Source: Octopus vulgaris (taxonomy: Eukaryota). Taken from it: DNA of 64,000 bases. Positions 1-64,000 of this stretch are shown here, piece by piece. Location of the stretch: assembly GCA_951406725.2 (NCBI GenBank), contig OX597820.1, forward strand, positions 25,048,001-25,112,000. The letters run 5' to 3'. Within the stretch, counting starts at the first letter, position 1, and every line of letters begins with the position of its first letter. A model generated the notes under the pieces. The model was given only the letters and a program-made list of their open reading frames with translations, was not told the DNA's origin and ran no database searches. The translations under genes were made by a program, and so were the position numbers.

Positions 1-651
1 TTAATTTCTAAAGAAAATGAAAGCAATTCTTATCAGTCATACAAAACAACATCCGTGCAGAAAATTTGAAAGAAATATAACGTTATTGACATATGTACAA
101 AGAGAGAGAAAGAGAAAGCTACATAGAGTGAAACGAAGAGGGGTGGGGGTTGCCAAAGAATAAAAGAGAACGAAAAAAAGAAAGAAAAAAAGAAACATAC
201 AAACATTTAAACAAGGACTCGACTTCTATTTCTAGCTAGTCAAGCCCTCCTTTATAGCTTATTTTTATTCTGTCCTTTCATAGAAAGATTGCCCAAACAT
301 TTGATAAAAAAATGAACAAAAGCGGTCATCGACCACTTTGACATACTTAACAAGGGCGTCGTAGAGATCCTATTGATTCGGTTTATATTCGGCGGTTTAC
401 TTTTCTTTCAACTTTCCCGGAAAATGGGACATTTTAGTATAAACATCCTTTTTCTGGGTAACAGTTAGTTTAACAGGAAAAAAAAAAAAAAAAAACGAAA
501 CCTTCGACCTTTAGGACGCAAGGTATATATTTCCAGACATAATTTTGGAATAAACAGCGTCCTCGACGCCGGGAAAATACAGTACACATGTACGCAAGCA
601 CGCAGACAGACAGGCATACAGACACATATACATAAGTATTCTCTTTTTTTA

Positions 652-1054
652 CTCTTTTTACTTGTTTCAGTCATTTGACTGCGGTCATGCTGGAGCACCG
701 CCTTTAATCGAGCAACTCGACCCCGGGACCTAAATTTTTAAGTAAGCCCAGTACTTATTCAATCGGTCTCTTTTGCCGAACCGCTAAGTTACGGGGACTT
801 AAACACACCACTATCGGTTGTCAAGCAATGCTAGGGGGACAAACACAGACACACAAACACATACACATACATATATATATATACATATATACGACGGGCT
901 TCTTTCAGTTTCCGTCTACCAAATCCACTCACAAGGCTTTGGTCGGCCCGAGGCTATAGTAGAAGACACTTGCCCAAGGTGCCACGCAGTGGGACTGAAC
1001 CCGGAACCATGTGGTTGGTAAACAAGCTACTTACCACACAGCCACTCCTACGCC
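652..1054 (-). mobile_element. tRNA-derived SINE family A (representative copy)
   Basis: Head GGCGTAGGAGTGGCTGTGTGGTAAG...GGTTCAGTCCC (A/B-box-like), central (TA)/(TG)n tract, tail ...GACTGAAACAAGTAAAAAGAG. Further copies near 1509-2290, 2293-2570, 5684-6058, 12628-13190, 13990-14342, 22206-22605, 28007-28220, 33962-34130, 38168-38596, 47700-48190, 53870-54310 and 58410-58568. Confidence 0.85.
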
Positions 1055-1657
1055 TATATATGTTATTTATTAACTTTTTTTCTTTTTTAGTTTAATTTGA
1101 GTTCTGCTTGAGAGATTTCAAACCGGTTTTGCTAACAAAGCTAACAAAAGTGAGTCGTTGAACTTGTCGATGTATACACCGAAGTGTATGCATCGATATC
1201 GACCCCGGGTGGTCATTGGGACTATTCAAGAGGCCGGCATCATTGTCTCCATGTCTGCTCACCTCGATTTCTCTCATAGCCACCATTTACTCCACGAACA
1301 CGAACTTAGTCCTCGGTAAAAGTTTCAGAGTGTAAGTTCAAATCATTTGAGCGCTGCTAAGTGTTTTTTTATATCGAGAATTTCTGGATTTCATCTGTTG
1401 GCTGGCTCGCTCTCTCTCTCTCTCTCTGTATGTATGTATGTATGTACATGTGTGTGTCGTTTGTACGTTTACTCTATTAATATATAAATGTTTATATATG
1501 TATATATAGTGGCTGTGTGGTAAGTATCTTGCTTACCAACCACATGGTTCCGGATTCAGTCCCATTGCGTGGCACCTTGGGCTAGTGTCTTCTACTATAG
1601 CCTAGGGCCAACCAAAGCCTTGTGAGTGGATTAGGTAGACGGAAACTGAAAGAAGCC

Positions 1658-1702
<45 letters not shown>

Positions 1703-1788
1703 TAGAGAGACAAAACCACTATTTTGCAAAACAAACAAGGAAAGACTTAATCAATACATAAAATTTTAATAAATAGTCAAAAAAACCG

Positions 1789-1831
1789 CCACTACAATCG
1801 TTTCTTGTCTTGATCGACAATCTTCAGGTGG
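1789..1831 (-). ncRNA. mirror copy of hammerhead H1
   Basis: Exact reverse complement of 1890-1932 in the other palindrome arm. Confidence 0.8.
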
Positions 1832-1889
1832 ACTTCAATAAGTCAATTTCAAATTATGACTTCATAATTTGAAATTGACTTATTGAAGT

Positions 1890-1932
1890 CCACCTGAAGA
1901 TTGTCGATCAAGACAAGAAACGATTGTAGTGG
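1890..1932 (+). ncRNA. minimal type-I hammerhead ribozyme motif (family H1)
   Basis: CCAC-CTGAAGA-TTGTC(gatcaa)GACAA-GAAA-CGATT-GTA-GTGG. Stem I CCAC/GTGG, intact core, GUA cleavage triplet, self-complementary stem III ACGAUUGU. Confidence 0.8.
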
Positions 1933-2108
1933 CGGTTTTTTTGACTATTTATTAAAATTTTATGTATTGATTAAGTCTTTCCTTGTTTGTTTTGCAAAAT
2001 AGTGGTTTTGTCTCTAATAATATTTTATAATATTTTACTATAAAATTGGATTTAATCCTAAATCTGATTTTTTTCCCTGTAAATTTGGATTTATTCCCTA
2101 ATATTTAT

Positions 2109-2148
<40 letters not shown>

Positions 2149-2388
2149 GTATGTGCGTGTATATGTTTGTGTCTGTTTGTCCTCCTAACATCGCTTGACA
2201 ACCGATGCTGGTGTGTTTACGTCCCCGTAACTTAGAGACCGATAGAATAATTACTAGGCTTACAAAGAATAAGTCCTGGTGTCGATTTGTGCGGGGGACG
2301 TAAACACACCAGCATCGGTTGTCAAGCGATGTTGGTGGGGGGACAAACACAGACACACAAATATATACACATGCATATATATATATGC

Positions 2389-2429
<41 letters not shown>

Positions 2430-4520
2430 TACGACGGGCTTCTTTCAGTTTCCGTCTACCAAGTCAACTCACAAGGCTTTGGTCGGCCCGAGGCTATAGT
2501 AGAAGACACTTGCCCAAGGTGCCGCGCAGTGGGACTAAACCCGGAACCATGTGGTTGGTAAGCAAGCTACTTTATTTCATAAAAATTTGCCATAAAGGCA
2601 TTACAAAGAGTAGACATTAATGAGGCGGATGATTATGATGAAAAATGATAAAGATGGGAGAAGGCAGAAGGCCCCCGCCGACCCTCTGCTTCTCTAAAAC
2701 ATTAGGTTTTTTTTAATACATACACCGAGGTAATGACCCTCTTACAATTCAAAAATACAATTTTTTGTCCATACAACCAAAATTACAGTTTATACACAAA
2801 TTAGAGGCAATAAACCTCTACACTTCCTCCCCCAGCAAATCTCGTGCAACTTGCAGACACTGTTGCAACCGAAATCTGGGGCTCCAATGGAGAATTCTGA
2901 AACTCTCGTTTTTACACGAGTCAATTATCATATTGCATTGCTTTCTTTCCAGCACCAGAGCAACCACCTGCGAAGGCCACTCTGGGCTTTCAATGCAATT
3001 CGCCTCCCTCAGGATCCGACTGTCCATTTCATTTTCGACAAAACAGTCGATAGCCCCTCCCTTGAGCTAGCAGAACATACATTCTTCACCACCTTCACTG
3101 GGAGGGGGCCTCAACTCCCTCACTCGGTGGCACACATCCCACTGGCGAGGTCATATTTTTCCCACCCCTCCGGTGGCACACATCCCACCGAAGGGGTTTC
3201 GGAACATGCCGTCCCCGGCAATGCCCCGTTTTTCTTTTTCTTGTTCTTTTTTCCTTTTACGACGGGAGAGTGGAGTTCCTCCAACATCTCCGAAGAACCC
3301 TCCCTCGCCACCGCCGTCTCAGGATCCATGGGTGGGCAACCATTGTTGTCCCCCTTACAGCCACTCCTGCGCCTATAAATGTAGATAACGTACACAATGT
3401 CACATTTTAAACTTGAGAAAAGTCTCGGATAGTTTTACTGATCCACTGAAAATCTAAGCTTCTCCAGACTGATAGATAAACAGGTTAGTGTTTGCTTTAA
3501 CACCCGGCCACTGAAGCAAAACCGAAAAAGTGTAAAAGTTGTAACAAAAAAAAAAGTGTATTAAATGAATATGAAAACAAAAATTTGCGCCAAAAGTTTT
3601 GCCAAAAAAATTTTTTCCGAAGAGGTAGAGAGAAGACTTTCGAAGAGAAAAAAAAATCAGAAAAAGGAAGGAAGGAAGGGAAGATAGATAGATAGATAAT
3701 GTAGGTAGGTAGGTAGGTAGGTATGTATGTATAGCCAGAGCATGTAATTTTAATAAGTACACCGTAATAATTTAAGTATTACTAGTGATCGTTACCAACG
3801 GGTAACGTAGTAACGACTACGGTGCCGGTAAAAAAAATATTTGCTAATTATGTACGTACCTTCAAAAGTTATTCCAAGAGAGTCTTTTTTTTAAGTGTTT
3901 TGCGTTGTCTCTGTTTACAAACTTGTACTTTCGCGCGCTTTTAATAAAAGTTTATTGGGTAAATTTCTGATTTAACATCCGCACGATTTCAACAAAGAAA
4001 AAAAAACGTGCGTATGTTACATACATTTACCTAATATAATAACAATAGATACATAAGCTGAGTGTATGTTTCGAGTCGCTTCGGCTGCAGAGTTTCCCTT
4101 TTTTGTGCTCATAAAGCATTATGTGCCTTAAATGCTCTTTGGACACGTCCATGTTAGAAAGTGTTTTAATCAAAGAAATTTTAATTCTATTATTCTGTAA
4201 AATAATATTTAATTAGTTTAGATGTACACAAGTGCATAAAAATAATCTTTAATTCCATTAAACATTCTAAAATACTATTAAATTTCATTCAATTTTAAAA
4301 AAAGGTAAAATTGGACAGAACTTATGGGATGACCTGATAAGTTTGTAAAAAAAAAATTTTTAAGTGTAAATGAAGTCGTTCAGATGTGGGGTCAAGTGGC
4401 TTCGTTCCATTTCATTATTCATTTTTTCCATTCGTTTGTCTTTTTTTTTTCGTCCCCACTTATATGTTTGTATTTGTCCCTTTGTGGGTAATAAAGAAAT
4501 CGTTGTTACAATAATCTGAA

Positions 4521-5523
4521 ATGGAACTGTCAAAGCGCGATATTCGAGCAATTTTGCTATTCAACTTCAGAAAAGGACGTAAAGCAACTAAAACTGCTCG
4601 CGATATCAATGAAAAAACATTTGATGAGGAAATGACCAGTGAGTGGTCAGCTCGAAAATGGTTTAAATGATTTTGCAGTGGAGACCTGAGCCTTGAAGGT
4701 CGTGAGCGTAATGGACGCCCATCTGTCATCGATGACGGTCAATTAAAGACCGTTTTTGAGAAAGATCCATGTAAAACCACTCGAGAACTGACAAAAGAAC
4801 TTCAAGTTAACCAGAAAACTACCCGCAATTATTTGCATGCGATCGGAAAATCAAAAAAGCTCGACCAAACGATTTGATGAAAATCAGAAAATGTGCAGCT
4901 ATGAAATTTGCTCGTTGCTTCTTCTCTGTAACCAGACCAATCCAGTTTTCGACTGTATTGTAACTTGCGATGAAGAGTTGATTCTGTATAATAATAAAAA
5001 AGATAAACGTTCTTCGCTGTGGTTGGGCTAACATGAAGCACCGAAAACCTTCCCTAAACCCGAGTTCTTCAAAAATAGGGTTATAGTGACTCATCCACTA
5101 TAACTTCTTAAAACCCGGGAAAACCATTACTGCTGAAACATATTCTCATGAAATTGGCAAAATGAACGAAAAATTGGCACTCCTCCGTCCCAGACTTGTC
5201 AACAGAAGAGGGCCAATCATTCTTCATGACAATGCTTGACCACAAGTTTCACTAATGACGCTCCAGAAGTTAAGGGAACTTGGTTACGAAGTTCTTCCCC
5301 ACCCAACTTATTCCTCAGACCTTTCTCCTACTGACTACCACTTTTTCAAGCACATTGATGGTTTCCTGTGTAAAATGGAGTTCAAAATCGAACCGATGCT
5401 GAAAGTGCGTTCAAAGAGTTGATCAGCTACAAAACTCCATATTTTTATGTTACAAGAGTAAACAAACGCGTAACTCGTTGGCAAAAATGTGTTAATTGTA
5501 ATGGTACTTAATTTGATGAATAA
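4521..5523 (+). pseudogene. degenerate mariner (DD34D) transposase
   Basis: MELSKRDIRAILLFNFRKG...GRP, IVTCDE, ILHDNA and HPTYSSDLSPTDYHFF motifs, broken by stops and frameshifts. Confidence 0.9.
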
Positions 5524-5854
5524 AATTTCCGCATTGTTGAAATATATTGTGATGAATTTCATGTTTCAAAACGTTGCTTACTTTTTACTAAGCCTGATAT
5601 ATATAGAATGAGACGAAACGTATGAAGAGCCACTTAGACATCTCTCTCTCTCTCTCTTTCACACACACACACGTACTCTTTTAACCGTGGCCATGCTGGA
5701 GCACTGCATTTAGTCGAGAAAATCGACCCCAGGACTTATTCTTTGTAAGCCTAGTACCTATTCTATCAGTTTCTTTTGCCAAACCGCTAAGTTACGGGGA
5801 CGCAAACACACCAGCATCGGTTGTCAAGCCGATTGTTGGGGGGGACAAACACAG

Positions 5855-5889
<35 letters not shown>

Positions 5890-6357
5890 CATATATCCGA
5901 CGGGCTTCTTTAAGTTTCCGTCTAACAAACCCACTCACAAAAGACTTGGTCGGACCGAGGCTATAGTAGAAGACACTTGCTCAAGGTACCACACAGTGGG
6001 ACTGAACCCGGAACCATGTGGTTGATAAGCAAGCTACATACCACACAGTCACTCCTACGTTTACATATGCATACAAAAAAGATGTATGCATATGTATTTA
6101 TGTATATACGTATACATGACACTCTGCCCCTCTTTCACACATACACACGACCATTCCATATACACGTACAAAATTCGTCACTAAAAGTATAGGGGGAAAA
6201 ATTACATTCAAGTTACACTGCAACCATCTAGTGTCGTCTCGTAGCACACCAGTGTGCCGCAGCATACTTATTGCGGAGCACTGGTCTAGTTTAAGATTAA
6301 ACTATGCGTTTCTTTTCATTGAAAGAAAATTAACTAAATCCATTTTTTGAAATAAAG

Positions 6358-6876
6358 GGTGGAATTCTGGTTTAAACACCCCCATATAATCCCTCATAAC
6401 TTTTCTTTACTTTTTGGAATTTTCAAAACATTTTAGCGAATTTGTGTTCTATGCACGGGAATTCATAGAATTATGCAAAAGAAAATTGTGTGATTTAAGG
6501 GCGATTTAATAGTTTTTAGCACATCTCACGACCACCTGATACCTTCCGCGTTTCTTTGTCACTCTGACATATATTGATGTTTTTCAATAATTTTCTCTTC
6601 ATAGAATCATGATGCACCTAAGGGTGGCCCACAGTTGGGATTCAAGCAAAAATTCGGACTATCTGGATTTTAAACTAATTTAAATATTTTTAAAAATCAA
6701 GAAAGAGTGGAGCTTATAGGATTTAGTGAGGTGGTTTACATAATTTTTTTAAAAATTGTTTTGCATAATCGTATGAACTCCCATGAGTAGAATAGAAATA
6801 CGCAAAAAGTTTCTGAAAATTCAAAAAACATTTAAATGTTGCGTGTTAAATCGGGAGCTTAAACCAGAATTCTACC
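6358..6876. mobile_element. MITE with long imperfect terminal inverted repeats (TIRs)
   Basis: GGTGGAATTCTGGTTTAA / TTAAACCAGAATTCTACC; inverted similarity extends over 100 bp inward. Confidence 0.7.
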
Positions 6877-6879
6877 AAA

Positions 6880-8112
6880 ACAACAATTCCCAATCCGGTT
6901 TGGTGCTCCTTGGGCTCCCCAATCACTGACCTTGCCTTTGAGTCCATCTTCCAGTCGAAGGTGGCTGCCCCTGAGCAACTGCTGAAAATTACTGAAGCAA
7001 TCGAACCCCATTAAGGTTTTTTCATACTTAGGAATTACCTCTCGATCCCTAAGCTTCTATATTTGCTCAGAGCCAGTTCATCTTACCGATTCCCATCGTG
7101 CCTCCAATGCTTTGACAACCTAATCTTTGAGAGACTGAAATGATTGGTCAATGTCAGACTCTCTCCAGTGTCCCGCGATCAGGCTGCATTGCCCAAGCGA
7201 TTTGGAGGTCTTGGTCTTCTTAAGTGTTCGTCCGTCTCTCTCTCCTGCTTCCTTTCCTCCACTCACGCCTGCTCCACTCTGGTGAGCAACATCCTCTCCT
7301 CTCCAACACTGGAGGGAATTGGGCTTCTCTGCTCCTGAGAAGGTGGAGGACTGTGGGAGTCAGAGAGCTTGAGACAATATAATTTCGAAGGCCACCTTCG
7401 ACTCCCTCTTCATCTAGTCGGACCAGTTCTTAAGATGCCGCTTACTGTCTGCTAGCGCCAAACACTCAGTGAGTGGCTAATGTTGATGGCCTACTCAGCT
7501 TGGACGAACTTCGTGTCTCCATTGCCCTCAGAGTGGGAGGTGACGTATGCACGGGTTTGATCTGTCGTTGTGGCCGGCTCCTCGACTCCACAGGCCTCCA
7601 TGGTCTTCCTTGCTACCTGAATGCTAGTCGCTTCGCGCGTCATACGGAGTTGAACCTGATACTCAAGAGGAGCTTGGTCCGGGCAAACATTTCCTCCATC
7701 TTGGAACCCATCTGGATTGTCCAGATGTGATGGGAAAAGACCTGACGGCCTCACCCTTTGCCCCTGGTCACGAAGCAGATGCCTTGTCTGGGATGTCACA
7801 GTTAGCGATTCCTTTGCTTCTTCTCACATCCTAGATGCTGTGGTCAGGGTGAGATCCACAACTTCTGCGGCCGAGCGGAACAAAATCCTAAAATACCGCG
7901 ATCTGCCGGCCAACTACAGATTCCATCCTGTGGCGTTCGAGATGTTTGGTGGGGTCGAACCACTTACTGCGAGATTCCTGTCTTCACTGACAACTCGCCT
8001 AGCAGAGGTAACTGGCGAGGCTCGTGAGGATGCTTGGCTGTTCCGGCGCATCAGCCTCGCCATCACCCGCGGCATCGCTGCAAGCGTGCTGGCGTGCCTG
8101 AATAGCCATTAG
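6880..8112 (+). mobile_element. 3' part of a CRE-like non-LTR retrotransposon with a restriction-like endonuclease, degenerate
   Basis: LPKRFGGLG, CRCG..GLHGLPC, RHTELN, RPDGLT..WDVTV, KILKY and FHPVAFE motifs. Confidence 0.8.
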
Positions 8113-8459
8113 AGAAATTTTCCAGCGCCCCCAACTTTTCAAATTAAGCTGGTGAATTGTTTGGGGTTTTTCTCATTTCTCTTTTTCCTTTCTTTCTTCT
8201 TTTCTTTTTCATTTTCAATTTTTTTCAATTGTGTTCTCTGTTTTGTCCAAATTTCTAATTTAATTTTGTAAAACTATTGAGCATTGTCGAAATAAAAATA
8301 ATGTGTACAGTAGGTTAATATAAGTACTAAAAATAATATTAGCCAAAAGGATGCAAATTAGGTCCACGTTTATTGACATCTCAATGAAACATAATTTCAA
8401 ACTCTTAAAACAATATCTGGTTAACATAATTGCTTGACTATTAATAGTTCTACAGATAA

Positions 8460-8931
8460 AGCGGCAAGTTGGCAGAATTGTTAGTACGTCGGGCAAAAAT
8501 ACTTTTCTACTCTAGGTACAGGGCCCAGAATTTTGGGTGAGGAGGCCACTCGATTAGATCGACCGTGTACACAACTGGTGATTAATTTATCGATCCCGAA
8601 AGGATGAATGACAAAGTTGACCTCGGCGGAATTTGAACTCAGAACATAAAGACAGATGAACTACCGTTAAGCATTCCGCCCGGCGTGCTAACGTTTCTTA
8701 TTTCTTTATTGCCCACAAGGGGCTAAACATAGAGGGGACAAACAAGGACAGACAAAGGGATTAAGTCGATTACATCAACCCCAGTGCGTAACTTGTACTT
8801 AATTTATCGACTCCGAAAGGATGAAAGGCAAAGTCGACCTCGGCGAAATTTGAACTCAGAACGTAATGGCAGACGAACTGTCTCTAAGCATTTCGCCCGG
8901 CGAGCTAACGTTTCTGCTAGAACGCCGCCTT
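8460..8931. mobile_element. SINE family B cluster
   Basis: Consensus GGCGAGCTGGCAGAA..GAGTTCAAATTCCGCCGAGGTCGACTTTGCCTTTCATCCTTTCGGGGTCGATAAATTAAGTACC. Further copies near 16395-17220, 29830-30272, 41770-41930, 54340-55145, 61495-61725, 62120-62340 and 63660-64000. Confidence 0.8.
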
Positions 8932-9212
8932 ACGTCAGGTGAAAATACTAAACTGCATTTCGTCTTTATGTTCTAAGTTCAAATGCCACCGAGGTTGATT
9001 TACCTTTTATCCTTTCGGAGTCTTTCAAATAACGGTATGTGTAACACTATCATACATAATTTGTGGACAATATATTTTTTGCTTTATTACTTTGTTTAAA
9101 GTATTTAAAATGTGACATTTTTCCTTGTTAAAATCGTGACCCTTTTTTTCTGCAATTTTTTTTCCGGACACCTTAAGTAAAATATGTCCCCACAAAAATA
9201 AAATACAGATTA

Positions 9213-9977
9213 AGATCTCTTCCTAGTTAACTAAACACTTTAAAACTTCGTATACTGGTAGAATGTGTCAAAATAAAACATTTTTTTCTCTTGGCTTTCT
9301 TGATAAAATTGTAATTCGTTTGTTTAACGTAGTTTAATTTTTCGAATTTTAACCAATGAATCGCCTCTAATTGAGCTAAAATCATTTGCTGCGTCTAAAA
9401 CTGAGACAACATCCTGTCACTAACCCTAAACCTCCCCCTAACCCTAACCTTAATTTTATTTTCTTAATTGTTAAGTTAATTTAATTGTTACGCGTGTAAA
9501 AAAAAAACGAAAGTAATGGAAAATAATTTAAACAATTAACAAACAAAATAATTCTATAATTTTATACACATGCATCCCGTAACACACGCTTTCCGTATAC
9601 GTACAGAAAGCGTGAATATAAAATTATAGAATTATTTTGTTTATTAATTGTTTAAATTATTTTCCATTGCTTTCGTTTTTTTTTTTTACACGCGTAACAA
9701 TTAAGAAAAAAAATTAGGGTTAGGGGAGGTTTAGGGTTAATGACAGAATGTTGTCTCAGTTTTAGACGCAGTTTTAGCTCAATGGAGGTAATCGATTGGT
9801 TAAAATTGCCGAAATGCTCGAAATTTCAGACGAAATATCTTACAAACTATAGAATTTTCTCAATAAAACCAAGAGAAAATGATGTTTTATAAACACATTC
9901 TACCAGTATACGAAGTTTAAAACTTTTTAGTTACCTAGAAATTATGTTACAAAGTGCCGTTCAAAAGGAAAAGATCC
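9213..9977. mobile_element. 765-bp foldback MITE with an 8-bp target-site duplication (TSD)
   Basis: TSD ACAGATTA at 9205-9212 and 9978-9985; termini AGATCTCTTCCT / AGGAAAAGATCC; nearly the whole element is an inverted repeat. Confidence 0.85.
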
Positions 9978-12900
9978 ACAGATTATTTAATAGTTAACTT
10001 TTTAAGCATTTAAATATTCCTTCCTCTTATTCGGCTATCCAAGCCTAATTTTGTAATTACTCATTCATTGTCTAGCGGGTATATGAACTTAAAACAAAAG
10101 CTCACTTTTTCAACACCCAGTATTATTATACAACATTAGTCAAGAATGAGTGTGTGTTGGACTACTCATCTCTGTCGAGCAGATAAAAAGACGTCACACA
10201 ATCGCTCATGATGTATGTTACAGACATTAGCCGAAAGGTTGCCGAAATAAGTACCAGTTGAGCACTGTGATCAATGTAATCTTGTGCCTAAAGTAGAAAG
10301 AATTATCAGTCTCACAGATACATGAACAGAAAACCAAGGATGAGCCGCTGTATGGCGATCTTTTCGTTTTGTTGTTCATTTAAGATCGGCAGTTGTCTCC
10401 CTTCCAACTATAATTGCTGCAGGGTTAACGGGTATCCTCGGTACTCGTTAATTATAATATTGCATGCTATAGTGCCATTAGGTAGGAGGGGGCACCTAGG
10501 TGGTGACGTTAGAATATATAAGTTGACTGAGTCATTGAAGGGCAGTCCTGTATCAGTTTGGCTGGATGATAGAAGTTGTCATAATGATTAGGCTAGAATC
10601 GGGCTCGGATCTTGTTAAATTTCTTCCGACCACTTGAAGATTTTTCATATTTTCACCAGATAATTTTCAAAAAGTGTAGATTTGTTGTAGTATTGCGTGC
10701 TAATGATGAAAATTGTATTCATTTTTTAAAAATTAATAATAAAAAGTTATATGCATTTAAACTTAAGTAATTTCAGCTGATTGAAGCCTCGATTGCCGAA
10801 TATACTGTAAGCTGTGACCGTCTAGCCCCATGGGAACAGTACACATCGTGAAAACCTTTAAGTGGATTCTGGACTTCCTAAAAAGAGCAGCCAAATCGTT
10901 AAAGTACACCACAATGTCAAAAGAAAATAAAAAGGACGACATTGTGTGCCACATAAAACTTTGAACGAAATGGGCCCCAAGATCGATATTAATTTGTTTG
11001 GGGTTTTTTTTCAATTCGTTCTCTGTTTTGTCCAGTTTTCTAATTTAATTTTGTAAAACTATTCAGCATTATCGAAATAAAAATAATGAGTACAGCAGGT
11101 TGATGTAAGTACTAAAAATAATACCAGCCAAAAGGATGGAAATTAGGCCCATAATTATTGACATCATTTCAAACTCTTAAAACAATAACTGGTTAAATTA
11201 ATTGCTTGACTATTAATAGTTCTACAGATAAAACGGCAAGCTGGCAGAATTGTTAGCACGTCGGGTTGAAAATTTACCCTCGAGCAGATAAAAGACGTTA
11301 CACAATCGCTCATGATGATACAGACATTAACCGAAAGGTTGCCGAAATAAGTACCAGTTGAGCACTGTGATCAATGTAATCGAGTAGCCTTTCCCCGCAA
11401 AATTTCAGGTTTCGTGCCTAAAGTAGAAAGAATTATTAGTCTCACAGATACATGAACCGAAAACCAAGGATGAGCCGCTGTATGGCGATCTTCTTGTTTT
11501 GTTGTTCGGTTAAGATCGGCAGTTTTCTCCCTTCCAACTATGATTGCTGCAGGGTTAACGGGTATCCTTGGTACTCGTTAATTATAATATTGCATGCTAT
11601 AGTACCATTAGGTAGGAGGGGGCACTTAGGTGGTGGCGTTAGAATATATAAGTTGACAGAGTCATTGAGGGGCAGTCCTGTATCAGTCAGGCTGGATGGT
11701 AGAAGTTGTCATAGTGATTAGGCTAGAAGCGGGCTTGGATCTTGTTAAATTTGTAATGATGAAAATTGTATTCATTTTTTAAAAATTAATAATAAGTTAT
11801 ATGCATTTAAAATTAACTAATTTCAGCTGATTGAAGCCTCTATTGCCGAATACTGTCTAGCCCCATGGGAACAGTATACATCGTGAAAACCTTTAAGTGG
11901 ATTCCGAACTTGCTAAAAAGAGCAGCCAAATCTTTAAAGTACACCACAATGTCAAAAGAAAATAAAAAGGACGACATATTGTGCAACATCTAAACTTCGA
12001 AATTAAATTTACTTTCTCTTTTCTTATGATAAAATTGTAAATTTTAAAAATAGAAACAGATGGTCGCGGAGGCAACGGTGGTGATGGAGAAAAAAAATTG
12101 GTGGCCAATGTTATTGTACGGTAGGATAGATGGTGAGGGTAGTGGTGGTGGTGATGATGTTGGTATTGACCGTATTCATTCACCATCACCAAACCTTGTA
12201 AAAAAAATCTTACCATTAGGGAAAGAACATTTAATATCACTCTGCAGAGTCTTGTGCTTTAAGAATCTTAAAGTACTTACTTGCAACGGGTGTTGAAAAA
12301 GAGAGCTTTTGTTTTAAGTTCATAGACCCGCTAGACAATGCATGAGTAATTACAAAATTAGGATTGGATAGCCGAATAAGCGAAAGGAATATTTATAGGC
12401 TTAAAAGGTAACTATTAACTAATCTGTATTTTATTTTTGTGGGGACATATTTACTTAAGGTGTCCGGAAAAAAAATTTTACAGAAAATAAGGGTCACGAT
12501 TTTAACAAAGAAAAATGTCACATTTTAAATACTTTAAACAAAGTAATAAAGCAAAAAATATAGTGGTATTTTTACCAATACAGGGTCCACAAATTATGTA
12601 TGATAGTGTTAGACATACCCTTAATCCTTTACTTGTTGCAGTCATTAGACTGCGGCCATGCTGGGGCACCACGTTGAAGGTTTTTAGTCGAGCGAATCAA
12701 CACAATACTTATTTACCTGGTATTTATTCTATTGGCTGTTTTGCCAAACCGCTAAGTTAGGGGGCAGTGTAAACATATCAACAAACTGTGGTGGGGTACA
12801 AACACACAAACATACACACACGCACACACATTTATACGACGGGCTTCTTTTAATTTCCGTCTACCAAATCCACTCGCAAAGATCTGATCGACCCGAAGAC

Positions 12901-14337
12901 ACTCTCTCAAGGTGTCACTCAGTGGGACTGAACCGAGAACCATGTGGTTGGAAAGCAAACGTCTTACCACTCATTCATGCCTTCGCTTATTTATTGGGTT
13001 ACTCTTTTACTTGTTTCAGTCATTTGACTGTGGCTATGCTGGGGCACTGCCTTTAGTCGAGCAAATAAACCCCCAAAGCTTATTCTTTGTAAGCCTTGTA
13101 CTTATTAAGTCAGACCCTCTTTTTGTCGAACCGCTAAATTGCGGCGATGTAAACAAACCAACAACGGTTGCCAAGCGGGGTGGGTACACACACACAAACA
13201 CATGCACAAGGACGCACGGACGCGCGCGCGCTCATATACAATACATGTTTTTTTGTTTTTGTTTTTGCGAACAGTGATTGTGTATTTTTGTGCATGTACA
13301 AATGTATGTATGTGTATGTATGTATGTATGTGTTCACGTCCTCCAATTATGTATATACATATACTGTATACACACACACACACACACACGTCTCCCGCTC
13401 TTTCTCTGTATGAATGTGTGTGTGTGTGTGTGATTCTGAAAGTTTTATTCATAACACGAATACAGACGCGTATTATTTAAATTATATTATGGAAACTGAC
13501 GTACCGTATGTCTTTGTTGGGGAAGTGATATACAATTGAAAGGAAATTTGATACACGAATCCTTTTCCTTTGTTGCTAAGTTTGAATCGAATTAAGGGTT
13601 CAGACACGTGTGGAGATTTTAAAAATTACACGTTTCAGCTCTTTTTCTTCTTTTCTCATTTCAGAGACCACACCCAGTTTGTATAGCCATCGATCGATCG
13701 GATTAATAAAGTCTAGTGATCAGTTTATAATTCGAGTACGTGATTTGGTTAATGTTTTCTTTTCACACCTGGACACCTAAGCAAAAAACATGAGTGTAAT
13801 AGGTGTTAAAAAATGTGTATTAAACGAATATGAAAACGCGCTAACCACCCGGGCGATGGGGGGTGGACGTTCAGAAATCATATTCAACACCGTATTTATG
13901 AACTTGTTTCTCACCAAGATACAGGGGATCATTTTGAAAACCTTTTTCTATTACTCAAACGGAAAATAAATGAATCTCTTTTCTCTTTTCTCTTTTACTT
14001 GTTTCAGTCATTTGACTGTGGCCATGCTGGAGCACCGCCTTTAGTCGAGCAGATCGACCCCAGGACTTATTCTTTATAAGCCTAGTACTTATTCTATCGG
14101 TCTTTTTTGCCGAACCGCTAAGTTACGGGGACGTAAACACACCAGCATCGGTTGTCGAGCGATTTGGGGGCGACAAACACAAACACACACACACACACGT
14201 ATATACGACGGGCTTTGAGTTTCCGTCTACCAAGGCTTTGGTCTGCACGAGGCTATAGTACCAGACACTTACTCAAAGTGCCACGCAGTGGGACTGAACC
14301 CGGAACCATGTGGTTCGTAAGTAAGCTACTTACCACA

Positions 14338-14370
14338 CAGCCATAAACTTTTTTCCATTACACTCAAGCA

Positions 14371-14407
<37 letters not shown>

Positions 14408-14444
14408 TTTTTTTTGCATGAGTGTAATGGAAAAAAGTTTACGG

Positions 14445-14447
<3 letters not shown>
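14338..14447. mobile_element. 110-bp mini-MITE with a central (TA)n tract
   Basis: CAGCCATAAACTTTTTTCCATTACACTCA / TGAGTGTAATGGAAAAAAGTTTACGGCTG-TA. Confidence 0.6.
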
Positions 14448-14479
<32 letters not shown>

Positions 14480-14481
<2 letters not shown>

Positions 14482-16385
14482 ATGGATTTCTTTCTCTCTC
14501 TACCCCTACCGGGAAAAATTTTCCCCACAAATTTCTTTATAATTGTAATATATGCCGTTTGTCAATTCCATCTGTCCCCACTGTCAATTCCATTCTCCGC
14601 ACTTCGTACTATTCTACATAAGGCTTCTCATATTTTCTGCTACTTCATACATTTCCATTGTTCTTATTATCCAGAAGTGCGGTATCATATCGTATGCTTT
14701 ACGATAGTCAACCCATGTCATGCTCAAGTTTGTGTGTCTTCTCTTGCAGTTCCTGATAAATATATTATCAATTAAGAGCTGATTTTTCATTCCCTAACTC
14801 CTCTTTCAGCACCCTTTATCTTCAGTAGGTAGCAGCCCACTTTTTCCCAAGTATCTATACTGTTCGCCGGCCAAAGCACCTGACATTAGTTTCCACATGA
14901 GCGGAAGGCATGTTATTGGTCTAAAGTTGGATGCTACATTTCCATTTTCAGAATACTTGGCATATAACTATGTCTTTCCCTTTGTCATCCAACTGGATAC
15001 TGCGCCTTCCTGCAAGCACTCATGTAGCTGTTGTGATATCCTTCTATGGAGCCCTCTCAGCTTCTTCATCCAATAACCTTGGAACCCCATCCAGTCCTGA
15101 ACTCTTCCAATTTGGGAATTTTCTTAACTGCTTTTTATCATTTCTGTAGTTGTTTTTATGTCTTCTTGGCCTTCTATATTTCTTAACCTAACCAGCCTAT
15201 TTATGAATACCCCTCATTCATTGGACAATAAACCTTGCTTGTGAAGACCTGTTGAGGCAAGTGAAATCAAAATCAAAATTGCTGACATGGGGCCGACAAC
15301 AGTACCACCTGATTGGCACTTGTGCCAGTGGAACGTTAAAAGCACATCCGAACATGGGGTGTAACTGGGCCACTTATGATTACCCCTCATTCATTGGACA
15401 ATGAACTTTGCTTGCGAAGACCTACTGAGGCATGTGTAAACAAATCAAAATCGCTGATGTAGCTGATGATAGTACCGCCTGATTGGCACGAGTGCCAGTG
15501 GAACGTTAAAAGCACAACTGAGCATGACTATTGTCAGGGCCAAGGATTGGCTCCCGTGTTGGTGGTACATGAAAAACAACATTCAAGCGTGGTTGTTGCC
15601 AGTGCTACCGGGCTGGCTCCCGTGCAAGTAGCACGTAAAAACACCTTTTGAGTATCAGCGTGGTCATTGCCAGAACCGCCTGTGGCACTTAAAAAGCACC
15701 CACTACACTCTCGGAGTGGTTAGCATTCAGAAGGGCATCAAGCTGTAAAACCTTGCCAGACCAGATTGAGCCTGGTGCAACCTCTGGCTCATCAGTCCTC
15801 AGTCAAACCGTACAACCCATGCCAGCATGGAAAGCAGACGTTAAACAATGATGATGATGATCTTGGATTTCATGCAGCCACTCCACTTCATCATTATGTT
15901 CTACAGGTTGGTCCCAGATCCCTCACCAAAGTGCCCTGCTTTCCTCTGCATCTGGTATCATTATTACATATAAATTGCCCATCTAGTTCCTAAAACAGTT
16001 TCTTCTGATTTGCTTTGAACAATCTATTTTGCCTGAATTGTTTTATTCTATTATCATATCTTTCCAGTTTTGCTGTGATTGCTACTACTCTTTGTTGCAA
16101 TTCTTCCAATATCCTACCCAACATCATACCCTTTCTCTCTTATTCTATATGTTCTTTCCAGCATTATTATTATGCTTTCGTTCTGAAATTCCCCTCTTCT
16201 CAATCTGTCAACTTGTCCTAAATACCTTTTTAATTTTGTTTGTTTCTCACAAATTCATCTACACCAGTAATATTCTTTACGTTCTGGTTATTCTCTTCTT
16301 TTGTATCCAACTCTGTCTGCACCAACCAGAGCTACAGCCCAAATAATCTTGATAGTTTCAGTTATATTTCTTGTGTAGAATAGCC
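14480..16385 (-). mobile_element. degenerate R4/Dong-like LINE reverse transcriptase region, interrupted by an RTE 3' tail (about 15200-15860)
   Basis: The minus strand encodes RPITCLPLMWKLMSG, an RT motif typical of R4/Dong elements; many stops. Confidence 0.65.
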
Positions 16386-17227
16386 CAAGGACCGAAGGCA
16401 GCAAGCTAGCAGAATCGTTAGCATGCCGGGAGAAATGCGTAGCCATATTTCGTCTGCTGATACGTTCTGAGTTCAAATTCCGCCAAGGTCGACTTAGCCT
16501 TTCATCCTTTCGGGGTCAATAAATTAAATAACAGTTACGCACTGGGATCGATATAATCGACTTAATCCATTTGTCTGTCCTTGTTTGTCCTCTCTGTGTT
16601 TAGGCCCTTGTGGGTAGTAAAGAAATAGATTTCAACTTTGGGCTTGCATCAATGTACCTCTTAATGTACCTCTTAAATAAAGAAAGAATTAAAGAAAAAA
16701 GGACTTGTTATATAGAATGTTATTGATAATATTGAGTGGAAATAGGGGGCGCTGCAGTTCCACAGTGCCTATACACGAGCCACCATGGGCCATTGTCAGC
16801 ATCATTAGCACACCGAGCATTTCACTTAGCAGTATTTCATACTTCTTAACATTCTGAGTTCAAATTCCACCAAGGTCAAATTTGCCTTTCATCCTTTCGG
16901 GGTCGATTAAATAAGTACCAGTTATGCACTAGGGTCATGTAACCTCAAATATGAGGCCTTGCGCTTCCAGTAGAAAAGATTATTATTATTAAGGTGGCAA
17001 GCTGGCAGAATCGTTAGCATGCCGGGCAAAATGCTTAGCAGGATTTCGCCTAACATTACATTCTAAGTTCAAATCCCACCGTGGTTGACTTTGTCTGTCA
17101 TCCTTTCGGGATCGGTCGATAAATTAAGTACCAGTTGAGTACTGGCGTCGATGTGATCAACTGTGACCTTACCCGCAAAATCCAGGCCTTGTGCCTAGAG
17201 CTGAAAAGATTATTATTATTATTATTA

Positions 17228-17700
17228 TGTTTGACTTTTGCTTTATATTTGTACAAGTTGGCTCCAAGTCTCACCCAGAGACCTCAAGAGACAACAGGTT
17301 GGAAGTTCATGTTGTTGTTATGCCTAGTGTGCCATATATTTGGTGTTTTTTTTTTGGTGTTGTACTAGTGAATGTCCATAAAAAAACAAAAAAAAAAATT
17401 GTTTGTTTTAAACCCTGAGATTACATAGAAAGTATTTTGCGTAGGATATGAGCAGTTCCCATGAGCACTATCTTTTGAATTTCTGCCATTTTGGGGTTTC
17501 CTGGTATCTGAGTTAGGTAGCAATCAGCCCCTTTCGCTATCATTCCCAGGGCACCTATGACAACAGGTATTGTTTTAGTTTTCAGGTTCCACATTTTGCT
17601 GATTTCTATTTCAAGATCTTTATATTTGCTCAATTTTTGGTAGGTCTTGACAGATACATTTATATTGATTGGGACAGTCATATCAATGAGGAGGCATTAT
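17228..17700 (-). mobile_element. 5'-truncated R4/Dong LINE (endonuclease C-terminus plus 3' UTR) in (AAT)n
   Basis: IDMTVP..KLSKYKDL..IPVVIGALG..GTAHILRKIL; (AAT)n on both flanks. Confidence 0.85.
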
Positions 17701-18255
17701 TATTATTATTATTATTATTATTATAACTATATGCATCTACATTATATCCATTATATCGGCACAGGTCAGTGCGACCAAAGGAAACTGGTATTGCCAGTTT
17801 GCATCATTAGGCTGTAGCTAGCATTATATAATAGGAGCTTTTATATGTTTATTCAAAACATTACTGTATTTATTTTGAGATGCTCTGTGTTTCTTTCAAT
17901 TACTTTAAGTATAATAATGAATTTTGTAAAATAACTTAATTATCATTCAGCTAGTTTTAGGAACATTAATCGTGACTAAGGCTTGATGGAAGATTTTTTA
18001 ATTCAAAACTTATGAAAACAAGACATTTGTACTCAGAGCCAGAGGTGGTTTCAGCTGGGTTGGCAATGAAAGGGTTAATGGTGCATGACTCTAAAAGCGG
18101 TTTGAGCATCTGCAGAGCAACACCTGTCGCTTAGCATTTCTGGTTGTTGCCTACTCCCACTCCTTTTGTTGTTTTAGTTTCCCTCTGCAAGTATGACAGG
18201 TGTGAGGAAACATATTGTTTTTTATTATGTTTATTATCTAAAATTTATTTATATA

Positions 18256-18799
18256 TTGGGTTGTCCAGAAAGTTCGTGCCAATTTATAGTAGCTTACCTT
18301 TCAACTTATTTTAGAACATGGCTGAGTGCATAAAATAGGATTTGACTACACCTCCATTTAGAACACAGTTTAAGCTCTCTTTCCGTGGAAGAAGGTTTAT
18401 GTTCCTATAACCTGTATTAATTCTGTAACCCTTTAAAATGGAAGATAAGAAAGTTCATTTTCGGTTCTTGATGCTTTGGGAACCAGACACAAATTGCTGC
18501 AGCTTGGTTGGGATGTGTTACCCCACCCTCCATATTCACCAGATATTGCTCTTTTGGATTTCCACTTATTCAGGTCTCTAAAGAATAGTCTTAATGGTAA
18601 AAATTTCAATTCCTTGGATGAATTCTTTGCCATGAAACCACATCAATTCTGGGAAGAGGGTATTTTCAAGTTAAGGGAAAGATGGAGATGCATGTGCAAC
18701 AAAATGGTTCATATTTGGTTGATTAAAAATGTAATGGCAAGTATTTATTGACCTTTTTCTTTCCTATAAAAGTCGGCATGAACTTTCCGGACAACCCAA
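18256..18799 (+). mobile_element. internally deleted mariner element
   Basis: TA-flanked TIRs TTGGGTTGTCCAGAAAGTTCGTGCC / GGCATGAACTTTCCGGACAACCCAA; encodes LPHPPYSPDIALLDFHLFRSL. Confidence 0.9.
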
Positions 18800-19950
18800 T
18801 ATATATATATTCCAAAGCACATGGTTCTGAATTTAGTTCCACTGAGTGGCACCTTGGGCAAGTGTTTTTTTCTCTATTGTATCCTAGGATTAGCCAAAGC
18901 CTTGTGAATGGATTTTGTAGATGGAAACTGAAGGAAGCCTGCCATATATATATTTGTATATATCATTCAAATGTACAGAAAACAAAAGAGAAACAGGTGA
19001 GGGAACAAAAAGCAGGTGTATTAGTTTGACATGTAGGCAAATGGAAAAGTCTTTGATATTTTGAGCCTATGCTCTTCAAGGGATGAGAAAGAAAAAAATG
19101 GAGAGAGAAAAAATGTGTCATGACTAACAGTTTCACATGTTGAGATGCTGGAAAATGTCTTTGAGTCTGTGTTTATCCACCACCACTGCTTGACAACCAG
19201 TGTTGGTGTGTTTAATTTCCCCATAACTTAGCAGTTCATCAAAAGAGAACAATATAATAAATACCAAGTTTTAAAAAATACTTTTTCAAAAATTCCACAG
19301 GGTGAATCCCCAGTAAGGTTACTTTCTAGGAACTGAAACTAGCAAAAGATAAAATATAAAAGACATATATATATGTGTGTATTTTACATTTCACTAAGAA
19401 ATGGCACATGGTACCAGAATTTTCGATTATCATCTAATTTAAAAATCTATTCAAAATTGTTGTTAGAGTAACCATGTATGTATGCTTCAGGTTTGCATAA
19501 TTTATAATGAGAAATGCATTTATTACATAAACTTCCCTTGATTAAAACATTTCAAAATATTTCGGAATGTTTTCACTGAGGAAGGTCTTACATAATGGAT
19601 ACATTTACTATTACATATTACACAAATCTGAAACATACATACTAAATGATTTCAAAATATCACTATTTGGTTTGACTTCATAATTACAATATATATATGC
19701 ATGAATGTATGTGCGTGTGTGTGTATAATAATAATAATAACAATAATCCTTGGATGGAATTTATAAGCATTTAATGCATTGCTACATGCATTTCCACAAA
19801 TCTCATGTTTTTAAAATCAGAATCCATATTCTTTGGATGAATACAGTGTAATCTGTAGTATCCATGCGCATTGAGTTGATCATCTTCATGGATTCATTTC
19901 TTCAGGCAATATAACATTAATAGATGTGCAATGGAGGGATGCTTATGTGC

Positions 19951-19997
<47 letters not shown>

Positions 19998-20626
19998 ATC
20001 GTAATGTATATACTCTATAGCTAGGACAGTTACTGTGGTATTTGTCCTGAGATAATATCTCTAATGGACATGCCGTGTTAAAAGCATAATGAATATCAGG
20101 AGGAGACAAAAATTCATCCCATTAGTGACCAGTGAAAATGCCAGATGCATTTTTGGCCTTTTGGGGCCTTTTCAATGGTGCATACTTGCAGCTAGCCACA
20201 TGCTCTGGTGATAGTTTGTCCCCTCTGATATGGGTATGGGTGTGTTGTCATCTTCATCATCATCATATTAACATTCACTTTCCCATGCTTGCATGAGTCA
20301 GATGGAGTTTATTTAGGTAGGATTTCTATGACAGGACATGTCTTCACCAAATATTTGAAATGATATTTGTATCAATGTGACACTCATTTACAACTCTCAC
20401 ACAATACAAAGCAACACATACATACACACATGCATGCATACTTGCACATATACATATTATGGAGGTATAAGGATATGTAACACACTGCCTAAATACCAAT
20501 CTTGAGAAATTAGGCCTCTCAAAACCAGAAAAGAGAAAACTAATTCGAAGACTACAGAACAAATCCATTACTGGAATTGTAAAAATCTGTAAAACTTTCC
20601 AGAATTTTCTCATTTAAATATATATA

Positions 20627-20796
20627 GGCACAGGAGTGGCTTTGTGGTAAGTAGCTTGCTTACCAACCACATGGTTCCTGGTTCATTCCCACTGCATGGC
20701 ACCTTGGGCAAGTGTCTTCTACTATAGTCTTAGGCTGACCAAAGCCTTGTGAGTGGATTTGGTAGGTGGAAACTGAAAGAAGCCCATTGTATATAT

Positions 20797-20832
<36 letters not shown>

Positions 20833-21045
20833 ATATGTTTGTGTGTCTGTGTTTGTCCCCCCCAGCATCGCTTGACAACCGATGGTGGTGTGTTTACATC
20901 ACTGTAACTTACCGGTTTGGCACAAGAGACTGATAGAATAAGTACTAGGCTTCTGAAGAATAAGAACTGGGGTCGATTTGCTAGACTAAAGGTGGTGCTC
21001 CAGCATGGCTGCAGTCAAATGATAGAAACAAGTAAAAGAGAAAGA
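20627..21045 (+). mobile_element. SINE family A, full-length copy interrupting a Dong-like LINE tail
   Basis: Complete head-to-tail copy; LINE sequence resumes after it and matches 51840-52035. Confidence 0.85.
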
Positions 21046-21242
21046 GATACGAGCATGTCTAGATACGGAACTATATGAATGAGAATACATACATAACGCA
21101 TACAAAACTGCACATACCTACACACATACATACATACAAAAATATCCTGCTGTTGATGTTGAAATTCCAATGAAGGCGGCTTGGATCTAGGTTAAAAACT
21201 GGTTCTTTAATGACAAGAAATCATGAAATAAACTAAATAATG

Positions 21243-21775
21243 ACATACATACATACATACATAATACATGCATACATAATACATACATACATACATGCAT
21301 GCATACATACATACATACATACATACACACACACATACATACATACACACACACATACATACATACATACATACATACATGCATACATAAAACATACATG
21401 CATAATACATACATGCCTGCATGCATGCATACATACATACATAATACATACATGCATGCATACATACATACATAATACATACATGCCTGCATGCATGCAT
21501 ACATACATATATTCATAATACATACATGCATACATACATACATAATACATACATGCATGCATACATACATACATAATACATACATGCATACAGACATACA
21601 TAATAAATACATGCATGCATACATACATATATAATACATACATGCATGCATGCATACATACATAATACATGCATGTATGCATACATACATACATACATAC
21701 ATACATACATACATAATACATGCATACATACATACATACATACATATATAATACATACATACATACATACATACA

Positions 21776-21805
<30 letters not shown>
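21243..21805. repeat. long imperfect (CATA)n microsatellite at a LINE 3' end
   Basis: About 560 bp of CATA/CATG/CATAATA variants. Confidence 0.95.
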
Positions 21806-21807
<2 letters not shown>

Positions 21808-22796
21808 GGTATTAGCTGGATATTATTGTTTGGGACAGACAAGAAAATTTATCTACTGTCATAGAGGTCAGCTGTCTTGCTGATACGAATATCTCTTTTA
21901 AAATAAAATAAAAGGAAGATACCTGCTTTGATCCAGCTTCTTTATCCAGATAATATCATCACGTTTATACCAATACTAATTGGTATATTTGGCTTTGTGA
22001 GTAAATGCTTAACCAACAGTTGGATAAGCTTGGATTTTTTGAAAAAGATATCGACCAACTAACTCTCACATTACAAATGCAATCCGTAATTGAGACAGTA
22101 AAAATATGCAAGACTCTTCTCTAGTTTCAAAAGTATCATTGTTTGCATATTATACATTCCAACAATCGATCTTTGTTAGAAGCTATCACCTTCCTTGGAG
22201 AAATAGGCATAGGAGTGGCTGTGTGGTAAGTAGCTTGCTTACACACCATATGGTTCTGGGTTCAGTCCCACTGTGTAGCACTTTGGGCAAGTGTCTTCTA
22301 GTCTAGCCTCGGGCCGACCAAAGCCTTGTGAGTGGATTTGGTAGACGGAAACTGAAAGAAGCCCATCGTGTATATGTATATATATGTATGTATGTGTATA
22401 TGTTTGTGTGTCTGTGTTTGTCCCACCAACATCGCTTGACAACCGATGCTGGTGTGTTTATGTCCCTGTAACTTAATGGTTCAGCAAAAGAGACTGGTAG
22501 AATAAGTACTAGGCTTACAAAGAATAAGTCCTGGGGTCGATTTGCTTGGCTAAATGTGGTGCTCCAGCATGGCCACAATCATATGACTGAAACAAGTAAA
22601 AGAGTGATTGAAAAGAGAACTACACACATACGCACACACACACACACACTATCCGTTTGATAATAATGGTTAAATACACAACAACAAATATATAGTGTAC
22701 AGTTCTATATTTAAGAGATAAGGAATTATGTACATTATTTACATCATTTACATTATTTACATTCAACGGATATTTGTCCTCATCTTGTTTGTTGTT

Positions 22797-22842
22797 AACA
22801 CAACATTTCAGCTGATATACCCTCCAGCCTTCTTCAGGTGTA
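22797..22842 (-). ncRNA. hammerhead motif H2 (left copy)
   Basis: TACAC-CTGAAGA-A-GGCTG(gagggtatat)CAGCT-GAAA-T-GTT-GTGTT on the minus strand. Confidence 0.65.
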
Positions 22843-23144
22843 TTGGGGAAATTTCAAACCTGGGTTCTCATTCCTAAGTTATTTTTCAATGTTATTATTA
22901 TTATTATTATTGCTATTATTATTGTTGTTGTTGTTGTTCAGGTCACTGCTTGGAATCAAACTTGGAATCTTGGCGTTAGTAGCCAACACTCTTAACCACT
23001 ACACCTACAGGCACATGGTGTAGTGGTTAAGAGCATGGGCTACTAACCCTAAGATTCCAAGTTCGATTCTAAGCAGTGACCTGAACAATAACAACAACAA
23101 CAACAACAATAATAATAATGATAATGATAATGATAACAATAATA

Positions 23145-23179
<35 letters not shown>

Positions 23180-23261
23180 GATGATAATAATAATAATAAT
23201 AATGATAATAATAATAAAGATAATAATAATAATGACGATAATAATAATGATGATGATGATG

Positions 23262-23301
<40 letters not shown>

Positions 23302-23350
23302 CATCAAAAAATACCTTAGGAATGAGAATCCAGGTTTGAAATTTCCCCAA

Positions 23351-23396
23351 GACATCTGAAGAAGGCTGGAAGGTATATCAGCCAAAACGTTGTGTT
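23351..23396 (+). ncRNA. hammerhead motif H2 (right copy, G12 mutated to A)
   Basis: GACAT-CTGAAGA-A-GGCTG..CAGCC-AAAA-C-GTT-GTGTT. GAAA is degraded at a CpG site. Confidence 0.55.
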
Positions 23397-23817
23397 AACA
23401 ACAAACAAGATGAGGGCAAATATCCTTCAAATGTAAATAATGTAAATAATGTAATTATGTTGTGTGTTTAATTTCAAGAAATGTGATCTGATATTTCAAT
23501 AATTTGGAAACCGTCACCAGAAGATAGTTTAGAAATTTCTTAACCAAAATCACCATATATAAAGATTATTCAACTTACCTCTTCGCACTATTTGAAGCTC
23601 TCCTCCTCTTCTCTTTGGCTTGTTATTCTATTTCTGTATCACAATGCTTTGTGCACACTGGGACAACACTCTTCTTTCAACTGTCTAAAATACTAATAAA
23701 AGAAACATGCACTTGACACACATAGAGCTTATAAATTATTATGAATTCAGCACTTGTTAAAAGTATGTGTGTGTGGTGGGGTCCTCTGATATCACATAGA
23801 GTGTTAAGCACTTAGAG

Positions 23818-24166
23818 CAGCGTTTCTCAACCGGAGTTCCTAAGAACCCTAGGATTCCACGAAAGGCTCCTAGGAGTTCCGTGAGAAAGAGTGAGATAAG
23901 CTAATGCTAATATTATGATCCTAATATTACTATACATGCACAACATATTCTTGGTTATTGTAATATAGACATCATCCTATCTAACCTATTATGTTATCAA
24001 AAAAATATAAGAACCATTGGGGATATATTTAGTGTTGTCTGTAATTTATGGACACCCTATATATACATATATGTATATATATATAATATAAATTAGAGAT
24101 AAAACCACTATTATGCAACAAATTGAATTTTTCCCTGAAAGTTTGGAGTTATACTCCCTAATATTA

Positions 24167-24197
<31 letters not shown>

Positions 24198-24346
24198 ATA
24201 TATATATATATATATATTTACCATGTGAACTACAAGGAAAAAAGTATGAGAAAGATGTGGTATATAATTTATTTTGTGCAGTGGTTCCTTGAAACATGTA
24301 ATTTATTTTGAGGGTTACATAGGGGTAAAAAGGTTGAGAAACACTG
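23818..24346. mobile_element. hAT-type MITE
   Basis: TIRs CAGCGTTTCTCAACC / GGTTGAGAAACACTG; 8-bp TSD ACTTAGAG / ACTTAGAA. Confidence 0.85.
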
Positions 24347-24848
24347 ACTTAGAATATGGAAATTAGTATTCCCAGTTCTCTAGCATTACTAGATTTGATG
24401 TGAATGTAAACAGATTAGCTACTAATCTCTCTGGGATTGGTCAAGTGATGTAAACACTTCTGACTCCTAATAAGAGTCATTTGCAAAGACAACCCCAGGT
24501 TTTTAAACAGACCCATTCTGAACATTCACACAATGTCTCACAAGTAACTCTTACTGACACAGCACAGTTCTGTCTGTTTCAGTACGTAATTACTAACGTT
24601 ATTAATTGTAAATGACCAACAACAAATATCCTTGCCTTCAGCAATCATTATTTCAGTTAAAAATTCATAGGTTTTACATCAATTATTTTTCTTGCAGCCA
24701 ATGAAATATATGTGCATTTACAAACTCAATATTGCACCAACCAAACAACCACTGCAACACATCTTTCTCTTACTCCTTCTCCCACCCTCTCATTCCAATC
24801 ACTTTGTTTCTACCATCCTACTCTTGCTTTCACTGAAAGAAGCCTGTC

Positions 24849-24909
<61 letters not shown>

Positions 24910-25087
24910 TCTACATATATATATGTGTGTGTGCCACTATGTCTGTGTTTGTTTCCAGCTCCATTGCTTGACAGCCAATGTTGGTGTGTTTACATGCATA
25001 TAACTTAGCAGTTCAGCAGAAGAGACTGATAGAATAAGTACCAGGCGTACAAAGAATAACTCCAGGGATCAATTTCTTCGACTGCCC

Positions 25088-25391
25088 GTGGGCATATGGT
25101 GTAATGGTTAAGAACCACGGGCTACTAACCCCAAGATTCCGAGATCGATTTCAAGCAGTGACCTGAACAATAACAACAATAATAATAATAACAATAATAA
25201 TAATGATAATAATAATAATAATAAAACATAATTTGCGTTTTTTTTTTTTTTTTGGACATTCACTAGTACAACTCCCAAAAAAAACCCAAATATATGGCAC
25301 ACAACATGAACTTCCAACCTGTTGTCTCTTGAGGTCTCTGAGTGAGACTTGCAGCCAACTTGTACAAATATAAAGCAAAAGTCAAACATAG

Positions 25392-25422
<31 letters not shown>

Positions 25423-25604
25423 TCGAAAAATACCTTAGAAACGAGAACCCAGGTTCGAAATTTCCCCTAAGTCACCTGATGAAGGCTGGAGGGTGTATCA
25501 GCCAAAACGTTGTGTTAACAACAAACAAGATGAGGGCAAATATCCGTCAAATGTAAATAATGTAAATAATGTTCATAATTCCTCATCTCTTAAATATAGA
25601 ACTG
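25088..25604 (+). mobile_element. third H2 element, interrupted by a Dong-LINE 3' UTR fragment in its (AAT)n tract
   Basis: Same tRNA head and tail as 23010-23454. The insert 25224-25390 matches the reverse complement of about 17228-17400. Confidence 0.75.
25471..25516 (+). ncRNA. hammerhead motif H2 (third copy, G12 mutated to A)
   Basis: GTCAC-CTGATGA-A-GGCTG..CAGCC-AAAA-C-GTT-GTGTT. Confidence 0.55.
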
Positions 25605-26319
25605 AAATACACACTTTGATGTAAAATCTGTGGTTTCACTTAATTACTGGTATTCTCACCTGAGCCTGACACTAAGTGTTAATCATGGAGATTCAGTGAA
25701 TGATACTTGCATTCTACAGGCGTTTATCATTATAGTCCATTGTTGTGCAGATGTCTCTTTATGGTGACCTCATTTGTTATTCTGTCAACTGAAAGCCTTG
25801 TGGTGATCGAAGAATGGTAACATGTGCAGACAAGCAGGAAGTGCACAATAATTTACACACGTTTGTCTGTCAACTATGCTTCAAAGCAAGCAGATTACAT
25901 ACAACAGGACTGCATAGTCACCTGAGAGGTCAAGGATGGAAAATCAGAAATACCATTGACAATGAGGAAGCAGTAGGAAGCAGCAATCATCTGTGAAGAT
26001 GGAGCAATTACCGTGTATATGTATATATTTGTGAGTGTGTGTGTGTGTGAGTGTGAGTGTGTGTGAGTGTGTCTATATATATATATATATATATCTCTTT
26101 TACTCTTTTACTTGTTTCAGTCATTTCACTGCTGCCATGCTGGAGCACCGCCTTTAGTCGAGCAAATCGCCCCCAGTACTTATTCTTTGTAAGCCTAGTA
26201 CTTATTCTATCAGTCTCTTGTACCGAACTGCTAAGTTACGGGGATGTAAACACACCACTATCGGTTGTCAATCGATGTTGGTGGGGACAAACACAGACAC
26301 ACAAACATATACACACACA

Positions 26320-26350
<31 letters not shown>

Positions 26351-26471
26351 CAACAATAAAGGAACGGCCATAATAGGCCATTCACCCACTAGAAATAACA
26401 GCCAAAGCTTCAACCGCAAATAAAAGTTAATTCAGTAAACCAGGAGAAAATTTAAAAACATTTACCCTGTA

Positions 26472-26578
26472 ATTTCTTATACGATATACCGTTTCATCTG
26501 CTGATTAATGGTAAACTAACCTGATTAAATTAAATCAAGCCAATCTTCCACAGGCCCTCAGATTCTTCAGTAAGAAAT
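26472..26578 (-). ncRNA. hammerhead H3, copy 1
   Basis: Reverse complement of 27452-27558. Confidence 0.85.
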
Positions 26579-26964
26579 AGCCCAAGACGGAACAGATATT
26601 TTCACGAGGCATTTCCGACGTTGCCAAGTTTATATCTGACCTAAAATTTTCAAATCGTCGCACTCGCGTCAAATTTATCGGCAGCAAATAAATATAAGCC
26701 GTCGATTCCATTACGGAATTAACCAGAAAATTCATAATTAATCAATATAGGGTGGCAAAAAAATTTTGTAGAATTCTTTTGCCACCAGCGGCCTAGTAGG
26801 AAAAAATTTAAAATAGTCATAGACCATTTTTAAGTTCAACATCAACAATAAAGGAACGGCCATAATAGGCCATTCACCCACTAGAAATAACAGCCAAAGC
26901 TTCAACCGCAAATAAAAGTTAATTCAGTAAACCAGGAGAAAATTTAAAAAACATTTACCCTGTA

Positions 26965-27071
26965 ATTTCTTATACGATATACCGTTTCATCTGCTGATTA
27001 ATGGTAAACTAACCTGATTAAATTAAATCAAGCCAATCTTCCACAGGCCCTCAGATTCTTCAGTAAGAAAT
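26965..27071 (-). ncRNA. hammerhead H3, copy 2
   Basis: Reverse complement of 27452-27558, 493 bp from copy 1. Confidence 0.85.
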
Positions 27072-27451
27072 AGCCCAAGACGGAACAGATATTTTCACGA
27101 GGCATTTCCGACGTTGCCAAGTTTATATCTGACCTAAAATTTTCAAATGTCGCACTCGCGCCAAATTTATCGGCAGCAAATAAATATAAGCCGTCGATTC
27201 CATTACGGAATTAACCAGAAAATTCATAATTAATCAATATATGGTGGCAAAAGAATTCTACAAAATTTTTTTTGCCACCCTATATTGATTAATTATGAAT
27301 TTTCTGGTTAATTCCGTAATGGAATCGGCGGCTTATATTTATTTGCTGCCGATAAATTTGGCGCGAGTGCGACGATTTGAAAATTTTAGGTCAGATATAA
27401 ACTTGGCAACGTCGGAAATGCCTCGTGAAAATATCTGTTCCGTCTTGGGCT

Positions 27452-27558
27452 ATTTCTTACTGAAGAATCTGAGGGCCTGTGGAAGATTGGCTTGATTTAA
27501 TTTAATCAGGTTAGTTTACCATTAATCAGCAGATGAAACGGTATATCGTATAAGAAAT
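27452..27558 (+). ncRNA. type-I hammerhead ribozyme H3 with extended stem II
   Basis: ATTTCTTA-CTGAAGA-ATCTG...(58 nt)...CAGAT-GAAA-CGGTATATC-GTA-TAAGAAAT. Perfect 8-bp stem I, intact core, GUA triplet. Confidence 0.85.
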
Positions 27559-27782
27559 TACAGGGTAAATGTTTTTTAAATTTTCTCCTGGTTTACTGAA
27601 TTAACTTTTATTTGCGGTTGAAGCTTTGGCTGTTATTTCTAGTGGGTGAATGGCCTATTATGGCCGTTCCTTTATTGTTGATGTTGAACTTAAAAATGGT
27701 CTATGACTATTTTAAATTTTTTCCTACTAGGCCGCTGGTGGCAAAAGAATTCTACAAAATTTTTTTTGCCACCCTATATTGA

Positions 27783-27831
<49 letters not shown>

Positions 27832-28544
27832 CAATGGGCATCTTTCAGTTTCCGCCTACCTACCAAATCCACTCACAAGGCTTTGGTCAGCCTGAGACTA
27901 TAGTAGAAGACACTTGCCCAAGGTGCCATGCAGTGAGAATGAACCCGGAACCATGCGGTTGGTAAGCAAGCTACTTACCACAGAGCCACTCCTGTGCCTA
28001 TATATGAGCATCGGTTGTCAAGCGATGTTAGGGAGACAAACACACACATATATGTATATATATATATACGACGGGCTTCTTTCAGTTTCCATCTACCAAG
28101 TCCACTCACAAGACTTTGGTTGGCCCAAAGCTATAGTAGAAGACACTTGCCCAAGGTGCCACACAGTGGGACTGAACCCGGAACCATGTGGTTGGTAAGC
28201 AAGCTACTTACCACACAGCCAACTATGTAAACTTCAAGGTGTCTCAACCTGAAGACTAAGCTATGCTGAGAAGCGTTCATTGTGCAACAACTTACATAAT
28301 TGAACATCATTGAGTTATGAAACAATTATAGTCAGTATTCTACCTGTTCCACTACTTATATTTTTAAAAATTTTATTTGCTCATTTTTAGCATTAGTTGT
28401 TAAACCACAAACTGTGTTGCAAACAATCATCTTATCACTTAATCACTATTAGATTCATCAAACTCTTACCAAATCCTATACACTGTCCTCAGATTAACAC
28501 CCAAACACTCTGAAATGTTTGTATTGGAGCTTCTAGCATGAACA

Positions 28545-28583
<39 letters not shown>

Positions 28584-29289
28584 TCTATATATATAAGTCT
28601 ACATATATAGATATGTGTGTGTGTGTGTGTGTGTGTGTGCCTTTATGTCTATGTTTGTCTCCAGCTCTATTGCTTGACAACCAAATATCTGGCAGAGTGA
28701 ATTGCGTCATGGTGCTGTTTTTCTCACAGATGGTGCCCAACTAACTCTACTATGCTGTGTAGCCAACAAAATCAAAAACAAACAATGCACATGCACAAAA
28801 TTACAAATGTAAAATGGTGACAATTTACTCATCGCACCCTGTATATAAGGATAAAGACTTCTGTGTTATTCTTCATTTTCAAATGCAGAAGTCGATGTGT
28901 GTGTGTGTGTTTGTGAAAATTTTAACTTACTCCACTAGTACGTGTTTCTATGTGTAACCACTCTATAATTGTTTGGGGTCCTTTCTTTACAACATCAGAG
29001 CTGCCTGGGGACACCCACCAATCTACGCAACATGACTCTCATAACTCATGCAACAGCATAGACTTTGTTGAGAAGCCATTAACTATACAGCTGTGACACA
29101 CACATACAAACACACACACACAAGCGCGCGCACACACACACATACAAACACACACACACACACATGCACGCTCACACACAAACACACACGCACACACGTA
29201 CACACACACACAAACGCACACACACAAACGCACACACATGCACACACACACAAACGCACACACGTACACACACAAACACACACACACAA

Positions 29290-29320
<31 letters not shown>

Positions 29321-29421
29321 CACACACACACAGGCTGTAATCTGACCTGAAGTCTGTTGTTTCTTTGTCTATCCTTTTATTCTATCATTCGTTCATTAAT
29401 TAATTCATTCATTCATTCATT

Positions 29422-29489
<68 letters not shown>

Positions 29490-30967
29490 CATACATACAT
29501 ATATACATACATACATGCATAGTTATATGTCTATGAGTGTGCACGAGTATGCCTGTATATATATATATACACATACATACCTGTATGTGTATATGTATGC
29601 ACGTATGTATGTATGTAAAATATTTAAATTTAGGTCTGCTTGATAAGAGTGTATCTAGGTTAAATATGTTTGACTGACCAAAAGTGATATAGAAATGTGT
29701 ATGCATGCATCCATGTGTGTGTGTGTGCATGCATGTGTGTGTGTGTTTGTGTGCATTTGTATGTGTGTGTGAAAATTTTAACTTACTCCACAAGTATGTG
29801 TTTCTATATGTGACATTCCTGTATCGGTTTCCTATTTCTTCATTGCCTTAAGGGGCTAAACATAGAAGGGACAAACAAGGACAGACAAAGGGATTAAGTC
29901 GATTACATCAACCCGAGTGCATAACTGGTACTTAATTTATCAACCCTCGAAAGAATGAAAGGGAAAGTTGACCTCGGCGGTATTTGAACTCAGAACGTAA
30001 CAGCAGCCAAAATACCGCTAAGCATTTTGCCCAGCATGCTAGTTTCTTATTTCTTTATTGCCCACAAGGGGCTAAACATAGAGGGAACAAACAAGGACAG
30101 ACAAAGGGATTAAGTCGATTACATCGACCCCAGTGTGTAAATGGTACTTAATTTATCAACCCCAAACGGCAAAGTCGACCTCGGCAGAATTTGAACTCAG
30201 AACATAATGGCAGACGAAATACTACTAAGCATTTTGCCCAGTGTGCTAACGTTTCTGCCAGCTCGCCGCCTTTACAGGCTTCCATTGATATTTATCACAA
30301 TAATCTGAATACCCAACATGTTTTTTTTTTTTTTTAAATTATATGATAAAAATAGACAAGTTTGACATAGAAGCTAGTAAAGGAGCTGGGCTGAAATAGA
30401 GTATGAAGGGAAAATGGACAGTAAGAGATGATGATGAGGAGGAGGAGGAGGAGGAGGAGGAGGAAGAGGAGGGGCAGGTATGTAATGTGATGTGACTGTA
30501 CTTCCTTTGTATCTGAAGATCACACGGAAAACTGACGCAGCTTCAAGTGATTCTCTAAGCCAATCCTTGATGCTTGTAGGGCTTTCCTTCCTGCCTGCAC
30601 TGAGTAGTTTTAATGTGAGAGTCAGTCCATACAATCCAATCCCAGTCTTTTAGACTTGGAGGTCTGACCACAGCTCGTTGGCCACTGTAGCCATCACTCA
30701 ATGTAATAGACAAAAACACCTTGTTATCATACACAGTATCCTTGTCAACAAGAGGGTATTAGAATACTTGGTTGTGATTTCCAGCAGTTTGAGTGATGAC
30801 ACTGAGATTTCCTTTTGTCCAATATGTACAAGAGGGTGCTGAAAAGTTTCTGACTTTAGGGGTATCAGGAAAAGCCTGGCTGGAGGTCCAACCTTCCAAG
30901 TTCTTTTAAAGGGCTTAGAAAAACTGAAAGACTGCTGCAATAAATGTGTGAATCCAAGAGAGGAATA

Positions 30968-32691
30968 CAGGGCTGGATTTAAACCATGATGGGGCCCAGG
31001 GCACTTCAAGTTCGGTGGGTCCCTTATACACAAAAATTAAAATCTAAGAAAATTAATAAATCTGAATCTCAAAAACACATCTATTTCAAATAAGTGAATT
31101 TGATGAGTTAGCAGAGAAGGTTTAAATAAATGACTGAAAATATTGCTTTATAGATACACTTTTCCAAAATTCAAATTTTGTTTCTCGCATATCCACTTGC
31201 AGTGTTTGACTTTTCCTTCATTGTGGAAAGTACAATGAAGGAGGGAAGAGGACGAGGGGTAAGATTTTTTTTCTTTTAGTGCAAGCTACAAATGTTTCAG
31301 AATGTAGAATAAGAAAATGAGGGAAAATTACAAAAAAGACAAAAAATCATTTTTGTGGTTGTTACTGTTCCAAAGACATGATGTGTGTATATGTGTGTCT
31401 GTCTGTGTGTGCGTGAGAAAGAGAAAGAGAGAGAGAGAGAGAGAAAGAGTGGGTAGGGACACTGACATTTAAAAGACGTGAATTTTAAAAATTCTTCTTT
31501 TAAGATGGTTTCTCTTCATTGTTTTGCAATTTGTAAAAGTTCCGAGGAGGGGAAGGAAAGGGAGGAATTGCTTCCTGGAAAGTTCCTCACCCTCCTTGGA
31601 ACTTTCCAGCAAGTAATTACTTCCCCCAGGAAGTAATTCCTCTGCCTCCTTGGAACTTTCTAGGAAGTAATTTCTCCCCTTCCTCCTCCTCCTCAGAACT
31701 TTCCAGGAAGTCATTCCTCCCCTCCTCGGAACTTTCCAGGAAGTATTTCCTCCCTTTCCTCCCCCTCCTCAGAAGTTTCTAGGAATTAATTCCTCTCCCT
31801 CATTGGAACTTTCAAGGAAGTAATCCCTCCTCTTCCTCCCCCTCCTTGGAACAATGAAACATTTGAATATATATGCAATAACTCTAAATCCAGAGAAGAA
31901 TGCTTTTATCTGTTGAGAGTTGTAATTACCTGAAGGAGGTTATGTTTTCGTAACCATCTCTCCGTCTATGTGCAAAATAACTCAAATAGTTGTGAACGGT
32001 ATTTGATGAAACTTGCCAGAAAAGTTGGTAATGACACAAGGAACAGATGATGAAATTTTGGTAGTGATCTTGGAATTTATGGATTCTTGAAGGATTTTTC
32101 ATTTGTTATATTTACTTTACATGAAGTATTATGTGCCGTTCTTTGATTATCTCCCTTGAAAACACGTTCATCGTTTCCACTTAACCTATGGTGGCGTTGC
32201 TGTTCCCAAAGTTTATTTTCATTTCCCTACTAGTAATTTTACTTGTGTACCTGTCTTAAAATGAGTTGCTTGGCGGAGGTCTGTGGAGGATGACATGACA
32301 AGCCTTGACTATTGGGATCGACTCAAAAATCTTAGGCTTTGCTCCCTCCACCGCCACTATGAAACTAGCTTGCTGTTGTCATTGATGTATTATAACTGCT
32401 TCACATGATTCCTGTTTTTGAAGGTTTTTTTTAAAAAATCATATGGCTGTGCTATTTTTTACCCCCGCCAATGAGGTTATGTTTTTGCTGGCATTGGTTT
32501 AGGAAATTGGGCAATTTTCAGTATGTGTGTATATGGGTGGAAATGAGCTGCTTGGTGGAGGTCTGCGCTCTCCGAGTGCTTTTCTAGTTTCATAATTAAA
32601 ACTAGATTCAAAATTTTTCTTTACTTACTTGCTCCATAAAATAAGACTAGTTTTCCAATGCCTCACTGAAATAAGTTTAGAAATAGAAATT

Positions 32692-32751
<60 letters not shown>

Positions 32752-33272
32752 TGTGTGTGCCTTTAACTGTTATTGGTCAAACCAAGGTCAAGCTCAGTCA
32801 TATGTTGAAAGAAGGAATTTGGCCTAGAGATAATAACATTTTTCTCTCTCATACTTACGCACACACACAAACACATACACTCACAGATACATACATACAT
32901 ATACTTGCATACATACATACATACATACATTTTCAGGAGTGTTCTGTTGTTACCCTTTCCTCTGCTGCTGTCCCAAAAGCAGCTACAATTCCCAAGGGAA
33001 TTTGTGGCTTTTGGACTGGGTTTTTTTTTAATTGAACTAATTGGTGTCTCTAAAGTGGCAACATCTATGTTTATTTATCATAGAAGAGAATCCATTACAT
33101 TTTTTAAAGAGTCAAAATACCTTTGTATATTGAAAGAGAGCCTTTCCGTGGCTGATTGTTGGGAGGTGAGGTCCACCCTGTATTGAGTGCTACACACTCT
33201 TCCTAGCAGGGGTACCCCAATAGCAGATGCCCAGTGCAATCACCCCCTCTTCCTCTGAAAAATCTGGCCCTG
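30968..33272. mobile_element. 2.3-kb non-autonomous hAT element nested in a mariner MITE (about 30828-33360)
   Basis: TIRs CAGGGCTGGATTT / AAATCTGGCCCTG; perfect 8-bp TSD GAGGAATA at 30960-30967 and 33273-33280. Confidence 0.85.
31536..31852. repeat. purine/pyrimidine-biased minisatellite (core GGAACTTTCCAGGAAGTAATTCCTC)
   Basis: About 7 degenerate units of 30-45 bp plus an inverted unit at the left end. Confidence 0.85.
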
Positions 33273-33672
33273 GAGGAATATGTTGAATGAAATCATAATG
33301 AACTGAGCCTCCAATATTTTCTTATACCCAAAGCCTGGAACTTTTTAACATATCCTCATATAACAGAACAGTGATTGGTATGGAGTTCTGTAGTAACAAG
33401 TGTTGGATTCCCACAGTAATGATGTTTGAGAGTAGTAATTGAGTTCAGTAAGCGGAGATCCACAATAAGGTTACTTCAGTTTTGAAGAGAGACCGGAAGG
33501 AACAAACTTAGTCAGCAAATCTGAAATTCTATTTACAGTCTCTATGACTTTGAAATTGCTTTGTACTTTTATATATGCCAAAGAACTATTGATAATTGCA
33601 TCATGTGGACTCTACTTGAGCTTTATAAAAGATTGATAGATCTTTTAATAGAACTAAAATATTTTGTTATGT

Positions 33673-33707
<35 letters not shown>

Positions 33708-34253
33708 GGGTAAAGACCCCCTTCGGTCATGAATGACCATGGGATTGCACCTAGAAAGTTACCCTCCTAGACACAAGTCCGGGCAAGGTTGTTTATGGAA
33801 GACCAGCAGTCGCCCATGCATACCAGCCTCCCCTCTCCACGCCACCAGTGTTATCCAGGGGAAAGACAGAGGTCGATACAGCTTGGCACCTATGACGTCG
33901 CAACTCATTTCTACAGCTGAGTGAACTGGAGCAACGTGAAAAAAAAAATAATAATAATAATAGGCGCAGGAGTGGCTGTGTGGTAAGTAGCTTGCTAACC
34001 AACCACATGGTTCCAGGTTCAGTTCCACTGCGTGGCATCTTGGGCAAGTGTCTTCTGCTATAGCCCCAGGCCGATCAATGCCTTGTGAGTGGATTTGGTA
34101 GACGGAAACTGAAAGAAGCCTGTCATATATATGTATATATATATATATATATATATAGAATGCCTTTTGCAATACCCTAAAGCAAGGAACTTTACAGCCC
34201 CACCTCATATATGTAAAAATGTGTCTTAGATGAAGCTGTTTCAGTTCATCCAC

Positions 34254-34321
<68 letters not shown>

Positions 34322-35150
34322 ATATATATCCTCATACATACATATACCTAAATACGTATGTACATTCATACATAAATTCATAGACACATGCACATTAATC
34401 AAAGTGTACAGTATTATATATCCATTGTAGCCTATCTTACCAATCAGTTTTGGAACTGCCAGATCACACAATTTCAATATACCTGCTCTCCTCAGTGGTA
34501 GACATTCAGTAGCACAGCAGTTGAATTTCACTGCTAATGATATATAGGATTTCAGTGATTTTTAAAGCTTGATGCCTCAAAAAGTCAGTAGGTTTTTTAA
34601 GATATAATTATCAACAACAGAAGCAGTTCTGGAATGATTCTCATCTGTTAAAGTTACAAATATGTGTACTTTTACACACCATGCATCTATATGAGAAGTC
34701 CTCTCTAGCTAAGTAACACAGATCATACATTCCAACAAAACATCTGTGTTAAGTTTGATATAATGATTGTCTTTTGGTATTTATACAGCTTCTGTCATTA
34801 ATAATTATGTTTTAATAAGTCTGCTGGTTTTTTGTAATATCAGTACTCGATAAGTTATTGAAATTTTATATATCATTGATAGTTAAATTTGGCTGGTATG
34901 CAGTTAGAGGATGTCTGCCACTGAGGAGATGGGGTACATCGAAATCATGTGATCTTGCAATTCCAGTGGCTGTAGAGAACAATTCTCATTTGCCAACAAT
35001 ATAAATGTGTGCTTTTACACACCATACATCCACATGAGAGAGCAACTCAAAGTAAATAATGCAATATTCTCATTCTAATAAATAGCTCATGGTATACCTT
35101 TTGGTCTTAATACTGCTTCTGTTGCAAATAATAATAATAATAATAATAAT

Positions 35151-37426
35151 CATCATCATCATCATCATCATCATTTAGCGTCCGTTTTCCATGCTAGCAT
35201 GGGTTGGACGGTTCTACTGGGGTCTGTGAAGCCAGAAGGCTTCATCAGGCCCAGTCAAATCTGGCAGTGTTTCTACGGCTGGATGCCCTTCCTAACGCCA
35301 ACCACTCCGTGAGTGTAGTGGGTGCTTTTTACGTGCCACCCGCACTGGTGCCAGACAGAGCTGGCAAACGGCCACGAACGGATGGTGCTTTTTATGTGCC
35401 ACCGGCACGAGGGCCAGGCGAGGCTGGCAATGGACACGAAACGGGGCGGTGCTGGCAACGGTCGCGAAACGGAAAGTTCTCTTACATGCCACCGGCACTG
35501 GTAACACATCTGCAATTTCCATTGATCGATTTCCATTGATCGATTTCGATTCTGATCCTCACTTGCCTCAATGGGTCTTCACAAGCAGAGTTTCGACATG
35601 CCACCGGCACTGGTAGCACATCCGCAATTTCCATTGATCGATTTCGATTCTGATCCTCACTTGCCTCAACACGTCTTCACAAGTAGAGTTTTGTGTCCCA
35701 AGAAGGGAAGGTATGCATACGTAGGCTGGCTCCATCCTATGTAGAAGGCCACGGGTTGTGGACTCACTTGTCCTGCCGGGTCTTCTCGCGCACAGCACAC
35801 TTCCAAAGGTCTCGGTCTCCAGTCATTTCCTCAGTGAGACCTAAAGTTCGAAGGTCGTGCTTCACCACCTCGTCCCAGGTTTTCCTGGGTCTGCCTCTTC
35901 CACAGGTTCCCTCAACCGCTAGGGTGTGGCACTTTTTCACACAACTATCTTCATCCATTCTCGCCACATGACCATACCAGCGCAAACGTCTCTCTTGCAC
36001 ACCACAACTGATGCTTCTTAGGTCCAGCTTTTCTCTCAAGGTACTTACACTCTGCCGAGTGTGAGTACCGGCATTACACATCCATCGGAGCATACTGGCT
36101 TCATTTCTAGCAAGCTTACGCATATCCTCAGCAGTCACGGCCCATGTTTCACTGCCATGTAGCATGGCTGTTCGTACACACGCATCATACAGTCTGTCTT
36201 TCACTCTGTGCGAGAGGCCTTTTGTCACCAGCAGAGGTAAGAGCTCTCTGAACTTTGCCCAAGCTATTCTTACTCTAGCAGTTACACTTTCAGCACACCC
36301 GCCCCCGCTGCTGACTTGGTCACCTAGGTAACGGAAACTATCAACTATTTCTAGTTTTTCTCCCTGGAAAGTGACGGAAGTTGGTCTCAGAGCATTTTCA
36401 GTGTTTATTGTTCCTGAGCATCTGCCACATACAAAAACCATCTTCCTAGTTAGCCTTCCTTTGACATTGCTGCATCTCTTATGTGTCCATAGCTTACACT
36501 TGGTGCATCTTATAGAGTTTCTACCTACACCTTTTCTACAGATCGAGCAGGGCCATCTACCTGAAGGTGTTTGTGATTTGTCTACCTTCCTACTGATTAC
36601 GACTTTGGTTTTAGTTAGATTGACTCTGAGGCCCTTCGATTCTAATCCTTGTTTCCACACCTGAAACTTCTCCTCCAGTTCTGATAGCGACTCAGCAATT
36701 AGAGCAAGGTCATCAGCATAGAGGAGCTCCCAAGGGCATCCTGTCTTGAATTCCTCCGTTATTGCCTGGAGGACTATGATAAATAGGAGGGGGCTGAGTA
36801 CTGAGCCTTGGTGGACCCCTACCTCTACCCGGAATTCTTCACTGTACTCATTTCCAACCCTCACCCTACTAGCGGCATCCCTATACATGGCCCGCACAGC
36901 TCTCACTAACCATTCATCTATCCCTAGTTTCCTCATTGACCACCAGATAAGGGATCGGGGACCCTGTCGAAGGCTTTCTCCATGTCAACAAAAGCCAGGT
37001 ACAGGGGCTTATCTTTGGCTAGGTATTTCTCCTGCAGCTGCCTTACCAGGAATATAGCATCAGTAGTACTTTTCCCTGGCACAAACCCAAACTGCATCTC
37101 ATCTAAACTAACTCTCTCTCTAATTAGTTGGGCTATGACCCTCTCCGTAACCTTCATCACCTGGTCCAACAGCTTGATACCTCTGTAGTTATTTGTATCT
37201 AGGGCATCACCTTTACCTTTGTAGCAGTTGACTATTATACTGCTACACCAGTCATTGGGTATGACCCCTTTGTGTATCACCTGATTAACTATACGGGTGA
37301 CTAGGCTATAGCCGACACTACCAGACATTTTGAGCATCTCTGCAGTGATTCCTGATGGGCCTGGGGCTTTCCCTGTCTTCATGTTTCTAATTGCCTTAGC
37401 TACCACGGAACTATCAACTCGGATAG

Positions 37427-37428
<2 letters not shown>
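35151..37428 (-). mobile_element. 5'-truncated RTE-clade LINE
   Basis: KAPGPSGI, NYRGIKLL, QFGF, FVDMEKAFD, GVHQGSVLSP, YADD and RWYGHV motifs; 3' UTR ends in (ATG)n. Confidence 0.92.
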
Positions 37429-37477
<49 letters not shown>

Positions 37478-38375
37478 CAATGCCCTGATGCAGTACCGAT
37501 GCCCTGATACAGTACCAATGCCCTGATGCAGTACCAGTGCCCTGATGCAGTACCAAGCAGTGGCTCTCGTGGCTTCTGATCTTAACTGATTGGAAGTGTT
37601 ATCATGTACATTGTTTTGTCTTGGTATAAAGGATGTGCTACAGCAAATATTCTGCTCAATACCACAGATTTGCTTGTCAGTTGTTTGACCTTAAGCAGTT
37701 GGGCATGTCCCTTAGTGGCTGACAATATGTGCATCTCTGATCACAAGCAGAAGTAGTGGGGGAGTATCATAGCCGTGTGATGAGAGGAATTCTTTGGGGT
37801 TTGAATAATTCACCTCTGGAAACATGGGTGTTTTGTTCAACATCCTTAAACAACCCTTATTCAGGGACCTTTTGAGTGGGATGGGTTACTCGACCAGAAG
37901 AAAATTCTAACTGGGCCCCACCTGCAAGGTCATGTGCTGTTTATCTTTATATGACATCACCATGTTGTGCAGATATGGTTGTGATGCATGTGCCTGGTGT
38001 ACCATTATCAGATGGCTAGTCATGATGGATATACTGGTCTTTGTATTTTTTACCCCAGTGTCACTTTGATGGCATGCACTGCTCTCTCACTCAATAATAA
38101 TAATCATTATATATATATATAAGAATAAAAGAATATATGTAACTATATATATATATATATATATATTCTTTTATTCATTTACATGTTTCAGTCATTTGGC
38201 TGTTGCCATGCTTGAGTACCACATTAAATGGTTTTAGTCAAAGAAATCTACCCCCAGAACTTATTCGTTGTAAGTCTAGTACTTACTCTATCAGTCTCTT
38301 TTCCTGAACCACTAAGTTATGGAGATGTAAACACACCAACATCGATTGCCAAGCGATGGTGGGGTGACAAACACA

Positions 38376-38431
<56 letters not shown>

Positions 38432-38612
38432 CAATGGGCTTCTTTCAATTTCCATCAACTAAATCCATTCACAAGGCTTTGGTTCGGTTGAGACTATAGT
38501 AGAAGACTCTTGCCCAAGTTGCCATGCAGTGGCACTGAACATGGAACCATGTGATTATGAAGCTAGTTTTTTACCACACAGCTCATGCCTGCACCTATAT
38601 GTGTGTGCAAGC

Positions 38613-38661
<49 letters not shown>

Positions 38662-38817
38662 TCCACGCACATATAGGTCTAAGGTTATGTTTGTATGTGG
38701 AGAAAAGTGTGTTTTTTTAGTGTTATACTTTGTAAATAAGAACAAATCATCATAAGGGAGAGGTATCAACCCTCCTAAAAAACATTAGTAATTCAAACTA
38801 TAAATAACAAACACTGT

Positions 38818-38823
38818 TTTATT
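38818..38823 (-). promoter_or_regulatory. candidate polyadenylation signal of the FAAH-like gene
   Basis: AATAAA on the minus strand about 140 nt after the stop codon. Confidence 0.4.
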
Positions 38824-38959
38824 CTTTATCAAAATACTGTGGTCCTACAATAGTGAAAAATATTTCCTAACACCAGTTCACTTTTCCTCTGAAGTGGAGC
38901 CCATGTGATTATCAGTCATCATGTATATCTAAGGTCTGATGGACTATCATGGCTATATG

Positions 38960-39082
38960 CTAGTTGCTTTTCTTCTTCAGTTCACTATCCAGTTCTTTTG
39001 TGATGCGTAAGGCAAGCTCATCCTTATATGTTGGAGCAACAACCTGGATATTGACTGGAAGTCCAACACTGCCTGGAATTGA
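38960..39082 (-). CDS. FAAH: FAAH-like terminal coding exon (equivalent to exon 15)
   Basis: ttgcag| SIPGSVGLPVNIQVVAPTYKDELALRITKELDSELKKKSN-TAG; GLPVxxQ amidase C-terminal motif. Confidence 0.93.
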   Translation of the reverse strand, partial: SIPGSVGLPVNIQVVAPTYKDELALRITKELDSELKKKSN

Positions 39083-41364
39083 CTGCAAAGAAACAAGACA
39101 TATCATTTGGAATTGTCAGAGTAGATGTCATGGAAGAATCGAACTCAGACTACGGGCTACAAAGTGATGAATTTAAACTTTACTACATTCTTGAGCAAGA
39201 AATGTTATTTTATTCTATTACACATAGAAAATAAAGGCTTATTTATTTAATGTAATTGTATAAATAAATACATTAGGTAAACTAAGATTATATTTTTGCA
39301 GATTATCAAAATCATCTTTTGAATCTGTATTTACATTATTTATCAGTTCAGAATGGTTTGATGGATATCGTGTCTAGCTGCCAGACAAATGTCACCGAAC
39401 AAATTAAGATATAGTGCAGATAAAAAAAAATTAAGTAAATCTCTACATATATATATAAAGCTGAAGTTATCTGTGTATGGCAGGTTTGGTAGCCTTCAAC
39501 CAACACTATCTCCTCTGAGACCCTGCAGCGCAAGTTGACCAAAATTGAGAGTATGATAGAAGAAGGCTTGCTCTTCATTCCGTAGAAGAAAAAATTCAAA
39601 TCAGACCATGTTAACACAAAACATTATTTACATCAAAAAGATGCTTTTTGTCTATGAAAATCCCTATTTTTTACGATTTTTTGACTGGTGTGTCACCATT
39701 TTTCGGTGTATTTCAACCAGAAAAATGTTCACTTAAAGAGAATAACAAGCCACATAATGCAAAAATTTTTACTTTTCAAAAATTCCAATTCTAAAGGGTC
39801 GAAACAAACCCGAGCAACTCTGGGCGATGCTGCTAGTATATACTAAAAATAAGGCTAGTATGCTGAAAAAATAGATAATCTTAGACATAAGTGAAATAGC
39901 TACAACCAGAAATGAAAAGGTGGGTTATATTCAATAAACTGTAGTTTTCTTCACAATCTCCTTGCAACTTCAGTGAACTACACTGAAAAGTTAACATATC
40001 ATATAAAAAAGTAGTTGTTTAAATTTTCTTTTTCTGAAAAATACTCAGCTTAGGCACAGCCCCAGGCTGAAACCAGTAAAAGATAAAAGATATTTTTCAA
40101 TCATTTTTCTTGACTTATTTAATATTTTATATATTTCTGGGCTGGTGTGTAAGCAAACTTGGTAGAATGTTCAACCAAATGTTTTGCAGTATTTTCCTAC
40201 TTCCCTTAATATTCAGAGTTCAAATCCCATAGAAGTCAACTCTGCCTCCCATCATTTGAGTGTTGATAAACTAAGTTCCAGTCAAATATTGAGGTTGATT
40301 TATTTCATTTTTCTGATTCTTCAGAATGTGTGGATCTTGTGTCAATATCTGAAATAAATATTTTCCGAGCCTACTCAGGACTGTCTCTACATAGATGCCT
40401 GTCAAAGAAAAGAGCTAATTTTGAATGACACCCTTATACATTAGCCAACTTTCCCATTTGCAGCACAAGCAAGTATCTGTGAACATATATTGTCTACTAT
40501 TTGCAGTGTTCCAAATGCAGTGATTACTACATTGGTAGTATGTTCCATCCACTCCATGTCTGGCTGAACAAACTCCTGACAACACATACACAAACACATC
40601 TTGAAATGCAGTAACACCACCAACAATATAAATACTTCCATACTACCCACAGAGAGGAATGTTGGAAACCTCTTGATCAAGGAATCCTTCATGATTCACT
40701 AACTTAACTCTATGATTAGCAATCAGTTAGAGTTGGGCCAATGGGTTTTTTTTCTATCCCTCCGTCATACTTCAGTTTCTCATCACCTGACATAAAGCCC
40801 TTCACTCGATAGTACACCCTTACGCAATTGAGAGGTTTTGTTTTGCAAGAAACAAGGTGACCTCATTTATGAGTTGGAGCTATATAATAAAAAGCACCTG
40901 ATATACATTGGGAAGTGGTTGGCATTAAGAAGAGCATCCAACCTTAGAAACTACGCTAAAGCAGAAACTGAAGTTTGGCACAATCCTCTGTCTGATTGGT
41001 TTCTATTCAAACCATCCAACCCATGCTAGTATGGAAGACAGAAGTTAAATAGTGGTGGTGTTCAGTTAACTATTTCAGCATCAGCCAGCTTATTACCAAA
41101 CATATAATTTGAAAGATGCTCTTCCTCATAGCAACCACTTTACAAAGTATACTGGGTGCTTTTTTCTGTAGCCCCAACACATGTAATAATTGCCTCATAA
41201 CTTGCAAGACCTTAAAGCAGCCTCTATAAATGAGGAGAACAAAGGTGAGAGTGGATGAGGGTCCAAGGTAGAGGCATAGGGGATGGTAAGTAAGAGAAGA
41301 GAGTAGGAGACACAAACTATGTATATGAAACGACAAAATATTAATAAGGTAAAAATAATCCTAC

Positions 41365-41498
41365 CTTTTTCATAAAGTATTCAACCATTGATTTAGTATT
41401 ATAAGTCTTCTTTACATCTTCTTCGGTTACCTTGGTAACAGGCATAGACACAGCAGGGTAGTTCAGTAGATTATAGAGTAAAGTATAGGTTGGAAACC
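41365..41498 (-). CDS. FAAH: FAAH-like exon (equivalent to exon 14)
   Basis: ttgcag|...|gtagga, 134 bp, phase 1/0. FPTYTLLYNLLNYPAVSMPVTKVTEEDVKKTYNTKSMVEYFMKK contains the YTxLYNxLxxPA motif. Confidence 0.93.
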
Positions 41499-41984
41499 CT
41501 GCAAAGAAAATCATCAGGAGAAAGGTGAAATTACTGTTGTTGCTGTTTAAATTCGTCAAGCTAGCCTTTACCAAGCAAACCTGTGGCCTAAGACATTCCA
41601 GTAATGACCATCCCCAACTTTTTTTTATCCAGCATGGATGTATGAATTGAGAAGTTCACTTCCCAACCACGAGGGTCAATGTAATCGATTTTAACCCAAT
41701 GCGACCCCTAACCCAAAAAGTGTAATTGACTTACCCCATTGTGCTAAAATCAATATTAACTCACTTGCTGATTTGGTGTTCTGAGTTCAAATTCTGCTGA
41801 AGTTGACTTTGCCTTTCATCCTCTTGAGGTCAATAAAATAAGTACCAATTGAGTACTGGAGTCGATGTAATCAACTTTTCCCCTCCCCAAAAATTTGGTG
41901 GCCTTGTGCCAAAATTTGAAACCAATATTAACCCACTTGTTACAATGTTTCAGTTGAAATACACTGTTTCTCATCATTATCATC

Positions 41985-42778
41985 ATCGTTTAACATCTGC
42001 TTTCCATGCTAGCATAAGTTGGACGATTTCACTGAGGACTGATGAACCAGATGGCTGCACCAGGCTCCAATCTTGATCTGGCAGAGTTTCTACCTTCACT
42101 TGCCTCAACAGGTCTTCGCAAGCAGAGTTTAGTGTCCAATGACGGAAAGGTATGCATAAGTGGGCTGGTTACACCCCTGGCATAGGCAACAAGGTTATGG
42201 TCTCACTTGGCTTGCCAGGTCTTCTCAAGCACAGCATATTTCCAAAGGTCTCGGTCACTAGTCATTGCCTCAGTGAGGCCTAATGTTCGAAGGTCACGCT
42301 TCACCACTTCATTCCAGGTCTTCCTGGGTCTACCTTTTCCACAAGTTCCCTCAACCGCTAGGGTGTGGCACTTTTTCACACAGCTATCCTCATCCATTCT
42401 CACCACATGACTGTACCAGCACAGTCGTCTCTCTTGCACACCACATCTGATGCTTCTTAGGTCCAACTTTACTATCAAGATACTTACACTCTGTCAAGTA
42501 TGCACATTGACATTACACATTCATCGGATCATACTAGCTTCATTCCTTGTGAGCTTACACATGTCCTCAGCAGTCATGGCCCATGTTTCACTGCCATGTA
42601 GCATGGCTGTTCGTACACATGCGTCATACAGTCTACCTTTTACTCTGAGTGAGAGGCCCTTTGTCACCAGCAGAGATAAGAGCTCCCTGAACTTTGCCCA
42701 GGCTATTCTTATTCTAGCAGCTACACTTTCAGTGCACCTTCCCCTGCTACTGACTTGGTCGCCTAGGTAATGGAAGCT
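41985..42778 (-). mobile_element. RTE LINE 3' fragment
   Basis: Homologous to 35700-36335 plus the 3' tail. Confidence 0.9.
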
Positions 42779-43171
42779 TGTCTCTGTTTCAATTAATTTT
42801 GAAATAATGAAAAATTTTATAAAACAACTCTGTCTTTATTAAGCTGATGTTTGGAACATAAATTTACAAGAAGCCCTGATAGACGGTTTTAACACTTAAG
42901 CATTTAAACCAGTCAAATCCAGCCCAAATATTCACACTGTTATATTTTCAAACTGGCTAGATCCTGCTTTTTACACTTATTCTATATTGTCAATCTAGAA
43001 ATATACAATCAGGTGCAGGAGTGGCTGTGTGGTAAGTAGCTTGCTCACCAACCACATGGTTCCGGGTTCATTCCCACTGTGTGGCACCTTGGGCAAGTGT
43101 CTTCTACTGTAGCCTCAGGCCAACCAAAGACTTGTGAGTGGATTTGGTAGACAGAAACTGAAAGAAACCCA

Positions 43172-43221
<50 letters not shown>

Positions 43222-43224
43222 TTA

Positions 43225-45237
43225 AATGCCAGGGAAAAGCACCACTGATGCCATATTTCTGGTGAGACAGCTGCAGGAGAAATACCTAGCCAAAGATAAG
43301 CCCCTGTACCTGGCTTTCGTTGACATGGAGAAAGCCTTTGACAGGGTCCCCGATCCCTTATCTGGTGGTCAATGAGGAAACTAGGGATAGATGAATGGCT
43401 GGCGAGGGCTGTGCAAGCCATGTACAGGGATGCTGTAAGTAAGGTAAGGGTTGGCAACATGTACACAGAAGAATTCAAAGTAGAGGTTGGGGTCCACCAG
43501 GGTTCAGTACTCAGCCCCTCCTATTTATCATAGTCCTCCAGGCAATTATGGAGGAATTCAAGACAGGTTGCCCCTGGGAGCTCCTATATGCTGACGACCT
43601 TGCTCTAATTGCTGAGTCACTGTCAGAACTGGAGGAGAAGTTCCGGGTGTGGAAGGAGGGTCTAGAATCGAAGGGCCTTAGAGTCAACCTAGCTAAAACC
43701 AAAGTACTAATAAGTAGGGAGGTAGACAATCCACAAATGTCTTCAGGAAGATGGCCCTGCTCGATCTGTAGAAAAGGTGTAGGTAGAAACTCTATAAGAT
43801 GCACCCAGTGTAAGCTATGGACACATAAGAGGTGCAGCAATGTCAAAGGAAGGCTAACTGGGAAGATAGTTTTTGTATGTGGCAGATGCTCAGGAGCAAT
43901 AATCTCTGAAAATCTGCAGAAAACAACTTCCGTCACTTTCCAGGGGGAAAAACTAGAAGTAGTTGATAGCTTCCGTTATCTAGGTGACCAAGTCAGTAGT
44001 GGGGGTGGGTGCATTAAAAGTGTAACTGCTAGAGTAAGAATAGCCTGGGCAAAGTTTAGGGAGCTCTTACCTCTGCTGGTGACTAAAGGCCTCTTGCTCA
44101 GAGTAAAAGGCAGACTGTATGATGCATGTGTACGAACAGCCATGCTACATGGCAGTGAAACATGGGCCATGACTGCTGAGGACATGCGTAAGCTCGTGAG
44201 GAATGAAGCCAGTATGCTCCGATGGATGTGTAATGTCAGCGTGCATACTCGACAGAGCGTTAGTACCCTGAGAGACATGTTGGACCTAAGAAGCATCAGT
44301 TGTGGTGTGCAAGAGAGACAATTGCGCTGGTATGGTCATGTGGCGAGAATGGATGAAGATAGGTGTGTGAAAAAGTGCCAATCCCTAGCAGTTGAGGGAA
44401 CCCGTGGAAGAGGTAGACCCAGGAAAACCTGGGACGAGGTGGTGAAGCACGACCTTCAAACCTTGGGTCTCACTGAGGAAATGACCGGCGACCGAGACCT
44501 TTGGAAATATGCTGTGCGTGAGAAGACCAGGCAGGACAAGTGAGTCCAGCCCACTTATGCATGCCTTTCCCCCCTTGAACACACAAAGACCTGTTGAGGC
44601 AAGCGAAGTCGATATCGAACCTCATCCGATGACAGGTACCTATGGCAACCCCCCTTGCTTGCGAAGACCTGTTGGGGCAAGTGAAATCGAAATTGAACCA
44701 ATCCTATGACTAGCACCCGGCAGATGCCAGGGCCCTGGGACTGGAGGTACGTAAAAAGCACTCTGAATTGTGGCCGATGCCAGCGCCGCCTCGACTGGCT
44801 TCCGTGTCGGTGGCACGTAAAAAGCACCATCCAAATCGTAGCCGAAGCCAGTACCGCCTCGACTGGCTTCCATAAAATGCACCATCCAAATTGTGGCCGA
44901 TGCCAGCGCCGCCTCGACTGGCTTCCGTGTCGGTGGCACGTAAAAAGCACCATCCGAATCGTACCGAAGCCAGTGCCGCCTCGACTGGCTTCCACAAAAT
45001 GCACCAATCCGACCGTGGCCGATGCCAGCCTCGCCTGGCACCAGTGCAGGTGGCACGTAAAAAGCACCCACTACACTCACGGAGTAGTTGGTGTTAGGAA
45101 GGGCATCCAGCTGTAGAAACGTTGCCAGATAAGACCGGAGCCTGGTGCAGCCTTCTGGCTTCCCAGATCCCCGGTCGAACCGTCCAACCCATGCTAGCAT
45201 GGAGAACGGACGTTAAACGATTATGATGATGATGATA
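43225..45237 (+). mobile_element. 5'-truncated RTE-clade LINE inserted in the (TA)n tract of a SINE, antisense in a FAAH intron
   Basis: RT ORF 43548-44543 is nearly identical to 35764-36936; 3' UTR has internal tandem repeats and a (GAT)n tail. Confidence 0.92.
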
Positions 45238-45833
45238 TGTATGTGTGTGCATATGTTTTTTTGTCTGTGTTTGTCCCCCAACATCACTTGACAACTGATG
45301 CTGGTGTGTTTACGTCCCTGTAACTTAGTGGTTTGGCAAAAGAGATCAATAGAGTAAGTACTATGCTTACAAAGAATAAGTCCTGGGGTCGATTTGCTCG
45401 ACTAAATGACTGAAACAATTACACAAGTAAAAGAGTGTAATCATCCTATGATACCAAGACAAGGAGACACATGCATACACACACATTTATATGGCAGGCT
45501 TCTTTCAGTTTCCATCTACCAAATCCATCTGACAAAGTTTAGGTCAGCCCAAAGACACTTTCCCAAGGTGCCATGCAGTGGGACTGAATCAAATAGCAAA
45601 TAGTCAAGAAGCAAATTTCTCACACAGCCATGCTTGCACTTATATTAATATTTTAATAATTTTATACATGTGAAATAAACAAGATCAATTCGTTGACAAC
45701 CAATTTAAGATTTACATCCATGGATTAAATATAGAACTGTATCATATCCATAGACTTTTTTTTGTTACATACCTAATATTATAAAAGTTTCTTATTGTTA
45801 AATGTCCAATTTAGATAAATGTTATGAACTTAC

Positions 45834-45942
45834 TTCCAAAGCCTGGACAATTAATTAGAAGTGATGGTGAACCAAAGACAGGGCAGATGAGAGCATCCAA
45901 TTTCTGTTTTTGCATAGCGTCAGCAAACTCTTTGTCATAATC
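45834..45942 (-). CDS. FAAH: FAAH-like exon (equivalent to exon 13)
   Basis: tttcag|...|gtaagt, 109 bp, phase 0/1. DYDKEFADAMQKQKLDALICPVFGSPSLLINCPGFG contains the amidase LDxxxxP motif. Confidence 0.92.
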
Positions 45943-48296
45943 CTGAAACATAAGAGAACAGCCAATAATAAATAAAGATTTTAACAATCTTAACAATAAA
46001 ACTCTTTATTTCATGTCTACACACACACACACACCTACACACATTCACTTGGAGTTCACAAAGTATGTAAATTAATTTAATATATAGGGGCAGTAGTAGC
46101 TGTGTGGTAAGAAGCTTGCTTCCCAACCACATGGTTCTTGGTTCAGTCGCACTTTGGGTAAGTGTCTTCTACTATAGCCGCAGGCCATCCAAAGCCTAGT
46201 GAGTGTATTTGGTAGACGGAAACTGAAGGAAGGCCCTAGCATATGTATATCTGTATATATATAGGAATTATTTGTGTAATGAGATAAAAAACCAAGGATG
46301 TATAGATATTAGAGCAGAACCAATGTTGAACCCTTTATTCATAATATTACCGAATCTGGAACTTAACTATGGTCTGTCTATAGCACTTATTCAGAATAAC
46401 CTGACACCTTTGGGTCTCAATGACATCACTATCTCTTATAACCTCAACTTCTCGCTAATATATGTATGTATGTATATATATATATATATATATATTTTTA
46501 TGTCAGGTCACTTTCGTGTGCTACTGGTGACATGTAACCCAGTACAACCTGTTGCATGGTCAGGCCATCAACAACTAAACTGGCAACCCCACCAAGCTTG
46601 CTTGGTGAGGAGGGTGATTATTGGACACCCTGCGCGATGAAAAACAAAACCCGTCAAAGGACGGAGGAATTCTTGAGAGTCAATGGCCATCCAATAAATG
46701 TGTATTTTTTTTTTCTCTTAAGACTTAAGGCTGTAACATGCGAGGGGACATAGAAATAATCAGACTGAATACCCGATCACGCGGTTAAACCATTGGGAGC
46801 GAAGGATACCTAGCCTTTGTTAGGGCATCCTTCTAGGAGAAGGTAACTCAGGTTCTTCTTTTCGGATTATAGCTGCTGTTGCTTAGTGAGTGGGATTGAC
46901 TCAGTGCACAGCCTTTCCTCACTTTAAAAAAATCTACTTGCACAGGCATTGCATGATAACAACATTGTTTATGATTGTTGATGGTGCTGTGAGTTTCAAC
47001 TGAATGGCTGGCTGTAGCCTTAAAAAGCAAATAAAAGTCACATTCGATCACAGCACCAATAACAGTTAAGCTTCGTGCAATGGCCATACTCGATAACGAG
47101 GGGGTAGCCATCATATATATATATATGTCTGTATGTCTTGGTGTCTGTGTTTGCTCCCCGCCCATCACTTGACAACCGATGCTGGTATGTTTATTCCCCC
47201 ATAACTTAGTGCTTCAGCAAAAGAGGCTGATAGAATAAGTACTAGGCTTATGAAAAATAAGTCCTGGGGTCAATATCTTTGACTAAAACCTTTTAAGGTA
47301 GTACTCCAGCATGGCTGCAATGAAATGTCTGAAATATGTAAAAGAATACAAGAATACCATATTTGATGACATATTACATACATTCCAGCCAGAATATTAA
47401 ATGTATCCCAATTAGATGTGACCAGGCCAGTGGCAGAAAACAGAGGTGGTTAGAGAGATTATTAGAATATTGGATACATCCGGATTTCAGCAGTACATAT
47501 TCAGGACAAAATAAATGCTTTTAGTGCATTAAAGCATGTGATATAGACCCAGCTTTGCATATAGGACCAGGAGTGATTCTTTTTTTAAACGTTTTTTGGA
47601 AAAGAATTGTGTCCTACATGCCATATATTGATAAGTAACCCTGCCTGTTATATGGGGGACCAGGCTTTGATTACCTACCAGGGAGACTAGAAATTTTTTA
47701 GGTGCAAGCACGGGTGCTTCTCAACCTCATGGTTCCAGGTTCAGTTACACAGCATGGTGCCTTGGACAAATGTCTTCTACTATATCCTCAGGACAACCAA
47801 AGCCTTGTGAGTGGATTTGGTGGATGGAAACTGAGAGAAGCCTGTTGTACATATATATATATATATATATATGTATGAATGTATGTATGTATTTATGTAT
47901 GTATGTATATATGCATATGTGTGTATGTATGTATATGCATATGTGTGTGTGTGTGTGTGTGTATCATATATATCTATGTTTGCAAGTGTCTTTGTGTCTC
48001 TCCCCTGTCACTGCTTCACAACCAGTGTTGGTGTATTTACATCCCCATAACTTAGTGGTCCAGCAAAAGAGAACAATAGAATACTAGGCTTAAGAAATAA
48101 GTTCTGGAGCTGATTTGTTTGACTAAAACCCTTCAAGGCAGTGCTCCAGCATGGCTACAGTTAAATGACAGAAACGATTAAAAGAAATGAATAAAAGAAT
48201 TAAACATTTTTATTGCTTTTTCCTTATGTATTATCAACTGGAACTAATTCAACAACATGTCCATCAAAAGAAGAATGGAATTTTAAACTGACTCAC

Positions 48297-48336
48297 CTGT
48301 TTTTTATTCACCAAATTATATATGTCATCATGTTTT
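48297..48336 (-). CDS. FAAH: FAAH-like short exon (equivalent to exon 12)
   Basis: ttccag|...|gtgagt, 40 bp, phase 2/0. KHDDIYNLVNKKQ; closes the frame between its neighbours. Confidence 0.75.
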
Positions 48337-48479
48337 CTGGAATTAAAAAAAAAAAAAGGAGAGAAAATATTACTTTTGGTGACAAGATTATTCAAAACTC
48401 ATGCTGGACCAATTTTAGTTTGATCATGGAAAGTTTACTAGCTTTGGTAATTCAGTTACAGAAACAGCAACAACACTAG

Positions 48480-50800
48480 TTGTTGGAATTTCAGAAACAA
48501 CAGTAACTGTTAGTACAACTGATACAAAAGAAAACAGAAAATACATCTAGTTTGTTTACCTCTGACACTGTCAAAAATTCGATGGGAGAGTTCGCATATA
48601 ACCCAGAGGAGGACACTATCTTTTCTGCTTGCTTTAGAAGGTATGAGGAAAGTTTTAAAGAAGAGTGCTGTGACTGGCAAGACAAGAAAAAACTCAACTT
48701 TTGTTGAGAAAATTGGCACCAGCCGAGCATGAGGAATATTGTAATTACATATTACCAAAGATAATGAGTGAAGTCTGTTTTGAAGAAATGGCAAATATTC
48801 TATCAAAGATTTTCAGCAAAAGAAGCTCTTTATTTAATACACACAAGCATGAATATTACAAGTAAATAGGATGAAGATTTTATTACATACATTGGAATCG
48901 TTAATGGGGAATGCGAGATATTTAAAATTAACAAACTAACACCAGATATGTTTAAATGCTTAATATTTGTGCAAGGTTTAATAGCAAAGAAAGAGGAAGA
49001 AATTCTTAACTTAATTCTAGCTAAATTAGAGCAGAATCAGAAGCTAACACTACAAGAAATATCTGAAGAATGCCAGAAAATTATAAACCTAAGGCACAAT
49101 ACAGAACAAATTGAAGTGAGAAACTGCTCTCATATATAGTCTGTGTGACCAAATATAAGAAATGAAAAGCAGAAAATTAACCCTTTTGGATGTGGAGATT
49201 TACACTACAGATTCGACTGTCCTTATAAAACTCGAAAATGCTTCGAGCATGGTAAGTTAGGTCATAAAAAAATCACACAGTAAAATAAAACCTAGAAAAT
49301 AGTTCAACAGAAAAAAATCATGTCATTAGTTTATCAGCAACAAGAAATACAAACAAGACTCGAAAGAAATTTATATATAAAAATTAATAATACAAATGTA
49401 AAATTACAATTAGATACAAGTAGTGGCATTACTTTAATTAATGAAAACACATGGAAAACAATTGTGAAACCAACACTACAAAAAAGCTTGAAGATTGCAC
49501 GTGAGTCTCAGGGATTAAATTAATTTCTAAAGATGGAATTGTCTGTAACATTACAATTCACGATAAGACAATAAAAGCAAAAACTTATGTATTAAAAAAT
49601 ACAAGCAACCTTTTTGGAACTGACTGGGTGAAACTGTTCAACTTATGAGATTTACCCATAAACAATTTTTGTGAAAATGTAATGGGGTCGTGCACCAGTT
49701 CTAATACTGAATCAGAAAATTTGAAAACAGAAGAGAAAAGGTTGTTCCCTGATGTTTTCTCAGACAAGTTGGGTCAGTGCTATAAGTTTAAAGCAAAATT
49801 TCAGGTAAAAGAAAATTCAATACCAGTTTTCAAACTCAAATGTAATGTATTGTTTGCAGCACTGGAACAAGTGAATAAGGAATTAGACAGACTAGAAAAT
49901 ATGGGAGTGATTGAAAAGATTGACTACTCATAGTGGGCATCTCTAACAGTGTTTGTTAAAAAGGAGAACAGTAAATTTCGTGTATGTGCAGATTTCTCAG
50001 CAGGACTAAACGGACGTTTAAGACAGTATAACTTCCCATTACCTAACCCAGAGGAAATTGTTCTCAAAATTAGATCTTTCTGATGCTTACTTACTAAAAC
50101 GAGTAGAAGATGAATATACTAAGCTGCTAAACATTAATACTGATAAGGGTCTGTACAAATTTAACCAGCTCCCATTTGGCATAAAAGTTGTTCCAGCTAT
50201 ATTCCAACAAGTGATAGATGCAATGCTTGCAGAGTGTGACTTCATGATGGCCAACCTGGATGATATATCATTTAAAAGGGAATCCTGTGATCAGCATATC
50301 AAGCATGGGAAATGTGTTTTTGAAAAAATAAAGTATTACAGTTCCAAACTGGGTTAGAAGAAATGCAAATTTTTCTTGCCTAAAATAAAATACTTAGGAA
50401 AAATTATTGATAAAAATGGTCATTTACTAGATCTGTCAAGAGCAAATGTGATTAAAAATATGCCCCCTTCCAACAAATATATCTACCTTACAAGCTTTTT
50501 TGGGACTTGCAAACTAGCATCAGATTATTATTATTATTATTTATTTATATACCAGATATGCACTAAATAATTTACTAAAAAAAAAGATGTAAAGTGGAAT
50601 TGGTCTGAAAACTGTCAGAAGGCATTTGACAAAATTAAAAAGATTTGTCTTTAGTACATTTCGATCCTGCATTGGAGATTCTATTAGCTTTAGATGCCAA
50701 TGAGTATGGTATTGGAGCAGTAATTCTACATAAATACAAGGATGGTAATATGAAGGCCATGGCCCATACCTTGCATTCTCAGCAAGCCATAATAATGTTG
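48480..50800 (+). mobile_element. decayed Ty3/Gypsy gag-pol
   Basis: Protease LQLDTSS, RT FSKLDLSDAY / LPFGIK / NLDDI, RNase H LDANEYGIGAVI; many stops. Confidence 0.85.
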
Positions 50801-51129
50801 GTAAATTTAGTTCATCACAACATGCAGTTGTATGGATGCAATTAATATTGGATGAGATGAGTCTCCATCATCAGAGTAGAGAAGATCTTACATTTCAGAT
50901 CTTAATGCAGAGAAGTTGAAAGATTATTATTGTTATTATTACTATATTTATCCCATATTATATTGGTACAGCTTGATGGAATCCCCCAAAACTGGTTCAC
51001 CAGTCAGCATCATTAGACTGTGGCCAGTATAATAGAATAGTATCTTTATTTGCATTATCAAAACATTTCCCATAAACAAATTTAAAAGATATGCATATAT
51101 GTATATATATACATATATATATATATATG

Positions 51130-51170
<41 letters not shown>

Positions 51171-51184
51171 GCATACATACATAC

Positions 51185-52037
51185 ATACAGGAACAGGAAG
51201 TATCAACCAAGTACATGATGTACAAAAGGGATAAAGATGTGAGAAAAACTGTAAAATATGACAACCGATGCAGACTTGGTGGAATTCACACTGAAGATAT
51301 CACCCACATCATAAGTAGTTGTCCAAAAATGTCATCCTGGTATTATCTACCGATGAGATATGGCATTGTAGCTAGGACACTCTATAATGAAATCTGTTGG
51401 AAGGATAATCCCAGGGACAAAGAAATAAAACCAACAATATGGTAGAAGCCATAGCCACTCATAATGAAAAGGAATACTGGTGGAATGTACCAGTGAAGAC
51501 CTCAATAAAATGTAAGCTCAACAGACCTGATATAATGATTTGGGATAGAGAAGAGAAACTGTGCACAGTTGTGGAAATTAGCTGCCAGCAGATGTTAATA
51601 TAAAACTGCTGAACTATTGAGAAATCTGCAGTTACTCTATCCAGATTACAAGTTCAGATTTATACCTGTAATTATTGGGGCCCTGGGATATGTAACACAC
51701 TGCCTAAATACCAATCTTGAGAAATTAGGCTTCTCAAAAGCAGAAAGGAGAAAGCTAATTTGAAGATTACAGATCCAATCCATCACTGGAACTGTAAAAA
51801 TCTGTAAAACTTTCCAGAATTTTATCATTTGAATATATATGAGCATGTCTAGATATGTGACAGTATGCATGAGAATACATACATAAAACATGCAAATCTG
51901 CACATACATACATACATACATACATACAAAAATACCCTGTTATTGATGTTGAAATTCCAATGAAGGAACCTTGGATCTAGGTTAGAAACCAATTCTTTCT
52001 CTATAGGCAAGAAATCTTGAAATAAACTGAATAATGA
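51185..52037 (+). mobile_element. 5'-truncated R4/Dong-like LINE in (CATA)n
   Basis: CRL..EDITHIISSC, NRPDIMIWD and IPVIIGALG motifs; (CATA)n on both flanks. A second copy lies at about 20460-21243. Confidence 0.85.
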
Positions 52038-52126
52038 CATACATACATACATACATACATACATACATAAAAGAGAGAGGAAGGAAAATATACAATCATA
52101 TGCATAGTAACAAATTTCAAACTCAC

Positions 52127-52170
52127 GTCATTCCATCCATTACTGACAGGAATCGAGATGATGTTTTGTC
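52127..52170 (-). CDS. FAAH: FAAH-like short exon (equivalent to exon 11)
   Basis: ttgcag|...|gtgagt, 44 bp, phase 0/2. DKTSSRFLSVMDGM(T). Confidence 0.75.
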
Positions 52171-52344
52171 CTGCAAAATAGTTGAAATTAACTTCAAGAT
52201 GGGAAAATAATGAGAAACTAAAATATCGGACAGACATTTTTAAAAAAGAATAATTTAGTTGTCTTTCTTTCCTTTTTTTTTTTTAATTAATTTCACTGTC
52301 TGAAATAACTTATTGTGAAATTCTTTTTCTTTCACATGTTTGTG

Positions 52345-52443
52345 ATCATCATCATCGTCATCATCATCGTCATCGTTATCATCATCATCATCATCGTCAT
52401 CGTCATCATCATCATCATCGTCATCATCATCATCATCATCATC

Positions 52444-52475
<32 letters not shown>

Positions 52476-52591
52476 CATCATCATCATCATCATCATTGTC
52501 ATCATCATCATCAACGTCATCATCGTCAACATCATCATCGTCAACATCATCATCGTCATCATCATCATCATCGTCATCATCATCATCATCA
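52345..52591. repeat. (ATC)n microsatellite
   Basis: About 250 bp of CAT/CGT repeats; source of the poly-D, poly-I and poly-M ORFs. Confidence 0.95.
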
Positions 52592-53746
52592 TATCTGCTT
52601 TCCATGCTGGCATGAGTTGAATAAAAATATAAACATTCCTTTGTCAGGATTGAAACCCAAACCTCCTGGGTGAATCCCAGGACACCTACTACCCCCTAGA
52701 CCACATGTGAAGTTAAATAGTGACGACAGCGATATCTAATATAGAATAATTATTAGTACCACTCACTGCATTTCTAGTGGCATGTATACGAAGAGAGTGT
52801 GATTTGAAAAAGGTATATTGCTGTTTCTAGCAAATCAAGTGACAATTTAGTGATTTTCATTCAGAAGGTTGTGACTCACCCTAATTAAAACTTTTGTTAT
52901 TTTATTTCTATATATATATATACTGATTTTGTTTCAATTAATTTTTAAAATTATGATGATATTAGTAAAATAACATTGTCATTATTAAGCTGGTTTCTGG
53001 AACAAATTAGCAAAATTTTGATGGAAGATTATAATATTCCTACGGGTACTCCATCTGTCATGATGATGAGAGTTCCAGTTGGTTCGATCAACAGAAAAGC
53101 CTGCCCTGGAAATTAATGTGCAAGTGGCTGAGCACTCCACAGACATGCTACCTTTAATGTAGTTCTCAAGGAGATTCAGAGTGGCACATAATGTGACAAG
53201 ATTGCACCTTTGAATTATAGGCACAACTCATTCTTACCAGGTGAGAAGACTGGAGCAATGTGAAATAAATTGTGTTGCTCAAAGACACAATGCACTACCA
53301 GGAATTGAACTTATGACCTTACAATCGTGGGCTGAATGCTCTAACCACTGAGCTATGCACCTTCACTTTAAACAGTAAGCCTGTCTCATAAAATCAGGGA
53401 CAGTCTCAGGCAGGTTGGTATCAAAAGAGTTAAATAAGTGTAAGTAAAGTTTGAACTCTAAATCAAGATCAGCAATTTGGTTTCAAATTTTGGCAGAATT
53501 TCAGTAATTTCTGGGGAGGGACTAAGTCAATTAGATTGACCCCAGGGTTTAACCCCTTCATTACCAACCCGGCTGAAACCGGCTCTGGCTCTGAGTACAA
53601 ATGTCTTGTTTTCATAAGTTTTTAATTAAAATCTTCCACCAAACTTTAGTCACAATTTATGTTCCTAATACTAGCTGAATGATAACTAAGTTATTTTACT
53701 AAATTCTTTGTTATATTTAAAGTAATTGAAAGAAAATATTACTTAC

Positions 53747-53834
53747 AAAAGGGTAGATGAGGGCAGAAATAATTCTGTTAAATCCTTCAAACATCCTTTC
53801 CCATAACATTTCCTTACTTGGTTTTTCATGTTTT
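53747..53834 (-). CDS. FAAH: FAAH-like exon (equivalent to exon 10)
   Basis: tttcag|...|gtaagt, 88 bp, phase 2/0. (I)KHEKPSKEMLWERMFEGFNRIISALIYPF; phase matches the previous exon. Confidence 0.8.
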
Positions 53835-55906
53835 CTGAAAAAAACAAGAGGGAGAAAAAATTATAAAAGTACATGCATGGGTGTGTGGTTAAGGAGCTTG
53901 CTTTGCAACTGTGTGGTTTCAGGTTCAGTCATTATGTATAGCACCTTGGACAAACACCTTCTGTTATAGCATGAGGTTGACCAATGCCTTGTGTGTGAAG
54001 TTGGGAGATGGAAAGTGTGGAAGCTCATCATGTGCGTGTGTGTGTGTGAGAGAGAGTGTGTGTGCATGTGTGTGTGTGTGAGAGAGAGAGAGAGTATGTG
54101 TGTGCATGTGTCTTTATATTCCCCCACTCATTGCTACTTGACAACCAGTATTGGTTTGTTTATGTCCCTGTAACTTAGCAGTTCAGCAAAAGCAACTGAT
54201 AGAATAAAAACCTAACACAAAATATAAGTACTGGTATCCATTTATTTGATTAAATTCTTCAAGCCTGGACCCCACCATGGCTACAGTTCAATGACCAAAA
54301 CAATTAAAAGGTAAAATAAAAGCTATAATATATAGTAATATTCCTTTCTACTATAGATACAAGGCCATAAATTTGGGGGGAGGGGGCAAGTTGATTACAT
54401 TAACCCCAGTGTCCAACTGGCATTTATTACATTGACCCCCACAAGAGCACCTAAGGCAAAACTAATATATATAGTAATATTAGCTTCAAATTTTGGCACA
54501 AGGTCAGCAATTTTAGGGGAGGGGTAAGTTGACTGCATTGACCCGAATGCTCAATTGGTCCTGATTTTATCAGCTCCAAAAGTATGAAAGGCAACGTCAT
54601 CTTTGGCGGGATTTGAACTCAGATAGTAAAGATGGATGAAATGCTGCTAAGCACTTTGACAGACATGCTGACAATTCTGCCAGCTTGCGACCGGATAATT
54701 TATGTTAATAATGGTTTCAATCTTTGGCACAAAGCCAGCATGCTTGGGCATGGGTTAAAGTCAGTTACATCAACTCTAGCCCTCAATTGATCCTTATTTT
54801 ATCAACCCTGAAAGGATGAAAGGCAAAGTTGACCTTGTCAGAATTTGACCTCAGAACATAAAGATGGTCAAAATGTCACCAAGCATTTTAACCAGTATGC
54901 TAATGATTCAGCCAGCTCACCACCCTATGATATATAGTAATATTTAAAACATAAAATGCCAAGCAAAATGCTTAGTGGTCTTTCATCTGTCTTTATGTTC
55001 TGAGTTTAAATTCCACCAAGGTTGACTTTGGCTTTCATATTTCCAGGCTCAATAAAATAAGTACCAGTTGAGAACAGGGGTTAATGTCATCAACTCCCCA
55101 CTCCCCCAAACATGCTGGGCTTGTGCCAAAATTTGAAACCAATATTAAAACATAACTTACAGTTTATATTCTATTTCAGTTTAAAACAATAAACGTCGCC
55201 CTTCTCAAGCCTAGCGAGGCTCATGGGCCCGGTTTCCCAGTTTCTGAGGCGTATGTGTTCCCTCCAGATGGACGGGATGCCAGTCCGTCACAGCATTACT
55301 CAAGAAACAGAAAGAAAGAGTGAGAGAATGTTGGGGTGAAAGAGTACAATAGGGGTCACCACAACACCCTGCCGGAGCCTCGTGGAACTTTTAGGAGTTT
55401 TCGCTCAATAAACACACACAACGCCCGGTCTGGGAATCAAAACTGTAATCCTCCGACCGCGAGTCCGCTGCCCTAACTACTGGGCCATTGTGTCTCCACA
55501 TTTTAGTTTAAATGTAACCCTTATTATTATTATGTTGAGAGAAATATTTTTTCGATATTTTGGTAACTTATATGCTTTATCCATTAAATTACAACAAAAG
55601 CAGCCAAGCATTCAAAGTAGAGGTCATTGTGCTGCACCATCTGAAGCCACCTTTCTGCCAGTTCTCTAATCCCATGCTGATACCAGTTCTTGTCCTTTGA
55701 GGGCAAAGAGCTCTTTCACTGAAACTTCCACCTCTACTTGGTTGATGAAACGTGCTTAGCTGATATTTATTTCATCAAGTCCATCTTTTCAGGGTTAATG
55801 AAATAAGCACCAGTTATGCACTGGAGTCAATATAATCAACTAACCCCCTCTCCTCAAATTTCAGGCCTTCTGCCTATAGCAGAAAGGATTATTATTGTTG
55901 TAGTTG

Positions 55907-55949
<43 letters not shown>

Positions 55950-57313
55950 ATTTTCGTTAATACCCTTTCATCATTGTTATCATCATCATCATCATCATAA
56001 TGTCTATTTTCCATGCTAGCATGGGTGGGATGTTACCACAAGAGCTGGCCAGGCCAAAGCTTGCACCAGACCTCTGTAACTGTTTTGGCAGGATTTTTAC
56101 AGCTGGATGTCCTTCCTAATACCAACCACTCAGCAGAGTGGACTTAGTGCTTTTTTATGTGAAATGAAATATTTTGCTCAAGAACACAACACATCGCCTG
56201 GTCCAGGAATCAAAACCACAATCTTATGATCATGAACCCAACACTCTAATCACTAAGCCATTTGCCTCAACAAAAAATATTCTTTGATACATTGAAAGTG
56301 TGCATCTATAATAGTACTTATGATGTAGTGATCCAATCCCAAGATATTATCTATGTAATTTTGGCCATCCAGTCTTAACTTAAGATACTTATACAATTAT
56401 TAGAAGGTTTCATAAGGCGGCAAGCTGGTAAAACCGTTAGCATGCTGAGCAAAATGCTTGACAGCTTTTTGTCCGTCTTTACATTCTGATTTCAAATTCT
56501 CCCACAGTCTACTTTGGAGTAAGTTTATAAAATGTTTTCCCAAACCCTCTTGGCACCATGGATCCTTTTATAATATTTCCCTATTATCACAGATTCCCAT
56601 GCTAAAATAGATTTCTGTAATGTGACTTCCATTGGTCGGGTGATGAACACCAGGGTCGACGTAGTAGATTTACCTGCTTTCTCAAAATTATAGGACTTGT
56701 GCTAAAATTTGAAACCAATAATCAGAAGGTTTCATAGAATGTTGATAAATTAAATTGACACAAGAAAGGAAAATCTTAAATTTTAGGCTCTTGGTTTCAA
56801 CAGAGAATAAAAGAAGACAGAAGTGTTTCCTATATCATCATCATCTTCATCATCATCATTGTTTAACATCCGCTTTCCATGCTAGCATGGGTTGGACAAT
56901 TTTGACTGAGGGCTGGCAAACCAGACGGCCGCACCAGGCTCCAATCTTGATCTGGCAGAGTTTCTACAGCTGGATGTCCTTCCTAATGCCAACCAGTCTG
57001 AGAGTGTAGTGGGTGCTTTTTACGTGCCACAAGCACAGGGCCAGTCAAGCAGTACTGGCATGCCTCGCTCAAATCTTTTTACACATGCCACTGGCACAGG
57101 TGCCAATAAGGTGACGTTGGTAACGATCACGCTCGAATGGTGCCCTTTTACATGCCACCGGCACCAACATCTGTATTTCTTTTCTTCTCTGAGCAAGAGC
57201 TTGAAACAGACATTTTGCTCCTTATAATAATCAAATTTATTGGAATAATTATTGTCAACACAAACCCTCACAAGTTTCTTGAAACTCTGGACTTTGCTCC
57301 ATACAATACTTAC

Positions 57314-57405
57314 ATATATCTGGTCTTTACTCGGCCATCCAACCACAATATTTTCACTGCCAAACACAAAGCATCCAAAACTCTGGGTGGAGTAAATTCA
57401 ATCAT
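57314..57405 (-). CDS. FAAH: FAAH-like exon (equivalent to exon 9)
   Basis: tttcag|...|gtaagt, 92 bp, phase 0/2. MIEFTPPRVLDALCLAVKILWLDGRVKTRY. Confidence 0.85.
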
Positions 57406-57873
57406 CTGAAATTTAAATAAAACAGCAACATTTTTTGGTGGTGTATTCTTCACTACAGCAGCAAATATAATATATACAGTCTCCTGACAGACTTTTTCAT
57501 GGTTTGTTGGCTGTTCCTCAAAGGAGACATCTGGTGCCTTTCATCAATGAATAACATTGAATAACGAGCTACCACATAGAGCAGTCAGTCATAAATTTGG
57601 TAAGCACCATTTTGGATAACTTAATTTGTATAATTGTGCTTTTTACAGTTGTTATTAATTACATAATATGTTCTTTAAGCACAACACAGAGTGAATTAGG
57701 ACTGAAATGTATTTAAATGTCATAAAGTCTGACTAGGAATAACTGAAAAATTGAGACATACACGCATACATATATGTATATATGTATGTATGTATATGTA
57801 TATATATATATATGCACACACACACACACACATTAAACGAAGTACACAGTACTATATATTCATTACAGCTGAT

Positions 57874-57953
57874 TCTAACAATGAGTTTCGCACTAGGGGT
57901 TCAACAGAATGTTAGGTAACATTCCAGCTATGTAACCCTGCGCTCTTCAGAGA
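57874..57953 (-). ncRNA. candidate hammerhead motif H4, intronic and sense to the FAAH-like gene
   Basis: TCT-CTGAAGA-GCGCAGGG...CCCT(A)GTGC-GAAA-CTCATT-GTT-AGA on the minus strand, with an internal hairpin GAATGTTA/TAACATTC. Confidence 0.55.
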
Positions 57954-58758
57954 TGCCAGTCATGGAATGAATTATGACAACTATTGTTGTGGTTGTTGTG
58001 AAAAAGATGATGAAACAAATGGAGCAAGGCTTAAGTTAAGAGTTATATCACTTGGTACCAAAAGCACCTACTTTTGGGGTGTTGCAAATTGGCAGAATTT
58101 TCTGGAAAAGAGTTTAGGAGAAATGTATGTATCTTTAAGATTGGTACTCTTGTAGAAATGGAATGTGTATAGTGATAATATATATATAGTGTTTGCTAAA
58201 CATACATACATACATACATACATACATACATACATACATACATACATACATACATACATACATACATACATGTATGTATGTATGTATGTGTCTATGTTTG
58301 ATCAAACAGCCATCAGAGAAAAAAATGTTAGTGAGGATGGGTTGTCTGCCCTGGATCAGCAATTAATTAGAAGTGGGGATCTATTTCATAAGGTCTGTAT
58401 GTATGTATGCATACGACAAGCTTCTTTCAGTTTCTGTCCACACACAAGGTTTTGGTCAGCCTGAGGCTATAGTAGAAGACACTTGCCCAAGGTGCCACGC
58501 AATGGGACTGGACCTTGAACCATGTGGTTGGTAAACAAGCTACTTACCACACAGCCACTCCTGTGCCTATATATGATTTTTTTTTTTCACTGGATGATGT
58601 AGTGGCTAAAGCTATAAATAATAGTGTGTAAATATTGGGTTAAAAACCATTGGTTATCTACAAAATATAACTTATAGTTTTATCCATTTCAAGTTCTACG
58701 GCCAAGAAAGAATTTATTTTATATCTCTCAAAGTTTTTAAATTCATATGACATGAACA

Positions 58759-58790
<32 letters not shown>

Positions 58791-58841
58791 ATGTGTGTGT
58801 GTGTGTGTGTGGTGTGTGTGGTATGTGTGTGTGTGTATATA

Positions 58842-59245
58842 TTAGGTTGTCAAGAAAGTTCTTGCAGTTTTTAATCTTTAAATTCAGATGCACATATCTT
58901 GGCTTAAACAAAACTTAATTAATCGAAATAAACACCATCAGAATCAACACACTTTTGTCAGCACGAAACAAGTTTATTTATGCCAGTAACGTAAAAATCC
59001 TACGTTCTGGTGGTGATGAAGTAATTGAAGGTGTGTTTGGTATTGTCTTGGTTTTTGAAGCATGCAGGAAGTTGTCAAGATGTTTGAAAAAGTGATAGTT
59101 GGTAGGCAAAAGGTCTTGTGAGTTTGGCAGATGAGGCAGAGTTTTGTAGCCCAATTCATTCAACTTCTGCAGGGTCAGTTGGACGATGTGTGGCTGAGCG
59201 TTGTCATGGAGAAGAATTGGTCCTTTTCTATTGACCAATGGTGGT
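58842..59245 (-). mobile_element. mariner 3' fragment with TIR
   Basis: GPILLHDNAQPH...LPHLPNSQDLLPTNYHFF; TIR TTAGGTTGTCAAGAAAGTTCTTGC. Confidence 0.85.
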
Positions 59246-59452
59246 GTCACACAAATGGCACCTGTGCCAGTGGAATGTTACAGCACCCATTACATTTTTG
59301 GAGTGGTTAGCATTAGGAAGGGTGTCCAGCCATAGAAACCATGCTAAATCAGACTGGAGTCTGATGCAGCCTTCCAGCTTGCTAGCTCCGGTCAAACCAT
59401 CCAACCCATGCCAGCATGGACAATGGACGTTAAATGATGATGATGATGATGA

Positions 59453-59487
<35 letters not shown>

Positions 59488-59655
59488 AAAGTAAGATAGG
59501 GGTTATGGGTGTAACCCACTATGGGATAGCATTTATCCAATATGCTGTTTGTACAGTACCCAGATTCTTAATGCATAAATTTTTTAATTGCAATGCAATT
59601 AACTCATTTATTGTATTAAATGGGTGAAGGTAAAGAAATATTTTTACTGTAAGTT

Positions 59656-59984
59656 TATAATACAAATAAGAAAATGGAGAAGCAAATTTAGTTTGTTCAT
59701 CAACTTTTGGATATTATAAAGTTGGATTATTTATTCATTTAACAAAATGAGAACCTTAATAGCATACAGATATATTTTATAATTCAATACATATAAGATA
59801 AGAATACAAATTATAAAAATCTATAATTTGCATTCTTATCTTATATCTTATATGTATTGAATTTTAAGATACATATGTATGCTATTTATGTTCTCATTTT
59901 GTTAGATGAATAAATAATCCAACATTATGATATCCGGAAGTTGATGAGCAAACTAAATTTGTTTCTTCATTTTCTTATTTGTAT

Positions 59985-59988
<4 letters not shown>
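59656..59988. repeat. AT-rich imperfect palindrome (arms about 160 bp) next to (TA)n
   Basis: TATAATACAAATAAGAAAATG... / ...CATTTTCTTATTTGTATTATA, centre near 59818. Confidence 0.85.
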
Positions 59989-60016
<28 letters not shown>

Positions 60017-62380
60017 TATACCTTTGCCTGAATTCATTAACACATATATGTGTCAGTTAAAGGTGGCAAAACAAAATCAAACAATGCTGTCAGTCATACA
60101 AATAATTTCAAAGTTAGCAAAGTTATGAATAGAATAATAGAAAGAATGAGCAAGCACATGAAGATATAGTGTTTTGTTAGCAACGTGGGAATATAGTCTC
60201 TCATCCTAATTATTATTTGCACAATTGCATATCTCTCGGGCTTCCGCTATGCTAATGATCTTGCCATCACAATGAAGAATGAGCATGTGACCATCAAAGA
60301 TGATGGAAGCCACTTGCTAATTTGTTCCAGTTGTGCTTCTCAACCACATGGTTTCAGGTTCGGTCACACTGCACTGCTCTTTAGGCAGGTGTCCTCTAAT
60401 ATAGCCTCAGGCCAACCAAAAAATTGTGAGTGAATCTAGTAGGCAGAACATCTGTTATGTGTGAAAGATTAGAGAGGATGGATGATACACAACCCAAGAA
60501 GATCAGTGACTTCAAGAACATTGGGTTTGACATTACTCACAGTAAGAAAAACATTTTCAGCCTGAAGTGCCTGTAACAAACTTCAAAACATTTGCAATTA
60601 AATATTTCAAATTAACAAGGCTTGCTGTTTTCAGAGTGTCTGTAGAGAGGATTCTTCTTTGTGGAATAAAACCTGAAGAATGAAGAAACTTCAAGACTGC
60701 TTTGATGTTTCAAAATATCTCATGATGAGAACATAAAACCAAAGAGATTTATAGACACATTTTACTCATCTCTACTACTACTACTATTGTACAGTGCAAC
60801 ATAGGCTTTGTTAGCCACTGCTAGCATGCTGAACAAGAGGCCATATTGGATGTTGTGTTTTGGAGACATTCACATCCTAATAGAAGAAAAAGACCATTCA
60901 ACTAAATTAATGTTATTGACAGAGACACGTAACACGAAACTGATGTTCTACCAAAACTAATGGAAAACAGCTTCTTGGTCCTGCATTGTGAATTGCATCT
61001 AGATTGTGGTTGGTTGAAGGATACAAATGAAATGGTACCCAATTCCTTCTGAAAAGATTCTTGATAGATTGCCTGTTAGGATAGACATAGGTACTTTCCA
61101 GAAAATGACAATATAAGAATCTATAAATATTCTGGCATTCTCACACAGCATTTGATAACCTTGAATATTTCCATGTATGTTTTCCAAATTATATCTTGTT
61201 ATTTTCAAGTAAATAATAACCATAGTAATTGTTTGTACTTGAGGTACAAGACTAATTTTAAAGAGAGTGGTCTAGTTGATACCACTGATCCTTAGTATTT
61301 GACAAATGTTTTATTTTATCAACCCCAAAAGGATGAAAGACAAATTTGAGCTTGGTGAGATTTTAACCCATAATGTAAAAAATCAGAAGAAATCTGCAAT
61401 TCATTTTCTCTGATATTCTAATGATTCTGCCATTCCATTGCCCTTATTATAAATATAATAATAAAGACCTGTAAATAGAGACAGCCAGAGTGTGTGCGGC
61501 AAGATGGCAGAAACGATAGCACGCTTGGTGAAATACATAACGGTATTTCGTCTGCCGCTATGTTCTGAGTTCAAATTCCACCAAAGTCGACTTAGCCTTT
61601 CATCCTTTTGGAGTCGATTAAATAAGTACCAGTTACACACTGGGGTCAATGTAATCGACTTAATTCTTTTGTATGTCCTTGTTTGTCCCCTCTATGTTTA
61701 GCCCCTTGAGGGCAATAAAGAAATTAGAATGTGTGGGGACAAATGTAGAAACAGTCTTCATAATATTAAGTGCCTTAGGAATGAAAAGGGATGCACACAA
61801 ATACACAATCAAAAGCCAAGAATTTATACACTGACATAGCTCACAGAAAATATTATTATAAAGTAGTGCATGCATATAATATAATAAATACTTTATATGC
61901 AATAGAAAAACACATGAGAAAAGAAAGAAAAAAAAACAAAGTTGTACTGGAAACACACAGAAAGCTGGGTTAATTTGTGCTGTGAAAGCATGCAATAAAA
62001 AACATTGATAATAATAACAACAGAATCCTCTGAAAGATTCTGAAGATTTGAGGAGACTTGTTGGCACCAAACCTGAAGGCAACGTCCTTGCTAAAAACGG
62101 TAATAATAATAATAATAATCATTCTTTCTACTAAAGGTACCAGGCCTGAAATTTGTGGGGAGGGGACTAGTCGATTACATCAACCTCACTGTTTCACTGG
62201 TATTTAATTTAGCGACCCCAAAAGGATGAAAAGCAAAGTTGACCTTAGCAGAATTTGAAATTAGAAAGTAGCAGCCAACAAAATACCGCTAATTATTTCA
62301 CCCGACATACTAACGATTCTGCCAGCTCGCCACCTTAACAATAATAATAATAATAATAGCAACAACAAAAGCATACTTAC

Positions 62381-62506
62381 TGTATGTCCCTTAGCCTCCA
62401 ATGCTTTCTTTGCCACAAGAACTGCTCTCTGGCAGGCTGGGGTAGTATTAGCTACATTATCAGTTACATAATATCCAATCCGCAGGTTTTTCTTGCTTTC
62501 AAACAG
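62381..62506 (-). CDS. FAAH: FAAH-like exon (equivalent to exon 8)
   Basis: ttccag|...|gtaagt, 126 bp, phase 0/0. LFESKKNLRIGYYVTDNVANTTPACQRAVLVAKKALEAKGHT contains the LRxGYY...RAV...LEAxGHT signature. Confidence 0.93.
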
Positions 62507-62769
62507 CTGGAAAATAAAAGAAAAATGAATTCATTCTTATAATTAGAGAAGGGAGCTGCTACAACCATCAATTCAGTAAATTTATAAGAATATAAATGAA
62601 TGTATTGAGAATGGCACAAATGAATGGACTTACTCTAAGCATGTGCCTATAGGCTGAAAATTACAGAAGAGACAGGAACATTTGCTATGGTGCCCTCGGT
62701 GAGCAGGGTGGTTTGAGATCTGTGGTGTTCCTTGGTTGCCCCAAAAGCACTACTGTATCAGCAGAATTG

Positions 62770-62808
<39 letters not shown>

Positions 62809-62904
62809 ATTAATATTGTATATCATCATTTAATGCCTGTTGTCCATGTTAGTATGGGTTGGACTATATATATTGATATATATATATATATATATATATA
62901 TATC

Positions 62905-63163
62905 TGGCTTCTGTGCCAGTGGCACGTAAAAAGCACCTACCAAATCGTGGCCGCTGCCAGCCTCTCCTGGCGCCTGTGCCGGTGGCACGTAAATAGTACC
63001 CACTACACTCACGGAGTGGTTGGTGTTAGGAAGTGCATCCAGCTGTAGAAACACTGCCAGATCAGACTGGAGCCTGGTGCAGCTTCCTGGCTTCCCAGAC
63101 CCCGGTCGAACCGTCCAGCCCGTGCTAGCACAGAAAACGGACGTTAAACGATGATGATGATGG
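62905..63163 (+). mobile_element. RTE 3'-tail fragment
   Basis: GGCACGTAAAAAGCACC...ACGGACGTTAAACGATGATG. Similar tails at 15200-15860, 40860-41060, 56860-57170 and 59250-59455. Confidence 0.8.
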
Positions 63164-63513
63164 TGTATGCTTTCTTCCTTTTTAAATCATTGGATTTATG
63201 ATGATGGTGTTGATGGTTGTGGTGGTAATGGAGGTGGTGGTGGTGGTGGTGGTGGTGGTGATGGTGGTGGGTGGTGGTGGTGGTGGTAGTGGTGGTGGCG
63301 GTGGTGGTGATGGTGGTGGTAGTGGTCATTGTAATTATCATCATTATCATCTTTGTCAACATCGTCGCTGTCATCACCATGGTGTGACGGTGATGGCACT
63401 GATGACAGTGGTCCTGGTAACAGTGGTGGTGAAGATTATGATGTTGCAGTCTAGCAAAAGCTACAATAATAATTCTGAAAGATGTACGAAGATCAACAAA
63501 ATGCATTCCTTAC

Positions 63514-63638
63514 ATGATCCTGGAATTTTATTGGTGATATTTGGGGATCCATTTCAAAAACTTCCTGAGAGAATAATGCTTTTGCTGCAACAATTAAACC
63601 ATCACTAGTCTGTGTCATTGGACCAATGGAATCCCCAA
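63514..63638 (-). CDS. FAAH: FAAH-like amidase, internal exon (equivalent to human exon 7)
   Basis: ttgcag|...|gtaagg, 125 bp. Translates (V)GDSIGPMTQTSDGLIVAAKALFSQEVFEMDPQISPIKFQDH, resembling human FAAH 'SVGPMARDVESLALCLRALLCEDMFRLDPTVPPLPFREE' (recalled from memory). Confidence 0.9.
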
Positions 63639-64000
63639 CTGCAATTAAAAAAATAATAAATGTTTCTTTCTAATTTTGGCAAAAGACCAGCAATTGTGTG
63701 GGGAAGAGTTAAGTTGATTATATTAACCCCCAGTAATTGACTGGTGCTTATTTTATTGACCCCAAATGATGAAAAGCAAATATAACCTCAGCCAAATTTG
63801 AACTCAGAACATGTGATAAAGAAAAACTGCTAAGCATTTTTTCCAATGTGCTAACAATTCTGTCAACTCACTACCCTTGAATTTTGCCTTAGTGTAGTCC
63901 TTGATACACTATTCCTGAAACAGATATATATGTTCTGAGTTCAGATCCTGCTGAAGTCAACTGTGCCTTTCATCCCTTTAGGATCAATGAAATTAAGTAC

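What the first reader, a model, noticed from the sequence alone, without database searches (positions are those of the whole stretch)
26349..27790. Retrozyme-like array: ~493-nt unit with an intact hammerhead, two direct copies plus one inverted copy
Seen: a non-coding unit present as a full copy, a partial tandem copy and an inverted copy. Each has a complete type-I hammerhead: 8-bp stem I ATTTCTTA/TAAGAAAT, CUGAAGA, stem II ATCTG/CAGAT with a long insert, GAAA, near-palindromic stem III and a GUA triplet. The copies differ at only a few positions, and the array sits in the (TA)n tract of a SINE that resumes afterwards. Known: Penelope-like element (PLE) pseudo-LTRs carry hammerheads and form partial tandem and inverted arrays; retrozymes are non-coding hammerhead-bearing units processed to monomeric, often circular, RNA. 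Inference: a minus-strand transcript would self-cleave at 26973/26972 and 26480/26479 to release a 493-nt monomer, consistent with a young cephalopod retrozyme family mobilised by a PLE reverse transcriptase.
Basis: partly seen in the sequence, partly recalled or inferred. Interest (0 to 1): 0.85.

Follow-up and report, generated by a model that had tools for sequence, protein, structure and literature searches.

The report
Octopus hammerhead retrozyme with Penelope footprint
A 493-base non-coding repeat of octopus DNA carries a predicted self-cutting RNA motif and sits here as a mirrored, more-than-one-unit insertion whose ends resemble those left by Penelope-type jumping genes, so it is likely a small, probably circular RNA parasite that those elements copy into the genome.

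Summary
Three near-identical copies of a 492-494-nt unit, each with a complete type-I hammerhead, lie head-to-head inside the (TA)n tract of a SINE. The host is an octopus. The arms are 1.8 and 1.1 units long, run uncut across the cleavage site, and end at two different points 108 nt apart: the 'inverted copy plus tail' footprint of Penelope-like elements (PLEs). The family is high-copy and heterogeneous in two DNA runs. In one probable RNA run it assembles as a single branch-free 493-nt loop; another holds a hammerhead-strand copy with ADAR-type A-to-G hyper-editing that includes the cleavage-site A. Verdict: a non-LTR retrozyme, most likely mobilised in trans by a PLE (about 0.72). Not shown: cleavage, covalent circularity, the partner PLE, independent support for the inversion junction. 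Corrections: the family is not uniformly young; the ribozyme probably works as a dimer; read-through of this whole locus would bury one hammerhead in double-stranded RNA. A new member of a known kind, with an unusually informative insertion footprint.

The parts
26090..26348 (-). 3' part of the host SINE, ending in the left CA/(TA)n tract (target site)
26349..26841 (-). Copy A, one full unit; its 3' end (26349) is end site 1, joined to (TA)n
   Evidence: the same end joined to (TA)n appears in run X3 (table 7)
26472..26578 (-). Hammerhead A; predicted cleavage 26480/26479
26480..26972 (-). Predicted 493-nt monomer between two cleavage sites
   Evidence: closed 493-nt loop in run X4
26842..27241 (-). 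Copy B, 400 nt, 5'-truncated at the base of the internal hairpin
26965..27071 (-). Hammerhead B; predicted cleavage 26973/26972
27242..27280 (+). Inversion centre: the unit's own hairpin (10-bp perfect arms), in the orientation of copy C; head-to-head junction at 27241/27242
27242..27790 (+). Copy C, 549 nt = 1.11 units; its 3' end (27790) is end site 2
27452..27558 (+). Hammerhead C; predicted cleavage 27550/27551
27683..27790 (+). 108-nt 'tail': present at the right end of the insertion, absent from the left end
27791..27992 (-). Right (TA)n tract and 5' part of the same SINE (tRNA-like head read by eye; ARAGORN finds no tRNA gene)
1688..2110 (.). Second, distinct hammerhead family (F2) with the same architecture in the (TA)n of another copy of the same SINE: perfect 154-bp inverted repeat, hammerheads at 1831-1789(-) and 1890-1932(+), one-sided tail of about 80-90 nt
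24075..24190 (.). Stump of F2 that keeps the same two outer ends

Best explanation
This is a multicopy, non-coding, hammerhead-bearing 493-nt repeat (a non-LTR retrozyme) that was likely copied into a (TA)n tract in one event by the reverse transcriptase and endonuclease of a Penelope-like element, from a circular or multi-unit RNA. Steps: (1) some tandem copies are transcribed on the hammerhead strand (strand shown by editing in one run; RNA status of the runs is the tool's guess). (2) Neighbouring hammerheads would pair their palindromic stem III as a dimer and cut out 493-nt monomers, which a host ligase would circularise (predicted; about 0.55 for a real circle). (3) A PLE protein would nick both strands of (TA)n and prime cDNA from each nick at two internal start sites 108 nt apart (inferred from the two ends). 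(4) Each cDNA ran more than one unit, 893 and 549 nt, straight through the cleavage site (shown), which a linear cleaved monomer could not template without jumps (132 and 240 nt at most). (5) The two cDNAs would join through the complementary arms of the unit's hairpin, giving the head-to-head junction (inferred). (6) Transcripts across such mirrored insertions would fold into long double-stranded RNA that ADAR hyper-edits (editing pattern shown in one low-depth haplotype; its source locus inferred).
For: Architecture and ends; repeated by the distinct family F2 and its stump. Same footprint as PLEs: inverted 5'-truncated copy plus one-sided tail (PMC8557442, PMC3846280), two internal RT start sites with both strands cut and extended, AT-rich targets (PMC11167929). 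Run X4 (RNA?): 1 contig laid, 523 nt = 493 + 30, closing on itself, with none of the common alternative alleles of the DNA runs, whereas DNA run X1 with the same organism label gives 4277 contigs with many alleles; run X3 also closes the loop and shows end site 1 joined to (TA)n. Hyper-editing: over 26451-26480, 12 of 14 hammerhead-strand A read as G with no other change; all 12 have U or A as 5' neighbour, the 2 unedited have G or C (read by eye; upstream G depletion in PMC5625713). Structure: circular monomer z -4.8 against 40 shuffles, active hammerhead within 2.2 kcal/mol of the circle's best fold, dimer better than two monomers by 5.5; a double change at the centre of the stem III palindrome (26486+26487; 8-10% in X1, 73-75% in X5) keeps self-complementarity at a pair that can form only between two hammerheads. 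No coding signal. Fold-back from either arm alone does not give the observed locus: the central loop has C's orientation, yet A+B is longer than C, and B and C differ at the site equal to 26702, which is polymorphic family-wide.
Against: No autonomous PLE sharing the unit was found: no genome is held, three collections gave no true match, and none of the 16 loose ends shown leads recognisably into a coding region (133 more not shown). Contigs cannot tell a circle from a long head-to-tail transcript, and X3/X4 are only guessed to be RNA. No strand-change joint is listed in any of the 4 runs, so the inversion junction has no independent support. Structure-conservation counts are individually weak: 7 of 9 variants at paired positions keep the pair (61% expected for random transitions), 0 of 14 hit the 11 core bases (P 0.20). 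The tail is 108 nt, not the 30-40 bp of described PLEs. In the one PLE tested in vitro cleavage was not needed for insertion (PMC11167929), and 8 of 9 Xenopus retrozyme dimers did not cleave (10.64898/2026.07.22.740005). The edited haplotype has depth 2-3 and may be one molecule. The B/C difference could be a polishing error.
Confidence: 0.72

Rival explanations
1. The unit is the pseudo-LTR of an autonomous PLE, and the locus is an ordinary cluster of 5'-truncated PLE ends with an inverted copy; no independent non-coding element exists.
For: Palindromic stem III, the unusual 10.1 position and close inverted hammerhead pairs are typical of PLE pLTR hammerheads (PMC4209133). F2 and its stump look exactly like this. 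One 318-nt contig in X3 matches only 69 nt of the unit and runs on unlike it.
Against: All three copies share one cyclic order with no truncation scar between units; X4 gives a closed loop with no branch in or out, where an expressed pLTR-ORF-pLTR transcript should give an open path; the X3 loose end resembles a diverged unit when read by eye; no protein homology on either side of the hammerhead.
Confidence: 0.14
2. A PLE-derived satellite that spreads mainly at the DNA level or from uncleaved read-through multimers; the hammerhead is a relic and no circular RNA is made.
For: PLE hammerheads cleave poorly in vitro (PMC4209133) and cleavage was dispensable for insertion (PMC11167929); in linear B+A RNA the active folds lie 3-8 kcal/mol above the best fold; a closed contig also arises from multimers.
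Against: The compensatory change in the dimer-only pair and an unmutated core among listed variants; fixed RT-like ends at (TA)n in two organisms' data argue for retrotransposition rather than unequal crossing-over.
Confidence: 0.11
3. The inverted copy (or the tandem) is an assembly artefact from fold-back reads or mis-joined repeats.
For: No read support for the centre junction; one-base indels between copies look like long-read errors.
Against: The flanks are not mirrored but are consecutive halves of one SINE; the two arms end at different sites, one confirmed in an independent run; F2 repeats the design; the head-to-tail continuity is in 4 of 4 runs.
Confidence: 0.03

Closest known systems
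Metazoan non-LTR retrozymes (Cervera and de la Pena 2020, PMC7229834; Li, Clavereau and Pollet, bioRxiv 10.64898/2026.07.22.740005)
   Same: Non-coding tandem unit, one type-I hammerhead per unit, GC under 50% (35%), highly self-paired predicted circle, multicopy, expressed; meets the preprint's working definition (two consecutive units with a complete hammerhead).
   Different: 493 nt against 150-450 bp in the first paper (within 51-972 bp of the second); stem I 8 bp, 58-nt hairpin on stem II and 12-nt palindromic stem III instead of the canonical compact motif; inserted head-to-head with a PLE tail, which the parts of those papers that I read do not describe for retrozymes; first cephalopod case in my searches.
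Insertions of endonuclease-bearing Penelope-like elements (PMC3846280, PMC8557442, PMC11167929)
   Same: Partial tandem plus inverted 5'-truncated copy, palindrome at the inverted junction, one-sided tail between two ends, AT-rich or microsatellite target, palindromic stem III hammerhead (PMC4209133).
   Different: No ORF; the tail is 108 nt, not 30-40 bp; both arms exceed one unit. Naiads, the clade noted for (TA)n targets and present in Octopus, lack canonical hammerheads, so the partner is more likely Neptune or Penelope/Poseidon type (inferred).
Non-autonomous Chlamys elements such as MRC1 (PMC8557442)
   Same: Non-autonomous PLE derivatives that form pLTRs and multi-copy head-to-tail insertions.
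   Different: Green-algal; that clade lacks canonical hammerheads; 3' similarity to an autonomous family was shown there and is not shown here.

Membership tests
Non-LTR retrozyme | Tandem units of a few hundred bp, each with a complete type-I hammerhead | tested here: met
Non-LTR retrozyme | Non-coding; no long terminal repeat structure | tested here: met
   longest stop-free frame inside the unit 68 aa; no Pfam or homologue; cyclic unit. PBS and PPT were not searched for separately
Non-LTR retrozyme | Multicopy and dispersed in the genome | tested here: met
   4277 and 12458 contigs laid in two DNA runs; 19 of 24 listed runs hold half or more of the words, four organism labels; no copy number can be given
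Non-LTR retrozyme | Highly self-paired monomer | tested here: met
   z -4.4 linear, -4.8 circular, 59% paired; antisense also folds well (z -3.9)
Non-LTR retrozyme | Transcribed and accumulating as monomeric circular RNA | tested here: inconclusive
   closed 493-nt loop and hammerhead-strand editing, but contigs cannot separate circle from multimer and RNA status is guessed
Non-LTR retrozyme | Self-cleavage at the hammerhead | not testable with these tools
   only folding energies
Penelope-like element (autonomous) | ORF with telomerase-like RT and GIY-YIG endonuclease between the repeats | tested here: not met
   no ORF between hammerheads 493 nt apart
PLE-mobilised non-autonomous element | Partial tandem, inverted 5'-truncated copy, palindrome at the junction, one-sided tail, AT-rich target | tested here: met
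   tail longer than described
PLE-mobilised non-autonomous element | Sequence shared with the pLTR of an autonomous PLE in the same genome | not testable with these tools
   no genome held; collections empty; active Penelope families are reported for O. vulgaris (PMC13282606, Table 1)
Minimal PLE-type hammerhead | Palindromic helix III suited to a dimer | tested here: met
   12-mer self-duplex -13.6 against hairpin -0.2 kcal/mol; compensatory centre change
Minimal PLE-type hammerhead | Short helix I (4-5 bp) and conserved G10.1-C11.1 | tested here: not met
   helix I is 8 bp and 10.1-11.1 is A-U

The most novel reading that the evidence does not exclude
An expressed circular-RNA parasite of octopuses whose genomic copies record the PLE mechanism directly: two cDNAs primed from opposite nicks at two fixed start sites, each rolling past unit length around the circle and joined through a built-in hairpin; and whose spread is checked by the octopus's ADAR, which edits the cleavage-site adenosine and may feed edited RNA back into the genome (A/G changes on the hammerhead strand outnumber C/T changes 14 to 5 among common DNA variants, P 0.036).
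Probability: 0.3. Interest if true: 0.75.

Novelty: new member of a known kind. Interest (0 to 1): 0.5.

Why it matters
That PLEs mobilise animal retrozymes is a standing hypothesis resting on shared ribozymes, co-occurrence and pLTR phylogeny. A retrozyme inserted with the full PLE footprint (two fixed ends, tail, inverted join) is a different, mechanistic kind of evidence, and a high-copy family makes it countable: thousands of insertions would show where reverse transcription starts, how far it rolls and where the arms join. It also offers a compact 493-nt natural substrate for in vitro PLE assays and a place where self-cleaving RNA meets the very active ADAR of cephalopods.

Tried and rejected
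Own genome: none held, so no copy number, flank survey or partner PLE. Rfam at E<=1: no hammerhead among 41 matches; miRNA hits are just hairpins. A 16-nt pattern in viral contigs gave 57 loci, all chance: no alignment to the unit longer than 32 nt. Longer patterns: 0 in metagenome contigs twice, 0 in viral, 0 in GTDB contigs. Remnant PLE coding sequence: 0 Pfam families for 4 frames, no longer homologue at E<=1 for 2 frames (weak negatives). Host exon beside the array: the one frame tried has stops; host gene strand unknown. The long ORFs scanned are non-PLE RT fragments or have no family. Earlier scan notes: nothing for this genome or by sequence. Simple fold-back as the sole origin of the inversion was considered and rejected on loop orientation and arm lengths. 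Bisulfite conversion as the source of the clustered changes was rejected because it gives C/T or G/A, not T/C (own knowledge). A statistical case from covariation alone was tried and is weak (105 of 495 random four-transition sets keep the palindrome).

Full report
Observation. The window holds a 492-nt-period tandem at 26349-27279 and an inverted copy to 27790. Read on the hammerhead strand, copy B (27241 to 26842, 400 nt) and copy A (26841 to 26349) run leftwards, copy C (27242 to 27790, 549 nt) rightwards, so the 5' ends meet in the middle and both 3' ends abut (TA)n. The copies differ by 1-2 substitutions and 1-2 one-base indels per pair. The hammerhead is as described in all three; a strict descriptor finds 3 in the window and 0 in 200 shuffles. 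Rfam does not recognise it (0 of 41 matches at E<=1). The flanks are consecutive parts of one SINE. The host is an octopus: the two named hits of highest identity for a neighbouring LINE RT are O. bimaculoides (83%) and O. vulgaris (86%) among 120 listed.

The ribozyme. In isolation the active fold lies 1.8 kcal/mol above the best fold; the stem III 12-mer is a poor hairpin (-0.2) but a good self-duplex (-13.6). In B+A RNA the double hammerhead costs 2.9 kcal/mol against 8.4 for two monomers; in the circle the active fold costs 2.2. In a read-through of the whole locus all 107 nt of hammerhead B pair with the antisense of C, so this locus yields a monomer only from a start inside B. Family variants (table 3): 14 in the hammerhead at 4% or more in X1 or X5, none in the 11 core positions (P 0.20), 7 of 9 at paired positions keep the pair (61% expected), 2 break it. 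The informative change is the double one at 26486+26487, seen together on the same contigs in an X1 loose end: it swaps the central pair of the palindrome, which can form only between two hammerheads. It may be a single historical event.

The family. Of 24 runs listed, 19 hold half or more of the sampled words, under four organism labels. I laid 4 of the 24 on one permuted unit, 26410-26902. DNA runs X1 and X5 gave 4277 and 12458 contigs, with 1020 and 4713 under 95% alike and several sites where the window's allele is the minority: a high-copy, heterogeneous family of which the window's copies are one subfamily. X4 (guessed RNA, same organism label as X1) gave one contig, 523 nt, covering 26410-26664 and 26635-26901: a 493-nt loop plus a 30-nt overlap, with no branch and none of the common alternative alleles of the DNA runs. 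Random genomic DNA should have brought those alleles, so this looks like selective expression (inferred; the runs were picked for likeness to the window). X3 (guessed RNA, another label) gave 12 contigs; the main ones also close the loop, and one loose end joins (TA)n to exactly the end seen at 26349. Two overlapping X3 loose ends, depth 2-3, differ from the window over 26451-26480 only by T-to-C on the plus strand, 12 of 14 possible, with 17 other letters unchanged (read by eye); five more such changes of the same contig are in table 3, six other differences of that contig are not itemised. All 12 have a 5' U or A on the hammerhead strand and the two spared have G or C, as expected for ADAR (PMC5625713). 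This shows the hammerhead strand as RNA in long duplex, and one edited base is the cleavage-site A, which read as G would break the NUH rule (rule recalled). A genomic copy of an edited RNA is not excluded. No strand-change joint was listed in any run, and none of the 16 loose ends shown (133 hidden) leads recognisably into coding sequence.

How it was inserted. The two arms end at different points of the unit, 108 nt apart. PLE insertions are described as partial tandems with an adjacent inverted 5'-truncated copy and a one-sided 30-40-bp tail (PMC8557442), with palindromes at the inverted junction (PMC3846280); a purified PLE protein cut and extended both strands of AT-rich DNA and began at two internal RNA sites that delimit the tail (PMC11167929). 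Here the junction falls at the base of the unit's own hairpin. Fold-back from the left arm would leave the loop in the other orientation; fold-back from the right arm could not make an arm longer than itself. Two separately primed cDNAs annealing by the hairpin's arms explain orientation, lengths and the B/C difference at a family-wide polymorphic site (inferred; resembles twin priming of L1, recalled). A cleaved linear monomer offers only 132 or 240 nt from those ends, against 893 and 549 observed, so the template was a circle, an uncleaved multimer, or was jumped repeatedly. A second family (F2, 1688-2110; no alignment to the unit at E<=1) shows the same design in the same SINE tract, and a stump at 24075-24190 keeps both of its ends, so the design is biological and common in this genome.

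Comparison and membership. It works like a non-LTR retrozyme and meets the sequence-level criteria; expression as a circle is inconclusive and cleavage untested. It is not an autonomous PLE. Its link to a particular PLE could not be tested. The retrozyme-PLE link is already proposed (PMC7229834) and supported by phylogeny in vertebrates (10.64898/2026.07.22.740005), so the concept is known. Searches for a cephalopod retrozyme or hammerhead and for ADAR editing of retrozymes listed no such report; the library lacks most subscription papers and Repbase, and supplements that I could not see (PMC7229834, the 2026 preprint, file 1 of PMC4209133, the O. vulgaris repeat library) may list this family.

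What I read. 10.64898/2026.07.22.740005: parts 1-3 of 5. PMC7229834: parts 2-4 of 6. PMC11167929 and PMC4209133: parts 1-2 of 4 each, plus three supplement passages of the latter. PMC13282606: parts 1-2 of 3. PMC8557442, PMC3846280, PMC5625713: passages only.

Verdict. Real, correctly described, most likely a PLE-mobilised retrozyme (0.72). New member of a known kind; interest 0.5, above routine because the footprint, the closed loop and the editing together make the mobilisation hypothesis directly testable in one high-copy family.

Noticed in passing
window 1688-2110: Second hammerhead family (F2): perfect 154-bp inverted repeat with a 2-nt loop, minimal hammerhead in each arm, 8-nt palindromic stem III that resembles a variant of the main family's stem III, one-sided tail, in the (TA)n of the same SINE family.
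   Followed up: partly
window 24075-24190: About 100-nt stump of F2 made of just its two outer ends, back to back, between TA-rich tracts.
   Followed up: partly
window 14337-14448: 112-nt imperfect palindrome (91%) with (TA)n at its centre and at its right side, next to a SINE end; no hammerhead found.
   Followed up: no
window 22700-22891, 23302-23452, 25421-25610: Three copies (86-92%) of a repeat that starts next to (AAT)n; two carry a hammerhead-like core with a 6-bp stem II but AAAA in place of GAAA, perhaps a decayed PLE end.
   Followed up: partly
window 35764-37598 (-) and 43443-44543 (+): LINE reverse transcriptase fragments; the first has a PHD-like finger after the RT and close Octopus relatives.
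   Followed up: partly
window 7473-8112 (+): Frameshifted fragment resembling the restriction-like endonuclease end of a non-LTR element (recalled motif; no Pfam hit).
   Followed up: no
window 26410-26902, run X5: Among 19 common transitions in a DNA run, 14 are A/G and 5 C/T on the hammerhead strand (P 0.036; one copy-private site left out): tolerance of G-U pairs or edited RNA written back.
   Followed up: partly
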